Of a stretch of 64,000 nt of DNA, positions 1-64,000 are shown piece by piece. The notes below the pieces were generated by a model. It saw only the letters and a program-made list of their open reading frames with translations. It was not told the origin of the DNA and did no database searches. Origin of the DNA: Chloroflexota bacterium (lineage in GTDB: Bacteria; Chloroflexota; Dehalococcoidia; Lucifugimonadales; JADFKI01); NCBI GenBank assembly GCA_027623195.1, contig JAQBUT010000002.1:32001-96000 (forward strand), in the 5' to 3' direction. Both the position numbers and the translations under genes were made by a program. Numbering within the stretch: the stretch's first letter is position 1; the number at the start of each line of letters is the position of its first letter.

Positions 1-125
1 CACAAGCCCAGTTTGCAGGATTGGGAAAAGATATTGAGAACGTCGTGCTCGTGATAACGCCGCTCACGAGAGGCACCTTCATGCCCAGCGGCTATTCACT
101 GTCCATTACAGCGGACGGCGGCTAG
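1..125 (+). CDS. 3' end of an unidentified protein (partial)
   Basis: Frame 3 is open from the window edge to TAG at 123-125 (...GKDIENVVLVITPLTRGTFMPSGYSLSITADGG*) and converges on the next gene. Confidence 0.5.
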   Translation, partial: QAQFAGLGKDIENVVLVITPLTRGTFMPSGYSLSITADGG

Positions 126-133
126 GCAGGGCC

Positions 134-490
134 TTACTTGCGGCGGCCCATCATGGTCTGAAAGGTTCTCTGGAGCCTGGGAAGCCTCGGGTCGTACTCC
201 CCCAGCGGGTATTGCTCGGGATGGGACTCCACCCACTGAAGGGAGACCTCTCTAGTCAGTTCATCGGACATGATGCGGTCCATCGACTGCTCCTGGGCAA
301 ATCGGAGCATTTCTCGGCGCCTAAGCGATACTTTGCGCAGATACAGAGGAATCCTAACGGGCAGTGCCAGCAACTTCCCCACGAGCCTGAAAAGCGAAAC
401 CTGGTCGTCGAAAGCCTCGTGGACAGCTCTGGCCTCGTGCTTTCCCAACTCCGCCCGCCAGTCCCAACCTTCGGGTCTTTTCTGATTCAT
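134..490 (-). CDS. hypothetical protein (~118 aa)
   Basis: ATG at 490 is preceded by GGAGAAGG; the ORF track extends the start to 568. Confidence 0.65.
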   Translation of the reverse strand: MNQKRPEGWDWRAELGKHEARAVHEAFDDQVSLFRLVGKLLALPVRIPLYLRKVSLRRREMLRFAQEQSMDRIMSDELTREVSLQWVESHPEQYPLGEYDPRLPRLQRTFQTMMGRRK

Positions 491-838
491 GGCCTTCTCC
501 TGCTGGAAACCCTCATTAACTAGCCGCTGATCGTGTATTGCAAAGAGTATTCTGGGAGTTACGCGCACTTATTGCCGAAGTTTATGCCTAGTATCTGGGA
601 CTGTCAATTCTCAGGTAGTTCCCTGCGCAGAAGAGCCAAATCTGCACAACATGATGTCGTGTAGCCTTTCTCTTCCTGTGCCGCTATAATAACGTTGTTC
701 CATTATTAGAATTTGTGGTGCCTGGCACCAGGATGGTTTAACTTCTTAGCATTCGACAAAAAAAGCCTTCCAGCGCCATGAATAGCCGCTATTGGAGGCA
801 ACGTTGAAGGCAAATGGTTCGGCTCAAGGAGGGGCATC

Positions 839-1660
839 GTGACATCCCAAGAATTTTCGTTCTCAAAGTTTTCCAGGAATGATTTCTACGAGAAGCTGAA
901 CTCACGCCTAGTCGAAATGGCGGAGCTAAACTCTGGTCAACGTATTGTTGATCTGGCTTGTGGCACCGGTGGAGTCACGAAAATAATATTGGAACATCTT
1001 AGGGACGCCCGTGATTCCGTAGTCATCGCGGTGGATCACTCCGCGTCTGCACTAAAGCAGGCGATGGAGGAGTTGAACGGCCGTAAAGTTTCTGCGCTTC
1101 AGTTCGTCCAAAGTCAGGTAGAGCAGCTTTCCGAGTCACTCAAGGAAACGGTGGATACCATCGTCTTCTGCAACGCTATTCACTACATCCCCGACAAGGA
1201 CGCTCTTATTGAGGACATTTCCAAGTCCCTCAAGCCTGGAGGAAAGTTCGCCTTCAACACCTCGTTCTACGAAGGCAGCCATCCCCCGGAAACTCTTGAC
1301 TACTATCGCAAGTGGATGTTCAAAGCCATGCGCATTCTGCGTCGAGAATACGGTCTTTCTCCCTCTAGAGAAAATAAGGTTGAGTCTCGGAAGCACCTTA
1401 CACCGGAACAGTACAAGAGCATCCTGGAAAATCATGGGCTTCAGATTGTTAAGCAGGAAATCGAAACAGTCGATGTTCCCATAGATGGTTATTTGGACAT
1501 TTCCGCCTTCCAGGACTTCGTCGAAGGCGTTATGCCCGGTGTACCGTTGGACAAGGCCAGCGCTGCGTTGCAAGAAGGGGTCCGGCAGACATTTGCCGAA
1601 ATGAATCTGACCTACGTGTCCCGCAGTTGGCTAGAGGTTGTGGCGGTGCGGGCTGCCTAG
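839..1660 (+). CDS. class I SAM-dependent methyltransferase
   Basis: Motif I VDLACGTGG, AVDHS, LKPGG; AAGGAGG RBS before GTG. Confidence 0.9.
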   Translation: MTSQEFSFSKFSRNDFYEKLNSRLVEMAELNSGQRIVDLACGTGGVTKIILEHLRDARDSVVIAVDHSASALKQAMEELNGRKVSALQFVQSQVEQLSESLKETVDTIVFCNAIHYIPDKDALIEDISKSLKPGGKFAFNTSFYEGSHPPETLDYYRKWMFKAMRILRREYGLSPSRENKVESRKHLTPEQYKSILENHGLQIVKQEIETVDVPIDGYLDISAFQDFVEGVMPGVPLDKASAALQEGVRQTFAEMNLTYVSRSWLEVVAVRAA

Positions 1661-1681
1661 TCGGTAAGCCCGAGGGACTAG

Positions 1682-2641
1682 GTCACGCCCCTTTTTCTGA
1701 CAGACCAAGACGTTAGCAGCCTCCTGACTATGGAGGATGCCTTGGTTGCCGTCGAAGAATCGCTGCTACAGCAGGCTCAAGGAAACGCAGTCAACCTGCC
1801 TCGCGCTCATAGCATTGCAGCCCCTCACGTTTACCTGGCTCACATGCAGGGCGCCCTTCATGAACAGGGCGTCGTAGGCTTCAAGGCCTATACCGGCTCT
1901 TCCCAAGGCTACAAGTTTCTAGTCTACATCACCGATATGAATTCTGGAGAACTCCTCGCGATCATCGAAGCCAATCGCATGGGCCAACTCAGGACTGGCG
2001 CCGCCACCGGAATAAGCGTTAAGCATATGGCCAGAAGTGATCGCCAGGTTGTTGGCATACTGGGCAGTGGATATCAGGCAGGAACTCAGCTTGAAGCGGT
2101 GTGCCGAGTTTGCGACGTAGAGTCTGCCGTGGTCTACAGCCCCAGTCCCCAACGCCGAGCCTCCTATGCCGAAAACATGTCTCGAGAGCTTGAATTGCCA
2201 GTCACGGCTGTGGATTCAGCCAGGGACGTTGTAGAAGCAGCCGATATTCTGATCACCATTACCTCCTCCCGCACGCCCGTGTTCGAGGGCCAGTGGCTTA
2301 GGCCTGGTATGCACGTGGCGGCGGTGGGCGGCGCCAACGAGTATGTCACCGAGCTGGATGATGACGCCGTCTCGCGGCCCGACGTCCTGGTAGTTGATAG
2401 CATTGCACAGGCCAAGAAGGAATGTGGCGAGCTCCTCATGCCCGCCTCTCGTGGCCTGATTCTTTGGGAGCAGGTCCGCGAGCTTTGGGAGGTTGTTGAC
2501 GGTTCAGTTGCGGGCAGGCGAAGCGATGACGAGGTGACGTTGTTCAAGGCGTTGGGCATGGCCATATGGGATGTTGCCGTCGCCAAGGCGGTGTATGATA
2601 AGGCGGTGGCCCAGGGTGTAGGCATTCGCATCGGGGACTAA
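1682..2641 (+). CDS. ornithine cyclodeaminase / mu-crystallin family protein
   Basis: RTGAA, GSGYQA, PGMHVAAVG, TLFKALG motifs; family-like N-terminus (PLFLTDQDV) begins upstream of ATG 1730, so the start is uncertain. Confidence 0.85.
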   Translation, partial: VTPLFLTDQDVSSLLTMEDALVAVEESLLQQAQGNAVNLPRAHSIAAPHVYLAHMQGALHEQGVVGFKAYTGSSQGYKFLVYITDMNSGELLAIIEANRMGQLRTGAATGISVKHMARSDRQVVGILGSGYQAGTQLEAVCRVCDVESAVVYSPSPQRRASYAENMSRELELPVTAVDSARDVVEAADILITITSSRTPVFEGQWLRPGMHVAAVGGANEYVTELDDDAVSRPDVLVVDSIAQAKKECGELLMPASRGLILWEQVRELWEVVDGSVAGRRSDDEVTLFKALGMAIWDVAVAKAVYDKAVAQGVGIRIGD

Positions 2642-2724
2642 TGCCAATCGGCCTACCCCGCCATGTTTTCTAAGATCGATACAATAACCTCTACTAAAGA
2701 CGAAAATTGCCAGGTATCCAAGAA

Positions 2725-4089
2725 ATGTCGATTCGCGCTTTAACGCCATTGGACGGACGATACGCCTCTCAAGTAGTAGAGTTGGCCGACTACCTGTCGG
2801 AGTGGGCGCTCATCAAGTATCGGGTGCTGGTGGAGGTGGAGTGGCTCATTGAGATGGCCGCGAGCCAACACATATCCAACCTGAGAGAACTGACGACCGC
2901 CGAGATCAAAGTCCTGCGCCAGTTATCTGAAAATTTCGATGACAAGGCCGCGCTGAGAGCCAAAGAAATTGAGGGTACGACTCGCCACGATGTAAAGGCC
3001 GTCGAATACCTGATAAGGGAGCAGCTTGAAGGCACATCCCTGGAGGACGTTTCGGAGTGGATACATTTCTGCTGTACGTCCGAGGACATTAACAACCTCT
3101 CCTACGCCCTGATGCTAAAAGATGCGCTGGAGCAGGTCTGGCTACCGGCAGCCCAAGAGTTAGTAAGTGTCGTAGCATCAATTGCTCAGGAAACCAGAGA
3201 GATACCACTATTGGCCCGAACGCATGGGCAGCCCGCCTCGCCCACAACGCTGGGCAAGGAGTTGGCGGTCTTCGTGCACCGCTGGCAGCGTCAGCTAAAG
3301 CAGATCGGAAGCGCTGAGTATTTAGGAAAATTCAACGGCGCGGTTGGAAGCTATAACGCCCACGCCATCGCCTACCCGGAGGCCCCATGGGAGGACATCT
3401 CCAGCCAGTTCGTGGAGAGGCTTGGCCTGACGCACAACCCGCTCACCACGCAGATCGAGACCCACGACTTCCTGGCGGAGATATTCCACGCCATGACGCG
3501 CTTCAACACCGTCACCGTGGACTTCGACAAGGATATCTGGACCTACATCTCCCTGGGCGTGTTCAAGCAGACGGTTGTGGAAGGCGAGGTTGGTTCGTCC
3601 ACCATGCCCCACAAGGTTAACCCCATCAACTTCGAGAACTCTGAGGCCAACATGGGCATCAGCAATGCCCTGCTGGAGCATCTGGCGTCCAAGCTGCTGG
3701 TATCCCGTCTTCAGCGCGACCTTACCGACTCTTCGGCGCTGCGCAATCTGGGACCGGCTATTGGCCACAGCCTGGTTGGCCTGAAATCTGCCATGCGCGG
3801 GCTGCGGCAGATCGCAGTGGATGAGGCTCTGGTGCGGGCGGAGTTGGCTGGCTCTTGGGAGGTTCTGGCGGAGGCTGTGCAGACCGTCATGCGCAAGCAC
3901 GGCATAGGCGACGCATACGAGCAGCTCAAGAATTTTTCGAGAGGCGCAGCCATCGATCGAGAGGGCATGCAGGGCTTCATCAAGAGCCTGGACCTGCCCG
4001 AAGATGATAAGAAGCGCCTTCTGGTCCTCACCCCTGAGACCTACACCGGCATCGCCAGCGACCTGGTCCGGCATATTTCGGAAGGCTAG
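2725..4089 (+). CDS. purB: adenylosuccinate lyase
   Basis: LTPLDGRY, HDVKAVEY, TSEDINN, RTHGQPA, GSSTMPHKVNPINFENSE, SRLQRDLTDS. Confidence 0.97.
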   Translation: MSIRALTPLDGRYASQVVELADYLSEWALIKYRVLVEVEWLIEMAASQHISNLRELTTAEIKVLRQLSENFDDKAALRAKEIEGTTRHDVKAVEYLIREQLEGTSLEDVSEWIHFCCTSEDINNLSYALMLKDALEQVWLPAAQELVSVVASIAQETREIPLLARTHGQPASPTTLGKELAVFVHRWQRQLKQIGSAEYLGKFNGAVGSYNAHAIAYPEAPWEDISSQFVERLGLTHNPLTTQIETHDFLAEIFHAMTRFNTVTVDFDKDIWTYISLGVFKQTVVEGEVGSSTMPHKVNPINFENSEANMGISNALLEHLASKLLVSRLQRDLTDSSALRNLGPAIGHSLVGLKSAMRGLRQIAVDEALVRAELAGSWEVLAEAVQTVMRKHGIGDAYEQLKNFSRGAAIDREGMQGFIKSLDLPEDDKKRLLVLTPETYTGIASDLVRHISEG

Positions 4090-4126
4090 TGGATCGGACC
4101 GGTCTAGAAAACTCTACTTAAAGAAA

Positions 4127-4693
4127 TCAGGCAGTTTTGGCCTCTTCCCACACCGTGCTGCGCTTCATGGGGTCTTCGATGCCCCGCTGAAGCCCTCGGA
4201 CGTAGGCCATCTGTCCCCCGTGCTGGTTCATCTCCCCAATGATCTGCTGGTAAACGCTGGCCAGCGTAAAGCGGCCGCCGGCGGGACTATCCACCCAGGT
4301 GTCTTGGAGCTCCTGGTCGCTGAGGGTTTCAAGAAAACCCACGGCGTTGGCGCGAACTGCCTCTGCGTACTCCAGTAACGGGGTTAACGGCGGGACCTGA
4401 AATGCTGCCACTTGCTCCACGGAAAAGCCGAACCCCCTGTCCTGTGGGTTCGCCGGGGCACGGCCAAATTTCTCTGCCCAGCCGTTGGTGCTCCAGATCT
4501 CATCCGTTTGCTTCATGATCGTCTGCACCAGGAAGTCGTGTACTCGTGCGCAGTGCCAGGCTATGAAGCCAATGGACATGCTGTCAGGGCCGGGCCGATA
4601 TGCCAACTCCTCTGCGCTAAGGCCATTCAGTGTGTCTAGGTGGGAGCTGTGGTACTGGTGCATGGATTTTTCGATAAATTCTTTCAGCGCCAT
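4127..4693 (-). CDS. DinB family protein (thiol S-transferase-like fold)
   Basis: SIGFIAWH ... EMNQHGGQMAYVRG metal-site pattern; AGGAG RBS. Confidence 0.85.
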   Translation of the reverse strand: MALKEFIEKSMHQYHSSHLDTLNGLSAEELAYRPGPDSMSIGFIAWHCARVHDFLVQTIMKQTDEIWSTNGWAEKFGRAPANPQDRGFGFSVEQVAAFQVPPLTPLLEYAEAVRANAVGFLETLSDQELQDTWVDSPAGGRFTLASVYQQIIGEMNQHGGQMAYVRGLQRGIEDPMKRSTVWEEAKTA

Positions 4694-4860
4694 TTCATGT
4701 CTCCTGAGGGTGCCTGTTTGTCGGTCTGGACATTTTAGCCGGATGTCCAGAAAATTGGCATAGGTTACTTATTCCCACAGCCTGGACTGGAATCGACAGC
4801 CCTGAGGTGACATCCTATAATTCCAGCCTATTCAAGCAAATCGCAGGACGGAGACTCTAC

Positions 4861-5940
4861 ATGCATTACCAGCTCGAGCGCACTCACGGGTGCCGCATTT
4901 CCGACGCCTGGACCTATCGAGGCCTGAAGACAGCCGTCATCGAGAACGAGCTTTTGCGTATCGTGGTGCTGATAGACAAGGGCGCGGACATCTACTCCTT
5001 CGTCCATAAGCCCTCTGATACGGATTTCCTTTATCGTTCCGACTGGGGAGTGCGGGACCCGCGCAAGTTCGTCGCTCCGTCCGGCGATGGCGTGGGTGCC
5101 TGGATGGACACATACGAGGGAGGCTGGCAAACGGTTCTGCCCGGCGGAGGCTTTCCATCGCGGTACGGCGGCGCGGACATGGGCCTGCACGCCGAGGTCA
5201 ACAACGTTCCTTGGGACGCGGTCATCATCGAAGATACTTCGGAAAGGGTAAGCCTTCGGTGCTCTGTCCGGACCTTCAGGACGCCTTTCTTCTTCCAAAA
5301 GACGCTGACCCTCACGGCTGGCTCTCCGGTTCTGGAATTGGAGCAGGCGCTGGTAAATGAGGGCGAGGAGCCTGTTCACTGCGTCTGGGGCGAGCACATT
5401 GCCATCGGCACGCCCTTCCTGAGCGAGGACTGCGTAATCGATCTGCCTGGCGGCCACGTCATCAACGACCCCAACGACTTTCACCCCAACAACCGCATCA
5501 AGGCCGGTTGGGAAGGCCCCTGGCCCATGACGGAACTCAAGGACGGGACGCCCCACGACCTCAGCAAGGTCCCGCCAAAAAGCTTTCGGTCATACGACCA
5601 GTCGTACGTAACGGACATGCCGGAGGGCTGGTACGCCATCACTAACCAGCGACTGGGCCTTGGATTCGGAGTCGTCTACCCAACGGACGTTTACAAGTAC
5701 CTCTGGTATTGGCAGTCATTCGGCGGCGGTTATGGCTATCCCTGGTACGGTCGCAGCTACAACATTGGCCTGGAGCCCTTCACCAGCTACACCAACGAGG
5801 GACTTCAGAATGCTGTGAACAACGGCACCGCGCTCCTGGTCCAGCCCGGCCAGCGCGTGGAGACATCGCTAAAGGCTTTGGCGTATGAGGGCACAGGCGT
5901 GGAGCGCATTAACGCTGACGGGACGGTGGTGGTCAGGTAA
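4861..5940 (+). CDS. aldose-1-epimerase-like / DUF4432-type protein
   Basis: ENELLRIVVL..KGADI, YEGGW, LHAEV, WGEH, LWYW, IGLEPFTS galactose-mutarotase-like pattern. Confidence 0.75.
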   Translation: MHYQLERTHGCRISDAWTYRGLKTAVIENELLRIVVLIDKGADIYSFVHKPSDTDFLYRSDWGVRDPRKFVAPSGDGVGAWMDTYEGGWQTVLPGGGFPSRYGGADMGLHAEVNNVPWDAVIIEDTSERVSLRCSVRTFRTPFFFQKTLTLTAGSPVLELEQALVNEGEEPVHCVWGEHIAIGTPFLSEDCVIDLPGGHVINDPNDFHPNNRIKAGWEGPWPMTELKDGTPHDLSKVPPKSFRSYDQSYVTDMPEGWYAITNQRLGLGFGVVYPTDVYKYLWYWQSFGGGYGYPWYGRSYNIGLEPFTSYTNEGLQNAVNNGTALLVQPGQRVETSLKALAYEGTGVERINADGTVVVR

Positions 5941-5944
5941 ATTC

Positions 5945-6484
5945 CTAGCCTTTAATCCCGAACAGCACTTCCTTGGTCCAGCCCCACGGGTGTAACTCGG
6001 CGAAGTGCAGAATATACTCCTGCCCCATTTTGGGGACGTACAGCAGCGCCAGCGCCAGTGCGATATGCCAGGGCTTCGTCGGTAGGTAGCGCGGTGCATG
6101 CCTGTCCGCAATGATGTAGTACAGGAAGAAGTTTTCGAACAAGTTCGGGAAGAAGAAGAACAGCTTCCGAATGTGGGTCATTTCGAAGGCTATCAGCCCC
6201 ACCAGTCTGAACACGAACAGGAATATGCTGGTGTTGCGAGCCATTAAGTTGCTCCAGCTGAGAGACACATAAAGCTCAAAGGTCAGGTAATACATGTCCA
6301 TCCACTTGTCGAATAGCTGGTATTGGTCGCCGAATCCGACCGTCTCACCAAACGCCGTCGCCAGGATGTCCACGATAACCACGTCCACCAGCATGGAGGC
6401 AATGGCCCCCGTTATGCGCCAACGGAGGATTGTCAGTGGCACCAGGAGCCGGATAAGTATTACGATAACTGCGGCAATGGTCAT
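5945..6484 (-). CDS. integral membrane protein of unknown function
   Basis: Several hydrophobic helices; DKWMDMYYL and FPNLFE conserved-looking motifs. Confidence 0.75.
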   Translation of the reverse strand: MTIAAVIVILIRLLVPLTILRWRITGAIASMLVDVVIVDILATAFGETVGFGDQYQLFDKWMDMYYLTFELYVSLSWSNLMARNTSIFLFVFRLVGLIAFEMTHIRKLFFFFPNLFENFFLYYIIADRHAPRYLPTKPWHIALALALLYVPKMGQEYILHFAELHPWGWTKEVLFGIKG

Positions 6485-6609
6485 GGTTCACGGGCCTGGC
6501 TTATGGGCTTGTAATGACTTTCGAGCCTTTCCTGTCTATATAGCGTAAACCTGGATACCAGGAAACGCGAATCAGGCCTAAATGACAAGTTGCTTTACCA
6601 CAAAGCATC

Positions 6610-7059
6610 TTACGTCGTGGCAGACGCTGGCCGGGCCTTCAAATACGCCAGCTTTCTTGAGCGTATCGTCTCGCGGGCTGTCATAATGACTTCCCTAACG
6701 TCCACGGAATCTACAGCCGGGTCGAAGCGCGGGTGCAGTCGGGAGGCGAGGCCAACCCAGTAGCGGGAGCCGTCCTTGCTTCGTCCGAGAAACTCGCGGT
6801 CTATCAAGAAACGGCGAAGGTTGACGTAATCCAGGCGGCGTAGTGTGGGATGGATCTCCTTCAGCCAGCCTTTGAGCGCTTCGTTGACTTCGCTCTCGGT
6901 GTACTCGGCCTTCACGTCGAATATAAGCGACACGCCCTTGAGCAGGATGTTTTTGTCCGCCTGGCGTCTCGGCAGAGTTCTGAGGCCACTCTCCACGAAT
7001 AGCTGAGAGATTCGGCGGGTGAACTGTTCTCTCGTAATAAAGTTTTCCGACTCTGTCAC
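6610..7059 (-). CDS. DUF2087-domain protein
   Basis: YTESEVNEAL ... DYVNLRRFLID..FLGR..DGSRYW. Confidence 0.8.
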   Translation of the reverse strand: MTESENFITREQFTRRISQLFVESGLRTLPRRQADKNILLKGVSLIFDVKAEYTESEVNEALKGWLKEIHPTLRRLDYVNLRRFLIDREFLGRSKDGSRYWVGLASRLHPRFDPAVDSVDVREVIMTARETIRSRKLAYLKARPASATT

Positions 7060-7478
7060 TACTGAAGCCCCGTCCCGTACACATGGTCCGGCACGACCAC
7101 CACCACCGAACGCGCTTCGTCTTTCATTGCCCGGTCGTATATGGGCCAGTCTGGGTGTTCGCCTGCGATGGCGCGGTAAACCTCTCGCAGCGCCATTTTG
7201 AGCTTCTCCGGCTCTGTGTTGTCCTCAGACATTATCCTGGCGCTGCCCTCTAGGACCACGAATCCCCACCAACTGTCCTGCGACACCAAAAGAGAGCAAC
7301 GAGGGTCGCGCTTCAGGTTACGAAGCTTGGTCCGATCTTCAGTGGTGGTAAATGCCGCACCATCCTCGAAAGGGCCAACCACGATGACGCTAAGCTGGGC
7401 CATGCCGTTTTTGCGGAAGGTGCTTAATACCGCCTTGTGGTGTTCCCCGATGAACGCGCTTACCTGATCGCTGAGCAT
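7059..7478 (-). CDS. PPOX-class F420-dependent oxidoreductase
   Basis: AVLSTFRKNG, K.RNLKRDPRCSL, VVLEG, GEHPDW..Y..AM..E.R. Confidence 0.88.
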   Translation of the reverse strand: MLSDQVSAFIGEHHKAVLSTFRKNGMAQLSVIVVGPFEDGAAFTTTEDRTKLRNLKRDPRCSLLVSQDSWWGFVVLEGSARIMSEDNTEPEKLKMALREVYRAIAGEHPDWPIYDRAMKDEARSVVVVVPDHVYGTGLQ

Positions 7479-7543
7479 TACGCCCTCCTGTATTCTGATG
7501 CCTGGGAAAGACTTCGATGGGCCGTTGGCCTTAATGGCAATGC

Positions 7544-8008
7544 CTACAGGACGAAGTCGATCTCGTATAGGTGATAGTGGGAGTGGGACATGCCCAGGTC
7601 TGCGTACGTCTGTTGGGCGACGGTGTTGTCTCGCTCAACGTATAGCCGAATGCCGCAGATGTCGTCCCTGGAACTGGCAATGCCGTGAACGTGGTCGTGA
7701 AGGGCCCGGTAAACGCCTCGTCTGCGCCACTGGGAGTCCACGTAGACGCTCTGAATCCACCAGAAGGTGGCGTTACGCCAGTCGCTCCACTCGTATGTTA
7801 TCAGCAGGCTGCCGACCACCTGGCCATCGCTTTCGGCCACCAGGTAGAACCCTTTTTCTTTGTTCTGGAATACCTGTTGGATTCCGTTTCGTAAAAGGCC
7901 ATCATCCAGCGTCTTGCCTTCGGATTCCTGAGCCAGGCCCTGCTGAAATTCTGCTATTCGATTGATGTCAGAGGGGATGGCTTCCCGGATTCGAATTTCG
8001 TTGGTCAC
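7544..8008 (-). CDS. GNAT family N-acetyltransferase
   Basis: EWSDWRN..FWWIQSVYV...RRRGVY, LYVERDN..AQ.TY..LGM. Confidence 0.92.
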   Translation of the reverse strand: MTNEIRIREAIPSDINRIAEFQQGLAQESEGKTLDDGLLRNGIQQVFQNKEKGFYLVAESDGQVVGSLLITYEWSDWRNATFWWIQSVYVDSQWRRRGVYRALHDHVHGIASSRDDICGIRLYVERDNTVAQQTYADLGMSHSHYHLYEIDFVL

Positions 8009-8085
8009 ATCAAATTTCCCGACGTAATCAAATTTGCGTCATGGTATCATGACGCGGCCTCGTCGGGCGAAAAAGAGGCCCTGAT

Positions 8086-9180
8086 ATGCGGGTGGAGGTG
8101 AAGGAACTGGACATTCTGGTTGTGGGCGCGGGACCCGCCGGGTTGGCTGCGGCCACTGCCGCCGCTCAGTCGGGTGCCGGCGTCGTGCTGGTGGACGGTG
8201 CTTCGTGGGCCGGCGGTCGTCTTGCCCTCCAGACGCAGCTACTTCAGGGTCCCAAGTCCATATATGCGGGTCTCAGCGGCGTCAATTTCTGTCGCATGCT
8301 CGTTGACCAGGCCTCCGAAGCTGGGGTAGACATCAGGCTGGGCACTCCGGTACTTACCGTAGGTCGAAATTCGGACGGCAGCTTCGTAGCGTCCATGACG
8401 GGGGAAGGCCCCTCGCTACGAGCGGGCGCGGTGGTTTTATCCACGGGTTCTAACGAACCACAGTACCGGTTTCCCGGGTCTGATCTGCCGGGCGTAATGC
8501 TTTCCGGGGACGCCCAGGTGATGTTGAATATCCACGGGAAGCTGGCTGGCAAGCGCATCGCTATGGTGGGCTCCGATAACGCAGGCCTGCTTATCTCGGC
8601 CAACCTTATGGATGCAGGTGCGGAAGTCGTAGCGGTTGTAGACGAAGCCTCTGAAATCGTAGGTCGGCATATTAATTGGGAACACTTGCGAGCAAGTGGC
8701 GTACAGTTTTTGGCCTCCACGAAGGTTTTAATGGCTGCCGGAGCGGGTAGATTAGAACTAGTGACAATGCGTGATGCTGCGTCCGAGGTTCGCAAATTGG
8801 CTGTCGACGTTATGTGTCTGGCAGGGCCGAGGATTCCCGATGTGGGGCTGGCCTCCCTGGTCGGAACTGCCGTTAGTGAGCAGGAAGCTCTAGGTGGCCT
8901 GGTTCCGGTGCACAGCAGGCGTATGGGGACCAACGTCCCAGGGCTTTACGTTTGTGGCGACGCCTCCGGTGTGGAGAACGGTGCCGCAGCCTTGGAGAGC
9001 GGTCGCATCGCAGGCCTGAGCGCGGCTCAAGACCTTGGCTACCAGAACTCGCTGGCAAAGGCCATGTTGACCAGGTCCAAGGGAAGACTAGCATACCTAC
9101 GCAGGGGGAGAGGCGGAGGCCTCAAACGCAATGCCAAAAATGCGTTGGCTGCTGAACACCGCAGCCTGACGCGAAATTAA
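8086..9180 (+). CDS. FAD/NAD(P)-dependent oxidoreductase (sarcosine oxidase alpha / HcnB-like)
   Basis: VGAGPAGLAAA, STGS.E....FPG.DLPGVM, TNVPGLYVCGD. Confidence 0.85.
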   Translation: MRVEVKELDILVVGAGPAGLAAATAAAQSGAGVVLVDGASWAGGRLALQTQLLQGPKSIYAGLSGVNFCRMLVDQASEAGVDIRLGTPVLTVGRNSDGSFVASMTGEGPSLRAGAVVLSTGSNEPQYRFPGSDLPGVMLSGDAQVMLNIHGKLAGKRIAMVGSDNAGLLISANLMDAGAEVVAVVDEASEIVGRHINWEHLRASGVQFLASTKVLMAAGAGRLELVTMRDAASEVRKLAVDVMCLAGPRIPDVGLASLVGTAVSEQEALGGLVPVHSRRMGTNVPGLYVCGDASGVENGAAALESGRIAGLSAAQDLGYQNSLAKAMLTRSKGRLAYLRRGRGGGLKRNAKNALAAEHRSLTRN

Positions 9181-9193
9181 TGAAGAGGAATTA

Positions 9194-9520
9194 ATGGAAA
9201 GCTTTGAGATTCTCGACGTAATAACCATGCAGAAGAGCCTGGGTGAGCAGTACCTGGAGTTCTTCAAGGGAGATAATCTCAGCGTTGGTATTTACTCAAT
9301 TCCGATTGGTGATGTGGACCCGCAAGAGCCCCACACTGAGGACGAGATCTACTATGTGGTTAGCGGGCATGGAAAGCTGAGGGTCGGTGATGTCGTTCGT
9401 AGCGTTAAACCCGGCTCAATCGTATTCGTGGGAACGGGTGTCGAGCATCAGTTTCACGACATAACGGAAAACCTCATGGTGATGGTTATATTCGCCCCGC
9501 CGCGAGGCTCCCGGGCGTAG
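9194..9520 (+). CDS. cupin domain protein
   Basis: DPQEPHTEDEIYYV ... VEHQFHDI. Confidence 0.9.
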   Translation: MESFEILDVITMQKSLGEQYLEFFKGDNLSVGIYSIPIGDVDPQEPHTEDEIYYVVSGHGKLRVGDVVRSVKPGSIVFVGTGVEHQFHDITENLMVMVIFAPPRGSRA

Positions 9521-9569
9521 GCAATACGGCTTTACTTCCACCTCCAACCCATAAGGTTATGAAGAAAAT

Positions 9570-9608
9570 AGCAGGCCCAGGATTTTATTATGCTGGGCCT
9601 GCTTTATT
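9570..9608 (+). terminator. intrinsic terminator-like hairpin
   Basis: AGCAGGCCCAG / CTGGGCCTGCT perfect stem followed by a T-rich tract. Confidence 0.7.
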
Positions 9609-9733
9609 ACGGACACCCCGCTAACGAATAGCCGCTGCGCCTGCTCTCTTTTTGAAATTTCCTTCTTCTTCGGAGAATACGTATAATACGTCACGTATTC
9701 GATGTCCCTGTTGTCTTAGAGGAGCCTGCGTAT

Positions 9734-10450
9734 ATGGCGATCAATAAGGTCGTTGCCTCTTTCGCAGAGGCAGTAGCCGACATCCCCGACGGCGCGACAC
9801 TGATGTTGGACGGGTTTGCCGGCCCCGGCGGGACCTCACAGCATCTAATCAGAGCACTGCGAGACCACGGCGCCAGGGACCTGACCATCATCAGCAATAC
9901 CGGTGGACTGGCCAGTGTGATTGGCTTTGGAACGCTTCCTGGTGATCGGCCGGTGGACATTGGCATTCTCGTGGATAACGGGCAGGTCAGGAAGCTCGTG
10001 GCATCTTTCCCAGTCTCGCCTTCGCCGTCTCGACCTACGTCCTACGAGCTTGCATATAAAGAGGGTAAGGTTGAGCTTGAGCTGGTGCCGCAGGGAACGC
10101 TAGCGGAGCGGATACGGGCTGGCGGGGCCGGTATTGCCGGCTTTTACACGCCCACCGGAGCAGGCACCCAACTTGCGGAAGGTAAAGAAACTCGGACCTT
10201 CGACGGCAAAGATCACGTGTTGGAGCTTCCCTTAAAGGCCGACTTCGCACTGTTGCGTGGTAACAAGGCAGACGTTATGGGCAACGTTGTCTACAGGGGC
10301 ACATCGCGGAATTTCAACGGTGTGATGGCTACCGCGGCCGCCGTAACCATTATGGAAGTAGACGAGGTGGTGGAGGTCGGCGAGTTGGACATGCACGATA
10401 TTCATACACCTGGAATTTATGTAAATCGTATTGTGGAAATAAATAGTTAG
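9734..10450 (+). CDS. 3-oxoacid CoA-transferase subunit A
   Basis: INKVV, DIPDGAT, ELVPQGTLAERIRAGGAGIAGFYTPTG, IHTPGIYV. Confidence 0.93.
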   Translation: MAINKVVASFAEAVADIPDGATLMLDGFAGPGGTSQHLIRALRDHGARDLTIISNTGGLASVIGFGTLPGDRPVDIGILVDNGQVRKLVASFPVSPSPSRPTSYELAYKEGKVELELVPQGTLAERIRAGGAGIAGFYTPTGAGTQLAEGKETRTFDGKDHVLELPLKADFALLRGNKADVMGNVVYRGTSRNFNGVMATAAAVTIMEVDEVVEVGELDMHDIHTPGIYVNRIVEINS

Positions 10451-10469
10451 ACTCGAAAGGAGTATTTAA

Positions 10470-11384
10470 ATGAAGCTGGTATTTTTCGATGATTTTACTT
10501 TGGGAGTCCTGAAAGGTGACTCCGTGGTGGATGTCTCTGACGCTGTTAAAGACATACCGTACACCTTCCCGCAGGACCTGCTAGCCGGACTGATAGCCAG
10601 ATGGGACGACAAAAAGGGCCCGCTTCAGGCGTTCGTGGACAAGGCCTCAGGTGTGCCAACATCTTCTGTCAGGCTAAGGTCCCCGGTGCCGAAGCCACAC
10701 AACATTGATTGCATGGCCGTCAACTACATGGAAAACGGCACCCGGGCTGAGCCTGCACCTAAGAATGGCTTCCACAAGTCCCCCAGCGCGGTGATCGGTG
10801 ACGGCGACACCATCGTGCTGCCGGACGTTGCGGCAAGCATATTTGAGCACGAGGCCGAGTTAGGGCTGGTCATTAGCAAGAGGGCGTCCAACGTCAAGGC
10901 TGCCGACGCTTACGATTACATCTTTGGCTACATGAACTTCATCGACGTTTCCGCCCGTGGTGTCCCGGCTTTCTATCAGATGAAATCCCGCGAGACATTT
11001 GCTCCTATGGGGCCCTGGTTGGTTACGGCCGACGAAATCGCCGATCCGCAAAAACTGCCGGTGAAGCTCTGGGTCAACGGCAAGCTGATGCAGGACTTCA
11101 ACACCGACGACATGGCCCACAAGATCCCTCAGGTGATCGAATGGATTTCGTCCTTACACACGCTGGAGGCAGGCGACGTGGTAGCCACCGGCACCAACCA
11201 CCGCGGCCTCAGCGCCCTTCACGACGGCGATAAGATGGAGATAGAGGTCCAGGGCCTGGGCAGACTCCACAATGACGTTCGCGACGACCTGAAGCGCACC
11301 TGGTCCCGGGAGACCAGGCTGGACATCATGAACAGGGGCGGAGAGGGTACCACGCCTCAGCTTACCGGCAAGTACGCCAAGTAA
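10470..11384 (+). CDS. fumarylacetoacetate hydrolase family protein
   Basis: EHEAELGLVI, DVSAR, TFAPMGPWLVT, LEAGDVVATGT. Confidence 0.93.
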   Translation: MKLVFFDDFTLGVLKGDSVVDVSDAVKDIPYTFPQDLLAGLIARWDDKKGPLQAFVDKASGVPTSSVRLRSPVPKPHNIDCMAVNYMENGTRAEPAPKNGFHKSPSAVIGDGDTIVLPDVAASIFEHEAELGLVISKRASNVKAADAYDYIFGYMNFIDVSARGVPAFYQMKSRETFAPMGPWLVTADEIADPQKLPVKLWVNGKLMQDFNTDDMAHKIPQVIEWISSLHTLEAGDVVATGTNHRGLSALHDGDKMEIEVQGLGRLHNDVRDDLKRTWSRETRLDIMNRGGEGTTPQLTGKYAK

Positions 11385-11474
11385 TCGAAATTCGTTAAGA
11401 ACCTGGCTGCAGGGCTTCGCCTGGCTATGGAGCCCTGCGGCCTATCTGGACACTGAAACCGGAGCAACGTCCAA

Positions 11475-12143
11475 ATGGAAGAAAAGCTACGCCTGGATAG
11501 GGAGATCATCGCCATGCGGGTGGCCCGCGAGTTTCAGGATGGCGACGTGGTCAACCTGGGCATTGGCATACCTTCGCTATGTTCGCAGTTCGTGCCGGAA
11601 GGTAGAGAGGTGCTCTACCATAGCGAGAGCGGCGTTTTGAACTTCGGCCCCATGGCTGAGCCCGGTGAAGAGGACGCGGACCTGACCAACGCCAGTGGGC
11701 AGTTTCTAGCCTGGTATCCCGGCATGTCCTTCTTTCACTCTGCTGATGCCTTCGCCATGATTCGCGGCGGCCACATCGACGTGACTGTATTAGGCGCGCT
11801 GCAGGTGTCCGAGACCGGAGACCTGGCAAACTGGATGCTACCGGAACGGGGCATTGGAAACGTAGGCGGGGCTATGGATTTGGCTGCTGGAGCCAGGCGC
11901 GTCATTGTCGCCATGGAGCATTCCGACAGGAGCGGCGCATCCAAGATAGTGAAGAATTGCGATTACCCTCTAACGGGCAAAGGCTGCGTTGACACTATCG
12001 TAACCGACATCGCAGTCATAGAGGTCACGAGCGACGGCCTTTTGCTGAAAGAGGTGGCCCCTGGCTGGTCTGCTGAAGACGTGCAGGCGCTCACCGACGC
12101 CCGCCTAATCATCTCTCCTACGCTGCAGGACATCCAGCTCTAG
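11475..12143 (+). CDS. 3-oxoacid CoA-transferase subunit B
   Basis: VNLGIGIP, SESG (catalytic Glu), IRGGHIDVTVLG, GGAMDL. Confidence 0.93.
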   Translation: MEEKLRLDREIIAMRVAREFQDGDVVNLGIGIPSLCSQFVPEGREVLYHSESGVLNFGPMAEPGEEDADLTNASGQFLAWYPGMSFFHSADAFAMIRGGHIDVTVLGALQVSETGDLANWMLPERGIGNVGGAMDLAAGARRVIVAMEHSDRSGASKIVKNCDYPLTGKGCVDTIVTDIAVIEVTSDGLLLKEVAPGWSAEDVQALTDARLIISPTLQDIQL

Positions 12144-12264
12144 CATCTGATGCCAGTGACTAACGTGAATCCTAAGTGCATAATAATTGCCAATATACGA
12201 AACAATTTTCTTGATTTTGAGTTCCGGTGTCACCACGCCAATGGCGAATTAGAAAGGCCGTTAT

Positions 12265-12758
12265 TTGGCGGACGATGCCAGGGGGCTTGATGCGCAACCA
12301 ACCGATGACACCGGAGAAGTAAACTTCAATGAAGTCTCGGAGCTGACGGCATCCTCAGTCACCAAGACTCCAGCCTCCGGCGAAAGGGCCAGTTGGCGAC
12401 AGACCTTTAGCTCCCTCTCCAGCCCATCGTTCCTATTTTTCTGGTTAGGAATGCTTGGCATCATGGCCGGTATGCAGATGCAAATGCTGGCCCGTAGCTA
12501 CCTCACCTACGACCTCACTGGCTCGGCCACGCTGACAGGGGTTGTCGGAGCGGCCAATGCCTTGCCCATGCTATTCCTGTCGCTTTTCGGCGGAGCCATC
12601 GCGGATAGATTCGACCGGAAAGGCATCGTTCAGGTCGGTCAATTCCTTTTCGCCGTACTGTCGCTGGTCATCGGACTTGTGATCTTGTCCGGCGACATTA
12701 CCTGGCAGTACCTCATGGTGGGCGCCATTATCCAGGGGGCTGTCTTCTCCTTCATGAT
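12265..12758 (+). pseudogene. MFS transporter, N-terminal fragment only
   Basis: TM helices and GGAIADRFDRK motif A; homology stops at ...GAVFSFM, after which the frame reads antisense to the neighbouring gene. Confidence 0.75.
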
Positions 12759-13391
12759 ATCCGGTCCAATGGCGTCGACCACAGAGTCGCCCGTGCCCTG
12801 GCCGATACTCACTGCCAACTCTGCGACGTCACCTGCATGGGCTGGCTGCACCCGGTACTGGCCTGTTCCGAATATGGGGAAGATTCGAAAGTTTCGCAGC
12901 GACCAGGCGATATTGTTCAGCAGGATATCCTCTTTGCCGAATATTAACGCTGGCCTGACGATGCCATAGGAAAGCCCGGAGTTCATGACGGCCTGCTCTT
13001 GCAAGGCTTTGCCTTTGAAGTACGGCAGAGGAGAGTCTAGTGAGGGGTTGGTTACGCTGATCTGCACTATCCGTCGAATGCCCGCGGCTCTGGCGGCCTT
13101 GACCAGCGTTCTCGTGTTCCTGACGGCGGTGGCGTGACTTACCTGGCCTTTTGCGAATCGCACCCAGTAGGTGTTGTAGAGGACTGATGCGCCCTCCAGG
13201 CTCTTGGCCAAGCGGGCGGGATCGTCGAAGTCGTAGGGCATTGCCTGGACCTGCCCCTGGAACGGGTCATCCCTTTTCGGATGACCCGTCAGCGTCTTCA
13301 CGGGAACGCCGCGTCTCAAGAGTTCATTGGCTATGTATTTGCCGGTGTAGCTGAAGGCGCCGGTTACAATGCTGAAATCGTCAGATGGCAT
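12756..13391 (-). pseudogene. NAD-dependent epimerase/dehydratase (atypical SDR), 3'-truncated
   Basis: VTGAFSYTG, YFKGK, IVRPALIFG; homology ends at VDAIGPDI, and the ORF tail to 12639 is antisense MFS sequence. Confidence 0.75.
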
Positions 13392-13421
13392 AGCCTTCCT
13401 AATACCCTGGCGGAGGAGCCA

Positions 13422-14048
13422 CTACGCCCACGGTACCTCGGTTGGGGGCGGCCTCTTCGCGTCACGAAGTAGTTCCACTAACTCCCCTAGCAAGGCCGCT
13501 GTTGAGAGCTCCCACCAGTCCCGTCGATTGCGTTTCATGGTCCAATTGAAGACCTTCATGGACCAGGGGCGCTGAGCGTCCCCTTCGTCAAGAGGGAAGA
13601 ACAGACGGGGCGAGCGGAGACAGTCTACCATGACGGAAACTTCCGGTCGCTCGAACTCCATGTTTTGAGACCACCCAAGGACGAACCAGTCTCGAATCCT
13701 ATCCATCATCATAAGTTCTTTCACCATGGCCATGTCTATGATGCCCAGGCGGTACGCCCAGGAAACGGCCTCGGTGTTCGACGTCTTGTGGAACTTTCGA
13801 TAGCCCTGAATCTTGACAGTGGTTATCTCCAGCAGTTCCTTGACGTGCTCTTCCAGAAGAACGCCTGCGTTGACGACTGCCGACCGGGGGTCTGCAGTCA
13901 TGAGCTCCCGCATGTGTGGAGCGATACGTCTCTCTTCAACCCAGAGGTGGAACTGCGGCAGGTCGTCCTGGAATCGCCGAATTGGATCGTCTTCAACCAC
14001 TTGCAGAGGCTGATTGCGGTTCACGAGCGAGGTTATAGGTGAGATCAT
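13422..14048 (-). CDS. hypothetical protein, MtlR/HEPN-like helical fold
   Basis: AAGGAG RBS before ATG 14048; DPRSAVV..GVLLEE..K.LL and AYRLGII....ELM..DRIRDWF pattern. Confidence 0.6.
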   Translation of the reverse strand: MISPITSLVNRNQPLQVVEDDPIRRFQDDLPQFHLWVEERRIAPHMRELMTADPRSAVVNAGVLLEEHVKELLEITTVKIQGYRKFHKTSNTEAVSWAYRLGIIDMAMVKELMMMDRIRDWFVLGWSQNMEFERPEVSVMVDCLRSPRLFFPLDEGDAQRPWSMKVFNWTMKRNRRDWWELSTAALLGELVELLRDAKRPPPTEVPWA

Positions 14049-14168
14049 CTTTTGCTCCTTTGCAGGGGATTTCAAACAGCTTAATTGCTGCACCGAATGC
14101 AAATGGTTGGGACGGAGGGTGAAAGAGGGTTGTCTACCGCATGGTGATATCCGGCCGCCAGATGATTG

Positions 14169-16763
14169 CTATTGTACGATAGAGAACGTGGAGCCCGTTT
14201 GGCCTTTGTGGACCTCTATTCTGACCGGGAAAGCGTCTTTGACCTGCTCTATGTGGGTGATGACGATAATCCTCTTGAAATCGTCTTGAATGGACTGAAT
14301 GGCTTCCGTTAGGCGTTCCTGGCCGATGCGGTCTTGGGAGCCGAAACCTTCGTCTATGAACAGTATGGGAAGAGGCGCTCCCGACCTGCGGGCCAGCAGC
14401 TTGGACAGCGCGATACGCAGCGCGAAGTTGATTCGAAAGGACTCGCCGCCGCTAAAAGTCTCGTAGCTGCGGGTGCCAACCTCGTCCGCTATCCTAATGT
14501 CTAACTCTTCTGAGGGCTGACCTGTGATGCGGTCCCGACGCCCCTCCCGAAGCTCCAGCTTAAGGAACATTCGGTTCTCTGTAAGCCTGCCCAGGATTTC
14601 ATTGGCCTCAGCCTCAAGCTGGGGCATGGCGCTCTCTATTATCAGGGCCTGCACCCCATTCTTCCCGAAGGCTGCCGTTAGCTCATCGTAAATGGCCTTC
14701 TCACCAACCATTTGTCGCAGCTGTTGTTCCTGTTCCCTGACCTCGTTGGCAAGGGTCTCACAACGCTGAATTTGCTGCAGCAGTATGCCCTGGCGTACCT
14801 GGACCTCGTCCCTCTGCTTGGCCAGCAGCGAATGTTGGGCCTGCACCTGCTGCAGGTGGACTTCCAGCTGGGGCAAGACCTTCATCTCTTCCAGGAGCGC
14901 CACGATTCGCACCGTCGCCTCCTGGATCTCAGCATGACGTCTCTCTAGCATCTGGCGAGCGGACTCCAACGCGCTTTTCTGCGCTGGCAGGTTTGCCTCC
15001 GCCTCAGACAGTCGGCGGTGCAAGTCTCGATACGGCTCTAGCGTGCGAATACTTTCCCGTGATATCTCGTGGCGTTGGGCGTCGTAGCCCAATGCAGCCA
15101 ACTCAGACTCCACCAGGTGTACCTGGCGTCTCTCTTCGACGGCGTATGCCTTGCCTCGTAAGGCCTGCTCCACCAGCGTCAGTTCTGAGCCAACCAGTTT
15201 AAGGTCTTCCTCTGCTTTGTGGGAATCCGCCTGGTCACGTTGCAGGTTTACCATTCTGGTCTGAAGCTGCTGTCGACCGGAACGTACTTCAAGTTCCATC
15301 TTGGAAACCCGAGCGGTCAACTCTTTCTGCTGGCTCTCCAATGCCTTTTGTTCGGCCTGGTTTGCTATGTAGGCCGCCCGCCCATCCTGGCCGACTCGCC
15401 GGTACTCGCTTTGGAGATGCTCCTGGCCCTCTGCCCCCAGCGCTTGATTGCATAGCGGACAGGTGGCGTCGCCTTGCTTCAGCATGTCGAACTTCAGCCG
15501 TGTGTCCTCCATGGATTGCCGCAAACGTACGTTCTCCTCGCCCAACGAGCGCACCCTGACGGCCATGTCTTCGGCGGTGGCCTGCTGCTTCGTTAGCTCG
15601 GCCTCCCGCTGCTCCAGGGCGGCCTGCTCCTGCTGCAATGCGTTCAGGCTGTCAACTATCATCGGCAGTCGCTGGGCCAGAGGCTTCAACTCATTGGCGA
15701 TTCTTGTTTTTAGCTGGGTTGCCTGCGCCGAAAGCGTTGCCTCCTGGCGCGCGATCTCCTGCTCTGCCTGAGCCTTTTGGCCGTCTAGCTGACTCTTGCG
15801 ACCTAGCGCCTGGTTAAGACGATCTAGCTCCGCAGTGCCCGTTTCCAGGGCGGCGTAGTTCTCCATTATCTCTGCGCGTCTGATCTGGACCGCTTCGTGG
15901 TTTGCGACAGATAACTCGTAGGCCTTCACCTGGCGTTCCACGTCGGCCACTTCTGCCTGGGCGCTGTTCATGCGGCCCTGGGTGAGTTCCATGTCTCCGC
16001 GTTTTGATTGCAACCCCTGCACGCTGAGATTAAGCTCATCGACTTTCAGCCTGAGGGCGTCGACATCAGGGGTCAGCCTTAGAAGCTCTCCTTTGGCTTG
16101 CTCTAACCTCTCTTGAAATTCGGGAAGCTGTGCGATTTCCGAGCGTCGAAGCTCCACAGCGTTCTCCGCGTTGCGAATGCTCTCCTGATTTTCCCGGCCT
16201 CTGGCCCTGGCGCGCTCCTCCAGCCGCTGGTAGTAGGAGAGGTCCAGAACTTCGGCAAGACAGGCCTTACGCTCAGACGGCGTGCTGCGGGTGAACTGGT
16301 CTGCCCTACCCTGCAGAAGGAATGCCGTGTTGGTGAAGGTGTCGTAGTCCATGTGCAGGATTTCGATGATTCGCCGCTGGGTGTCCCGCATGGTGTTGCC
16401 CGTAATAGGGGAAAAGCTGTCGTCGTCGCCGCCCTCATCGGATGCTACTTGTAGCTCTAACAGCGTCGAGCCCTGTCGGCTGCGACCTGAGCGGGAGTGC
16501 CTTCTGCTTACGCGGTACGTCTGGCCCTGGGAGAGGAACTCAAGCTCCACAGCCATGTCCTGCTGGCCCTGGTGGACTAGCTCCTCCTGAGTGCGGGCCC
16601 TGGACTCTCCCCACAAGGCCCATGTGATGGCGTCCAGCAGGGCGGACTTGCCGTTGCCATTGTCTCCGCACAGGCAAGCGATGTGAATGCTGCGGAAGTC
16701 CAGCGTCGGGACGTCCTCGCGGTAGCACATGAAGTTCTTGACGGTAAGCTTTAGGGGAATCAC
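14169..16763 (-). CDS. sbcC: SbcC/Rad50 SMC-family ATPase
   Basis: Walker A GDNGNGKS, LLQG Q-loop, long coiled coil with CPLC zinc hook, FSGGE signature, FIDEGFGSQD, ITH. Confidence 0.92.
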   Translation of the reverse strand: MIPLKLTVKNFMCYREDVPTLDFRSIHIACLCGDNGNGKSALLDAITWALWGESRARTQEELVHQGQQDMAVELEFLSQGQTYRVSRRHSRSGRSRQGSTLLELQVASDEGGDDDSFSPITGNTMRDTQRRIIEILHMDYDTFTNTAFLLQGRADQFTRSTPSERKACLAEVLDLSYYQRLEERARARGRENQESIRNAENAVELRRSEIAQLPEFQERLEQAKGELLRLTPDVDALRLKVDELNLSVQGLQSKRGDMELTQGRMNSAQAEVADVERQVKAYELSVANHEAVQIRRAEIMENYAALETGTAELDRLNQALGRKSQLDGQKAQAEQEIARQEATLSAQATQLKTRIANELKPLAQRLPMIVDSLNALQQEQAALEQREAELTKQQATAEDMAVRVRSLGEENVRLRQSMEDTRLKFDMLKQGDATCPLCNQALGAEGQEHLQSEYRRVGQDGRAAYIANQAEQKALESQQKELTARVSKMELEVRSGRQQLQTRMVNLQRDQADSHKAEEDLKLVGSELTLVEQALRGKAYAVEERRQVHLVESELAALGYDAQRHEISRESIRTLEPYRDLHRRLSEAEANLPAQKSALESARQMLERRHAEIQEATVRIVALLEEMKVLPQLEVHLQQVQAQHSLLAKQRDEVQVRQGILLQQIQRCETLANEVREQEQQLRQMVGEKAIYDELTAAFGKNGVQALIIESAMPQLEAEANEILGRLTENRMFLKLELREGRRDRITGQPSEELDIRIADEVGTRSYETFSGGESFRINFALRIALSKLLARRSGAPLPILFIDEGFGSQDRIGQERLTEAIQSIQDDFKRIIVITHIEQVKDAFPVRIEVHKGQTGSTFSIVQ

Positions 16764-16977
16764 CGTCTCATTTTATTCTTTTTTTGGACTGTGGGCGAGG
16801 CAATACGAAGGTGGCTGAAGTGGCCGCTCAATTTCCCTGCCGTCCCGTATCGTCCCAACCTGGCGTGGTTCACTATTTACGACTCTAAGAGGCGGCAGGA
16901 AACTGAATTGCTGTCTTGCGCTATGCAGTCAAAGGCTCCGAATACGCCAGCACTTGCTGGTTTCCAATGTATCTGGC

Positions 16978-17853
16978 TTAACCGAGGTGCTGGTGGATGA
17001 ACGCGGTCATCAACTCTAGCGTCTCCTTGGCAATTGGCAGGGAGAGATCTTTCAGCAAGCCTTCGCCTTCGTATTCGTCTCCGAAGAAGGTAACGTCTAT
17101 TTGGCCGCCTGCTTTTCGGTATTGCGTGATGAACTCGTCCAAGTCCGGGCGCGGATGCGACGCCTCGTATTCGCGTGCCAGAGACAGCATTGGTGGCAGG
17201 GAAGTGCGCTCACCCCGTTCCAGGATCCGCGCAGGAGTTCCCTCAATCATGGCCTCTTCAGTCAGCCAGTACTGCTCATGGAAAGGCGGCACCCGTTCGG
17301 CCATTCCGGCTGGCGGGGTCAGGTCAGGTCGCAGGCCCTTGGCATACTGGTAGCGGCCTAGCGGATCGGTCAAGGGGGAGACCAGAATCGCGCAACCCAC
17401 TGATCCGTCCACCGCAGCAGAGCCTGCCGGGAGTGGCAAGGCGGCGTAGCGTGCATCATCCGGGCGCAATCCAAGCAGCATTGACTGGTGTCCGCCAGTA
17501 GAAGTGCCCATGACGCCGATGGAACCCGGGATACCGTTCCACGACTCGGCCTGGGTCTTGCACCACCGAATCCCATAGTTTATGTCGGCCAGAGATGCAG
17601 GGTATGACGCTACCGGAGGAACGCGAAAATCCAGCGCCACCACGATTACGCCATTCTTGGCCAGCGCTTTGTTGGGTGCGTCTTCATCGTGACGATTTCC
17701 ATTAACCCAGGCCCCGCCGTGCAGTTCGACCATGATCGGGAATGGTCCGGTACCGCGGGGTTTGAAGAGACGAGCCATGAAGGGTGTATCGCCGTGCTGG
17801 AGATATTCGACGTCCGCGACATCGACTTCATAAGATTGCGTGCTGGTAGTGAT
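16978..17853 (-). CDS. alpha/beta hydrolase (HSL-type esterase)
   Basis: HGGAW oxyanion motif, DFRVPP..YPA, GTSTGG nucleophile; likely start is ATC 17853 behind AAGGAG (the first ATG is 17778). Confidence 0.85.
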   Translation of the reverse strand: MTTSTQSYEVDVADVEYLQHGDTPFMARLFKPRGTGPFPIMVELHGGAWVNGNRHDEDAPNKALAKNGVIVVALDFRVPPVASYPASLADINYGIRWCKTQAESWNGIPGSIGVMGTSTGGHQSMLLGLRPDDARYAALPLPAGSAAVDGSVGCAILVSPLTDPLGRYQYAKGLRPDLTPPAGMAERVPPFHEQYWLTEEAMIEGTPARILERGERTSLPPMLSLAREYEASHPRPDLDEFITQYRKAGGQIDVTFFGDEYEGEGLLKDLSLPIAKETLELMTAFIHQHLG

Positions 17854-18026
17854 GTGAGGCTCCTTTTTTAGGTGTGCTGTGGGACTTACTTCGGCTCAGA
17901 TTACATGTCGTGGGCATCTTGGTCAAGCTGCCGAGTCGACCATGCCAAAACTGTTACCCCTGTTACCCAAGTAAGGAGACCCGCACCTGCTCAATTCAGA
18001 GATTTTTTTTCGGGTTTGTCTGTCGG

Positions 18027-18677
18027 TTAGTCGGTCGGAGAATCGCCTGATTTCTCCGGCTTATCGAAGTACGGCAGGGGCAGTTCGCCGCGCAGCAGCC
18101 TGAAGACCAGCGGCACCCGTTTGTTGTGGCCGGTGGACAGCGGCGGCAACTCGTCTTCAGCGAAAAAGCCGACGTCGGTAGTCTCTGGTAGGGAGTGCAC
18201 CGGATCGCCATCTGGAGCGTCCACCAGGAAGGTGGCGGTATATATCTGGGCCATGACTTGGTCTCGCCATCGCAGGGAGTCGAAGATTCCTAGCATACGC
18301 GTCACCTCTCCCACAATGCCAGCCTCCTCCTGTAACTCCCGCTGGGCCGTTCGCGCAATGGTTTCGCCCACGTCCGTGAAGCCGCCCGGCATGGCCCACA
18401 AGCCATTGTCGCCCCGCCTGATGAGCAGGATTTTGCCATCGCGAATCACCACGGCCTCCCCGCCGCAGTTGGGACTTACGTGGCTCAGGTTGTCCTGGTA
18501 GATTGCCAACACGTCGGCCGGGTCGCGACCATCAGCCGCGCTAACAAGCCGGGCGCTCAGGGCAAGGATGCGCTCGTACCGCTCCCGGTCGTAGGCCTCT
18601 TCGGTAAAGCGCAATCCCATGTCTGCAATGGACCGCAATTCGTCGGCGATGGTGTAAAGGGGGCCGGGTGTAGTCAT
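18027..18677 (-). CDS. NUDIX hydrolase with N-terminal helical domain (YjhB-like)
   Basis: GL.F....YDRERY N-domain; WAMPGG...GE....AQRELQEEAG Nudix box. Confidence 0.92.
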   Translation of the reverse strand: MTTPGPLYTIADELRSIADMGLRFTEEAYDRERYERILALSARLVSAADGRDPADVLAIYQDNLSHVSPNCGGEAVVIRDGKILLIRRGDNGLWAMPGGFTDVGETIARTAQRELQEEAGIVGEVTRMLGIFDSLRWRDQVMAQIYTATFLVDAPDGDPVHSLPETTDVGFFAEDELPPLSTGHNKRVPLVFRLLRGELPLPYFDKPEKSGDSPTD

Positions 18678-18839
18678 CGAGGTTCAGCCTTCATCTAGCA
18701 ATAATAGATTCATAAACCGTATTCTTAATAGGTTTTCGACACCCTGTTATTAAAGTAACCACATACTGTGCGTTTATCTGATTGCGAGTGTATCCAGAAG
18801 GGAGTTCAGAAAATGAAGGAAGTGCTGATAGCAGTGCAG

Positions 18840-19529
18840 CTAAGTGTAAGATTCGAGCTTTTCTAACCAGCTTCCAAAAATCGGGCATTCCTGACGGATG
18901 ACCTCAAGACCGATTGCGCTTGCCGCTTGACTACCATGCAAAGGCTTATGATAGCCTTGAGCCAATGCCACAATTCGATGTGAAGGTGATGTCGAAGGCG
19001 AGTCGTTGATCTCTTCTGGACTAGCAAATTGGTTCCTGATTTCCATGAATGGCGAGGATAATTCGGCTCTTCCGATACTTTTCGCTAACATAATCGGGCT
19101 GCTGAACAATAAACCCTCGAATTCGTGCATCATGATGTAAGGAATGAAACGATCAACATCAAAACTAGCACCCATTTCCTTGCAGATGTCAGTTTTGATG
19201 GCATCTGCGACGGCAGTGGCCTTTTGACCAACTGCGAGATTGGTCGTTACATCCCTGCCCGGCCACGCTTTGCTACCAGTCTCGGGCATTCCGTAGAAGT
19301 CGACCATGGTGGTCGAAATGCTCCTCGAATCTTCTTTGAGATGCCGGAGAATGTCTTGGCGGACCGAGCCCCAGGGTTTAACCCCACCGCGCTTAGAGCG
19401 AAGGCGGGCGTTTCCGAAAAGCCGTGCGCTCACGCTCTCGTAACCGCATTGGTAAAGATGCGGGGCGAGCACGTCACTGACGAACCTTTCTTCAGTCTGC
19501 CCTTCGACGTGGATAAATAGCCTGGTCAT
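18840..19529 (-). CDS. DUF4276-family TOPRIM-like protein
   Basis: IHVEGQTEE.F, TTMVDFYG, HEFEGLLFS, PEEIND, SPSHRI. Confidence 0.85.
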   Translation of the reverse strand: MTRLFIHVEGQTEERFVSDVLAPHLYQCGYESVSARLFGNARLRSKRGGVKPWGSVRQDILRHLKEDSRSISTTMVDFYGMPETGSKAWPGRDVTTNLAVGQKATAVADAIKTDICKEMGASFDVDRFIPYIMMHEFEGLLFSSPIMLAKSIGRAELSSPFMEIRNQFASPEEINDSPSTSPSHRIVALAQGYHKPLHGSQAASAIGLEVIRQECPIFGSWLEKLESYT

Positions 19530-19535
19530 TTTGAA

Positions 19536-20645
19536 CTAACCTTGTGGTCGTCCACCCAACTCGTTCTTTTCCCAGAGCTCCCCTAGGCTGTATTCCTCTA
19601 ACCATGAAACGAGCCCCTCCGATTCGAGTCGGCGAAACTCGGTGCGACCATCCACGCAATCTGCCACCAAGACATCTTCGGGTTCGAAGTAATTCAAAAG
19701 AATCGGCGATTGCGTGGAAACTATCACCTGAGTCTCGATTGATACCTGTTGGATCAAAGATGCCAAGAGTCCGATAGCATATGGGTGTAGCCCGAGTTCC
19801 GGCTCGTCCACCAGAATAACCGACGGCCGATAGCGCTTCGGCTGGAGAAAAAGTGTGGTCAACGCTATGAATCGCAAGGTCCCGTCCGAGAGAGAGGATG
19901 CGTCGAAATAATCATCGGAGTTTCGATGACTCCACTCTAATCGAACCTTTTCCGTGTTCAATCGTTGTGGTTCAAGCTGAAAGTCATCGAAAAACGGTGC
20001 CACTTGTTGCACTGTGCGCCGGATGAATTGGTAGGATTCGGGCTCTTTCTGCCCAAGGTAGTAAAGGAACCCTGCCAAGTTCGAGCCATCAGGTCGCAGA
20101 AATCTATTGTCATTAATGTCAGCGGTTCTCTTTATTGGGGAATCGGAACCGGTGTCGTGGAAATGATAAATTCGCCAACTGTCTAAGTCCTTTCGCACGT
20201 AGTAAGCGACACGACTCGCCGATGAACGGCTGATACCAGCTTCATTTCCCTCCCTCTTAAGGGGCTCGGCATATTGCGGTCCGTCGGGATACTGCTGCTT
20301 GTGCCAATAATAGACGGATTCGGAGTATGGAATGAGTCCGTCAGTCACAGTGGGTCGAAGCTCGATTTTATAATGATTTTGGTCGTCATTAAACGATACT
20401 TGCACCTCTATTGCCGTCGTCGTCTTGGATCCAAAATGTAACAATCTGTTGGCTCCACCTGCCGTAGCGACATAGTCTTCAAGGTGCCCATCTCGTATGG
20501 CACGCAAGAAATCGAACACTCCTACAAAATTAGACTTCCCTGAACCATTTGGGCCAATTAGCAAGTTGATGGCCTTCATGTTCAGATTCTCAACGGAGGC
20601 CATGCTTTTGAAGCCTTTGATAGTGATGGTGTTGAGTGGGGGCAT
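19536..20645 (-). CDS. ABC-type AAA ATPase (AAA_21 / AbiEii-like)
   Basis: IKGFKS, GPNGSGKSN, LSDGTLRF, LVDEPELGLHP, STQSP, LGELWEKN..GG.P. Confidence 0.9.
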   Translation of the reverse strand: MPPLNTITIKGFKSMASVENLNMKAINLLIGPNGSGKSNFVGVFDFLRAIRDGHLEDYVATAGGANRLLHFGSKTTTAIEVQVSFNDDQNHYKIELRPTVTDGLIPYSESVYYWHKQQYPDGPQYAEPLKREGNEAGISRSSASRVAYYVRKDLDSWRIYHFHDTGSDSPIKRTADINDNRFLRPDGSNLAGFLYYLGQKEPESYQFIRRTVQQVAPFFDDFQLEPQRLNTEKVRLEWSHRNSDDYFDASSLSDGTLRFIALTTLFLQPKRYRPSVILVDEPELGLHPYAIGLLASLIQQVSIETQVIVSTQSPILLNYFEPEDVLVADCVDGRTEFRRLESEGLVSWLEEYSLGELWEKNELGGRPQG

Positions 20646-20816
20646 GCACTGTTCTCTCGCGCGGTAACAATAGAAAGTCTCACCGCTTTCCAAATATGTC
20701 CAAATACACATGAGTAAGATGGTGCGTATTTATTATATATTGTCGAGGCGCGTCAGAGTGAGACGCACCACTATTTCCTCACCCTCGAGGCAATCTTACG
20801 GCTACAAGTGCCATCT

Positions 20817-23800
20817 TCACTTCCTTGCCTCCCCCTTGTACCAGCCCAATGGCTTGATGTTGTATTGGGTGCCGCTGTTGGATAGGCACTCTACGGCGAC
20901 GCGAGCGGTGTCCAGCGAGGTGTAGCATGGGATGCGCACGCCAACGGCGGCCCTGCGTATCTCGAAGCCGTCCTCCATCGACGCTCGGTCCCCCTCGATG
21001 GTGTTTACCACCGCGTTGACGGTCCCGTTCGTTATGAGGTCTACGGTATTGGGATGCTCCGACTCGTGGGCCTTGGCAATCTCGATAACGTCGATTTCCA
21101 GGCCGCGAATCATGGCTGCGGTGCCGCCGGTGGCGTACAGCTTGTAGCCTGCCTCGTTCAGTTGCCGGATCATCGGCACAGCCTCGGCCTTGCTGCGGTC
21201 GGAAATGCTAATCAGCATGGAGCCTTTCTCCGGCAGCATGAGGCCCGACGCCATCAAGGCCTTGGACACCGCCGATGAGAAGGTCTTGTCGATTCCCATC
21301 ACCTCGCCGGTGGACTTCATTTCCGGGCCAAGGTAGGTGTCTACGCCAGTCAGCTTGGCCATGGAGAACACCGGAGCCTTTACAGCCACCAGGTCTTGCT
21401 TCTTCCAAAGTCCGCCCTCGTAGCCCTCGTCCTTGAGGTTCTTGCCAAGCATTGCCTTGATTGCCAGGCGTATCATGGGCACGCCGGTGACCTTGGATAT
21501 GAAGGGTATGGTGCGGCTGGCACGCGGGTTGACCTCGATGACGTAGACCTCGGTCTTGCCGCTGGCCTGGCCTGTGGACCCCGGGCTGCGGTAGGCCGGC
21601 CCGCCCACGACAACGTACTGGATGTTCATGAGACCCTTGACCTGCAGCTCCCGACCAATACGGGTGGTGTAGTCGACGATGGTGTTAACCTCGTCATCGC
21701 TAAGCGTTAGGCCGGGGTATATCGCCATAGAGTCGCCGCTGTGCACACCGGCCCGCTCCACATGCTCCATGATGCCTGGAATCAGCACATTCTCGCCGTC
21801 GCAGACCGCGTCCACCTCTACCTCGCGGCCCTCGAAGTACTTGTCGATGAGCACCCGCCGCCCCATGCCCGCCTCGAAGGCCGAACTCATGTAGCGCACC
21901 AACTCGGTGGCGTTCTGAACTATTTCCATGGCGCGACCACCTAGCACGTAGCTCGGCCTGACCAGAACGGGGTAGCCTACCTCTTGCGCCACGTTTAGCG
22001 CCTGTTCCAGATTGGTCACGGTGGCTCCCGGAGGGTTGGGAATGCCAGTGCTGGCCAGAAACTCCTCGAAGAGCTGTCGGTCCGATGCAATGTCGATAGA
22101 TTGGGCGGTGGAGCCAAGAATAGGCATTCCAACAGCGTCCAGCGTCTGCGATAGGTTGATAGCTGTCTGCCCGCCGAACTGAACTATCGAAGCCGGGGAT
22201 ACCTCATCGCCATCCTCATTCAGGACAGCTTCGTTCTCCAGAATGTCGCGAACGCTCTCGTCGTCCAGGGGTTCGAAATATAGCCTGTCGCTGGTGTCGA
22301 AGTCGGTGGAGACGGTCTCAGGGTTGGAGTTGACCATTATGCTCTTTACGCCATCTTCGCTTAGCGCCCAGGCGGCGTGCACGGAGCAGTAGTCGAACTC
22401 GATACCCTGCCCTATTCTGATGGGGCCGCTGCCGATAACCAGCGCCTTGTTGCCGGGCATGGACACAGCCTCGTTCTCCTGCTCGTATGTGCTGTAGAAG
22501 TACGGCGTCACGGCTTCGAACTCGGCGGCGCAGGTGTCCACCATCTTGTATACGGGGATGATGCCCCACTGCTGCCGGAGCCGACGCACCTGCTCTGTGG
22601 TCCTGTCCGTTAGCACGCCAATCTTCTCGTCGGAGAATCCCAGGTGTTTGGCCTCACGCATCAACTCGGCGTCCAGGTGCCCGTTGAGAAGTCGATTATC
22701 CATTAAAGCTATATTCTGAAAGGCCCTGGTGAACCATGGGTCGATGCCGGTGAGCCGCGACAACGTCTCCGGCGTCACATCCCTGCGAAGGGCGTAAAGG
22801 AGTCCCCACAGGCGTTCGTCGTTGGGGTGCAGAGGTAGATTGGGGAGTTTTTGCTCCCCGTTAACCTGCGTTTTTGCCTCGGTACTCTCCGGATTGCCAA
22901 AAGACTCGGAAAGATTCCAGTCGGAGTCCTCCCAAAGAATATCGCGGTTGGTTATCTCAAGAGACCGCACGGCCTTCTGGAACGCTGCCTCGAAGGAGCG
23001 GTCAATGGCCATGACCTCTCCGGTGGCCTTCATCTGCGTGTTGATGGACCTATCGCCCGCCGTGAACTTGTCGAAGGGCCAGCGGGGTATCTTGACCACG
23101 CAGTAGTCCAGCGCGGGCTCGAAGGCGGCCAGCGTCATCTGCGTTACGGCATTAGGAATCTCATCCAGATGTTTCCCCACAGCGATCTTGGCGGCAACGC
23201 GCGCAATTGGGTAGCCCGTGGCCTTACTGGCCAGCGCCGAGCTACGGCTTACGCGGGGGTTGACCTCGATGATGTAGTAAGGGCTGTCTGCCCTGCCGTT
23301 TTCAGGCAGCGTTTTGGCAACAATGTCGCCGGGTTCCAGCGCCATCTGTATGTTACAGCCGCCCTCGATACCCAGCGCGCGGATAATCTTGAGGCTGGCA
23401 GAGCGCAGCATCTGGTACTCTTTGTCCGACAGGGTTTGGCTGGGGGCCACGACGATGCTATCACCAGTGTGCACGCCCATGGGGTCGATGTTCTCCATGT
23501 TACAGACGGTGATGCAGTTGTCTGTGGCGTCTCGGATTACCTCGTATTCGATCTCTTTCCAACCGATGAGCGACTTCTCCAGAAGCACCTGAGTTATGGG
23601 ACTGGCCGCCAGTCCGCCAGCGGTTATGGACTCAAACTCCTCTCGAGTGTTGGCGATGCCTCCGCCGGTGCCGCCCAGCGTGTACGCGGGCCTTATGACC
23701 AGAGGGAGGCCTATGTCCTCCACCGCCTGCCAAGCCTCTTCCATGGAGCTGACTATGGAACTGGGCGCCACAGGTTCGCCAATCTCCGTGAGTAGATTCC

Positions 23801-24197
23801 GGAACAGCTCTCGATCCTCGGCGTTCCTTATGGTCTGCAAGGGAGTGCCAAGAAGCCGGACATTGTACTTTTCCAGGATGCCGGCCTCGGCAAGCTCCAC
23901 TGCCAGGTTGAGGCCAGTCTGACCACCAAGGGTAGGCAGTATGCCGTCGGGACGCTCGGCGTCGATTATTCGATCAAGCACCTCGACGGTTAGCGGCTCG
24001 ATGTAGACGACATCTGCGATGCCCTCATCAGTCATGATGGTTGCGGGATTGGAGTTCACGAGGACAGTGATAACCCCCTCTTCCCGCAGGGCCTTGCAGG
24101 CCTGGGTGCCGGCGTAATCGAACTCGGCTGCCTGCCCAATGACGATGGGCCCCGAGCCTATAACGAGAACTTTTTTGGGTTTGCCGGATTCTGGCAC
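20817..24197 (-). CDS. carB: carbamoyl-phosphate synthase large subunit
   Basis: [56 protein letters not shown] domain. Confidence 0.98.
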
Positions 24198-24223
24198 GCT
24201 TAGATATGACCTCTTTTTAGCAT

Positions 24224-24631
24224 TTACTCGATCTCAAATTCAGTGGTTAGATTGCCAACTGCAACCGTGTAGAGGCCCGGCCGCAGCACCTCGGTGTCTA
24301 TGGGAACGATGTGAATGAACTGTGCGACCGAGCCCACCCGTGTCTCGCATCCATCTTTGCCCGTGCGCGCGGTCTCGATCTCCAAAGTGATTGTTCTGCC
24401 GTTGATTTCCTGGTTTACATTACTTATTCGAGAGCATGAGTGGTCGAACGACCCGTTGAGGACAATCTCAATCTCTTCGTTCGTCAGATCGTTACCAGGT
24501 CGGGACTCGATGGAAAACATTCGCGCCTCGTGAAGCTCGTCCACGACCGGAGGCGCCGCTCCCCCAGAGGAACAGGCTGTAACTATAAGCGCAAAGGAAA
24601 TGACGCCTAAGAGATTACGAAGCCTGTTCAA
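24224..24631 (-). CDS. putative lipoprotein
   Basis: Signal peptide with lipobox VTAC; two further Cys in a beta-rich domain. Confidence 0.7.
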
Positions 24632-25388
24632 TGCCGTTGGCCTTCAGGTATTCCGTCATCTTGTCCGGGAAATTTACGGTGCCGCCGTCGGCCCCTGCGT
24701 CCACTACACGGCGCATTAATTCTTCGTTGGTCAGGCCCCAGCATCGCACTACGAAGCCGGCATCACGAATCTTGCTCACCAACTCCGGAGTCGTGATGTT
24801 GGCGCGGGGGCAAATCTGGCTGATGCCTATTTCCTTCGCCTCGTGGATAAACGAGTCGTTCCACGGCGAGCCGTCTCCCGATGGCACGAGCCATCCTTTG
24901 GGAAGCACAGCATCGTACTCCGCCGCCTCCTGAAGCCATTGCTTGTGGAACGAGGTGATGGTCGCGCTGTCATTCAGGCCGTGCGCGCGAACCATGTCGA
25001 TGGTCCGTCTTGATAGGCCGGGTTTGGCATCCCGCGCCTTAATTTCGATATGAAAGTGCAGTCGGCCCTTATAGTGCTGTAACACCTCGGCTAACGTATG
25101 AATAGGCTCTCCGGCGAACTCCGGGCCAAACCATGCCCCGGCATCCAGCTTTTGAATGTCTGCCAGGCTCTTGCCTGATACCGGGCCTGTGCCGTCTGTG
25201 GTGCGGTCTACGATATCGTCATGAATGACCACAATGTGATCGTCGCTAGTGAAGTGGACGTCCAGCTCGATGTGGCTGATGCCCATGGCTAGCGCCTTGT
25301 CGTAGGCGGCAAAGGTGTTCTCAGGCGCGTAAGACGACGCGCCCCTGTGGGCGATGTTTATGAATGTTCTTGAATGTGAATCTAGCAT
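24615..25388 (-). CDS. glycerophosphodiester phosphodiesterase family protein
   Basis: IAHRGAS..APENT, IELDV, VIHD..VDRTT, IEIK. Confidence 0.93.
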   Translation of the reverse strand: MLDSHSRTFINIAHRGASSYAPENTFAAYDKALAMGISHIELDVHFTSDDHIVVIHDDIVDRTTDGTGPVSGKSLADIQKLDAGAWFGPEFAGEPIHTLAEVLQHYKGRLHFHIEIKARDAKPGLSRRTIDMVRAHGLNDSATITSFHKQWLQEAAEYDAVLPKGWLVPSGDGSPWNDSFIHEAKEIGISQICPRANITTPELVSKIRDAGFVVRCWGLTNEELMRRVVDAGADGGTVNFPDKMTEYLKANGIEQAS

Positions 25389-25393
25389 CGCGT

Positions 25394-26524
25394 TTATTCC
25401 TTGGCCTCGCGTACCATGTCCAAAAATTTGTCGAAGATGTACTCGTTGTCCAGGGGGCCGGGCGAGGCCTCCGAGTGGTACTGAATCGTCATGATGGGCA
25501 ACGACTTGTGCCGGATGCCTTCTACCGTGCCGTCGTTGAGATTCAGGTGGCTTACCTCTAGGTCTGATGGAAGGCTGTCAGCGTCCACCGCGAAGCCGTG
25601 GTTCTGCGCCGTGATATGCACCAGGCCGGTCTCCAGGTCTTTGACCGGGTGGTTGGCCCCTCTGTGGCCGAACTTCAGCTTGAAGGTCTTGCCTCCAAAG
25701 GCTCTTGCGACGACCTGGTTGCCCAGGCAAATGCCAAAAATGGGTAGCTTGCCCACCAGGTCCTTGGCCGTTTGCACGGCGTAGTCCAGGTGCTCCGGGT
25801 CGCCAGGGCCGGGGGAGAGCAGCACGCCATCGGGTTTGTGCGCCAGTATGTCCTCCGCTGTGGACGTAGCTGGCATGGCTACCACTTCACAGCCCTTGGA
25901 GCGCAGCATACGGAGGATGTTGTACTTCAGGCCGCAGTCGCTGACCAGTATTTTGTACTTTGTTTCCGGAACCTCTTTATTGGTGTACGGCGTGCTGGAC
26001 GGACTTGCAAGAGGCTGGTCCCAAGCGTACGGCTCCTCAGTGCTGACCTGACGCACGAAGTCGATATCGCCGTAGGTTGGTAGGTCCTGGAGGCGGGTTA
26101 GCGCTGCCTGCGGGGTCTGGCCCACAGCTATCATCCCCATCATCACGCCGCTGGTCCTGAGCCTGCGAGTGATGGCTCGGGTGTCCAGGCCGCTTATGCC
26201 TGGTATGCCCTGCGATTTCAAGAAATCGTCCAGTGTCATGGTGCTGAGCGAGTGACTAGGGCGCAGGCTGTGTTCCCGTACCACGAAGCCCGAGACCTGC
26301 ACTTGCTTCGATTCGAAGTCCCGTTCGTTGATGCCGTAGTTGCCTATCAACGGATAGGTTGGGATCACAATTTGCCCGGCGAACGACGGGTCGGTGAGCA
26401 TCTCCTGGTAGCCCGTCATCGACGTTGCGAAGACGACCTCGCCATGCACGGATTTATCCGCGCCAAAAGAGTAGCCGGAGTAAATGGACCCGTCTTCCAG
26501 GACCAGGTGCGCGGGTTTTCTCAT
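25394..26524 (-). CDS. carA: carbamoyl-phosphate synthase small subunit
   Basis: LVLEDG, GEVVF.TSMTGYQE.LTDPS, SPGPGDP, GICLG, FGHRGANHPV, QYHSEASPGP. Confidence 0.98.
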   Translation of the reverse strand: MRKPAHLVLEDGSIYSGYSFGADKSVHGEVVFATSMTGYQEMLTDPSFAGQIVIPTYPLIGNYGINERDFESKQVQVSGFVVREHSLRPSHSLSTMTLDDFLKSQGIPGISGLDTRAITRRLRTSGVMMGMIAVGQTPQAALTRLQDLPTYGDIDFVRQVSTEEPYAWDQPLASPSSTPYTNKEVPETKYKILVSDCGLKYNILRMLRSKGCEVVAMPATSTAEDILAHKPDGVLLSPGPGDPEHLDYAVQTAKDLVGKLPIFGICLGNQVVARAFGGKTFKLKFGHRGANHPVKDLETGLVHITAQNHGFAVDADSLPSDLEVSHLNLNDGTVEGIRHKSLPIMTIQYHSEASPGPLDNEYIFDKFLDMVREAKE

Positions 26525-26525
26525 A

Positions 26526-27248
26526 TCAGTTAGCACTCAGCGATAGCAGGTGTCCCACCAGCTCCTCGGGCGCAGAGAGGAACGGCGAATGGCTGGTGTC
26601 CATAGTGAAGACCTGTTTGCATGGCAATGCTGCATACATTGCCCTCTGAGCATCGATTGGTATTGCCTTGTCCTGCAGGCACTCGATGTACACCCTGGGC
26701 ACCCGGCCAAAATTGGCATCTGTGGTCTTCATTGGCGCGCCTGATGCCTCGATAGACTGCGGGCATACCAGCGACTTCGCCCTCTCTACGTCTTCGTCAG
26801 AGCAATCGAAGTAGAAGATGTCTTTAGCTAATTCCGGTCTAATGGTGCGGTAAACGCCGTCTTTGGACACGATGCCGGAGGCAGCCCTCTCTGCGTTGGA
26901 GCGTTGCGGACTGTCGGGTACCTGGCTTTTACCACTCTTCAGCAGCGCAGCCGTCAGATACACCAGCGTGTTGATGCTGCCGGGGCAGTACTCCGCTGCC
27001 TGGGTTATTACCCTGCCGCCCATGCTGTGGCCCACGAGGATTACGGGTTCCCCTTGAGCCCCCGCCACCTCACACGCCCTCCTGGCATAGGCGTCCAGCG
27101 TCACCTCTCCGATAGGCGTGCGGTCCTGGCCGTGGCTCGGCAGGTCTGGCGCGACGGCCTTGTGTCCCGCCGCCTCCAGCAGCGGCACCACCTTATCCCA
27201 GCACCATCCGCCGTGGTACGCGCCGTGTATTAATACGTAAGTGCTCAT
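26526..27248 (-). CDS. alpha/beta hydrolase (methylesterase / salicylate esterase-like)
   Basis: LIHGAYHGGWCW, APDLPSHG, GHSMGG, D.AI, HSPFLSAP. Confidence 0.92.
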   Translation of the reverse strand: MSTYVLIHGAYHGGWCWDKVVPLLEAAGHKAVAPDLPSHGQDRTPIGEVTLDAYARRACEVAGAQGEPVILVGHSMGGRVITQAAEYCPGSINTLVYLTAALLKSGKSQVPDSPQRSNAERAASGIVSKDGVYRTIRPELAKDIFYFDCSDEDVERAKSLVCPQSIEASGAPMKTTDANFGRVPRVYIECLQDKAIPIDAQRAMYAALPCKQVFTMDTSHSPFLSAPEELVGHLLSLSAN

Positions 27249-27264
27249 TTAGTTATGAATCCTA

Positions 27265-28623
27265 TTACCTAGCTGCGGACGGTTCCGTCTGATATCTAAC
27301 GTCCCCACCAACCAACGTGGCCACGACCTGCCCCTTTAGCGTGGCGCCGTCGATGGGCGTGTTCTTGCCTTTGGACAGGAAGCTTTCGGCGTCGACCACC
27401 CACTCCTTGTCGGGGTCGATGATCGTGATGTCGGCCTGGGCTCCTACTTTCAAGGTGCCGATGTCAGACCTTGCCAAGAACTTGGCTGGCCCTAAAGTGA
27501 GCTTTTCGATAAGAAGCAGAAGATCGATGTCCTTGTGATGGACCAGCGACATTAACTGCCCCAGGGCCGTCTCCAGCACGCTGATGCCGAAGGCCGCCTG
27601 CTGGAAGGTGCACATCTTGTCCGTGCGGTTGTGAGGCGCGTGGTCGGTGGCGATGAAGTCGATAGTGCCCTCTTTAAGGCCCTGAATCATAGCCAATCTA
27701 TCGGCCTCCACTCGCAGAGGCGGATTGACCTTGGCGAAGGTGTCGTAGGCGGAAGTGTTAAGCGGTTCGAAGGCCGTATCGCCGTGATGTTGGCCAAGAA
27801 CAGTCTCATCCGTAAGCGTCAGGTGATGCGGCGTTACCTCGCAGGTTACGTTATCAAGCCCGCGTTCCTTGGCTCTGCGCACCAGGTCCAGCGCGCCCGT
27901 GGTGCTCAGGTGAGCCACGTGGTAGCGGCCTCCCGTAAGTTCTGCCAGCGATATGTCCCTGGAGACCATAACGTCTTCTGCCGAGTTTGGTATGCCCTTG
28001 ATTCCCAGCCTGTTGGAGACCCAGCTCTCGTTCATGGAACCACCATTGAACAACGCTGGTTCCTCGCAGTGGTTGATGATGGGCAGACCCTGGGAAGAGC
28101 TATAAGCCAGCGCCTGTCTCATGATGTTGGAGTCTGTCACCGGGTGGCCGTCGTCGCTGAAGCCGATTACGCCAGCCTCAGCTAGCTCACCCATCTCGGC
28201 CAACTCTTTGCCCAGGCTACCCTTGGTGATGCAGCCGATGGCCAGCACTCGGACCGAAGCCTCGTCGCGGGCCTTGCGCAGTACGTATTCGACTGTAGCC
28301 CAAGTGTCCATAGTCGGGCTGGTATTGGGCATGGCGCACACCGTGGTGAAACCGCCCTTGGCCGCTGCTGCGGTGCCGGTTGCTATGGTCTCTTTGTCCT
28401 CGAAGCCGGGCTCCCTCAAGTGGCAGTGTAGATCGATGAAACCTGGGCTGACTACCAGTCCGGAGGCGTCGATAACGTCGCACGAGTCCGGCGGGTCTAT
28501 ATTGCCTTCAATAGCATGAACTACGCCATTCTTCACCAACAGGTCGGCCACCTGGTCCATGCCCTGGCTGGGGTCAACGATGCGTCCGCCTTTTATGAGC
28601 ACCTGGATTAGCGCCTTCTCCAT
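27265..28623 (-). CDS. pyrC: dihydroorotase
   Basis: DLHCHLREPG, MPNT, EVTPHHL, KVNPPLR, ATDHAPH, SKGKNTP. Confidence 0.97.
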   Translation of the reverse strand: MEKALIQVLIKGGRIVDPSQGMDQVADLLVKNGVVHAIEGNIDPPDSCDVIDASGLVVSPGFIDLHCHLREPGFEDKETIATGTAAAAKGGFTTVCAMPNTSPTMDTWATVEYVLRKARDEASVRVLAIGCITKGSLGKELAEMGELAEAGVIGFSDDGHPVTDSNIMRQALAYSSSQGLPIINHCEEPALFNGGSMNESWVSNRLGIKGIPNSAEDVMVSRDISLAELTGGRYHVAHLSTTGALDLVRRAKERGLDNVTCEVTPHHLTLTDETVLGQHHGDTAFEPLNTSAYDTFAKVNPPLRVEADRLAMIQGLKEGTIDFIATDHAPHNRTDKMCTFQQAAFGISVLETALGQLMSLVHHKDIDLLLLIEKLTLGPAKFLARSDIGTLKVGAQADITIIDPDKEWVVDAESFLSKGKNTPIDGATLKGQVVATLVGGDVRYQTEPSAAR

Positions 28624-28991
28624 TAACTTGTCCCCTCAAACCTGTCTAGAATCTCCAGCACATGCGGGTACACCGATACTTCGTTGATTCGGTCCCACCA
28701 GAAGAACTCCTCCACGGTAACGTCGTCGCGGACGTTGACTTCTCCCTCGGCCTGGATTCGGAATACGTGGTGATTGTTGTGTTTGCCGCCGTGCTGGAAA
28801 AGGTATGCGATTGTAGAAGCTACCAGAGTAGTCTCCTCATGAAGCTCCCTTGCTACTGCGGATATGGCCAGCTCGTCTGCTTCAATGCCTCCGCCGGGCA
28901 ATGCGAAGCTTGGCCTGTTGCGGTCGCGCACCAGCAGCACCTTCTCGTCGCGCATCAGAATAGCGGTTGCCCTTTGCCGAATTGACGACAA
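28623..28991 (-). CDS. NUDIX hydrolase
   Basis: LPGGGIE..E....AVARELHEET; TTG start after GGGAGG (the track's longer start overlaps pyrB). Confidence 0.85.
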   Translation of the reverse strand: MSSIRQRATAILMRDEKVLLVRDRNRPSFALPGGGIEADELAISAVARELHEETTLVASTIAYLFQHGGKHNNHHVFRIQAEGEVNVRDDVTVEEFFWWDRINEVSVYPHVLEILDRFEGTS

Positions 28992-28992
28992 G

Positions 28993-30051
28993 CTATCTTG
29001 CCTCCCTGATGGGCGTGGCGATGCCGTACAAGAGGGCCATGCGGACGGCCACGCCGTTGGTAACCTGTTCCTCGATGACCGACCTGGCTCCATGGGCTAC
29101 GTCCGGATCGATTTCGACGCCCTCGTTTACCGGCCCCGGATGCATTACCAGCACCTCGGGCTTGGCAAGGGCCAGACGCTTCCGGTTAATCCCATAGATT
29201 TTTGAGTATTCTCGCAGGCTGGGGAGATGCCCGGCCTGCTGGCGTTCCGACTGCAGGCGCAGCGTCATCACCACGTCCGCATCTGCCAAAGCCCTCTCCA
29301 AGTTAGGCTCGACGGTCACAGCGCTGAATGGATGGCCCTCCACCTCTTTCCCGCCGTTGAGGAAGTCCGTGGGCATTAGCGTGGGTGGTCCGCAGAGGAC
29401 TACATCTGCGCCCATCTTCGTTAGGCCCCACAGGTTGGAGCGCGCTACGCGGCTATAGAGCACGTCCCCAACTATGACAACCTTTAGGCCCGCGATCTTA
29501 CCAAGATGCTTTCTAATCGTGTACATATCAAGCAGAGCCTGCGTCGGGTGGGCGTGCATGCCGTCACCTGCGTTAATCACCGAGGCGTCGAGGAACCTGG
29601 AGAGGAAGTGAGGCGCACCGGAATCTGGGTGGCGAATCACAATTATGTCGGCGTTCATTGCTTGCAGCGTCAGCGCCGTGTTGTAGAGGGACTCGCCCTT
29701 CTCCACGCTGCTGCCTCTACCAGAGACGTTGATAACGTCTGCACTGAGGATCTTGCCCGCCTGCTCGAAGGATACCCTGGTGCGGGTGCTGGCCTCATAG
29801 AACATCGTTATAACGCTCTTGCCCCTAAGCGTTGGCACTTTCTTGATATCCCGTTGCAACACCTCTTTCATGGCATCGGTGTTCTGCAACACCGTCTCGA
29901 TTTCTCCCACGGAGAAGTCGTCCAGGTCGAGTATATGCTTTCGCGGGAGGCTAGGTTCATGCCCGTTGGTGTGAATATCGGTCATCAGGTGTTGCTGATT
30001 GGCAACCGGCACAGCGCCCGCCCCCAGTTGGCTAGACTGAGTCATCGTCAC
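28993..30051 (-). CDS. pyrB: aspartate carbamoyltransferase catalytic subunit
   Basis: [42 protein letters not shown]. Confidence 0.97.
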
Positions 30052-30592
30052 CTCTTCTTGTAAGCACTACCTCGTCCAGGCCGTCCACCTCTTTCATTCG
30101 CACGCGCACGTCCTCGTCGAAAGATGTTGGAACGTTCTTGCCCACGTAGTCTGCTCGTATGGGAAGCTCACGGTGGCCGCGGTCCACCAGCACTGCAAGC
30201 TGGATTTCGCTGGGCCTGCCGAAGTCGTTGAGCGCGTCCATGGCGGCGCGAATGGTGCGGCCTGTGTAGAGAACATCGTCAACTATGATGACGTGGCGCC
30301 CCTGGATATCAACTGGGATATCGGTCTTTTGCATCACCGGCCTAGCCCCTCCGGCCAGGTCGTCACGATACAGGCCGACATCCAGGGAGCCGGTGGCAAT
30401 ATCTTTGCCTTCGAACTCGCGTATGTAGGCTGCCAGTCGAGTGGTGAGGGGTACGCCCCGAGTGTGCATGCCGATGAGTACGACGTTTTGAACGCCACCG
30501 TTGCGCTCAAGAATCTCGTGGGAGATTCGCACCAGCGCACGCCGGATCTCGTCTGCGCTAAGGATAGTTCTTTCGCGTTCGGCCTGGGTCAT
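30032..30592 (-). CDS. pyrR: bifunctional pyr attenuation regulator / uracil phosphoribosyltransferase
   Basis: [49 protein letters not shown]. Confidence 0.97.
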
Positions 30593-30616
30593 GCCGCGCG
30601 CCTGTGATAGGCCAAC

Positions 30617-30647
30617 AAAAAAACCTCTCGCCCTTTGGCAAGAGGTT
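30617..30647 (-). terminator. attenuator terminator of the pyr leader
   Basis: Minus strand AACCTCTTGCC-AAAG-GGCGAGAGGTT followed by a T run, just upstream of pyrR. Confidence 0.85.
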
Positions 30648-30701
30648 CACGCTGCTATTCACAAGCCGACTCAATTCTAGGTGAGTCGCGCTATAGCCGC
30701 T

Positions 30702-30740
30702 ATCCCTTGCCAGCCTCACGGGACTGTATTAAAGGGTTGC
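30702..30740 (-). promoter_or_regulatory. PyrR binding loop (anti-antiterminator RNA element)
   Basis: Minus strand CCCTTTAATACAGTCCCGTGAGGCTGGCAAGGG matches the UUUAA...AGUCCNGNGAGGCU PyrR consensus. Confidence 0.9.
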
Positions 30741-30766
30741 TGCAAATTGCTTATACTGTATTCAAC

Positions 30767-30795
30767 ATTGTAAAACGATTAGGCTCCATGTTCAA
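30767..30795 (-). promoter_or_regulatory. putative sigma70 promoter for the pyr operon
   Basis: TTGAAC-N17-TACAAT on the minus strand, upstream of the PyrR loop. Confidence 0.6.
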
Positions 30796-30905
30796 GTCAA
30801 TTCCCTTCGAATTTGACTTGGAAACGCTCGCGACGAATCCTGCCCTGCTAGCACAACGCCGGGAGGGAATAATTTAAGGTAGGCGAACAACCGGGAATAT
30901 CAACC

Positions 30906-30935
30906 TTGACGCACTCTCCGGCGAAATACTAGAAT
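30906..30935 (+). promoter_or_regulatory. putative sigma70 promoter for NUDIX-GNAT
   Basis: TTGACG-N18-TAGAAT. Confidence 0.55.
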
Positions 30936-31072
30936 GGTTTTCGAGTCGCTCTTTATGGGCTGCACAGGCCGCTACGACGCGTTTCGGACCAGATCAGAGG
31001 ATCGTGCGCAACTCATAGGAGCAAATAAAAGGCAGGTTTTCAATCCAAAAAAAGAGAGGCGTCTTAGACCTG

Positions 31073-31498
31073 ATGTCGGCGGGTGGTGTGGTTTATCGCA
31101 TGGGCGATACCGGCGTAGAAGTGGTAATCTGCGGGAGGACGACCCCTGCCCTCTGGGGCCTGCCCAAGGGCACTCCAGAACAGAGTGAGACCCGTGAGGA
31201 GACCGCGCTTCGTGAAGTAAATGAAGAGACAGGTCTCGAGATATCCATAGAGCGGTATATAGGCAGCATAGAGTACTGGTTTAACCTTCCCAACGATGGC
31301 GTGCGCTGCCGAAAGAATGTGCATTACTACCTGATGAACCCCACCGGGGGCGATGTTTCGCTGCACGACCATGAGTTCGATTACGTGCGGTGGCTTTCTG
31401 CCGAGGACGCCGTTAGGATGCTTACGTACCAGAACGAGGTCGGAATAGTTGAGGATGCCCTTTCCCTGGTGGTCTCGAAGAAGTCCCAAACCAGCTGA
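31073..31498 (+). CDS. NUDIX hydrolase (Ap4A hydrolase / MutT-like)
   Basis: SAGGVV, WGLPKG......E.ALREVNEETG; start uncertain. Confidence 0.9.
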   Translation: MSAGGVVYRMGDTGVEVVICGRTTPALWGLPKGTPEQSETREETALREVNEETGLEISIERYIGSIEYWFNLPNDGVRCRKNVHYYLMNPTGGDVSLHDHEFDYVRWLSAEDAVRMLTYQNEVGIVEDALSLVVSKKSQTS

Positions 31499-32117
31499 GA
31501 AGGTGCACTTGAGGGGCAAACGGATCATCCTACGTGAAAAGCGCGCTGAAGATGCGCCGGACGACTACGCCTGGCGCGTAGACGAGGAGCTGGCTCGACT
31601 GGATGCCACCAGGCCCATCAGCATGTCCTTCGAAGACTTCCAGCGATACTCACAAGATGAGATAGGCTATCCCAGCCCGCGCTCGAAGCGTTTCGGCGTG
31701 GACACTCCCGATGGCGTTCACATCGGCAACTGCATGTACTACGACATCGACTTGCGCAATGGCGAGACCGAGCTAGGCATCATGATCGGCAATCGCGAAT
31801 ACTGGAGCAAGGGCTACGGTCGCGATACGGTCAACACCCTCCTCGACTACATCTTCACCAACACAACCATGACCCGCGTGTACCTACATACGCTGGAGTG
31901 GAATAATCGGGCGCGGCGATCCTTCGCACAGTCCGGATTCCGCGAGCTCAAAAAGGTCCGGCGCAGCGGCCTGGACTTCGTGCAAATGGAGATCATGCGC
32001 ACCGAGTGGGAGCATATGCGTCAGGAAGAGCAGCAGCAGATGCTGGCCACTCAGGCCGAGGCCGACGACCACGACGCTAGTCTGGATGCCGACGCAGGCG
32101 ACGCCTCAGGGGAGTAG
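31455..32117 (+). CDS. GNAT N-acetyltransferase (RimJ/RimL type)
   Basis: HIGNCMYY, ELGIMIG...YWSKGYG, N.RARRSF...GF. Confidence 0.9.
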   Translation: MPFPWWSRRSPKPAEKVHLRGKRIILREKRAEDAPDDYAWRVDEELARLDATRPISMSFEDFQRYSQDEIGYPSPRSKRFGVDTPDGVHIGNCMYYDIDLRNGETELGIMIGNREYWSKGYGRDTVNTLLDYIFTNTTMTRVYLHTLEWNNRARRSFAQSGFRELKKVRRSGLDFVQMEIMRTEWEHMRQEEQQQMLATQAEADDHDASLDADAGDASGE

Positions 32118-32430
32118 CTTCCCCCTTTGTAGACTCGCAAGGCCCACCATCCCAACAAAACGGCTGATCCCTATTCTCCCCAAACCTCTGCTCTTTTCTG
32201 CCTCAAATGTCTTCTATGCGAAATCTAAGAAAAGTATAAGAAAATACCATAAACACCTTGCGCGACTTTTCCAGGCTTCGGTACTCTTCCCTCAGTAATG
32301 TGCGGTAGCGTCCCTAACGGGTACTTCACCACACATTATCTTTTCAAGCAACTTCTGCAACCGCGGTGCCTCGGATTTCGTGTGGCACGCGGATTGAGAA
32401 GAATACGGCGGAGTTGGGTCAGGAGGGTTC

Positions 32431-34407
32431 ATGAAGCTTGTTCGCGCAAGGGTAACCGACTTTAAATCCATCGATGACTCGGGTTGGGTGGACATTGACA
32501 ATGTCACCAGCATGGTGGGGAAGAACGAGTCCGGGAAAACGGCGTTCCTTGGGGCGTTGAAGCGTCTAAATCCTGTGGATGGGAAAGAAGCATTCGACCT
32601 CAAGGACTATCCACGTAAGGGTTATGTGCGGTACAAGAAGACCCACAAGGACAAGCCCGCCATCGCACTGACGGCTGAGTTCCAATTGTCCGATACGGAG
32701 TTGGAAAAGATCGAAGCTGACCTTGGACAGAAGGTGCTCAAGTCCACGTTGGTCACTGTCTCCAAGGACTACAATAACGACTTCTTCTGGGACTTTGAGG
32801 TCGATGAGAAGGCCATTGTTCAGAACATCTTGGGCAACGCCGGGTTGCCGCCTGAGATTCAACAGCACGCGGAGACGGCGCAGAACTGCGCAGAACTCGC
32901 CGCGAAGCTGGAGGCTCTGGACGTCAAGCCTGCCTCAGTTCAATCGTTGCTCAAGGACATCTCAGAAAAATTCAAGAGCGACGTCGGCGAGCAGTTAGTA
33001 GAAAAATATCTTCAGAAATTCCTGCCCAAATTCGTCTACTTCGACGAATACAGCACTATGCGGGGGCGTATCTCAATTCAGGATGTGCGCCATCGCCAGG
33101 AAAAGGGCGAGGAACTGGACGATTCCGACCGGACTTTCTTGTCTCTGCTTGGCCTGGTTGGGGTAGACTTGAAGGATCTGGAAAACCAGACCAGTTACGA
33201 GTATTTGAAGGCAGAGTTGGAGTCGGCCTCCATTGGCATCTCCGACGAAATTTTCGAGTACTGGAACCAGAATAAGCAGTTGCGGGTTGAGTTCGACCTC
33301 TCCCCTGCTAACCCTAACGACACGCCGCCTCTGAACGCAGGCACTATCCTGCACGTCAGGATTTGGAACAACCGCCATAGGGTGTCGGTTCCTTTCGACG
33401 AAAGGTCCAAGGGTTTCGTGTGGTTCTTCTCCTTCCTGGCCTACTTCTCGCAGGTCGAGGAGGAAGAGGAGGGCGACCTGGTGCTTTTGCTGGACGAGCC
33501 TGGTCTGAACCTTCACGCCATGGCCCAGCACGACTTCCTGCGCTTCATTGAGGAGCGCCTGGCCCTGAAGCACCAGGTTATTTACACAACGCACTCGCCG
33601 TTCATGATCAACCTGAAGCATCTGGACCGTATCCGCACAGTGCAGGATATAGACGACAGGGGCACGGTAATCAACGGCGATACGCTTAGCAACGATATGG
33701 AGACGGTGTTCCCGCTGCAGGTGGCCCTGGGCCACAGGCTGGCGAACACGCTGTTCCTTGCGCCGCACTGCCTGATGGTAAATTCGGCTTCGGACCTGAT
33801 CTACCTGCAAATTCTTGGCGAGTTGTGCGCCTCCAAGGGCCATCAGCGCCTGGACCCGAGATGGGTGGTCATACCGGTTGGCGGAGCGGACAACCTGCCG
33901 ACCTTCGTCTCTCTGCTTGGCGAGAACTACGTCAGCGTAGCGGTGCTGATGGACGTTACGCCGAAGAACAAGGAGAAGATGGAGGCCATAAATCGCAACG
34001 GCGTTATCGACCGCAACAACCCCATAAAGTGGGTTGAGGTGGCCAAGATCAGGACAGCCGACATCGAGGACATTCTGGACCCTATGTTCTACCTCAAGTT
34101 GGTGAACGAGTCCTACGCCGGCGAACTCCCTGCCACTTTGACAATGAAGGCCATAACCGAGAGCGATCCTCGGATCGCGCACCGGCTGGCTGCCCACTTC
34201 GAAAGCGAGGGCATTGCTGGCGGGAATTTCGATACGTATCGGCCGGCATCGTACCTGTTGCAGAAGCACGCTCTACTGCGCAGCGAGATCGACGCGGAAA
34301 CTATCGAGAAGGCAGCGTCCATGTTCGAGCGTATCAACGCAATGCTCCCATCCGACGGCATGACCTCAAAGGGAGTCAATGGCAAATCGGTGGCTGCCAG
34401 GACTTAG
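32431..34407 (+). CDS. OLD-like ABC ATPase with C-terminal TOPRIM-like domain
   Basis: DFKSI.DS, GKNESGKT, RSKGFVWFFSF, LLDEPGLNLH, TTHSPF; C-terminal region with VIPVGGAD and DIED. Confidence 0.85.
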   Translation: MKLVRARVTDFKSIDDSGWVDIDNVTSMVGKNESGKTAFLGALKRLNPVDGKEAFDLKDYPRKGYVRYKKTHKDKPAIALTAEFQLSDTELEKIEADLGQKVLKSTLVTVSKDYNNDFFWDFEVDEKAIVQNILGNAGLPPEIQQHAETAQNCAELAAKLEALDVKPASVQSLLKDISEKFKSDVGEQLVEKYLQKFLPKFVYFDEYSTMRGRISIQDVRHRQEKGEELDDSDRTFLSLLGLVGVDLKDLENQTSYEYLKAELESASIGISDEIFEYWNQNKQLRVEFDLSPANPNDTPPLNAGTILHVRIWNNRHRVSVPFDERSKGFVWFFSFLAYFSQVEEEEEGDLVLLLDEPGLNLHAMAQHDFLRFIEERLALKHQVIYTTHSPFMINLKHLDRIRTVQDIDDRGTVINGDTLSNDMETVFPLQVALGHRLANTLFLAPHCLMVNSASDLIYLQILGELCASKGHQRLDPRWVVIPVGGADNLPTFVSLLGENYVSVAVLMDVTPKNKEKMEAINRNGVIDRNNPIKWVEVAKIRTADIEDILDPMFYLKLVNESYAGELPATLTMKAITESDPRIAHRLAAHFESEGIAGGNFDTYRPASYLLQKHALLRSEIDAETIEKAASMFERINAMLPSDGMTSKGVNGKSVAART

Positions 34408-34435
34408 TCCAAGCCGCTGACAACTGGGCCATCAT

Positions 34436-34470
34436 AACAGGGGGGAGGCATTTGCCTCCCCCCTGTTTAT
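34436..34470. terminator. bidirectional intrinsic terminator
   Basis: AACAGGGGGGAGGCA / TGCCTCCCCCCTGTT stem between convergent genes. Confidence 0.85.
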
Positions 34471-34509
34471 TTGTTCCGTACCTGGTTTTGTAACTTAACG
34501 CGTTGTCTG

Positions 34510-37251
34510 CTACTTAATGGAAATATTGCCTCCCCCGATGGCAGTGCCTGCTTCGGAATCGTCAGGCTCCCCTATCCGGTTGTCGTAAACCACCGCGTCG
34601 CCGTCGTCCATGTCCCATATCTTGATGCGGAACAGATCGGTTGTAGCGCTGGCCGTAAGGTTAGCGTCAGTGGCCGTTATCATGAATCCGTAATTGCCGC
34701 CACCGTTAATAGTCCCGGCACCTTTGAACTTGGCGTTCGCGCCTGCTACCACCAGCCAGTCATAGGAGCCCGAATGAAAATTGAGGCCTCCTGCCTTGAA
34801 CTGGAATTCCGTCTGTCCTGTGGGCACGTTGGCGCCCTTCTTGTATTTCGACACGAAGCCAAAATTCGCTTTGCCTGTCAGCGATGGGTCAGCCACGTAC
34901 GCGCCCAAATGTGAGTTGATCCAGCCGCCGCCCGTGACGAAGCCGTTTGAGGGGTCGTAGGCCACCACAAACTGGTATGTAGAGGAATCTGACGCCCCGT
35001 CATTGTCGGTCACGGTGACGTTAAGAGTGTATACGCCGGGCGTTGAGTAGGCATGAGTGGCATCTGTTGTTCCTACGCCGCCTGCCTCTGTGACGAAGCA
35101 ATCCAGGTCAACCGAGGTGTCGCACTGGCTGCCGTCGCCCCAGTCCCAAACCGCTGTGTGAACATCCAGCACACCAGGGTCGCTGAGCGGCGCGCTGACG
35201 TTGACAGATGCTCCAATCTCTACCGGGTCCATTGGAGCTGTGATGGAACCAACGCTAGGTGCGACGTTGTTCACCGTGAGGTCGAACGTCGTCGTGCCCA
35301 TGCCGCCGTTGCTGTCGTCGCCCGTGATTGTAACCGTTTGTGATTCACTGGGCCCGTCGCTAGTAGCGAGGCCCCAGGACCATGTGCCACCACCGTCATT
35401 GGTTACGGAGCCGACGGAGGCGTTCAGTGTAACGATATCGCCGTCGACATCGCCGAACGTGCCCGAATTGGCTGCGTTTTGTCCCTCGTCTACCGACACC
35501 GTCGCGTTATCAGCGGTTAGTACCGGGGCGTCGTTCACCGGGTTCACGGTGATGGTAACCGTAGCCACGCTGGAGTCTAGCTCTCCGTCGTTAACGAGAT
35601 ATGTTAAAGCGTCTGTTCCATTGAAATTTGTCCCCGGCGTGTATGAGAATGAGCCATCCGAGTTGAGCATCAAGGCGCCGCTGGAAGGCCCGCTCACCAG
35701 CGATGTTGATAAAGAGTCGTTCTCTGAGTCCGTGTCGTTGGCCAACACACCTGGAGCGGCCACGTTTAGAACATTATCTTCATCTACAGAGTAAGTATCA
35801 TCGTTGGCCACCGGTACCGTGTTAGCCGGTAGCACCGGATCCCCCACCGCGAAGACTTCGTTGGTGGACCTGCTGATTACGTAGTACCGGGCCAACTGCG
35901 GAACTGTGTCGATCTGCCCCGGATATCCGAAACCGCTGAGAAGCTCCAGCGTCTCCGTTGCCCGCCAACCAGCGCCGTTGTCCTTGGCCAATCTCACCAG
36001 CGATAAGCCGGAGTTCTGGCCGCCGCCGGTTGCGTTGCGGTTCTGAGCCGCTAAGACGGAGTCTCCGTTTACCGACTCTGTCGCATATCCGAAACCTGGA
36101 GTACCAAGGGTTTGCAGATTTGCCATGGTGAAGGGATCCAGCACATAGGCGTTCTGAGATATGGAAGAGTCGCCAACCAGTAGCAGAACGCGGCAGCCTA
36201 CTGGCGCCTTGGTGTAGTGGATGAAACTTCCGGCATCCCCGAAGGTAAATGCCCCCAGGGTAGCCCCGCTGAAAGCATCATAGCCGTAGGCTGTGTCTCC
36301 TGAAGGGGAATCTGTCTTCTGTCCGTAGTGCCTTAAGCCATCCCAACTCACGTCACCGAGTCCAGTCGAGTCGCCACCGAAGGCTACGTTGCCGATGACC
36401 ATGTTGTCGCTGGTTCGTATTACCAGCCAACCTCTGCGTCCGGAGGCTATGACGTGAGCTGAATTCTCCTCTGGGACATCAATTTCATGAAATCCTTTAG
36501 CGGAGTCATCTATGTGCGTGATTGCCATAAAGGAAGAGATGTCAATCACAGTAACTCTGCCGACTGTTGCTGAGGCTCCGGATACTACATAAAGCCTGCT
36601 GCCGTCGGGCAGTACGTCTGTGTCCAGAATCGTCATGCCCGATGTCAGGGCTGGTGTGTAGGTTCGAAGCACAGCGTGGTTAGCCGTGCTGATCTCGTAG
36701 ACAATGTATTCGTCAGAGACGTATAAGCGGCTGCCGTCCGGGTGAGCTACCAGCGAGCGCAGGTTTCCTGTTCCCGGATTCGGAATCGTCGCTATTAGCT
36801 GCATGGGAAGGCTCTGCCAGTCTGCCCCGAATTCAAAGCTGGGACTGCCCGGCGTTGTGTTAGTCTGTCCCGTGCCGTCGGCGTTCATAACGAACATGTC
36901 GCCGTTGTTATCGTTCCGGTTGCTGTCGAACACGATTTGCAGTCCGTCTGGAGACCAGTCCGGTCGGCCATCTGAAGTCACGAGATTCGTGAGCGCCGTT
37001 TGTGCCTCCCCGTCGGCATCCATGACGAAAACGTCGCCATTGGGGTGCAAACGAGTGCTGGTAAAGGCGATTCGGCCGTTGTTGCCTGAGTAGGCCGCCT
37101 GCGCTGCAGGCAGGGCAGCGGTCCAATGCCAGGATGCGACAGTTGCCAGGAGCATGGCCAGGGCCAGGAATGACCGACGGAACGTCAGGCAACGGTGGCG
37201 GGCCCTTTGCTTGGATTGGCGGGCGTCTGTTTAGGGTGCGTTGAGTTTCAT
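34510..37251 (-). CDS. large secreted surface protein (TolB/PD40 repeats, beta-propeller, Ig-like Big_9, PKD, C-terminal beta domain); in-frame TAA at codon 7, so possibly a pseudogene
   Basis: RIAFTS..DVFVMDADG..PDWSPDG; PDGSRLYV x2; PVANDDTYSVDED; WDWGDG..HAYSTPGVY; GFVTGGGWI; the RBS-led ATG 37251 is in frame with the 881-aa ORF but followed by TAA at 37231-37233. Confidence 0.8.
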
Positions 37252-37576
37252 GGCTTTCTCCTTCGAACCAAACTTGGGTGCCAGAGTTGGCTTCGGCCCC
37301 TTTGTCTCGACACGTCGTGACGAAATGCCTCAGATATATGGGCCAGTTGAGAAAGCCATGTCATTTAGCTTAATAAATGCTGTCAATGGCCACACTTAAT
37401 GTTAAATTAACGACTGGTTGTCGTTATTACAGCCTTGAAATTGGAGAACCGCAAAGTTGTTATAATTTCAGCGAATATCGTCTGAGTTAGATGTTCCTGT
37501 GAGGCGATGTACGGCTGTGCTGAATTGCGGTACAGTTGAATGCGTCCCTTTAAATCGACATGCAATGAGTCTGTAA

Positions 37577-39034
37577 TTGACACAAACAAGCGATCAAGAT
37601 AGTTCACAAACTGGGGACGCTTTGACCTATCCCGAGGCTCTTGAACTGGTGATGGGGCTGGCCGACTTTGAGCGTTCCACGCACAGTCCAGGGCACTCCA
37701 AGTTTCACCTGGAGCGCATGACGCTTCTTATGGAGCGGCTCGGCAGCGTCCACCTCCTGGTTCCGACAGTGCATGTGGCGGGAACCAAAGGCAAGGGCAG
37801 CACCTCCGCCATGATTACCTCTATGCTCGCGGCTCATGGGTACAAGGTCGGGTTTTACTCCTCTCCGCACCTCCACAGTGCAGTAGAGCGGATCAGAGTG
37901 GGGCAGGAACCCATTAGCCAACAGGATTTCGCCGCAGTGGTGCAGCAGATCTGGCCCGTATTCGAAGACATTGGGTTGAACGGAGGCTACGGCCCAGCCA
38001 CAACCTTCGAGGCCTTGACCGCCATGGCCTTCGTCCATTTCCACAACGTAGGTGTGGATTTCCAGGTGATGGAGGTTGGTCTGGGCGGCAGACTGGACTC
38101 CACCAATATAGTTTCCCCCGAGGTCTGCGTAATCACTTCAATCAGCCTGGACCATATGGCCACGCTGGGTGACACAATCGAGGAAATTGCGCTGGAAAAG
38201 GCAGGAATTATCAAGCCGGGGGTTCCCGTGGTGGTTGCGCCCCAGCAGGATGAGGTCATGGCGGTGTTCAGGCAAGTGGCCAAGGAGCGCGGTTCTCCCC
38301 TCGTTTCTGTGCAGGATAACCTAAAGTGGAATGAGACCGGCATGGGGGCCATTGGGCAGAGATTGCAGCTGTCGGGCCTGCGAGGCAAATACGACCTGGA
38401 GATGCCTTTACTGGGGGAATACCAGTTGGAAAACACAGCGACGGCCGTAGCCGCTGTAGAGACTTTGGCTACAAGGTTGCCTGCCGTGGACGCAATTTTA
38501 TCCGAGAATTGTATCGGCCAAGGGTTAAGAAATGTTCAGTGGCCTGCTAGACTAGAAGTAGTGTCAGGTGAATATGGCTTGGAATCCCAAATAGTGGTGG
38601 ACGGCGCGCACAATCCCTACTCGATCAGTCGACTAGTTGAAGCGCTGCCCAAGTACTTTAAATACGACAAAGTGTTGCTGGTTTTCGGCGCATTGGGCGG
38701 CCATAGTGCCAGGGACATGATAAAAGAGCTGGCGGTACTAGAACCGACCGTTTATGCGGCCCGCTCCAGGCATCCGCGCTCTTCCACCGGCAGTGACATT
38801 GCCGAAATTGCTATGGAAGAAGGCATGAAAGTAGCCTTCCATGGGGAGACCGTTGAGGAGGCGCTGAGGCCTGCCATCAAGGCGGCTGGCCCATGTGATC
38901 TGGTGTTGGGTACGGGTTCCCTGTCCGTCGCTGCCGAAATCAGAGAAGAGATTCTGGGTATTCCACCCGAACGCTACCCTAACATGAAGCCGGTAAATGC
39001 AGACGTTAACTCTCGAAACAAAGGCCCCGGGTAA
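37577..39034 (+). CDS. folC: folylpolyglutamate synthase / dihydrofolate synthase
   Basis: HVAGTKGKGST, SPHL...ERI, EVGLGGRLDSTN, EKAGIIKPG, DGAHN. Confidence 0.95.
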   Translation: MTQTSDQDSSQTGDALTYPEALELVMGLADFERSTHSPGHSKFHLERMTLLMERLGSVHLLVPTVHVAGTKGKGSTSAMITSMLAAHGYKVGFYSSPHLHSAVERIRVGQEPISQQDFAAVVQQIWPVFEDIGLNGGYGPATTFEALTAMAFVHFHNVGVDFQVMEVGLGGRLDSTNIVSPEVCVITSISLDHMATLGDTIEEIALEKAGIIKPGVPVVVAPQQDEVMAVFRQVAKERGSPLVSVQDNLKWNETGMGAIGQRLQLSGLRGKYDLEMPLLGEYQLENTATAVAAVETLATRLPAVDAILSENCIGQGLRNVQWPARLEVVSGEYGLESQIVVDGAHNPYSISRLVEALPKYFKYDKVLLVFGALGGHSARDMIKELAVLEPTVYAARSRHPRSSTGSDIAEIAMEEGMKVAFHGETVEEALRPAIKAAGPCDLVLGTGSLSVAAEIREEILGIPPERYPNMKPVNADVNSRNKGPG

Positions 39035-39062
39035 TCTCTGAATTAAGTCCAAGAGGTAATTA

Positions 39063-40313
39063 ATGGTCAACGGAAGAAAAAGAGTCGTAGTGACTGGCAT
39101 GGGGGCTGTTACTCCTCTTGGCGCCTCGGTGGAGGATTACTGGTCAAGCCTGATCGCGGGAAAGTCTGGCGTACGTCCTATGAGGCTGGTCGATCCTACC
39201 GATTACCCCTGTAAGGTCTCTGGAGAGGTCCCCAACTTCGATCCGGGGCAGTACGTTAATCCTAAAGAGGCCCGGCGTATGGCCCGATTCACGCAGTTGG
39301 CCGTGGCTGCCGCTGCATTGGCCATCGAAGATGCCGATCTGAACATGTCCAAAGAGAACCCGGAAAGATTGGGCGTTGTCATGGGCAACGGCAACGGAGG
39401 CTTTCCTACTATGGAGGATGGGGCTCGGGTTCTGATCGAGCGAGGTGGCATGAAGATGAGTCCGTTCTTCATCCCAATGATTCTTCCGAACATGGCCGCC
39501 GCTAACGTAAGCCGATTATTCGGCCTGAAAGGCTACACTTCAACGGTGATAACCGCCTGCGCAGCCGGTAATCAGGGCATCGGCGAAGGCACCGAAGCTA
39601 TTCGCAGAGGTGCGGCCGATGTCATATTAGCCGGCGGCTGTGAGGCTGGCATATGTGAGCTGGGACTGGGCGGTTTCAACGTCATTAAAGCGCTTTCCCG
39701 CCGCGAGGGAGACCCAACGAAGGCCAGCAGGCCATTCGATGCTGGCAGGGATGGCTTCGTGCCTGCGGAAGGCGCTGGCATCCTGATGCTGGAGAGCCTG
39801 GAACACGCCATAGATCGCGGCGCCAATATCCTGGCCGAGATAGTCGGCTACGCTGTGTCTTCAGACGCCTTCCATGCCGTGCAGCCAGACGAAGACGGCT
39901 CCGGGGCGGCTCGCGCGATGAAGTGGGCTATCGAAAACGCAGGTCTAGAGCCGAAAGATATCGACTACATCAACGCTCATGGCACCTCGACTCCTATGAA
40001 TGACATGGTAGAGACCCTCGCAATCAAGAAGGCCTTCGGGGAGCAGGCGTACAAGGTGCCCATAAGCTCCACCAAGTCTATGACAGGCCATGCCTTGGGC
40101 GGAGCAGGAGCCATCGAGGCGGTGGCCTGTATCCAGTCCATTCTCAACAACCAGATACATCCGACTATCAATTACGAAACGCCGGACCCCCAGTGCGATC
40201 TGGATTACGTTCCCAACAAGGCCAGAAGCTTAGAAGTCAAAAATGTGCTTTCCAACAGCTTTGGCTTTGGCGGACAGAATGCGTGCGTGGTCTTTTCGGA
40301 ATTCGAAGAGTGA
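39063..40313 (+). CDS. fabF: beta-ketoacyl-ACP synthase II
   Basis: RVVVTGMG, TACAAG, ASRPFD..RDGFV, INAHGTST, KSMTGH, SNSFGFGGQN. Confidence 0.96.
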   Translation: MVNGRKRVVVTGMGAVTPLGASVEDYWSSLIAGKSGVRPMRLVDPTDYPCKVSGEVPNFDPGQYVNPKEARRMARFTQLAVAAAALAIEDADLNMSKENPERLGVVMGNGNGGFPTMEDGARVLIERGGMKMSPFFIPMILPNMAAANVSRLFGLKGYTSTVITACAAGNQGIGEGTEAIRRGAADVILAGGCEAGICELGLGGFNVIKALSRREGDPTKASRPFDAGRDGFVPAEGAGILMLESLEHAIDRGANILAEIVGYAVSSDAFHAVQPDEDGSGAARAMKWAIENAGLEPKDIDYINAHGTSTPMNDMVETLAIKKAFGEQAYKVPISSTKSMTGHALGGAGAIEAVACIQSILNNQIHPTINYETPDPQCDLDYVPNKARSLEVKNVLSNSFGFGGQNACVVFSEFEE

Positions 40314-40345
40314 GGTTCGGCGTACTTTCGGGAGTAATTTCCGGT

Positions 40346-40388
40346 AAATAAAAAGAGGGCGGAGTTTTAATCCGCCCTCTTTTTATTT
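40346..40388. terminator. bidirectional intrinsic terminator
   Basis: Perfect 18-bp inverted repeat AAATAAAAAGAGGGCGGA / TCCGCCCTCTTTTTATTT. Confidence 0.9.
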
Positions 40389-40414
40389 CTTGTGCTGACC
40401 AAAAGCTTGGGGTT

Positions 40415-40663
40415 TCAGGCTGTGACTGCCTTCTCATTGGTTACCATGTCTTCAAGAATGATCTGCATCGCCATGGTGTGGCTGCAAGTATCATGCCCTG
40501 CGAAGTAATTGCAGTTGCATTGCCAAGACCCCGACTCGTAGGAAATTTCGTGATCGTCATTGTCGCCTTTGAACGTAGCCTTGCACTGGGCAAATCTGAT
40601 GCGCTCAGGTTGAAGTGCGTAGTCCTTAGCTTTCTCGATTTTCCTCATGAGGCCTGAATCCAT
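40415..40663 (-). CDS. small SWIM zinc-finger protein
   Basis: WQCNCNYF....TCSH (CxC...CxH); AGGAGG RBS. Confidence 0.88.
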   Translation of the reverse strand: MDSGLMRKIEKAKDYALQPERIRFAQCKATFKGDNDDHEISYESGSWQCNCNYFAGHDTCSHTMAMQIILEDMVTNEKAVTA

Positions 40664-41008
40664 AAGCTTCCTCCTACCAAATTTTTATTACTTCACTGCC
40701 CGCATTTTACGATTTGAATCTCCCTCGTTAACGGCACCGCACGAAAGCCTTCTTTCAGCGGTTCCTGTTCCCTCATAGTACGACGAGTCGGACATCCCCG
40801 TCAACGTAGTAAAGGGTGAAATGGGCCAACTTAGTAGCGGTTTTGCTCTGATCTATTTAGCGGCCTGATCGACCACCTTGGGCAAGCGCACCTAACGCTT
40901 GAGGTAAACGATTCCAATACGACTTCCAAACAAGCCGGCCTGTATGATCGACAGGTTAGGGATTGAAATTGGGTCAGGCCTAGAAGCTCATTGAGTGGTC
41001 AGGCCGCC

Positions 41009-41033
41009 TAGAAAATTCGGTGGAGGATGAGGA
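41009..41033 (+). repeat. 25-nt direct repeat, copy 1 (5' element of secreted paralog 1)
   Basis: TAGAAAATTCGGTGGAGGATGAGGA is identical to 42772-42796. Confidence 0.9.
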
Positions 41034-42634
41034 TGAAGATGAGGAGTCCCTTTAGGATCGCACCGTTGGTGACAATGGCTCTGGCGGTGGCCTTTCTACT
41101 AATAAGTCAGGTGCCGACGGCTCAAGCGGCCAAGCCTTCCGGCCCAGATAACAATGTGATAGCACGCAGCAATGGCTACCCCAGCGGCGCGCATTTCAAC
41201 CTGAACATTCACGGTAAGAATGACAGCTACACATGCGACTCCACCCCAGGAGGGAAGTCGGTCTTCGTTCGAGAGTACGGCCACTCGACCGTTCAGTATG
41301 TTTCAAATAAGAGGTCTAGCGTAACCGACCTGATTGCTCTCGATCCTTGCGCCGAACAGTACGATGGCGATCCTGTAAAGGTCCAGATACCATACGAGCC
41401 TGAAGGCTATTACGTTTTCGCCCGGTTGCGTGCCAAGCCACAGAGCGGTAATGGCGACGACGATGCCACTTCTGTGATCCTCACTCCTAACCCAGTGTTG
41501 GAGATGTGCAACGAGTCCACCGATTCAATAGATTTCGGCGGCAACACCTCGTGTAGCGACGACCTTCTCTCGCTGGGCCTGGTTACCAACGATGGTGTTT
41601 ACAAGACGTCTGAAGAGTACTTCGAACGTTGGGATGGCACCTCCGGCGCCAAAGGCAAGACAACGGCCACGGACATCACGGGCCTGTTCACCTGGACCGG
41701 CTACTCATGCGACGATGTCTTAGACATCAATGGAGACGGCGTCATCGACGTTAACGACGTCCCTAATGATCTTGACGGCGATGGAGACATCGACGACGCG
41801 GACCTAGGTATATTCCTGTCCCTGAACTGTACTTTCTATAATCAGGAATGGATCTTCAATCTTGCTGACCTGGTTGTGCAAGATCAGGACATCAACAATA
41901 ACGGCTCAAAGCTTCTAAAGCTTCGCTTCTACCCTGTGGCAACCACTGAGTACATGTCTGATACACCTGACGTTGCCGCAGATATTCATGACAGTAACGA
42001 CATTAATCACACCGGCATAGGCGGCTCGACGGTGCAGACTGGAACGACCATACATGCCAGCGCCACGTTGACCGCAGGAACCGGCCCTACGCCCACAGGC
42101 ACCGTGACGTTCCATCGGTTTGCGACCATCGACTGCACGGGCGTCCCAGTAGATGAGACACTGGCTCTAATTAATGGCGTGATTGAGTCCGGCGACTTTT
42201 TAACTACTGCGGGCTACCTTTCGTACCTGGTGGATTACGATCCCGATGCGTTCTCGGATCACTACAATCCGTCCATCAGCGCTTGTGTGCCTCTGGGCGT
42301 GGGAACAACACCTGCCGTCGCCACACAGATCCACGATGACTTGCACTCCGACATAACCGGCAGTTCAGTTATCGCTGGTGGCAATATACATGCGCAGGCC
42401 TCGGTGTCGGGCGCTCCTACCGGCACGGTAACCTTCCATCGATTCGACACGGCGGACTGCACTGGTCTATCTGTTAATGACACGGTAGCTTTGGACTTGG
42501 CCGGCAATGCGGAATCCAGTGCATTCACCACAGTCATAGGGGTGCTGTCCTACGTAGCAAATTACAATGGCGAGGACGCTAATTACTTTCCCGCCGTCGG
42601 AAGCTGCGTAATGCTTACCGTGATAAGCCCGTAG
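41027..42634 (+). CDS. secreted protein: unknown N-domain with DxDGDG Ca-binding-type loops plus two Ig-like repeats
   Basis: Signal peptide ending AQA; NGYPSGAHFNLNI; DINGDGVIDVND and DLDGDGDIDDAD; repeat PTGTVTFHRF.T.DCTG x2. Confidence 0.85.
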   Translation: MRMKMRSPFRIAPLVTMALAVAFLLISQVPTAQAAKPSGPDNNVIARSNGYPSGAHFNLNIHGKNDSYTCDSTPGGKSVFVREYGHSTVQYVSNKRSSVTDLIALDPCAEQYDGDPVKVQIPYEPEGYYVFARLRAKPQSGNGDDDATSVILTPNPVLEMCNESTDSIDFGGNTSCSDDLLSLGLVTNDGVYKTSEEYFERWDGTSGAKGKTTATDITGLFTWTGYSCDDVLDINGDGVIDVNDVPNDLDGDGDIDDADLGIFLSLNCTFYNQEWIFNLADLVVQDQDINNNGSKLLKLRFYPVATTEYMSDTPDVAADIHDSNDINHTGIGGSTVQTGTTIHASATLTAGTGPTPTGTVTFHRFATIDCTGVPVDETLALINGVIESGDFLTTAGYLSYLVDYDPDAFSDHYNPSISACVPLGVGTTPAVATQIHDDLHSDITGSSVIAGGNIHAQASVSGAPTGTVTFHRFDTADCTGLSVNDTVALDLAGNAESSAFTTVIGVLSYVANYNGEDANYFPAVGSCVMLTVISP

Positions 42635-42771
42635 CGTCTCATTAACAGACAAACCTAACACTAATAAAGATAGTTAATTGAAAAGGCCGCGTCGTTGCTT
42701 CGGCCAGCCACATGGTTGTGCTGGTCGGAGTAGTCGAAGGGCGGTTTCGCTAGGAGGCGGAGTGATCCGCT

Positions 42772-42796
42772 TAGAAAATTCGGTGGAGGATGAGGA
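42772..42796 (+). repeat. 25-nt direct repeat, copy 2
   Basis: Identical to 41009-41033. Confidence 0.9.
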
Positions 42797-43521
42797 AGAA
42801 GAAAATGCTTGGAATGGGGACGCTGGTGCTATCTGCTGTGGCGCTTGTGGCCTCATCCTGGGCTGCAAGTCCGGGCTGGGCCGAGGCCACCGGCAACGGC
42901 GCTCCCAGAGGCGCGCACTACAATCTGAATGTCATCGGCGTTTCGAAGGATAAGAAGGCCGATATGACGAACTTCAATAGGCACGTGATTTTTGTCAAGG
43001 ACGACGGCAAGACAAGAATTAACCTTGCCGAAGGTGACGACTATCAGGTGTTGGATGGCAATGGTACCGACGGAGCAGCAGCCTTCCAGCTACCCAACCC
43101 TGATCCAGATAATGACGGCACGACAACTTACTCTGTCTTTGCGCGGGCTTTGGGAGTCCCAGGAGGAAGTGCAACCATTGCCACCTGCGCTATGGCTCCG
43201 GGGGTGGACGGCATCCTGGGTACAGCCGATGACGAAGAGGTTTGCAATACCGGCGAAGTTACGGTCGGCCTGACCCGAGGCAACGGAAAGTCGTCATTCG
43301 AGAACGTGTCAAAGGAGATGCTGTATCTCTGGGACGTCGACCTGGATGGAGACGGAGTGGTCGACATTGATCGGGTCAATCTCTTCAGCGACTTACTTGA
43401 AGGGTACTACTGGGACTATGACAATAATGGTCTGAAGTTAGCTCAGTTCCGTTTCTACGAATGTTCCACCAGCGTAGGTGATGGTTCTGGCGACTCCATT
43501 AACGACGGAGCCTGCTTCTGA
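42790..43521 (+). CDS. secreted protein, paralog of the 41027 N-domain
   Basis: Signal peptide; NGAPRGAHYNLNV, YSVFARAL, DLDGDGVVDI, DNNGLKLAQFRFY. Confidence 0.85.
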   Translation: MRKKKMLGMGTLVLSAVALVASSWAASPGWAEATGNGAPRGAHYNLNVIGVSKDKKADMTNFNRHVIFVKDDGKTRINLAEGDDYQVLDGNGTDGAAAFQLPNPDPDNDGTTTYSVFARALGVPGGSATIATCAMAPGVDGILGTADDEEVCNTGEVTVGLTRGNGKSSFENVSKEMLYLWDVDLDGDGVVDIDRVNLFSDLLEGYYWDYDNNGLKLAQFRFYECSTSVGDGSGDSINDGACF

Positions 43522-43659
43522 CACCCTAATAAGTTACCCCCTTTAGTGTGAGGACGCCGGAGCCGGCCTCTGGTGTCCTCAAAATATCCTGGTTATCCCC
43601 TCCGAGACGATGAGCGGTGGCGGTTATTGAGGCAAATAAGATTCGGAGGACGATATACA

Positions 43660-44028
43660 GTGATTTCTTTCAAGAAGATCGGAATAATGTCGGCGACTGC
43701 TGCCGTCCTGGCGGTAGGTTCCTTCTCCAGCGGAGCCTTCGCGTCGCCCGTGGATGCGGCCAAGATGCCCAAGTTTGACGTCTGCCACTATCAGGCCGAG
43801 GATGAGTTGCTGCTGGATGAGCTTGGTGTACCTGTACTCGACGAATTCGGAAACCCGACAATATTGGACCCTGCAGGGTGGCGAATGATTAACGTATCTG
43901 GTAGCGCTTTGCCTGCCCACATAGATGGTGATGCCCTTCATCCGGGCCACACCGACGGAACAACAATGGATTACGTCATTACCGACCAAGCAGGTGCTGA
44001 CGCCTGCACCGTGTTGATCAACAGTTAG
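43660..44028 (+). CDS. small secreted His/Cys-motif protein
   Basis: GGAGGA RBS plus GTG; signal peptide; KFDVCH ... INVSGSALPAH ... C. Confidence 0.75.
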   Translation: MISFKKIGIMSATAAVLAVGSFSSGAFASPVDAAKMPKFDVCHYQAEDELLLDELGVPVLDEFGNPTILDPAGWRMINVSGSALPAHIDGDALHPGHTDGTTMDYVITDQAGADACTVLINS

Positions 44029-44111
44029 AAGAGAACGAAACAAGAAGAAGTAGAGGGACCAAAGTCTCGGAGAATAACGCGAGGGCCGTCCAGCTAATGG
44101 CGGTCCTTTTC

Positions 44112-45347
44112 TTATGGTGCGGTATGCACGGGCGTCTTGGCCTGTGTGAGGGACAGCACCCCGGTTAAGAAGAAGCACGCCACCGTGATAAATGCCACAT
44201 GGTAGCTGCCCGTCATATCGAAAGTCAGACCAGCCAGTAGCGGTCCCACGCCGAAAGACACCACCATCGTTATGTTGATGATGCCCATGATGCTGCCAAA
44301 GTACCTGATTCCGAACGCGTCCTGCACTATCAGTTGGAACAGAGCCCCAAATGCGCCCAGGAAGAAGCCGAAAAGAGGCATTATCACCCACAAGAGCCAG
44401 GGCGTTAAGCCTACAAAGAGCATAGCGGTGAGAAAGGTGGCCTGTCCCGTCAGGTCTATCATTAAAGCGTAACGAGCTGAAATGCGCTCCGCGACGAAAC
44501 CCATCACGAACTTACCACCCATACCAAAAAGCGCCACCAGACTCAGACCTAGTGTCGCCCAACCCTGGGGGATTCCTTCATTAGTAAGGTGGTTGATGAT
44601 CTGAGGCAGCACCGTACTGTAGGTGAAGGTTCCCAGCATGATGGTCATGGCGATAAAGTAGAAGCTCCTGCTGTGGAGCGCCTCCCTCAGCGTCCAACCT
44701 GTGAGCGTGACCGTTGTAGTCTTCGGCTGATTACCCATGCTAGGTGGCTGGTCCCGATTCGGATTTTCGCTAACGACAAAGAACGCGAATGCCGCCACAG
44801 CAAACGCCAAAATGCCGTATGTGATGTATGCCCCTCGCCAGGAACTCATCACAAATATCAGTCCGGTAAACAGAGGGAACACTAATCCGCCGAAGTTGTT
44901 GCCCATGGCCGTGATACCCATCACCCTGCCGCGAGTCCTCTGGAACCATATACCAACTAATCTACCGGCAGGCAGCATGGCCGCACCGGCAAAGCCAATG
45001 AACTGGAGGAAGCTAAGGGCGTACCAGTGCCACAGGTCGGTCATTAGGGGTCTAAGCAGGAAGCTGAGGCCGATGAGCATTAAGGATGCGATCATCACTT
45101 TTTTGGCGCCATGACGATCCATGTATCGACCGATGAATGGCGCTGCTAGACTGCCGACAGCCGTGAAGGATAACGAAGCGTTGATCTGAGTGCGATTCCA
45201 GCCGAACTCAGTTTCCAGAGGCTCGACGAAGAGGCCGAAGGCGTATTGGCCGGTACCCACAGTTAACGCGTAGGCCAGGAATGGGGCCGAAACGACCAGC
45301 CATCCCGGATTTATCCCCTTCCCTGTGAGCTTGGACGCAATGGACAT
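44112..45347 (-). CDS. MFS transporter (OFA/monocarboxylate type)
   Basis: ~12 TM helices, GRYMDRHGAKK motif A, WFQRTRGRVMG, FGIRYFGSIMG. Confidence 0.93.
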   Translation of the reverse strand: MSIASKLTGKGINPGWLVVSAPFLAYALTVGTGQYAFGLFVEPLETEFGWNRTQINASLSFTAVGSLAAPFIGRYMDRHGAKKVMIASLMLIGLSFLLRPLMTDLWHWYALSFLQFIGFAGAAMLPAGRLVGIWFQRTRGRVMGITAMGNNFGGLVFPLFTGLIFVMSSWRGAYITYGILAFAVAAFAFFVVSENPNRDQPPSMGNQPKTTTVTLTGWTLREALHSRSFYFIAMTIMLGTFTYSTVLPQIINHLTNEGIPQGWATLGLSLVALFGMGGKFVMGFVAERISARYALMIDLTGQATFLTAMLFVGLTPWLLWVIMPLFGFFLGAFGALFQLIVQDAFGIRYFGSIMGIINITMVVSFGVGPLLAGLTFDMTGSYHVAFITVACFFLTGVLSLTQAKTPVHTAP

Positions 45348-45496
45348 GGAAATGAGTATACGGGAATATCCGGGCCTCTAGATAGCCTTCTGTACGAGGG
45401 AATTAAAGATTCTATTCATGAATTTATTGGCCTCATTGTCTCCTGTGAGTCTGACCTGGGTCTATCGGCGTCCTGACTGCTGTGTGGGCGCGGCTG

Positions 45497-45525
45497 TTGA
45501 CGCAAAAAACCTTCGCGTATATCAT
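45497..45525 (+). promoter_or_regulatory. putative sigma70 promoter
   Basis: TTGACG-N17-TATCAT upstream of the formyltransferase gene. Confidence 0.55.
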
Positions 45526-45615
45526 CCCTGATGCACCCCCGTGGAGTTTGGGATATCAGGGGGATCGGGCTAATGCAGCCCCGTACAAACGGACACAATA
45601 TTCAGGAGGAAATTT

Positions 45616-46548
45616 ATGGCTGACGACTTTCGCGTCGCAGTTATTGGGCAGGCGGCATTTGGCGAGAGCGTATTGAATGCTCTGGTCGAGGGTGGTGAAA
45701 ACGTGGTTGGGGTTTTTTGCACTCCGGACCGCGAGGGCAGGCCCGTGGACCCCATAAAGGCTGCGGCGGAAAAGCACGGCGTGCCCGTGTTCCAGTTCCG
45801 GCGCATGCGCAACCAGGATGCCATCGACGCCTTTCTAGGGCTTAATACTGACCTTTGCGTCATGGCCTTTGTGACCGACATCGTGCCGGACGCCATGCTT
45901 GAGGCGCCGAAGCAGGGCACCATTCAGTACCACCCGTCGCTGCTGCCGTTGCATCGCGGGCCCAGCTCCATCAACTGGCCCATCATTATGGGAGATAAAA
46001 AGACAGGCCTGAGCATATTCTGGCCGGACAAGGGGCTGGACACGGGTCCGATACTTCTTCAAAAAGAGACCGAGATTAGCGCGGACGACACCCTGGGCAG
46101 CGTCTACTTCGACAGGCTGTTCCCCATGGGAGTGGAGGCAATGGTCGAGTCGGTGCAGATGGTGAAGAACGGCACCGCCCCCAAGATCGTGCAGGACGAG
46201 AGCAATGCCACCTACGAGGGCTGGTGCAAAGCTGAAGACGCCGTTATCAACTGGAGCAAGCCTGCCAGCGAGATCTACAACCTGGTTCGGGGAGCAGACC
46301 CGAGCCCCGGAGCTGGCACCACGTTCAAGGGGAGCAAGATCCAGTTCTTCAGGGCCAGCAGTAACGACGTCGACACCGGCAAAGCGCCCGGTGAGATCGT
46401 GAGTGTGACCGATACTGCCTTCGAGGTGGCAGCCAGCGGCGGCAGCATCGTCGTAGGCCGAGTGCAGCCCGAAGGCGCCCGCAAAATCATGTCCCCCGAG
46501 TGGATAGAGTCCGTAAGCTTAAAAGTAGGCGACAAGTTCGGGGAATAG
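45616..46548 (+). CDS. formyltransferase (Fmt-like, closer to the 10-formyl-THF dehydrogenase N-domain type)
   Basis: IGQAAFG, QYHPSLLPLHRGPSSINW, GLDTGP, C-terminal Fmt domain; lacks the canonical Fmt MGTP start. Confidence 0.85.
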   Translation: MADDFRVAVIGQAAFGESVLNALVEGGENVVGVFCTPDREGRPVDPIKAAAEKHGVPVFQFRRMRNQDAIDAFLGLNTDLCVMAFVTDIVPDAMLEAPKQGTIQYHPSLLPLHRGPSSINWPIIMGDKKTGLSIFWPDKGLDTGPILLQKETEISADDTLGSVYFDRLFPMGVEAMVESVQMVKNGTAPKIVQDESNATYEGWCKAEDAVINWSKPASEIYNLVRGADPSPGAGTTFKGSKIQFFRASSNDVDTGKAPGEIVSVTDTAFEVAASGGSIVVGRVQPEGARKIMSPEWIESVSLKVGDKFGE

Positions 46549-46571
46549 TTTCCGATAAGATCAGCTAACGC

Positions 46572-46606
46572 AAGGGGCGGTCGTAAGACCGCCCCTTTTG
46601 TTTTTT
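46572..46606 (+). terminator. intrinsic terminator
   Basis: AAGGGGCGGTC-GTAA-GACCGCCCCTT followed by a T tract. Confidence 0.9.
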
Positions 46607-46680
46607 GCCCGATACTCTGCTGTTATAATGTTTGCCTTTCCTTGCAAAAAGCACAAATTTGTGGGCGTGCCAGGTGTAAT

Positions 46681-47916
46681 ATGCCTAGTCGATGGGATCA
46701 ATGGTATAGCGGTGGGCATCCACCTACTTGTACATGTGTTGCCTGCAACGATAGACGCCTAGGTCGACTGGGGGCCGGGCAAGGAGGGGGAGGGCGCAGA
46801 GGCGCAATAGGAGTGGCCGAGCGGCCTGACTACCCCCGTCGGGATGAAGGTAAGTCGTGGTTCCGGCCGATATTTTTTGGGGCGTTAATCATAGTCACTA
46901 TTGGCTTGATCGGCTCATTCTCGATTCATTTTAGTCAAGGGGCGACTGGCGCTGACGCGGTAGCCATGGTCGTAGACAATGTTAAATTGACGGCCACCTG
47001 CCCTACTGAGGTAGGTAGGGTGGCAAGATTCATCTTGCGGCCTGATTCTGTTCCCATCACGTCGGAATTATCTGCGGACGCCTCTTCGAGATTCTTAGAC
47101 GCCATATGCGATGGTCACATTGCCGTTGCTCAAGCCATCATCTTGGAAGGCCGAAATATCGGAACTAGAAGTGCAAATGATTTCAGTCCGACAGTGACCC
47201 CTTTTCAATTTCTGAGGCCAACAGTTGCCGTGGTTATAATCCCCTCCGCAACCGTTACTCCAACGCCTCGGCAGAATATCTTGCCTAAATCGACACGCAC
47301 GCCGCCATCTGCACCGCCGACTACCGTAGTTCAAACGCGGCCTACAAATACCCCGGCATCAACTAATGTTCCAGCCAAAGCACCAAGCTTCTTTGAATCA
47401 CTGGACGACTTGCGAAAATCTAGCGGCATCACGCAACCTGATATCGATCTACAGCAATTGGCCGAGCGAGTTCATGCTTTGATCAATGCTACACGTAGCA
47501 AAAACGGGCTTAGTCCGCTTGCTCTTGATCCAAAAATAACAACCATCGCCCAAATTCATAGCGTTGATATGGCCCGATTTGATTATTTTGATCATGATAA
47601 TTTGCAGGGGCTGGATGCTACGGCTAGAGGTGCGGCTGTCGGCTACGATTGCATAAAACACTACGGAGGTTACTACACATTTGGCTTAGCTGAAAATATC
47701 TATCAAGCTTGGCTTTACTCTTCAACGACTTATATTAACGGCCTACCTATTCGAGATTGGAATTCGCAGGAAGAACTAGCGATAATTGCCGTCCAAGGAT
47801 GGATGGATAGCCCTGGCCACAGAGAAAATATTTTGACCGATACCTACGACAGAACTGGAGTAGGCGTAGCCGTTGCCCAAGATGGCAAGATATACATCAC
47901 TCAGAACTTTTGCTAA
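46681..47916 (+). CDS. membrane-anchored CAP (SCP) domain protein
   Basis: N-terminal HPPTCTCVAC, one TM, Pro/Thr linker, LINATR..NGL, HS.DM...YFDH, AENI, WMDSPGHRENIL, TQNFC. Confidence 0.88.
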   Translation: MPSRWDQWYSGGHPPTCTCVACNDRRLGRLGAGQGGGGRRGAIGVAERPDYPRRDEGKSWFRPIFFGALIIVTIGLIGSFSIHFSQGATGADAVAMVVDNVKLTATCPTEVGRVARFILRPDSVPITSELSADASSRFLDAICDGHIAVAQAIILEGRNIGTRSANDFSPTVTPFQFLRPTVAVVIIPSATVTPTPRQNILPKSTRTPPSAPPTTVVQTRPTNTPASTNVPAKAPSFFESLDDLRKSSGITQPDIDLQQLAERVHALINATRSKNGLSPLALDPKITTIAQIHSVDMARFDYFDHDNLQGLDATARGAAVGYDCIKHYGGYYTFGLAENIYQAWLYSSTTYINGLPIRDWNSQEELAIIAVQGWMDSPGHRENILTDTYDRTGVGVAVAQDGKIYITQNFC

Positions 47917-48416
47917 TGCCCTTCGCCCTCGGCCTCTTTGCGGCGGCGTTCGCGGTTAGTGATCTGGCGGACGGCCTCGTCGGCACCCATGCGTCCCACC
48001 GGGCCTGAGGCGTACATGGAGCCTATCACCACGCCGCCTCGACTTATCAGGAACTCGGATGGCTGTATGTAGCCTCCCCTGTCCTCTGACCACCATGCGC
48101 CGAAGCTTTCGGACTCCGCCTGCGTAACGCCGTAGGCCACCGGGAACGTTGCCCCCGACTCCTCGACGGTCTTTTGGGCGTTCTCCAGAGTGTCCACGCT
48201 GGCGGCGACTACGGTGCAACCCAAGGCCTCAAGCTCGGCCTTCTGCGACTCCCACGCGGCTAACTGCCGCACGCAGTACGGTCACCAGTGGCCACGGTAG
48301 AAGAGCAGCGCTACGTACCGGCTGGGCATCTCCGCTGGAAACGACATGGTGCCGCCGTTAGTGAAGTTAAGGCTAAGAGAGGGGAACCTGTCGCTCTGTT
48401 GAAGCATTGCGGCCAT
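47913..48416 (-). CDS. selenocysteine-containing peroxiredoxin-like (AhpC/TSA) protein, 167 aa
   Basis: GGAGG RBS plus ATG 48416; MAAMLQQSDRFPSLSL...LLFYRGHW-TGA(48282-48284)-PYCVRQL continues in frame with the 119-aa track ORF. Confidence 0.9.
48243..48281 (-). promoter_or_regulatory. bacterial SECIS-like stem-loop
   Basis: Directly 3' of the UGA: CCGUA-CUGCG-U-GCGGC-AGUUA-GCCGC-GUGGGAGU-CGCAG; upper stem with G in the apical loop. Confidence 0.6.
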
Positions 48417-48504
48417 ATTGCTGTTTCCTCCGGCATGGGATTTTAAGGTTGCCTGACTCGAAATTCACCCTTGTGCTAGTGAGATGCATTCCAGGACATA
48501 TCGA

Positions 48505-48987
48505 TCAGCCCTCGATCAACTCTTCCTGAGGCTCATTGGCCGCACGCTCGCCGTCCAAGACCTTGGACAGGACCCTGAGCAGTGCTTGTACATCAAACCG
48601 GTCCAGGTACCGCAGGAAATGCTCTTCAATGCCGTTAATATGGCCCGGCATGGCATCGAACAGCGTCGTCTCGCCGTGGTTTGTGATGACCGCGTACGTT
48701 CCTCGCCTGTCCTCTTCGCAGGGGTGGCGTTCCACCAGTCCGGCCTGCTCCATACGGTCCACCAGCCGGGTGAGGCCGCTGCGACTAAGCAACGCCGACT
48801 CGGCCAGCTCCTGCATGCGCAAGGCTCCGCGCGGTGCGCTGTCCAGGTGGGCCAGGATGTCGTACCAGGTCAACGGAAGGGACTGCTCGTCCTGCATCTC
48901 CCGCTCCAGTTCGCGCATAACGGAGGCGTATGTGAGCAGGAATGCCCTCCAAGATGCTAGCCTCTGATCGTCGGATGCTGTGGTCAT
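48505..48987 (-). CDS. MarR family transcriptional regulator
   Basis: WYDILAHL, LRMQELAE..LLSRSGLTRLVDRME..GLVER....DRRG; start could extend to 49026. Confidence 0.95.
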   Translation of the reverse strand: MTTASDDQRLASWRAFLLTYASVMRELEREMQDEQSLPLTWYDILAHLDSAPRGALRMQELAESALLSRSGLTRLVDRMEQAGLVERHPCEEDRRGTYAVITNHGETTLFDAMPGHINGIEEHFLRYLDRFDVQALLRVLSKVLDGERAANEPQEELIEG

Positions 48988-49220
48988 AATGTTTGCGATA
49001 TTACCATCATTAAATTGCTTTGACAATTATTGTGAAGGCAAGTAATAATCGAAAATCATGGTTGTATAAGCAATCATCGACGGGCGAACAAGTACTGGTC
49101 GCCCTGCATCAGATTTTAAATTAGGGTTCTCCATGATCGGTTGTGGATGGCCAATTATGTGGTTATGATGGGGTGGAGCAGCACACGTCTTGTGTATTAA
49201 CGAAACCCATAGGTGGATGG

Positions 49221-50069
49221 ATGAGTCAAGAAAATAGGCCCGGCTTACTGGCAATATTCGCTCACCCGGACGATGAGTCGGCCGCCACGGGTGGTACATT
49301 GGCGCACTACGCAAAACTGGGTTTTCAGGTTGGGCTGGTATGTGCGACCCGCGGCGAGATAGGCGAGATTTCCGATCCTAACCTTGCGTCTCAGGCCAAC
49401 CTCGGCGAGGTGCGGGAGCAAGAGTTGCGTGATGCAGCCGCGGCCCTGGGTGTGGCTGACCTGACACTATTGGACTATCGTGATTCGGGCATGGCCGGCA
49501 CTGCCGATAATGAGCATCCAAACGCCCTCACTAATGCGCTGGCCGACGATGTTGTGGCGGCGCTGGTTGGAATTATTCGGCAACGCAAGCCTGGCGTTGT
49601 GATAACCTTCGACCCTAACGGAGGTTACGGCCACCCCGACCACATCGCCATACACCATCACACCGTCGAGGCCTTTACGGCGGCGGCGGACGTCTCCCGG
49701 TACAAGGACAAGGGAGCGCCCTGGAGTGCATCTCGGCTGTTCTACACCGTGTTCACCAAGGGCACCTTTGCAACGATGCGAGAAGGCCTGGAAAAGTTCG
49801 GCGCGGACTCCTCTGAGATGGACGAATGGGAGTCGGTGGCTCAGCTTTGGGACGACAACGATGTGCACGTGCGTATGGACCTGTCTGGAGTGGCCGACGC
49901 CAAGTGGGAGGCCTTGAACGCCCACCGCACTCAGTTCGGCGAGAACAATATTTTCAGTCGCATACCGGTAGAAGATGCCAAGGCCGCCATGTCCAGCGAG
50001 ACGTTTGTGCTGGCTCTGCCCGTCCCCGCTCCCGGAACCATCCTGGCAGACCTATTCGACGGCATTTAG
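49221..50069 (+). CDS. PIG-L family deacetylase/amidase (MshB/Mca-like)
   Basis: AHPDDE, ATRGE.GE, YRDSGM.G, GGYGHPDH, AHRTQ. Confidence 0.93.
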   Translation: MSQENRPGLLAIFAHPDDESAATGGTLAHYAKLGFQVGLVCATRGEIGEISDPNLASQANLGEVREQELRDAAAALGVADLTLLDYRDSGMAGTADNEHPNALTNALADDVVAALVGIIRQRKPGVVITFDPNGGYGHPDHIAIHHHTVEAFTAAADVSRYKDKGAPWSASRLFYTVFTKGTFATMREGLEKFGADSSEMDEWESVAQLWDDNDVHVRMDLSGVADAKWEALNAHRTQFGENNIFSRIPVEDAKAAMSSETFVLALPVPAPGTILADLFDGI

Positions 50070-50115
50070 GCTTATTAAGCCCCCCTGACGCTCGGAGAGG
50101 AATCGAAGATAACGA

Positions 50116-50826
50116 ATGATAGAAATTCGGCGCAAGGAAGACATCTTCAATATCCAGCAGGACTGGTTCGAGGGCTTCTGGCACTTCTCCTTTGGCGTGC
50201 CACCTCAGGGTTACCACGATTCTGATAACACCAATTTCGGCGCACTGAGGGTGTTCAACGTGGATACGCTGGTGCCTGGCGGCGTTTGGCCCATGCACCC
50301 GCACCAGAACATCGAGGTTATTACGTACTGTCTCGATGGCGAGTTCCAGCATGCCGACAACACGGGCAAGGGTGGTGTCCTGCTGAAGGGCGACGTTCAG
50401 CACACGACGGTTGGCAGAGGCATGCTCCACGAGGAGATTAACCACCGCAAAGACGTCCCCATGACTTTCTTGCAGATCTGGATTATGCCTCGGGAGGCCG
50501 ACCTGGAGCCGTCTATGGAGCAGCGCACCGTAGACCCCAAGGAAAGGCTGAACAAGTTTCTGACCTTGGTCTCTGATAAGAACCCAGATGCCCTGCCCAT
50601 AGCGCAAGACGCAGAGTTTGTGGTCTCTAGTCTGGAGAAGAACCGCAGCGCCTCCTATGCGCTTCCGGATGGCTACGGCGCGTACCTTTTGGTAGCATCT
50701 GGGCAAATCCAGGTAAACGGAAACGCCGCCTCCGAGGGCGACGCGGTCATGATTTCAGACACGCCGGCGGTGGACGTGAAGGCGGATAAGGCGAGCGAGT
50801 TGGCGATGGTTGTAGTTCGGGTGTAG
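50116..50826 (+). CDS. pirin family protein
   Basis: FGALRVFN.D, MHPH.NIE.ITY, H.D..G, G.GMLHEE.N, LQIWI.P. Confidence 0.95.
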   Translation: MIEIRRKEDIFNIQQDWFEGFWHFSFGVPPQGYHDSDNTNFGALRVFNVDTLVPGGVWPMHPHQNIEVITYCLDGEFQHADNTGKGGVLLKGDVQHTTVGRGMLHEEINHRKDVPMTFLQIWIMPREADLEPSMEQRTVDPKERLNKFLTLVSDKNPDALPIAQDAEFVVSSLEKNRSASYALPDGYGAYLLVASGQIQVNGNAASEGDAVMISDTPAVDVKADKASELAMVVVRV

Positions 50827-50862
50827 CCTGCGACATCCAAAGTCAGATACGGAGCGAGGAAT

Positions 50863-51402
50863 ATGGCGATCAAAACGAGAGGCGTTAATCATCCGGCAAT
50901 CATCGGCCAGGACCGTGACGAGACTGTTAAGTTCTACACCGAGGTGCTGGGCATGCGCCTGGTGCTGGACCAGCCCAATCTGGACGAGCCGCGCATGACT
51001 CACCTCTTTTTCGACGCGGGAAACGGCGGCTTCATCGCGTATTTCGTAATCAACGAGGGCACCGACCTGGAACTGCCAAAGGCCCAGGACGGCATTGGCC
51101 ATATGGGGCACGTGGCGCTGAACCTCATAGGGCCAATCGAGGATGCCATGGAGAACCTGAATAACCACGGCGTGAAGTTCATGGGGCCTATCGACCGAGG
51201 CTACGAAAGATCTGTGTATTTTAAAGACCCAAACGGCGTGCTTGTGGAGCTTCTTACCTGGATAACGCCGCTTCCCGAGGATGCTGACGAGGCTGAAGTC
51301 GTTGCCAGGGCCACGGTGCTACGGCAGCAGGAGGGAGCGCACCACATCGAGGACGAACACGTGCGCCGCGCAATGCAGGAAATGGGGTACGCTCTTGACT
51401 AA
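50863..51402 (+). CDS. VOC / glyoxalase family protein
   Basis: GVNHPAI, FYTEVLGM, GHVAL, SVYFKDPNG..VEL. Confidence 0.93.
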   Translation: MAIKTRGVNHPAIIGQDRDETVKFYTEVLGMRLVLDQPNLDEPRMTHLFFDAGNGGFIAYFVINEGTDLELPKAQDGIGHMGHVALNLIGPIEDAMENLNNHGVKFMGPIDRGYERSVYFKDPNGVLVELLTWITPLPEDADEAEVVARATVLRQQEGAHHIEDEHVRRAMQEMGYALD

Positions 51403-52255
51403 CGAGAACATTGAGTCCCGGCTCGTAACCTGTGACTGGCTTACCGAACACCTGGACGATCCCAACGTCCGCGTTATTGAAGTGTCGTCGTCGGCATCGG
51501 ACGCAAAGTATCGGCAGGGGCACATTCCTGGCTCGGCCTGGTGGAACTGGAAGGACGCATGTTGGCACGCCACAGACCGGGAGTTCGCCACACCGGCGGA
51601 GATGGCACAGCGCTTGGGGGTCATCGGCGTCGGCCCGGATACGACCGTCGTGCTGGTGGGAGAGCCTGTCCAGTATGGCACGTACGCCTTCTGGGCGCTG
51701 ACGATGGCCGGTCACAAAGACGTTCGTCTGCTGGACGGCGCGCGCACCTTGTGGACTGCAGAGGGTCGACCCCTGGATGCAGAAATGCCGAGCTTTTCAT
51801 CGGTCGATTACCCGCCGCCTGCGCCGGACCCGTCCAGCCGTGTGGGCCGCGACGACGTTCGGGCCAAGCTAGGCCAGCCTGGCCGTCTGCTACTGGACGT
51901 GCGCTCACCAGAGGAGTTCAGCGGCGAGAGGGTTAGCCCGGCTTCAATGATGGGAGCCGTGGACCACGGTGCGGAGCGGACCGGGCGTATACCCGGAGCC
52001 GTGCACCTCTTCTACAAGGACCTGCTGAACGACGACGATACGTTTTTGCCGGTCGAACGCTTACGCGAAATATTCGCGACCGCCGGAATCGCAGAAAACT
52101 CGCCGGACGAGGTAGTGGCCTACTGCCGCCTCAGCCATAGGGCTACGCTGGCCTGGGTCGCCATGGAGCACATCCTGGGCATGGCCAACGTTCGCATCTA
52201 CGACGGCTCCTGGACCGAGTGGGGCAGCATCGTCGGCTTCCCTATAGAAAAATAG
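51395..52255 (+). CDS. thiosulfate/mercaptopyruvate sulfurtransferase (tandem rhodanese)
   Basis: GHIPGS, LLDG, LDVRSPEEF.G, GRIPGA, AYCRLSHRA, YDGSWTEW; TTG start overlaps the VOC stop. Confidence 0.93.
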   Translation: MTNENIESRLVTCDWLTEHLDDPNVRVIEVSSSASDAKYRQGHIPGSAWWNWKDACWHATDREFATPAEMAQRLGVIGVGPDTTVVLVGEPVQYGTYAFWALTMAGHKDVRLLDGARTLWTAEGRPLDAEMPSFSSVDYPPPAPDPSSRVGRDDVRAKLGQPGRLLLDVRSPEEFSGERVSPASMMGAVDHGAERTGRIPGAVHLFYKDLLNDDDTFLPVERLREIFATAGIAENSPDEVVAYCRLSHRATLAWVAMEHILGMANVRIYDGSWTEWGSIVGFPIEK

Positions 52256-52390
52256 CTGGGGAGACCTTTCAAGAAGCTGGCCGCCTTTGCTAACTGCGCC
52301 GGGACCCGTCTTAGACGGCTCGCGTTGACCTCAAAATACCCGACGTGGTAGGCTTGGCGAGTCAAATCCCTTTCAGGAGGCTTCCCCCTT

Positions 52391-53394
52391 ATGACTGAGC
52401 AGACCTCTACACCACGCCCCGAGACCATAACTGGGTTACAAGAGGCGGCTAATTCAGCTCTCGCCATGCTGGCAGGTATGCAGCTTGATGTCTTCACGCC
52501 TGTGAAAGAGGGCCCCATGAGCCTGGAGCAGGTGGCGGCGGCCATCGACGTTAGGTCCATCAAGCTGAGGCCCTCATGTACGCCCTGGTAGTTGCGGGCC
52601 TGCTGAATGTGGACGAAGACAAGTTCTCCAACACAACTGAGTCTGGGCACTTTCTTGTTAAAGGCAACCCTGCCTATATGGGCGGTATACATGCAAGGAT
52701 GGCTCTTACATGGGAGTCAACCCTGGACACGGCGGAGTCCATACGCACAGGTATCCCGCAGGCAAGGCTGGACTTCTCCGGTGGCTCCGAGGAAAAACTG
52801 GAGAGGTTCCTGCGCGCAATCCAGCCTCAGACTATAACCTCTGGTCAAGAGTTAGCTGACAAGTGGGACTTCTCGTCTTGCCGCAAGCTGGCCGATGTCG
52901 GAGGCGGTTCCGGCGGTCTTGCTATCGCCCTTACGGAGAAGTGCCCTCACGTCAAGGCGACAGTGGTTGACCTTCCCACAGTGACGCCGATAACTCAGCG
53001 CATAGTGGATGAGGCTGGGGCCAGCGACAGGGTCGGGGTCACGGCGGCTGATGTGCTCGGCGGCCGGTTGGCAGGTTCGTACGACGTGGCGGTGCTGCGT
53101 GCTCTGATACAGGTGCTTTCGCCTGAGGATGCAGTCAAGGCCCTGAAGAACGTACGGGAGGCGATAAGACCCGGTGGGACAATACACATCATCGGCAGGA
53201 TGCTGGACAACTCACGCCTGACTCCCGCATCGTCGGTGTCCTTCAGCCTGCTTACCATTAACCTGTACGACGATGGGCAGTCCTACACTGAGCAGGAGTA
53301 CGCCGACTGGCTTGCGGAGGCGGGCTTCGAAGGATTCGAGAGGGCGCGCCTAACCGAGATAGACGACATAGTTACCGCCCGAAATCCGGGCTAA
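52391..53394 (+). pseudogene. O-methyltransferase (dimerisation + Methyltransf_2), split by a 1-nt frameshift
   Basis: The N-part (AMLAGMQLDVFT..KLRP) and C-part (MYALVVAGLL..DVGGGSG..VVDLP) join if one base is added at 52571-52573. Confidence 0.8.
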
Positions 53395-54278
53395 GGATAC
53401 CTCTCCTTCCACCAGCGGGCGATCTCGATGCGTTTGGCAAACCAGACGTCGGGGAACTGTTTCGTATATTCAAAAAACTGTCGTAGTGCCACGGCGCGGG
53501 AGGGCCTACCCACTATGCGGCAGTGCAGGCCGATGTTCATCATCTTCGGATGGGTTGCGCCCTCGGCGTACAGCAGGTCGAAGGTGTTCTTCAGCGTCAA
53601 GTAAAAATCGTCGGGGCTGACCATGTTACCGCGCCAGAAACGGGTATCGTTGGTCTCCAGCGAGTACGGCACTACCAACCACTTCCGGCCCTCGGCCTCG
53701 GTGTAGTATGGCAGATCGTCGTTGTACGCCATGCTGTCATACTCGAATCCGCCCTCTTCGATGACCAGCCGCCGGGTGTTCTCGCCGTGAGCGTAGCGGG
53801 TGTACCAGCCCAGGGGCCTCTCCCCAGTGGTTCGCTGCAAAGACTCTACTGTTTTGCGTATAGCCTCCCGCTCCTCCTCCTCGCCCATCTTGAAGTGCTC
53901 TTCCCAGCGGTAGCCGTGCCCGAAAATCTCGTGGCCTCGTCGAACCAGTTCCGGGCCTACGTGGGGATTGCGCTCCAGGGCCAGCGCGCAACAGAAGAAG
54001 GTCGACTTTACGTCGAACTCATCCAGGATATTCAGCACGCGCCAGACCCCTACCCTGCTGCCGTACTCGAAGAAGGACTCGTTGGCCAGGTCTCGCTGGT
54101 CCAACGGCACCGGCGAAGGCACCTCGTTGTTGACCTCGTGAGTCGGGTCGCCGTCTAGCAGCGAATACTCCGAGCCCTCCTCGTAATTCACCACCACTGA
54201 GATGGCAATGCGCGCCCCGTTAGGCCACTCCACAACAGGCGGATTGGGCCCGTAGCCAATTAGGTCTCTTTGATTCAT
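53391..54278 (-). CDS. polysaccharide deacetylase family, PuuE allantoinase-like
   Basis: RDLIGYG.NPP...WP, VNYEEGSE, EYGSRVG.WR, HG.RW, YNDDLPY, IGLHCRIVGRP. Confidence 0.9.
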   Translation of the reverse strand: MNQRDLIGYGPNPPVVEWPNGARIAISVVVNYEEGSEYSLLDGDPTHEVNNEVPSPVPLDQRDLANESFFEYGSRVGVWRVLNILDEFDVKSTFFCCALALERNPHVGPELVRRGHEIFGHGYRWEEHFKMGEEEEREAIRKTVESLQRTTGERPLGWYTRYAHGENTRRLVIEEGGFEYDSMAYNDDLPYYTEAEGRKWLVVPYSLETNDTRFWRGNMVSPDDFYLTLKNTFDLLYAEGATHPKMMNIGLHCRIVGRPSRAVALRQFFEYTKQFPDVWFAKRIEIARWWKERYP

Positions 54279-54359
54279 GAGTGGTGTTACCCCCTTGGAC
54301 GATTATTATGGTAAAGTGATCAGACACTAGTTTACTCCAATAATTAGGGGAGAGGTGAA

Positions 54360-54686
54360 TTGGGAATCTACGTAACGAAACATCAACATGACGCAGCGTC
54401 TTGCCCCGCAGGACATCCTGAGATGGGGCCTATGCTGCTCCAGCATCTATCCGATGAGAATGCAGCCCAGATGGGCATAACCGTTAAGGGAGACGCCGTT
54501 GTAGGCGGGCACTCCTTCTTCATGATATTGGATGCCCCCAATTTGGAGGTCGTTCAACAGTTCATGGGGCCTTTCATGCAGGCCGGCAGCGTGGAGATCA
54601 TGGAAGCCAGCTCATGCAGCCAGGTGGTAGCCCGCGGGAACTGTGGCCCCACGGCCAACATCTGGACAAGCGGTGTCCCTGTTTAG
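54360..54686 (+). CDS. small conserved hypothetical protein (His/Cys motifs)
   Basis: GAGGTG RBS plus TTG; HQHDAASCP ... SC..VVARGNC. Confidence 0.75.
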   Translation: MGIYVTKHQHDAASCPAGHPEMGPMLLQHLSDENAAQMGITVKGDAVVGGHSFFMILDAPNLEVVQQFMGPFMQAGSVEIMEASSCSQVVARGNCGPTANIWTSGVPV

Positions 54687-54707
54687 GAATCCGACTGTAA
54701 ATTAGCC

Positions 54708-54750
54708 AAGGCCCGCCTGACGACTAACCCTCGCCAGCCGGGCCTTTTTC
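54708..54750 (+). terminator. terminator-like hairpin
   Basis: AAGGCCCG..CTGACGA / TCGCCAG..CGGGCCTT followed by TTT. Confidence 0.6.
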
Positions 54751-54766
54751 TTTGGGACAGAATCCT

Positions 54767-55045
54767 ATGAACCAGGCAAGTCAGGAAATCCTAGTCGAAA
54801 ACGACAAGGTGCGAGTCGGCAGGTGGACCTTTCCACCTGGTTCTGAGACTGGCCAGCACCGACACGCCATGGCCTACGTCGTTGTGCCAATGACCACAGG
54901 CACCCTGGTGGTGCGCGACGCTCAAGGCCAGAGAGACAACAATCTGGTAGCGGGCTCGCCCTACTACGGTGACGCCGGCGTGGAGCATAATGTGTTCAAC
55001 GAAAGTTCGGCTCAGATCGTATTCTTAGAAGTGGAGTTAAAGTAG
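54767..55045 (+). CDS. cupin (BauB-like)
   Basis: ENDKVRV.RW.F.PG.ETGQHRH..YVVVP, GVEHNV.N. Confidence 0.85.
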   Translation: MNQASQEILVENDKVRVGRWTFPPGSETGQHRHAMAYVVVPMTTGTLVVRDAQGQRDNNLVAGSPYYGDAGVEHNVFNESSAQIVFLEVELK

Positions 55046-55053
55046 GCCTGCCA

Positions 55054-55872
55054 ATGGAGTATCGCAAAATAGGGCATATCGACGTGTCAGCGATCGGCAT
55101 GGGGACGTACCGAAGCTTCGATGTTCGTTCGGAGCGTGACATTGAGGTGCGGCGCGACATAATCGCCAATTGCCTGGAGACGGGACTCAGCCTGATAGAC
55201 TCGTCGCCCATGTATGGCAACGCCGAGCGTGTGATCGGGCTAACTACCCAAGGTGAAGGCACGAGAGGCAAATTGCGGTTCGCCACGAAGGTCTGGACCA
55301 GAGGGCGCGCCGAGGGCCAACGCCAGATACGTGAGTCCTTTGAATTGATGGGCACCGACCACATCGATCTCTTCCAGGTGCACAACCTGCTGGACTGGCG
55401 TACCCACCTGGATACCCTGGAGGACCTCAAGGAGCAGGACGCTATCGGGGCAATAGGCATAACGCATTACACGGCCAGCGCCTATCCGGAGATGCTGCAG
55501 GTTATGAAGACCGGTCGTATCGACGCGATTCAGGTGCCTTATAACGTGCTGGAGAGGGCATGTGATGCGGAGGTGCTGCCGTTGGCCGAGGAACTAGGTA
55601 TCGCGGTGCTGGTAATGGAGCCGCTGGAAAAGGGGCGCTACGTCACAGGTCTTAGACGACCGCCGAATATGACGCCACTTGCGGATTTTGGTGTGGAGAC
55701 GTGGGCGCAGGCTCTTCTAGCCTGGGTCATTAGCGACCATCGGGTTACCAGCGCCATACCTGCCACATCTCGTCCAGAGCGCATCCTGGAAAATGCGAAA
55801 GCCGGCGATATGGGGAATCTTCCTGAGGAGTTGAGGGACTACGTTCGTCGGGAAACGGAGCGGTGCCTGTAG
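55054..55872 (+). CDS. aldo/keto reductase
   Basis: IGMGT, IDSSPMYG.AE, ATKVW, IDLFQVHN, Q.PYN, AIPATS. Confidence 0.93.
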   Translation: MEYRKIGHIDVSAIGMGTYRSFDVRSERDIEVRRDIIANCLETGLSLIDSSPMYGNAERVIGLTTQGEGTRGKLRFATKVWTRGRAEGQRQIRESFELMGTDHIDLFQVHNLLDWRTHLDTLEDLKEQDAIGAIGITHYTASAYPEMLQVMKTGRIDAIQVPYNVLERACDAEVLPLAEELGIAVLVMEPLEKGRYVTGLRRPPNMTPLADFGVETWAQALLAWVISDHRVTSAIPATSRPERILENAKAGDMGNLPEELRDYVRRETERCL

Positions 55873-55912
55873 TGGCCCGTATTCCGATCCACTGGACTAA
55901 TTTGTAGAAGCC

Positions 55913-56884
55913 CTAGTCTTCGTCCTCGTAGTCGTCATCATCGTCGAAGTCATCCTCTTCGGCATCGCCTTCGCCTGGAGTTTCCAGTCGCTGGCCGACT
56001 TCACGGAGAAACTGCTCAACGTCAGGAGCAAACGAGGTGTCCTCTTCCACCGGCGCGTCGTCACCCGAAGGCTCCCGAACGGCCAGAGTCCTATCGTAAT
56101 AAGCCTCTAGTTGCTGGATTAGCGACTGGACCTCTGGATTGTTCTGCACGGCCCGGTTGATGTCCTGATACTGCTGCTCGCCCCTGGACTGGTCGGCCAG
56201 TCTCTTAGGCAGGTCGTACATTGCGCAGAGAACGCTCATGAGACGAGAGGCCCCCATGTGGTCCTCATCCAGTTGGACGTACTGAGGCAGGTGCGCCATC
56301 AGATTCACCGAAGGCACCTCGGACTCCGCCAAGGACTCGTGCACCAGGTTAACGATGCTGGTCGGCCCCTGGTAGGTGCTGCGCCTGATGGAAACCAGTC
56401 CTTTAGCCTTCTCCTCGTAGTCGGACGTAAGGCTTCCTGTTACGAGCACAGGTCTGGTGTGCGGCACCGAGTCGTACATGCCGCCGATGCGACAATACTC
56501 AGCGACGTCGAAATGCTTCAGTAATTCCACTATGGCGTCCGTGTAATCCTCGCCCATAGCGTGCGGTTCGCGGATGTGGAGGAAAAGGTAGTCCTGGTCC
56601 TGATCGTTATCGTGCGCGTAATGAACGATTGTATTGGGTCTGGTAAACACCCGTTGGCCATCTACAGTTCGCATCCTGGGCCGGTAGCGCGTAAAGTCGA
56701 AGTACAGGCCGGGCTTGGCCAAGCGGCCCAATTCCTGGGCGCCCAAGTGTCGTTCCAATCTATTCAGGACTAAAGTCCCAACCCTGCCGACATCTACCCA
56801 CGGCCGCAGCATGGCGATTACGCGAGTGTTCTTCAATTGCGGGACTGGCTCTGGTATCTCGAATTCACCAATTCTCATGGGCAT
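55913..56884 (-). CDS. PAC2 (proteasome assembly chaperone-like) family protein
   Basis: WVDVG.VG, FDFTRYRP, VPHTRP, YQGPTSI, AHLPQY; acidic tail. Confidence 0.88.
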   Translation of the reverse strand: MPMRIGEFEIPEPVPQLKNTRVIAMLRPWVDVGRVGTLVLNRLERHLGAQELGRLAKPGLYFDFTRYRPRMRTVDGQRVFTRPNTIVHYAHDNDQDQDYLFLHIREPHAMGEDYTDAIVELLKHFDVAEYCRIGGMYDSVPHTRPVLVTGSLTSDYEEKAKGLVSIRRSTYQGPTSIVNLVHESLAESEVPSVNLMAHLPQYVQLDEDHMGASRLMSVLCAMYDLPKRLADQSRGEQQYQDINRAVQNNPEVQSLIQQLEAYYDRTLAVREPSGDDAPVEEDTSFAPDVEQFLREVGQRLETPGEGDAEEDDFDDDDDYEDED

Positions 56885-57209
56885 ATCCTGTCAAACATGG
56901 CGGAAATGTTCAAGTCTTTTGCGTAGTTGGTCGTAGTTTCTTACTAATTGGCTCTTAGAGGGTAAATCAACCTGGGAAGACCTGCAAGAAACCTTCGAAC
57001 AATTAGACGGGAAGTAGGTATCTTGCCAATTTATGCGAAGCAAGCCAAATATATACGCATAATGTAGTTTACCACCACAGCGATGGGTGTATTCCATAAA
57101 GCATAAAGGTTGAGATGGCGGCATCAATAAATCTCTAGTGAAGAATTGTTGCCCTCATCGCTTTGGACTTTCTCTATTCAGATTTACCAGAGATTTGCCG
57201 TTTTAAGGT

Positions 57210-60200
57210 ATGTATAGGCAGCATCTAAGTATACTCATTGTTGACGATTCCGATCGTGATGTCATTCTCCTGGAGCGCATGCTCAGACAGGAAGGGTACG
57301 ACATTACCTTGGAAAGAACCGACACTGCTGAGAGCCTGAGAAGGTCGCTACGCACTCAGGACTGGGACATCGTGGTGTCGGCGTGCAGGCTCCCCACTTT
57401 CAGCGCGTACAAGGCTTTGGAAACAATTAACGAACTCGGCCTTGATATTCCCCTTATAGTTGTCTCTGAGACAGTTGATGAGATGGACGTTGTTGCCCTC
57501 GTTAAAGCCGGGGCTGTGGATTTCATCAGGAAAGATAACCTTTCTCTTGTGGCATCTACCGTCAAGCGGGAAATACGCAATGCCGCTAGAAGACGCGAAG
57601 AGCTCCTCGCAGAACTGGACCACCAGGAAATTCTCGCTGACGAGTTTGAACAGACCCGTGCAGAAGCCCAAAAGCTCGCAAACGAGAATGCAGCTATCGC
57701 CGACATCGGGAGAATCGTCAGCTCTACTCTGGACTTTGATGAGATATGTGAAGCTGTTGCAGAGCCGATTAAGTCAATCGTGCCCTACGACAGGTTTTCA
57801 CTTTCGGTCCGGAGAGATGATGGCGAGACCATCGAAGTTCGATTTTTGGCTGGAATTGAGATGCCTAGTCACTACGTGGGAATGGTCTTCGACTTTAACC
57901 GATCTATTTCCCGTGATTCTCGTAGGGCTAGCGAGGGTCGCGTTTTCGAGCTATTGGAATCAGATACCGCCCCATCTCAATTGGAAAAAAACCAGATTTT
58001 TGCGGAGCACCAAAAGCCGTTCTATGCTTTGGGGCTTAAATATGGGTTAACAGCTCCTCTGATCTCCAATAATCAGGTAATCGGGTATATGGCTTTCAGG
58101 TCTCTTGAGGAGGGAACTTACTCCGATTACCAATTGGGCTTAGCGGAACGAATCGCTCCACTGCTGGCGGGGGCTCTCGCCTCAGAAAAGCTGTACCAAC
58201 AGGCACTGCGGGAGTCCCGTGAAAACGAAGCCCTGGCCTCTATTGGCAGGGCTATGGGTTCTACTTTAGATGTTAAGACCGTATACGGTTGCGCATACGA
58301 TGCGCTCAAAGATCTGGTCCCTGTGGACAGGGTGAGCGCAGCACTCATTATGCCCGATGGGCAGCACATGATTTCCAACTATTTTGCCGGCATAGAGATG
58401 CCTGGGAGACGCGTTGGAGAGATCTTCCCAATCAGAGACGTACTTCGGTTCGTGATAGATTCACGGACAGGGCACCTGATGCAGGGGGCCGAGTACGAAG
58501 ACATAAAGTCCGACCGGTCTCAATTTATAAATAGTGGGCTGCAGTCTCAGATGGTTGTCCCCATGGTTTCGGAAGACGAAGTCATAGGGCTGATTTTTGT
58601 TCGGTCCACGAAGCCCTTGGCGTATACCCCCAGGGACCTTGCGCTGGCAGAGCGAATTGGGCTGCAAATTGCGGGGGCGGTAGCCAAAGCCAGGCTTCAC
58701 GAGCAGATGCAACATCTGGGCAACGAGCGCCAGGTGCTATCCGAAATTGGCAAGGTAATCAGCTCATCCTCCAAGTTGGACGACGTTTACGAGGAATTAG
58801 CAAAACTTGTGAAGAGGATAGTCCCTTACGACCGTTTCTCAATTTGGACCATTACAGAGGACAACAGGCGAAGAGGCGCATTTCGGACTGGAATGACATT
58901 GGACGAAATAGATAACCCCGAATTCATTGTTGATCTGGGAGAGAACGTCGAAAAGGCATTGCGGGCTCAGGCTCCAGTGCTAAGTGTTCCGGATGCAAAA
59001 CGAAATCTAATTGAGCATTCTCGAATCCGTGATTCCGCCCTGGCTCAGGGCATAAGGGGTGTTATCACCGCCCCTCTCATATCAGATGGTCATGTCGTGG
59101 GAGTACTGATAGTTGGCACCATTGTAGAGGACTCCTATTCTCAAAATGAGATGGACCTGCTAGAGAGGGTCGCCAATCAGATAGCAGGCGCCATGTCCAT
59201 TGCTTTGTTAGCAGAAAACCTGAAACTAGCCGAAACTGCTGCCTTGCAGTTGGCTCGCGAAAATGATGCCGTTGCAGAGATCGGACGGACCATCACCTCC
59301 TCAATAGACATTAGTGATGTATACGAAAAGTTCGGTGAATTGGTCCGGGAATTTATCCCGTTCGACCATACTGTCATTGCACTGATCGAATCTGTTAATA
59401 ACCGAATGAGTATGGCCTATGTCTACGGGGAAGAGGTATCAGGCAGAAGGGTCGGAGAGTTTTCAAACCTATCCGACGATTTCTTGAAGGACATGAATAT
59501 CGAGCACGGTGGCTTCATTCTTCACCTGGAAGACGATGAAGAGCTAGTTGCTAGCCAGTACTCCCGCTACCTGCCTGGGTATCGTGTAGGCGCCAGGTCG
59601 TTTCTTACAGTGCCGCTTGTTTCAGAGGGAGAGACCATCGGCTTAATTCGCTTTTGGTCAAAGGAACGCAACGCATATACCGAAAAGCAGCTGTTGTTCT
59701 GCGGTCGAATCGCACGCCAAATTTCCGGCGCCGTGAAAAACGCCCAGATGCACAAGGTGATCCAGCGCGAGGCAGAAGAACGGAAGATTCTCGCCGAGAT
59801 AGGCAGGGTCACCAGCTTCTCTCTGGACCTGGATGAAGTGTATTCAACCTTTGCCGAGCAGGTGAGAAGGCTCATCGCCTACGACCGTGTGGCTATTGGC
59901 CTGATTGATGAAGAACAGGACAACCTGACCATCGCATTCGTTGTAGGCTCAGCTGTAAAGGGCAGAGAACCGGGGGATTTCATTTCGCTGAATGGGACTC
60001 ATAGCCGAGATGTTATACGGAGGCGGGATGGCGTACTGACGCAGGAAACCGACGAGTCCGAAATAAAGTCGCTCTTCCCAGGTCTGATGCCGCTTTTTGA
60101 GGCAGGACTGCGCTCCTTCATAACGATGCCGCTCGTCTCCAATGACAAGGTTATTGGCACCTTTCACTTACATAGCGTGCAGGAGAACATGTACTCCGCC

Positions 60201-63200
60201 GAAGACCTGAAACTCGCGGAGAGGATCAGTATTCAGATCGCTGGAGCCATTGACGCCTCTAGATTACATACCAAGCTTCAGAGAGATGCCACGGAGCGAC
60301 AGGTACTGGCAGAGATCAGTCGTATTATTAGCTCTTCGCTGGATGTACACGGCGTTTACACAGGATTCGCGGAGCAAGTCGCAAAGCTGGTCCCCTTCGA
60401 CAGAATCGCCATCAGGGGTTTGGGTTCCGGCCCTAATTCTCTGAAGCACCTGTACACGGCCGGGTTGGAGTTTTCCGGAGCCCCAGCGGCTGGCGAGGAG
60501 TTTTCCAGTTCGGGAACTCTGGCTGAGAGCGTTTTGCGGTTCGGTAAAGGGTTGGTGCTCAATGCTGAAGATGACACAGCCTTCAACCTGACATATCCCG
60601 GATTTGCCTCCTTCTACGGGGCAGGCTTCCGATCTTGCGTTATTGTGCCGTTGGTCTCAGATGACCGAACAATAGGCACCATTTCAATCATGTCGCTTGA
60701 GTACGGCACCCACGATGAGAATCATCTCTCGATTTTGCAGCGCGTCGCCAACCAGATTGCCGGGGCTATTGCCGCCTCATTCCTGCACGGGGTAGTTCAG
60801 CAGGAAGCGGTAGAGAAGGAAGTGCTGGCGGAGATTGGTCGGGTAATAAATTCGTCCGTAAATATACAAGATGTCTATCCTGACTTTTCACGACAGGTGC
60901 ATCGGCTTATACCCTTTGTCAGATTAGCCATTTCCACTCTGTCCGAAGATGAATCATATGCGCAGGTTGCGTCGGTGGACGGTGAAGGAGTGAATGGGCT
61001 TCGGGAGCGGGACGCTGCCCCTGTTGCCGGGTCTCCCCTGGAACTGGCAATTAAAGGAAAACAACCCGTTTTGTTGTCTCTGGACGAGCTACAACAATTT
61101 ACCGAAACCTCTCCAGAAACTGTCGCACTCCTGCAGGCCGGTATATCAGGAATGATTATCGTGCCGCTTCTGAACGGGGATAAAAGCATTGCCACCCTGA
61201 ACATTAGTGGCAATGAGAAGGATCTGACTCGGGCTCATCTAGACTTCGGGAGACGCGTTGGCGCTCAAATTGCCGGGTCCATCGCGAATTCGCAGCTTTA
61301 TGAGGAGCAAAAACGTACGGAAGAGGCGCTGACAGTAAGCGAGGCGCGTTATCGAGACCTCTTCGAAAATGCCAGCGATCTGATACAGAGCGTAACCCTG
61401 GATGGAAAATTCCTGTACGTAAACCAGGCCTGGCGGGATACGTTGGGCTATGCCGAAGATGAGTTGGAAAGCCTGGACTTCTTAGAGATTATTCATGCCG
61501 ACCACAGAGAACATTGCCGGGACCTTTTGCTTAGCCTGCTTGATGGCGAACCACAGATCAATTTGGAAGCTGATTTCGTTACCAAGAGCGGTCAGATTAT
61601 CTCTATCGAGGGCAGGAGCAGTTGTCAATTCCAGGACGGTGTGGCCGTAGCTACTCGTAGCATATTGCGGGACGTTACCATGCGGCGTCAGGCTGAAGCG
61701 GCCTTGCGGAAGACTGAGGCAGAGGCGGCAAGACTAGCCAGTGAGATGAACGCCAGGGCAGCCCAGATCGGTACCCTTACTCAGATGAATAATATTGTTA
61801 TGTCCTCCCTAGATTCAGCTCAGGTGATAAGTGAAATTACCAGAGCTGCTGCCGACATCATGGGCGTCCCACTGGCGGCATTCTGGGCATACGATGAGGA
61901 ATCAGAAACTCTCCGTCTGGGTCCTGGCGGGTTTTCTTCACGGGAGTATCAAGCCGACTTTGGGATTAGCGAAATGAAGGTGGGCGAAGGCGGTTCGGGC
62001 TGGGTGGCGAAGCACAAGGCCCCACTTCAAGTAGAGAACGTATTCGAAGATGATCGTTTCTTAGCGCTTGACTGGATGAAGAGGGCTGGGCTCCAAAGTT
62101 ATTATGGTGTGCCAATTATGGTGAACAGCAAGTTATCTGGGGTACTGGCACTTAACGACAAGGTCCCAATGAATTTTAGCCCCAGTCAAGAGCTTATTCT
62201 GGAACACTACGTTACCCAGATAGTGGCTACCTTACGCAACGCCCAGCTGTACGAGGAGATTCAGACAACGGCCAGGGAAACGGCTATGCTGGCGGATATC
62301 GGACGGCTGTTTAGCTCGGCCACAAATTTGAGCGAGATTTATGAGGAGTTCTCCAAGTTAGTTAACGAACTGGTGCCGGTGGACCGAATAACAGTAAACC
62401 TGTTGGATGGGGATGGGGAACGGCTCACTCTTGCCTATCACAGTGGAGTTCACCTTAAAGACAGGCATCTAGGCGCGGTAATACCATTGGCGGGAACTTT
62501 TTCCGAACAGGCAGTCAGAAGTCGCGCAATTACCGTTTTTAACCCCACGTCGTTAGATGAGGTTAAAGCAACCTATCCTAGCCTCGAGGGACCTTACGGG
62601 GCTGGCATTCGAGCCTTCGTTGGCGTTCCGCTAATTGCCAACGACGAGGTTTTTGGTGCCTTGCAAATGAGGTCTAAAATAGCCAATGCATTTAATGGCA
62701 GGACAGAGGGCCTGGTCCAGAGTATCGCCAACCAGGTAGCCGGCACTATCGCCAGCGCCCAGCTCTATGGTGAAATCCAGGAAACATCTCGGGAGACGGC
62801 CGCACTGGCCGATATTGGTCGACTTTTCAGCTCTGCCAATCAGCTTAGCGACGTTTATGAAGAGTTCGCTCAAATGATCAATCAGCTGGTGCCGTCGGAC
62901 AGAATAACAGTCGATCTCTTGGACGCAGAAAAGAAAAACATCACGATCGAATATCATAGCGGTGTGGAAATCGAAGGCAGAGAGGCCGGGACGAAACTAC
63001 TTCTCCAGGGGACGCTGGCAGAAGCGGCAGTTAAATCCAGGTCGGTCATCGTGCTCAACCCCACACCGGATAATGGAGAGTTGGATAGGTTCCCCAATCT
63101 GGGTGACAATCAAGATCAGGGAATAAAGTCATACATGGTCGTACCGCTTATCGTAAATGACGAGGTTATTGGTACGCTGCAAATGAGATCATTTGCAGCG

Positions 63201-64000
63201 TACGCGTTCAACAGGCGAGCGCAAGGTCTGGTCCAGGGCATTGCCAACCAGGTTGCCGGTACCATCGCCAATGCCAGGCTTAACCAGGAAGCGCAGGAGG
63301 CTCGCGAGGTCGCTGAAGATGCCAACAGCGCGAAAAGCGAGTTTCTGGCCAACATGAGCCATGAAATTCGTACTCCTATGAATGGGGTCATAGGGATGTC
63401 CGACCTCTTGTTGGATACCGACCTGAGCGGAGAGCAACTGGAGTACGTGAACGGCGTCCGGTCTTCCGCAGATTCCCTTTTAGGTATCATCAATGACATT
63501 CTGGACTTCTCTAAAATTGAAGCCAGAAAACTGGATGTAGACGCGCTCAGCTTCAACCTAACCGAGGCCTTGGGTAGCCATATGACTCTGTTCACGGAGC
63601 GCGCAAGTAGCAAAGGTCTGTCCTTGTCTCATTCGATAGACCCTCAGATGCCTGAACTGGTCGTCGGCGATATGCTCCGTATAGGGCAGGTCATGACGAA
63701 TTTGGTGGCCAACGCTATCAAGTTTACTGAGGAAGGCGGAGTAACTGTAGACGTTGCCGTGGAATCCCAAAGTGACAGCGATGTTGATCTCCATTTCAGC
63801 GTGTGGGACACAGGTATTGGGATATCGGAAGACAAACAGAAGCACATATTCGAAGCCTTTTCCCAGGCTGACGGGTCTGTCACGCGGCGCTTCGGAGGCA
63901 CTGGTCTTGGCCTGGCAATCTCATCACAGCTTGTGCACCTTATGGGAGGGCGCATATGGGTGGAAAGTGATGTCAAAAATGGCAGCGCATTCCACTTTCA
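57210..64000 (+). CDS. giant sensor histidine kinase: pseudo-receiver, 7 GAF, PAS, 3 GAF, HisKA, HATPase (3'-partial, >2260 aa)
   Basis: Frame read open from ATG 57210 to the edge (absent from the track because there is no stop); ILIVDDS receiver; ten GAF units, most bounded by E..LAEIG and [37 protein letters not shown] (His 63360), [34 protein letters not shown]. Confidence 0.92.

Follow-up and report, generated by a model that had tools for sequence, protein, structure and literature searches.

The window, which is the whole stretch of DNA analysed, is 64,000 nucleotides long and belongs to the genome of a Dehalococcoidia bacterium (Chloroflexota). A minus-strand frame in it encodes 167 amino acids when a TGA at codon 45 is read as selenocysteine (Sec). 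This TGA is the single internal stop of the frame and lies in the context VALLFYRGHW-U-PYCVRQL. The features of the gene, its neighbors, and the read-through candidates found elsewhere in the host genome are listed in Table 1.

Table 1. Features of the predicted selenoprotein gene and its surroundings in the window, and contigs of the host genome with further UGA read-through candidates.
Feature	Position	Strand	Remarks
Prx-like 1 (AhpC/TSA, PF00578) UxxC selenoprotein gene, predicted	47913..48416	minus	167 aa + TAG stop (47915-47913)
GGAGG, Shine-Dalgarno-like	48427..48431	minus	10 nt 5' of ATG 48416; from sequence
In-frame TGA, codon 45, predicted selenocysteine	48282..48284	minus	Conserved in homologous loci
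Cys48 (TGC), second residue of UxxC	48273..48275	minus	102/102 unique orthologs
Predicted bacterial SECIS, GCGGC-AGUUA-GCCGC	48256..48270	minus	Codons 49-54; codon freeze, covarying pairs
Pro119	48060..48062	minus	102/102 orthologs; invariant in alignment A1
C-terminal 119-aa ORF	48272-47913	minus	Only ORF listed for the gene
MarR regulator	49026-48505	minus	Upstream of the gene
Thiol/redox-flavored cluster	48505-52255		
CAP-domain gene	46642-47916	plus	Stop overlaps the selenoprotein gene end by 4 nt
Pfam-supported UGA read-through candidates	G000 (host) C1, C3, C9, C11, C24, C33, C44, C53, C56 (L139-L154)		

The original prediction had placed the start at an ATG led by a ribosome-binding site and the UGA at the first position of a FYRGxWCPxC motif. 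Both placements agree with the sequence, which contains a GGAGG 10 nucleotides 5' of the ATG and translates as FYRGHW-U-PYC. In 26 of the 27 close loci, the ortholog begins 41 to 44 codons 5' of the TGA, and the remaining locus is truncated by the end of its contig. Contigs covering the gene were also obtained from three runs of a second study. These differ at 4 of 1001 nucleotides, none of them at the TGA or the hairpin, so the TGA at codon 45 is not an assembly error. A scan for promoters and terminators found no minus-strand site directly 5' of the gene and no terminator-like site.

For this gene the ORF listing contains only the 119-amino-acid C-terminal ORF, and the protein database entry for the contig (P0002) is the same piece. 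It had been anticipated that only this portion would be called and that gene callers would truncate the gene, and the database indeed holds the fragment alone. Among the best 120 database matches, 91 are only 97–123 amino acids long. The 119-amino-acid piece contains neither of the two active-site residues, Sec45 and Cys48.

A hairpin begins after 11 nucleotides 3' of the UGA, with its loop 16 nucleotides from it. It is composed of a 5-base-pair stem and a 5-nucleotide loop (AGUUA), and the 15-nucleotide core has a folding energy of −8.3 kcal/mol. A hairpin at about this distance, where a bacterial SECIS is expected, was part of the original prediction; its position was confirmed, and the element has frozen codons and a covarying stem. 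The bacterial SECIS consensus model, as given in the available text of a 2026 review (PMC13188914), has a loop of 3–9 nucleotides, a stem of 4–16 base pairs, a spacing of 16–37 nucleotides, a G in the first two loop positions, and an MFE of −7.5 kcal/mol or lower. The hairpin agrees with this model in loop, stem, spacing, G, and MFE. Folding energy was rejected as proof of a SECIS because it does not exceed that of shuffled sequences, with a z of −0.62 over 60 nucleotides (49 of 200 shuffles as good) and of −1.5 over 25 nucleotides.

The beyond-chance case for the predicted SECIS is comparative, and consists of codon freezing and covariation. Among the 102 unique orthologs, Arg50 is CGG in 98, Gln51 is CAG in 101, Leu52 is TTR in all 102, and Ala53 is GCC in 97. 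Elsewhere in the same genes, TTR accounts for 241 of 1446 leucine codons. The pS over codons 46–55 is 0.39, compared with approximately 0.65 elsewhere. The pair at +12/+26 is formed in 84 of the 102 orthologs (G-C 50, U-A 33, C-G 1) and in 70 of 80 metagenome loci (C-G 47, U-A 14, G-C 9), with shuffle means of approximately 45. The pair at +15/+23 is formed in 71 of 80 loci, in several forms, with a shuffle mean of 50. The counts at both pairs were reached by none of 2000 shuffles, which overstates their significance and is not a probability, since related sequences are not independent. The true register pairs in 94–95% of cells, while slid registers pair in 9–51%. The three core stem pairs are invariant and add no covariation signal. 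Approximately 10 of the 80 metagenome loci have a different hairpin, with an AGCTC or AGCTA stretch and a loop further 3'.

A close ortholog was identified in 27 of 41 genomes (the host and 40 relatives), and selA is present in 26 of these 27. In the remaining genome (G001, 86% complete) no selA was found, and a tRNA-Sec and a TGA-bearing selD are present. Almost every one of the closest named carriers is a metagenome-assembled genome of Dehalococcoidia, Chloroflexota, or SAR202. The 27 close orthologs and 80 GTDB loci make up 107 homologous loci, of which 102 are unique. All 107, nearly all of them from Dehalococcoidia or Chloroflexota, have TGA at the codon for residue 45. A metagenome scan in which any TGN codon was allowed gave TGA in 80 of 80 loci and no TGG, the 80 having been taken from at least 120 stretches on a basis that is not given. 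In 600 random pairs, the mean pN/pS values are 0.239/0.653 upstream and 0.234/0.644 downstream of the UGA. This equal constraint on both sides is unlike that of a pseudogene or of a gene beginning 3' of the UGA.

Cys-containing homologs had been expected to align to the UGA, and they do. When a Cys homolog was used as query across the phylum, 7 of 401 genomes matched, of which three have TGA (the host among them), three TGC, and one TAA. The Cys homologs were confirmed at the DNA level as TGC in L122, L124, and L128 (38–48% identity); these three loci are the whole of the Cys-form control, and they lack both the stem and the AGTTR loop. In 29 longer database proteins, the residue aligned to Sec45 is Cys in 25 and Trp in 4. 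The four Trp residues are in JGI records (P0003–P0006) and, judging from the protein records, would be mistranslated TGA codons.

Several individual copies depart from the common pattern. One TGA-form ortholog (L123) lies in a 1.3 Mb genome (G396, 96% complete) that has a tRNA-Sec and a TGA-containing selD and no match to the TIGR00474 selA model, which would be due either to a gap in the assembly or to a Sec synthase that has diverged. A 37%-identical homolog (L127; G438:C1:3069537-3069986, minus) has TAA at the Sec position and an intact hairpin. Recoding of UAA as Sec in that genome was rejected, its tRNA-Sec having the anticodon TCA and its selD a TGA, and the TAA is probably a nonsense change or a sequencing error. 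The TGC-form homolog L128 (G369) has an in-frame TAG at codon 50, and in L190 codon 52, inside the hairpin loop, is a second TGA. Errors or degraded genes probably account for both. Many relatives also have a second Prx-like gene, approximately 25–33% identical, with one TGA in a frame of approximately 320–410 codons from stop to stop; in L039 it reads FYRAFWUPFC.

The host genome measures 3.0 Mb, with a completeness of 87%. It had been inferred that the organism decodes Sec, and the machinery was found, with every component above its curated cut-off: selA (554 bits, cut-off 268), a full-length selB (311 bits, cut-off 242), selD (385 bits, cut-off 125), and a tRNA-Sec with anticodon TCA (63.4 bits, cut-off 47). 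The selD gene itself contains one TGA, in a CAGU motif. Where a genome devoid of Sec machinery and a UGA unconserved in relatives had been named as the contrary outcome, four sel components and TGA in 107 of 107 loci were found. UGA is an ordinary stop elsewhere in the host, as RF2 is present and intact and 165 of 993 long coding frames terminate in TGA. The tRNA-Sec is the only tRNA of the genome with a UCA anticodon, and the tRNA-Trp anticodon is CCA.

A genome-wide TGA filter passed 36 of 36,768 sites, the Prx-like 1 gene included. Twenty of the 35 other candidates were checked against Pfam. Seventeen of the 20 matched redox or Cys-motif domains, and the listed stretch spans the TGA in 15; the three candidates without a match were dropped. 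The matches are to CMD/AhpD (three), UGSC (three), AhpC/TSA-type (three), DUF3179 (two), GrdA, GrdB, thioredoxin-NHL, DsbA, rhodanese, and an antiporter-rhodanese fusion. The host has at least 17 candidate UGA read-through genes besides Prx-like 1, in addition to selD, and this count is a lower bound because the filter missed selD.

The two DUF3179 genes (L140:161-1645, host C9; L150:211-1365, host C2) contain an in-frame TGA in W-U-T/P-L-C, share a CGTGT hairpin loop, and are candidate UxxC selenoproteins. In the GrdB-like gene (L145:202-1482, host C37) U-G-T-S replaces the usual UxxC, and a GrdA gene (CxxU) lies nearby.

The protein matches the Pfam families AhpC-TSA and Redoxin. The match to PF00578 (E 4e-20, 72.3 bits, cut-off 26) covers residues 9–130 and runs across the TGA. 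No NCBIfam model was matched at its cut-off; the Prx models all fall far short of theirs (PrxU, 27 of 270 bits), and NF002854 ResA reaches 20 of 170 bits. A search of PDB sequences gave no close solved relative, the best E values being 7e-5 with a single sequence and 3e-9 with a profile. An AlphaFold model with Cys in place of Sec45 has a pLDDT of 93. The best structural matches of this predicted model are BCP, AhpE, and Prx6 (Z 18–20), followed by ResA (Z 15.8). The BcpB match has a Z of 20.4 and an rmsd of 2.3 over 152 residues, and the Bcp4 match has a TM of 0.81. A basic C-terminal helix (RERRR) is seen in the predicted model and the sequence.

In alignments to human Prx2 and an archaeal BCP, Cys48 takes the position of the peroxidatic Cys. 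The Thr/Ser is matched by Sec45, the Pro by Arg41, and the catalytic Arg (Arg127 of Prx II) by Pro119. A ResA-like protein encoded in the host genome likewise has a Pro at the position of Pro119, and Pro119 would be in cis geometry facing the UxxC. Little or no variation is seen at Gln118, Tyr135, Arg142, and Trp108. According to the model, the protein is a Prx-like fold with a thioredoxin-like active site. The description of the protein as peroxiredoxin-like, with Sec in place of the redox Cys, thus stands in part: the fold is Prx-like and Sec is the first Cys of a thioredoxin-type CxxC, but Sec is not the peroxidatic Cys, which corresponds to Cys48, and with the Prx Pro, Thr, and Arg replaced the protein is not a true peroxiredoxin.

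The family is in print. A 2005 Sargasso Sea paper defined a Prx-like selenoprotein family by UXXC, as opposed to the TXXU of Sec-Prx, from 22 sequences (PMC1088965), and the 2008 GOS paper lists a family "Prx-like 1" with pfam00578, UxxC, and 225 sequences (PMC2398784); both are cited from the parts of the papers available. PF00578 and the UxxC (U45-P-Y-C48) are common to the gene and this family. The likeness to the published family rests on a motif search and a by-eye comparison with two GOS entries. In the available GOS sequence supplement (PMC2398784), FYRGHWU occurs 23 times and WUPYC 67 times. By eye, the motifs LFYRGHWUPYCRRQL, AASVD, IQPSEFL, and GPLGR of the first Prx-like 1 entry match those of the protein. 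The Dehalococcoidia branch differs in having the basic C-terminal helix and a YASGPVGRM motif, YASGP being found 0 times in the available GOS supplements. Judged by sequence, the gene is an additional member of the Prx-like 1 UxxC family known since 2005–2008. The available text of the 2026 review has a Prx-like thiol:disulfide oxidoreductase family as "predicted with high confidence" and not experimentally verified (PMC13188914). A literature search found only a review, and no biochemical study of Prx-like 1.

True peroxiredoxins (BCP/PrxQ, AhpE, Prx6, AhpC/Prx1) and PrxU have the same fold as the predicted model. They differ in the PxxxT/SxxC(U) motif, where the protein has Arg41, Sec45, and Cys48, and in the catalytic Arg, which is replaced by Pro119. 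The Sec of the protein lies three residues before the Sec position of PrxU (TxxU). ResA/TlpA proteins resemble the protein in a WCxxC-type motif and in the Pro that stands where the same strand begins, whereas the protein is without an evident N-terminal membrane anchor or signal peptide. PRX_like2 (cd02970) is described, in the part of the source available, as having a CxxC whose second Cys occupies the peroxidatic position, and as lacking the rest of the Prx triad (PMC3514251). Compared by description only, the protein fits these features with Sec for the first Cys.

According to the available text on BSepDB (PMC13326102), Dehalococcoidia are among the most selenoprotein-rich bacteria, and the top ten selenoproteomes include Dehalococcoidia UBA1141 and 10f4566d. 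Both of these carry an ortholog of the gene with TGA (L117 and L097, respectively). Among the papers searched, none joins SAR202 with selenoproteins.

A conserved operon was sought in 106 homologous loci (flanks of 1.5 or 3 kb, some duplicated), and no fixed context was found. Neighbors include an MFS transporter in 27 loci, a CAP protein in 8, MarR in 5, a PIG-L deacetylase in 5, and pirin in 3. As the neighboring genes are not conserved, the context names no substrate. In the window, the upstream MarR regulator gene is divergent from genes for a PIG-L/MshB-like deacetylase, a pirin, a glyoxalase-family protein, and a tandem rhodanese run. The link of this cluster to the selenoprotein gene is kept in only a few close relatives. 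The convergent CAP-domain gene encodes an N-terminal Cys-rich stretch and a Pro/Thr-rich linker.

Recoding of UGA45 as Sec is very likely on the comparative sequence evidence, and three other readings of the codon were weighed against it. The TGA could be a genuine stop or the result of nonsense mutation, leaving a pseudogene or the 119-amino-acid piece as the sole product. The use of TGA as a stop in 165 of 993 frames, the presence of RF2, and the TAA of the distant homolog L127 agree with this. It is nevertheless very improbable, since every one of the 107 and of the 80 loci has TGA at this codon, the 44 codons before it are under purifying selection equal to that on the codons after it, the hairpin codons are frozen, and the piece is devoid of Sec45 and Cys48. 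Even less credible is reading of UGA as Trp throughout the genome (code 4/25 type), to which only the W at position 45 in P0003–P0006 would point; TGA is a regular stop, RF2 is intact, the sole UCA tRNA is tRNA-Sec beside a tRNA-Trp with CCA, TGG is absent from the 80 loci of the TGN scan, and 25 of 29 longer homologs have Cys at position 45. Variant tRNA/SelB systems can place Cys at UGA, as can sulfur-charged SelA products. Insertion of Cys by the SelB route, or of Ser/Cys under selenium shortage, has a slim chance here, as a single canonical tRNA-Sec and a single full-length SelB were found in the host, with SelA and SelD, and no variant system was noticed among these components.

Once recoding is granted, the chemistry of the product leaves more room for doubt. 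The combination of UxxC with a ResA-type Pro is the disulfide-exchange signature of the thioredoxin fold, and thioredoxin-type chemistry is quite likely by analogy. The protein might instead reduce H2O2 or organic peroxides directly at Sec45, in the manner of glutathione peroxidase, with Cys48 resolving the oxidized selenium. The BCP, AhpE, and Prx6 matches rank ahead of ResA, Gln118, Tyr135, Arg142, and Trp108 could speculatively make a site of their own, and GPx-like selenoproteins with UxxT have Sec at the same first position (PMC13188914, in the text available). The peroxide-binding Pro, Thr, and Arg of peroxiredoxins are all replaced in the protein, which has UxxC and the ResA-type Pro instead, and direct peroxide reduction is the less likely of the two chemistries, though a serious rival. 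A more specific possibility, and a more doubtful one, is a third selenium-peroxidase design, in which a Prx scaffold without Pro/Thr/Arg would carry Sec at the glutathione-peroxidase position and use its own Gln118, Tyr135, and Arg142. If this were true, the design would occur near-exclusively with Sec (80 of 80 loci) in Dehalococcoidia and other uncultured bacteria, and the peroxide defense of the carriers would depend on selenium.

The reading preferred here is that one 167-codon gene, with UGA45 decoded as Sec, probably encodes a thioredoxin-type UxxC redox enzyme on a Prx-like fold. Following the established bacterial pathway, SelB-GTP-Sec-tRNA(UCA) would bind the AGUUR loop 16 nucleotides 3' of the UGA and compete with RF2 at UGA45. 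Where SelB loses, a 44-amino-acid peptide would result, and the output of protein is proposed to be selenium-dependent for this reason. From the layout of the active site, the Sec45 selenolate would be the nucleophile and Cys48 would resolve it to a selenenylsulfide. Disulfide exchange would pass through this Sec45-Cys48 bond, and a cellular reductant would recycle it. A general part in cytoplasmic antioxidant defense or in thiol repair would fit, by analogy, with the lack of a fixed gene neighborhood.

The 15-nucleotide hairpin is compact and strongly conserved and has natural compensatory variants, which would make it a convenient test SECIS for a Chloroflexota SelB. Marine data contain many Prx-like 1 sequences (225 in GOS, PMC2398784), and the family is still listed as predicted in the available text of the review (PMC13188914). 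Because public gene calls lose the active site, the redox capacity and selenium demand of the carriers would be under-counted.
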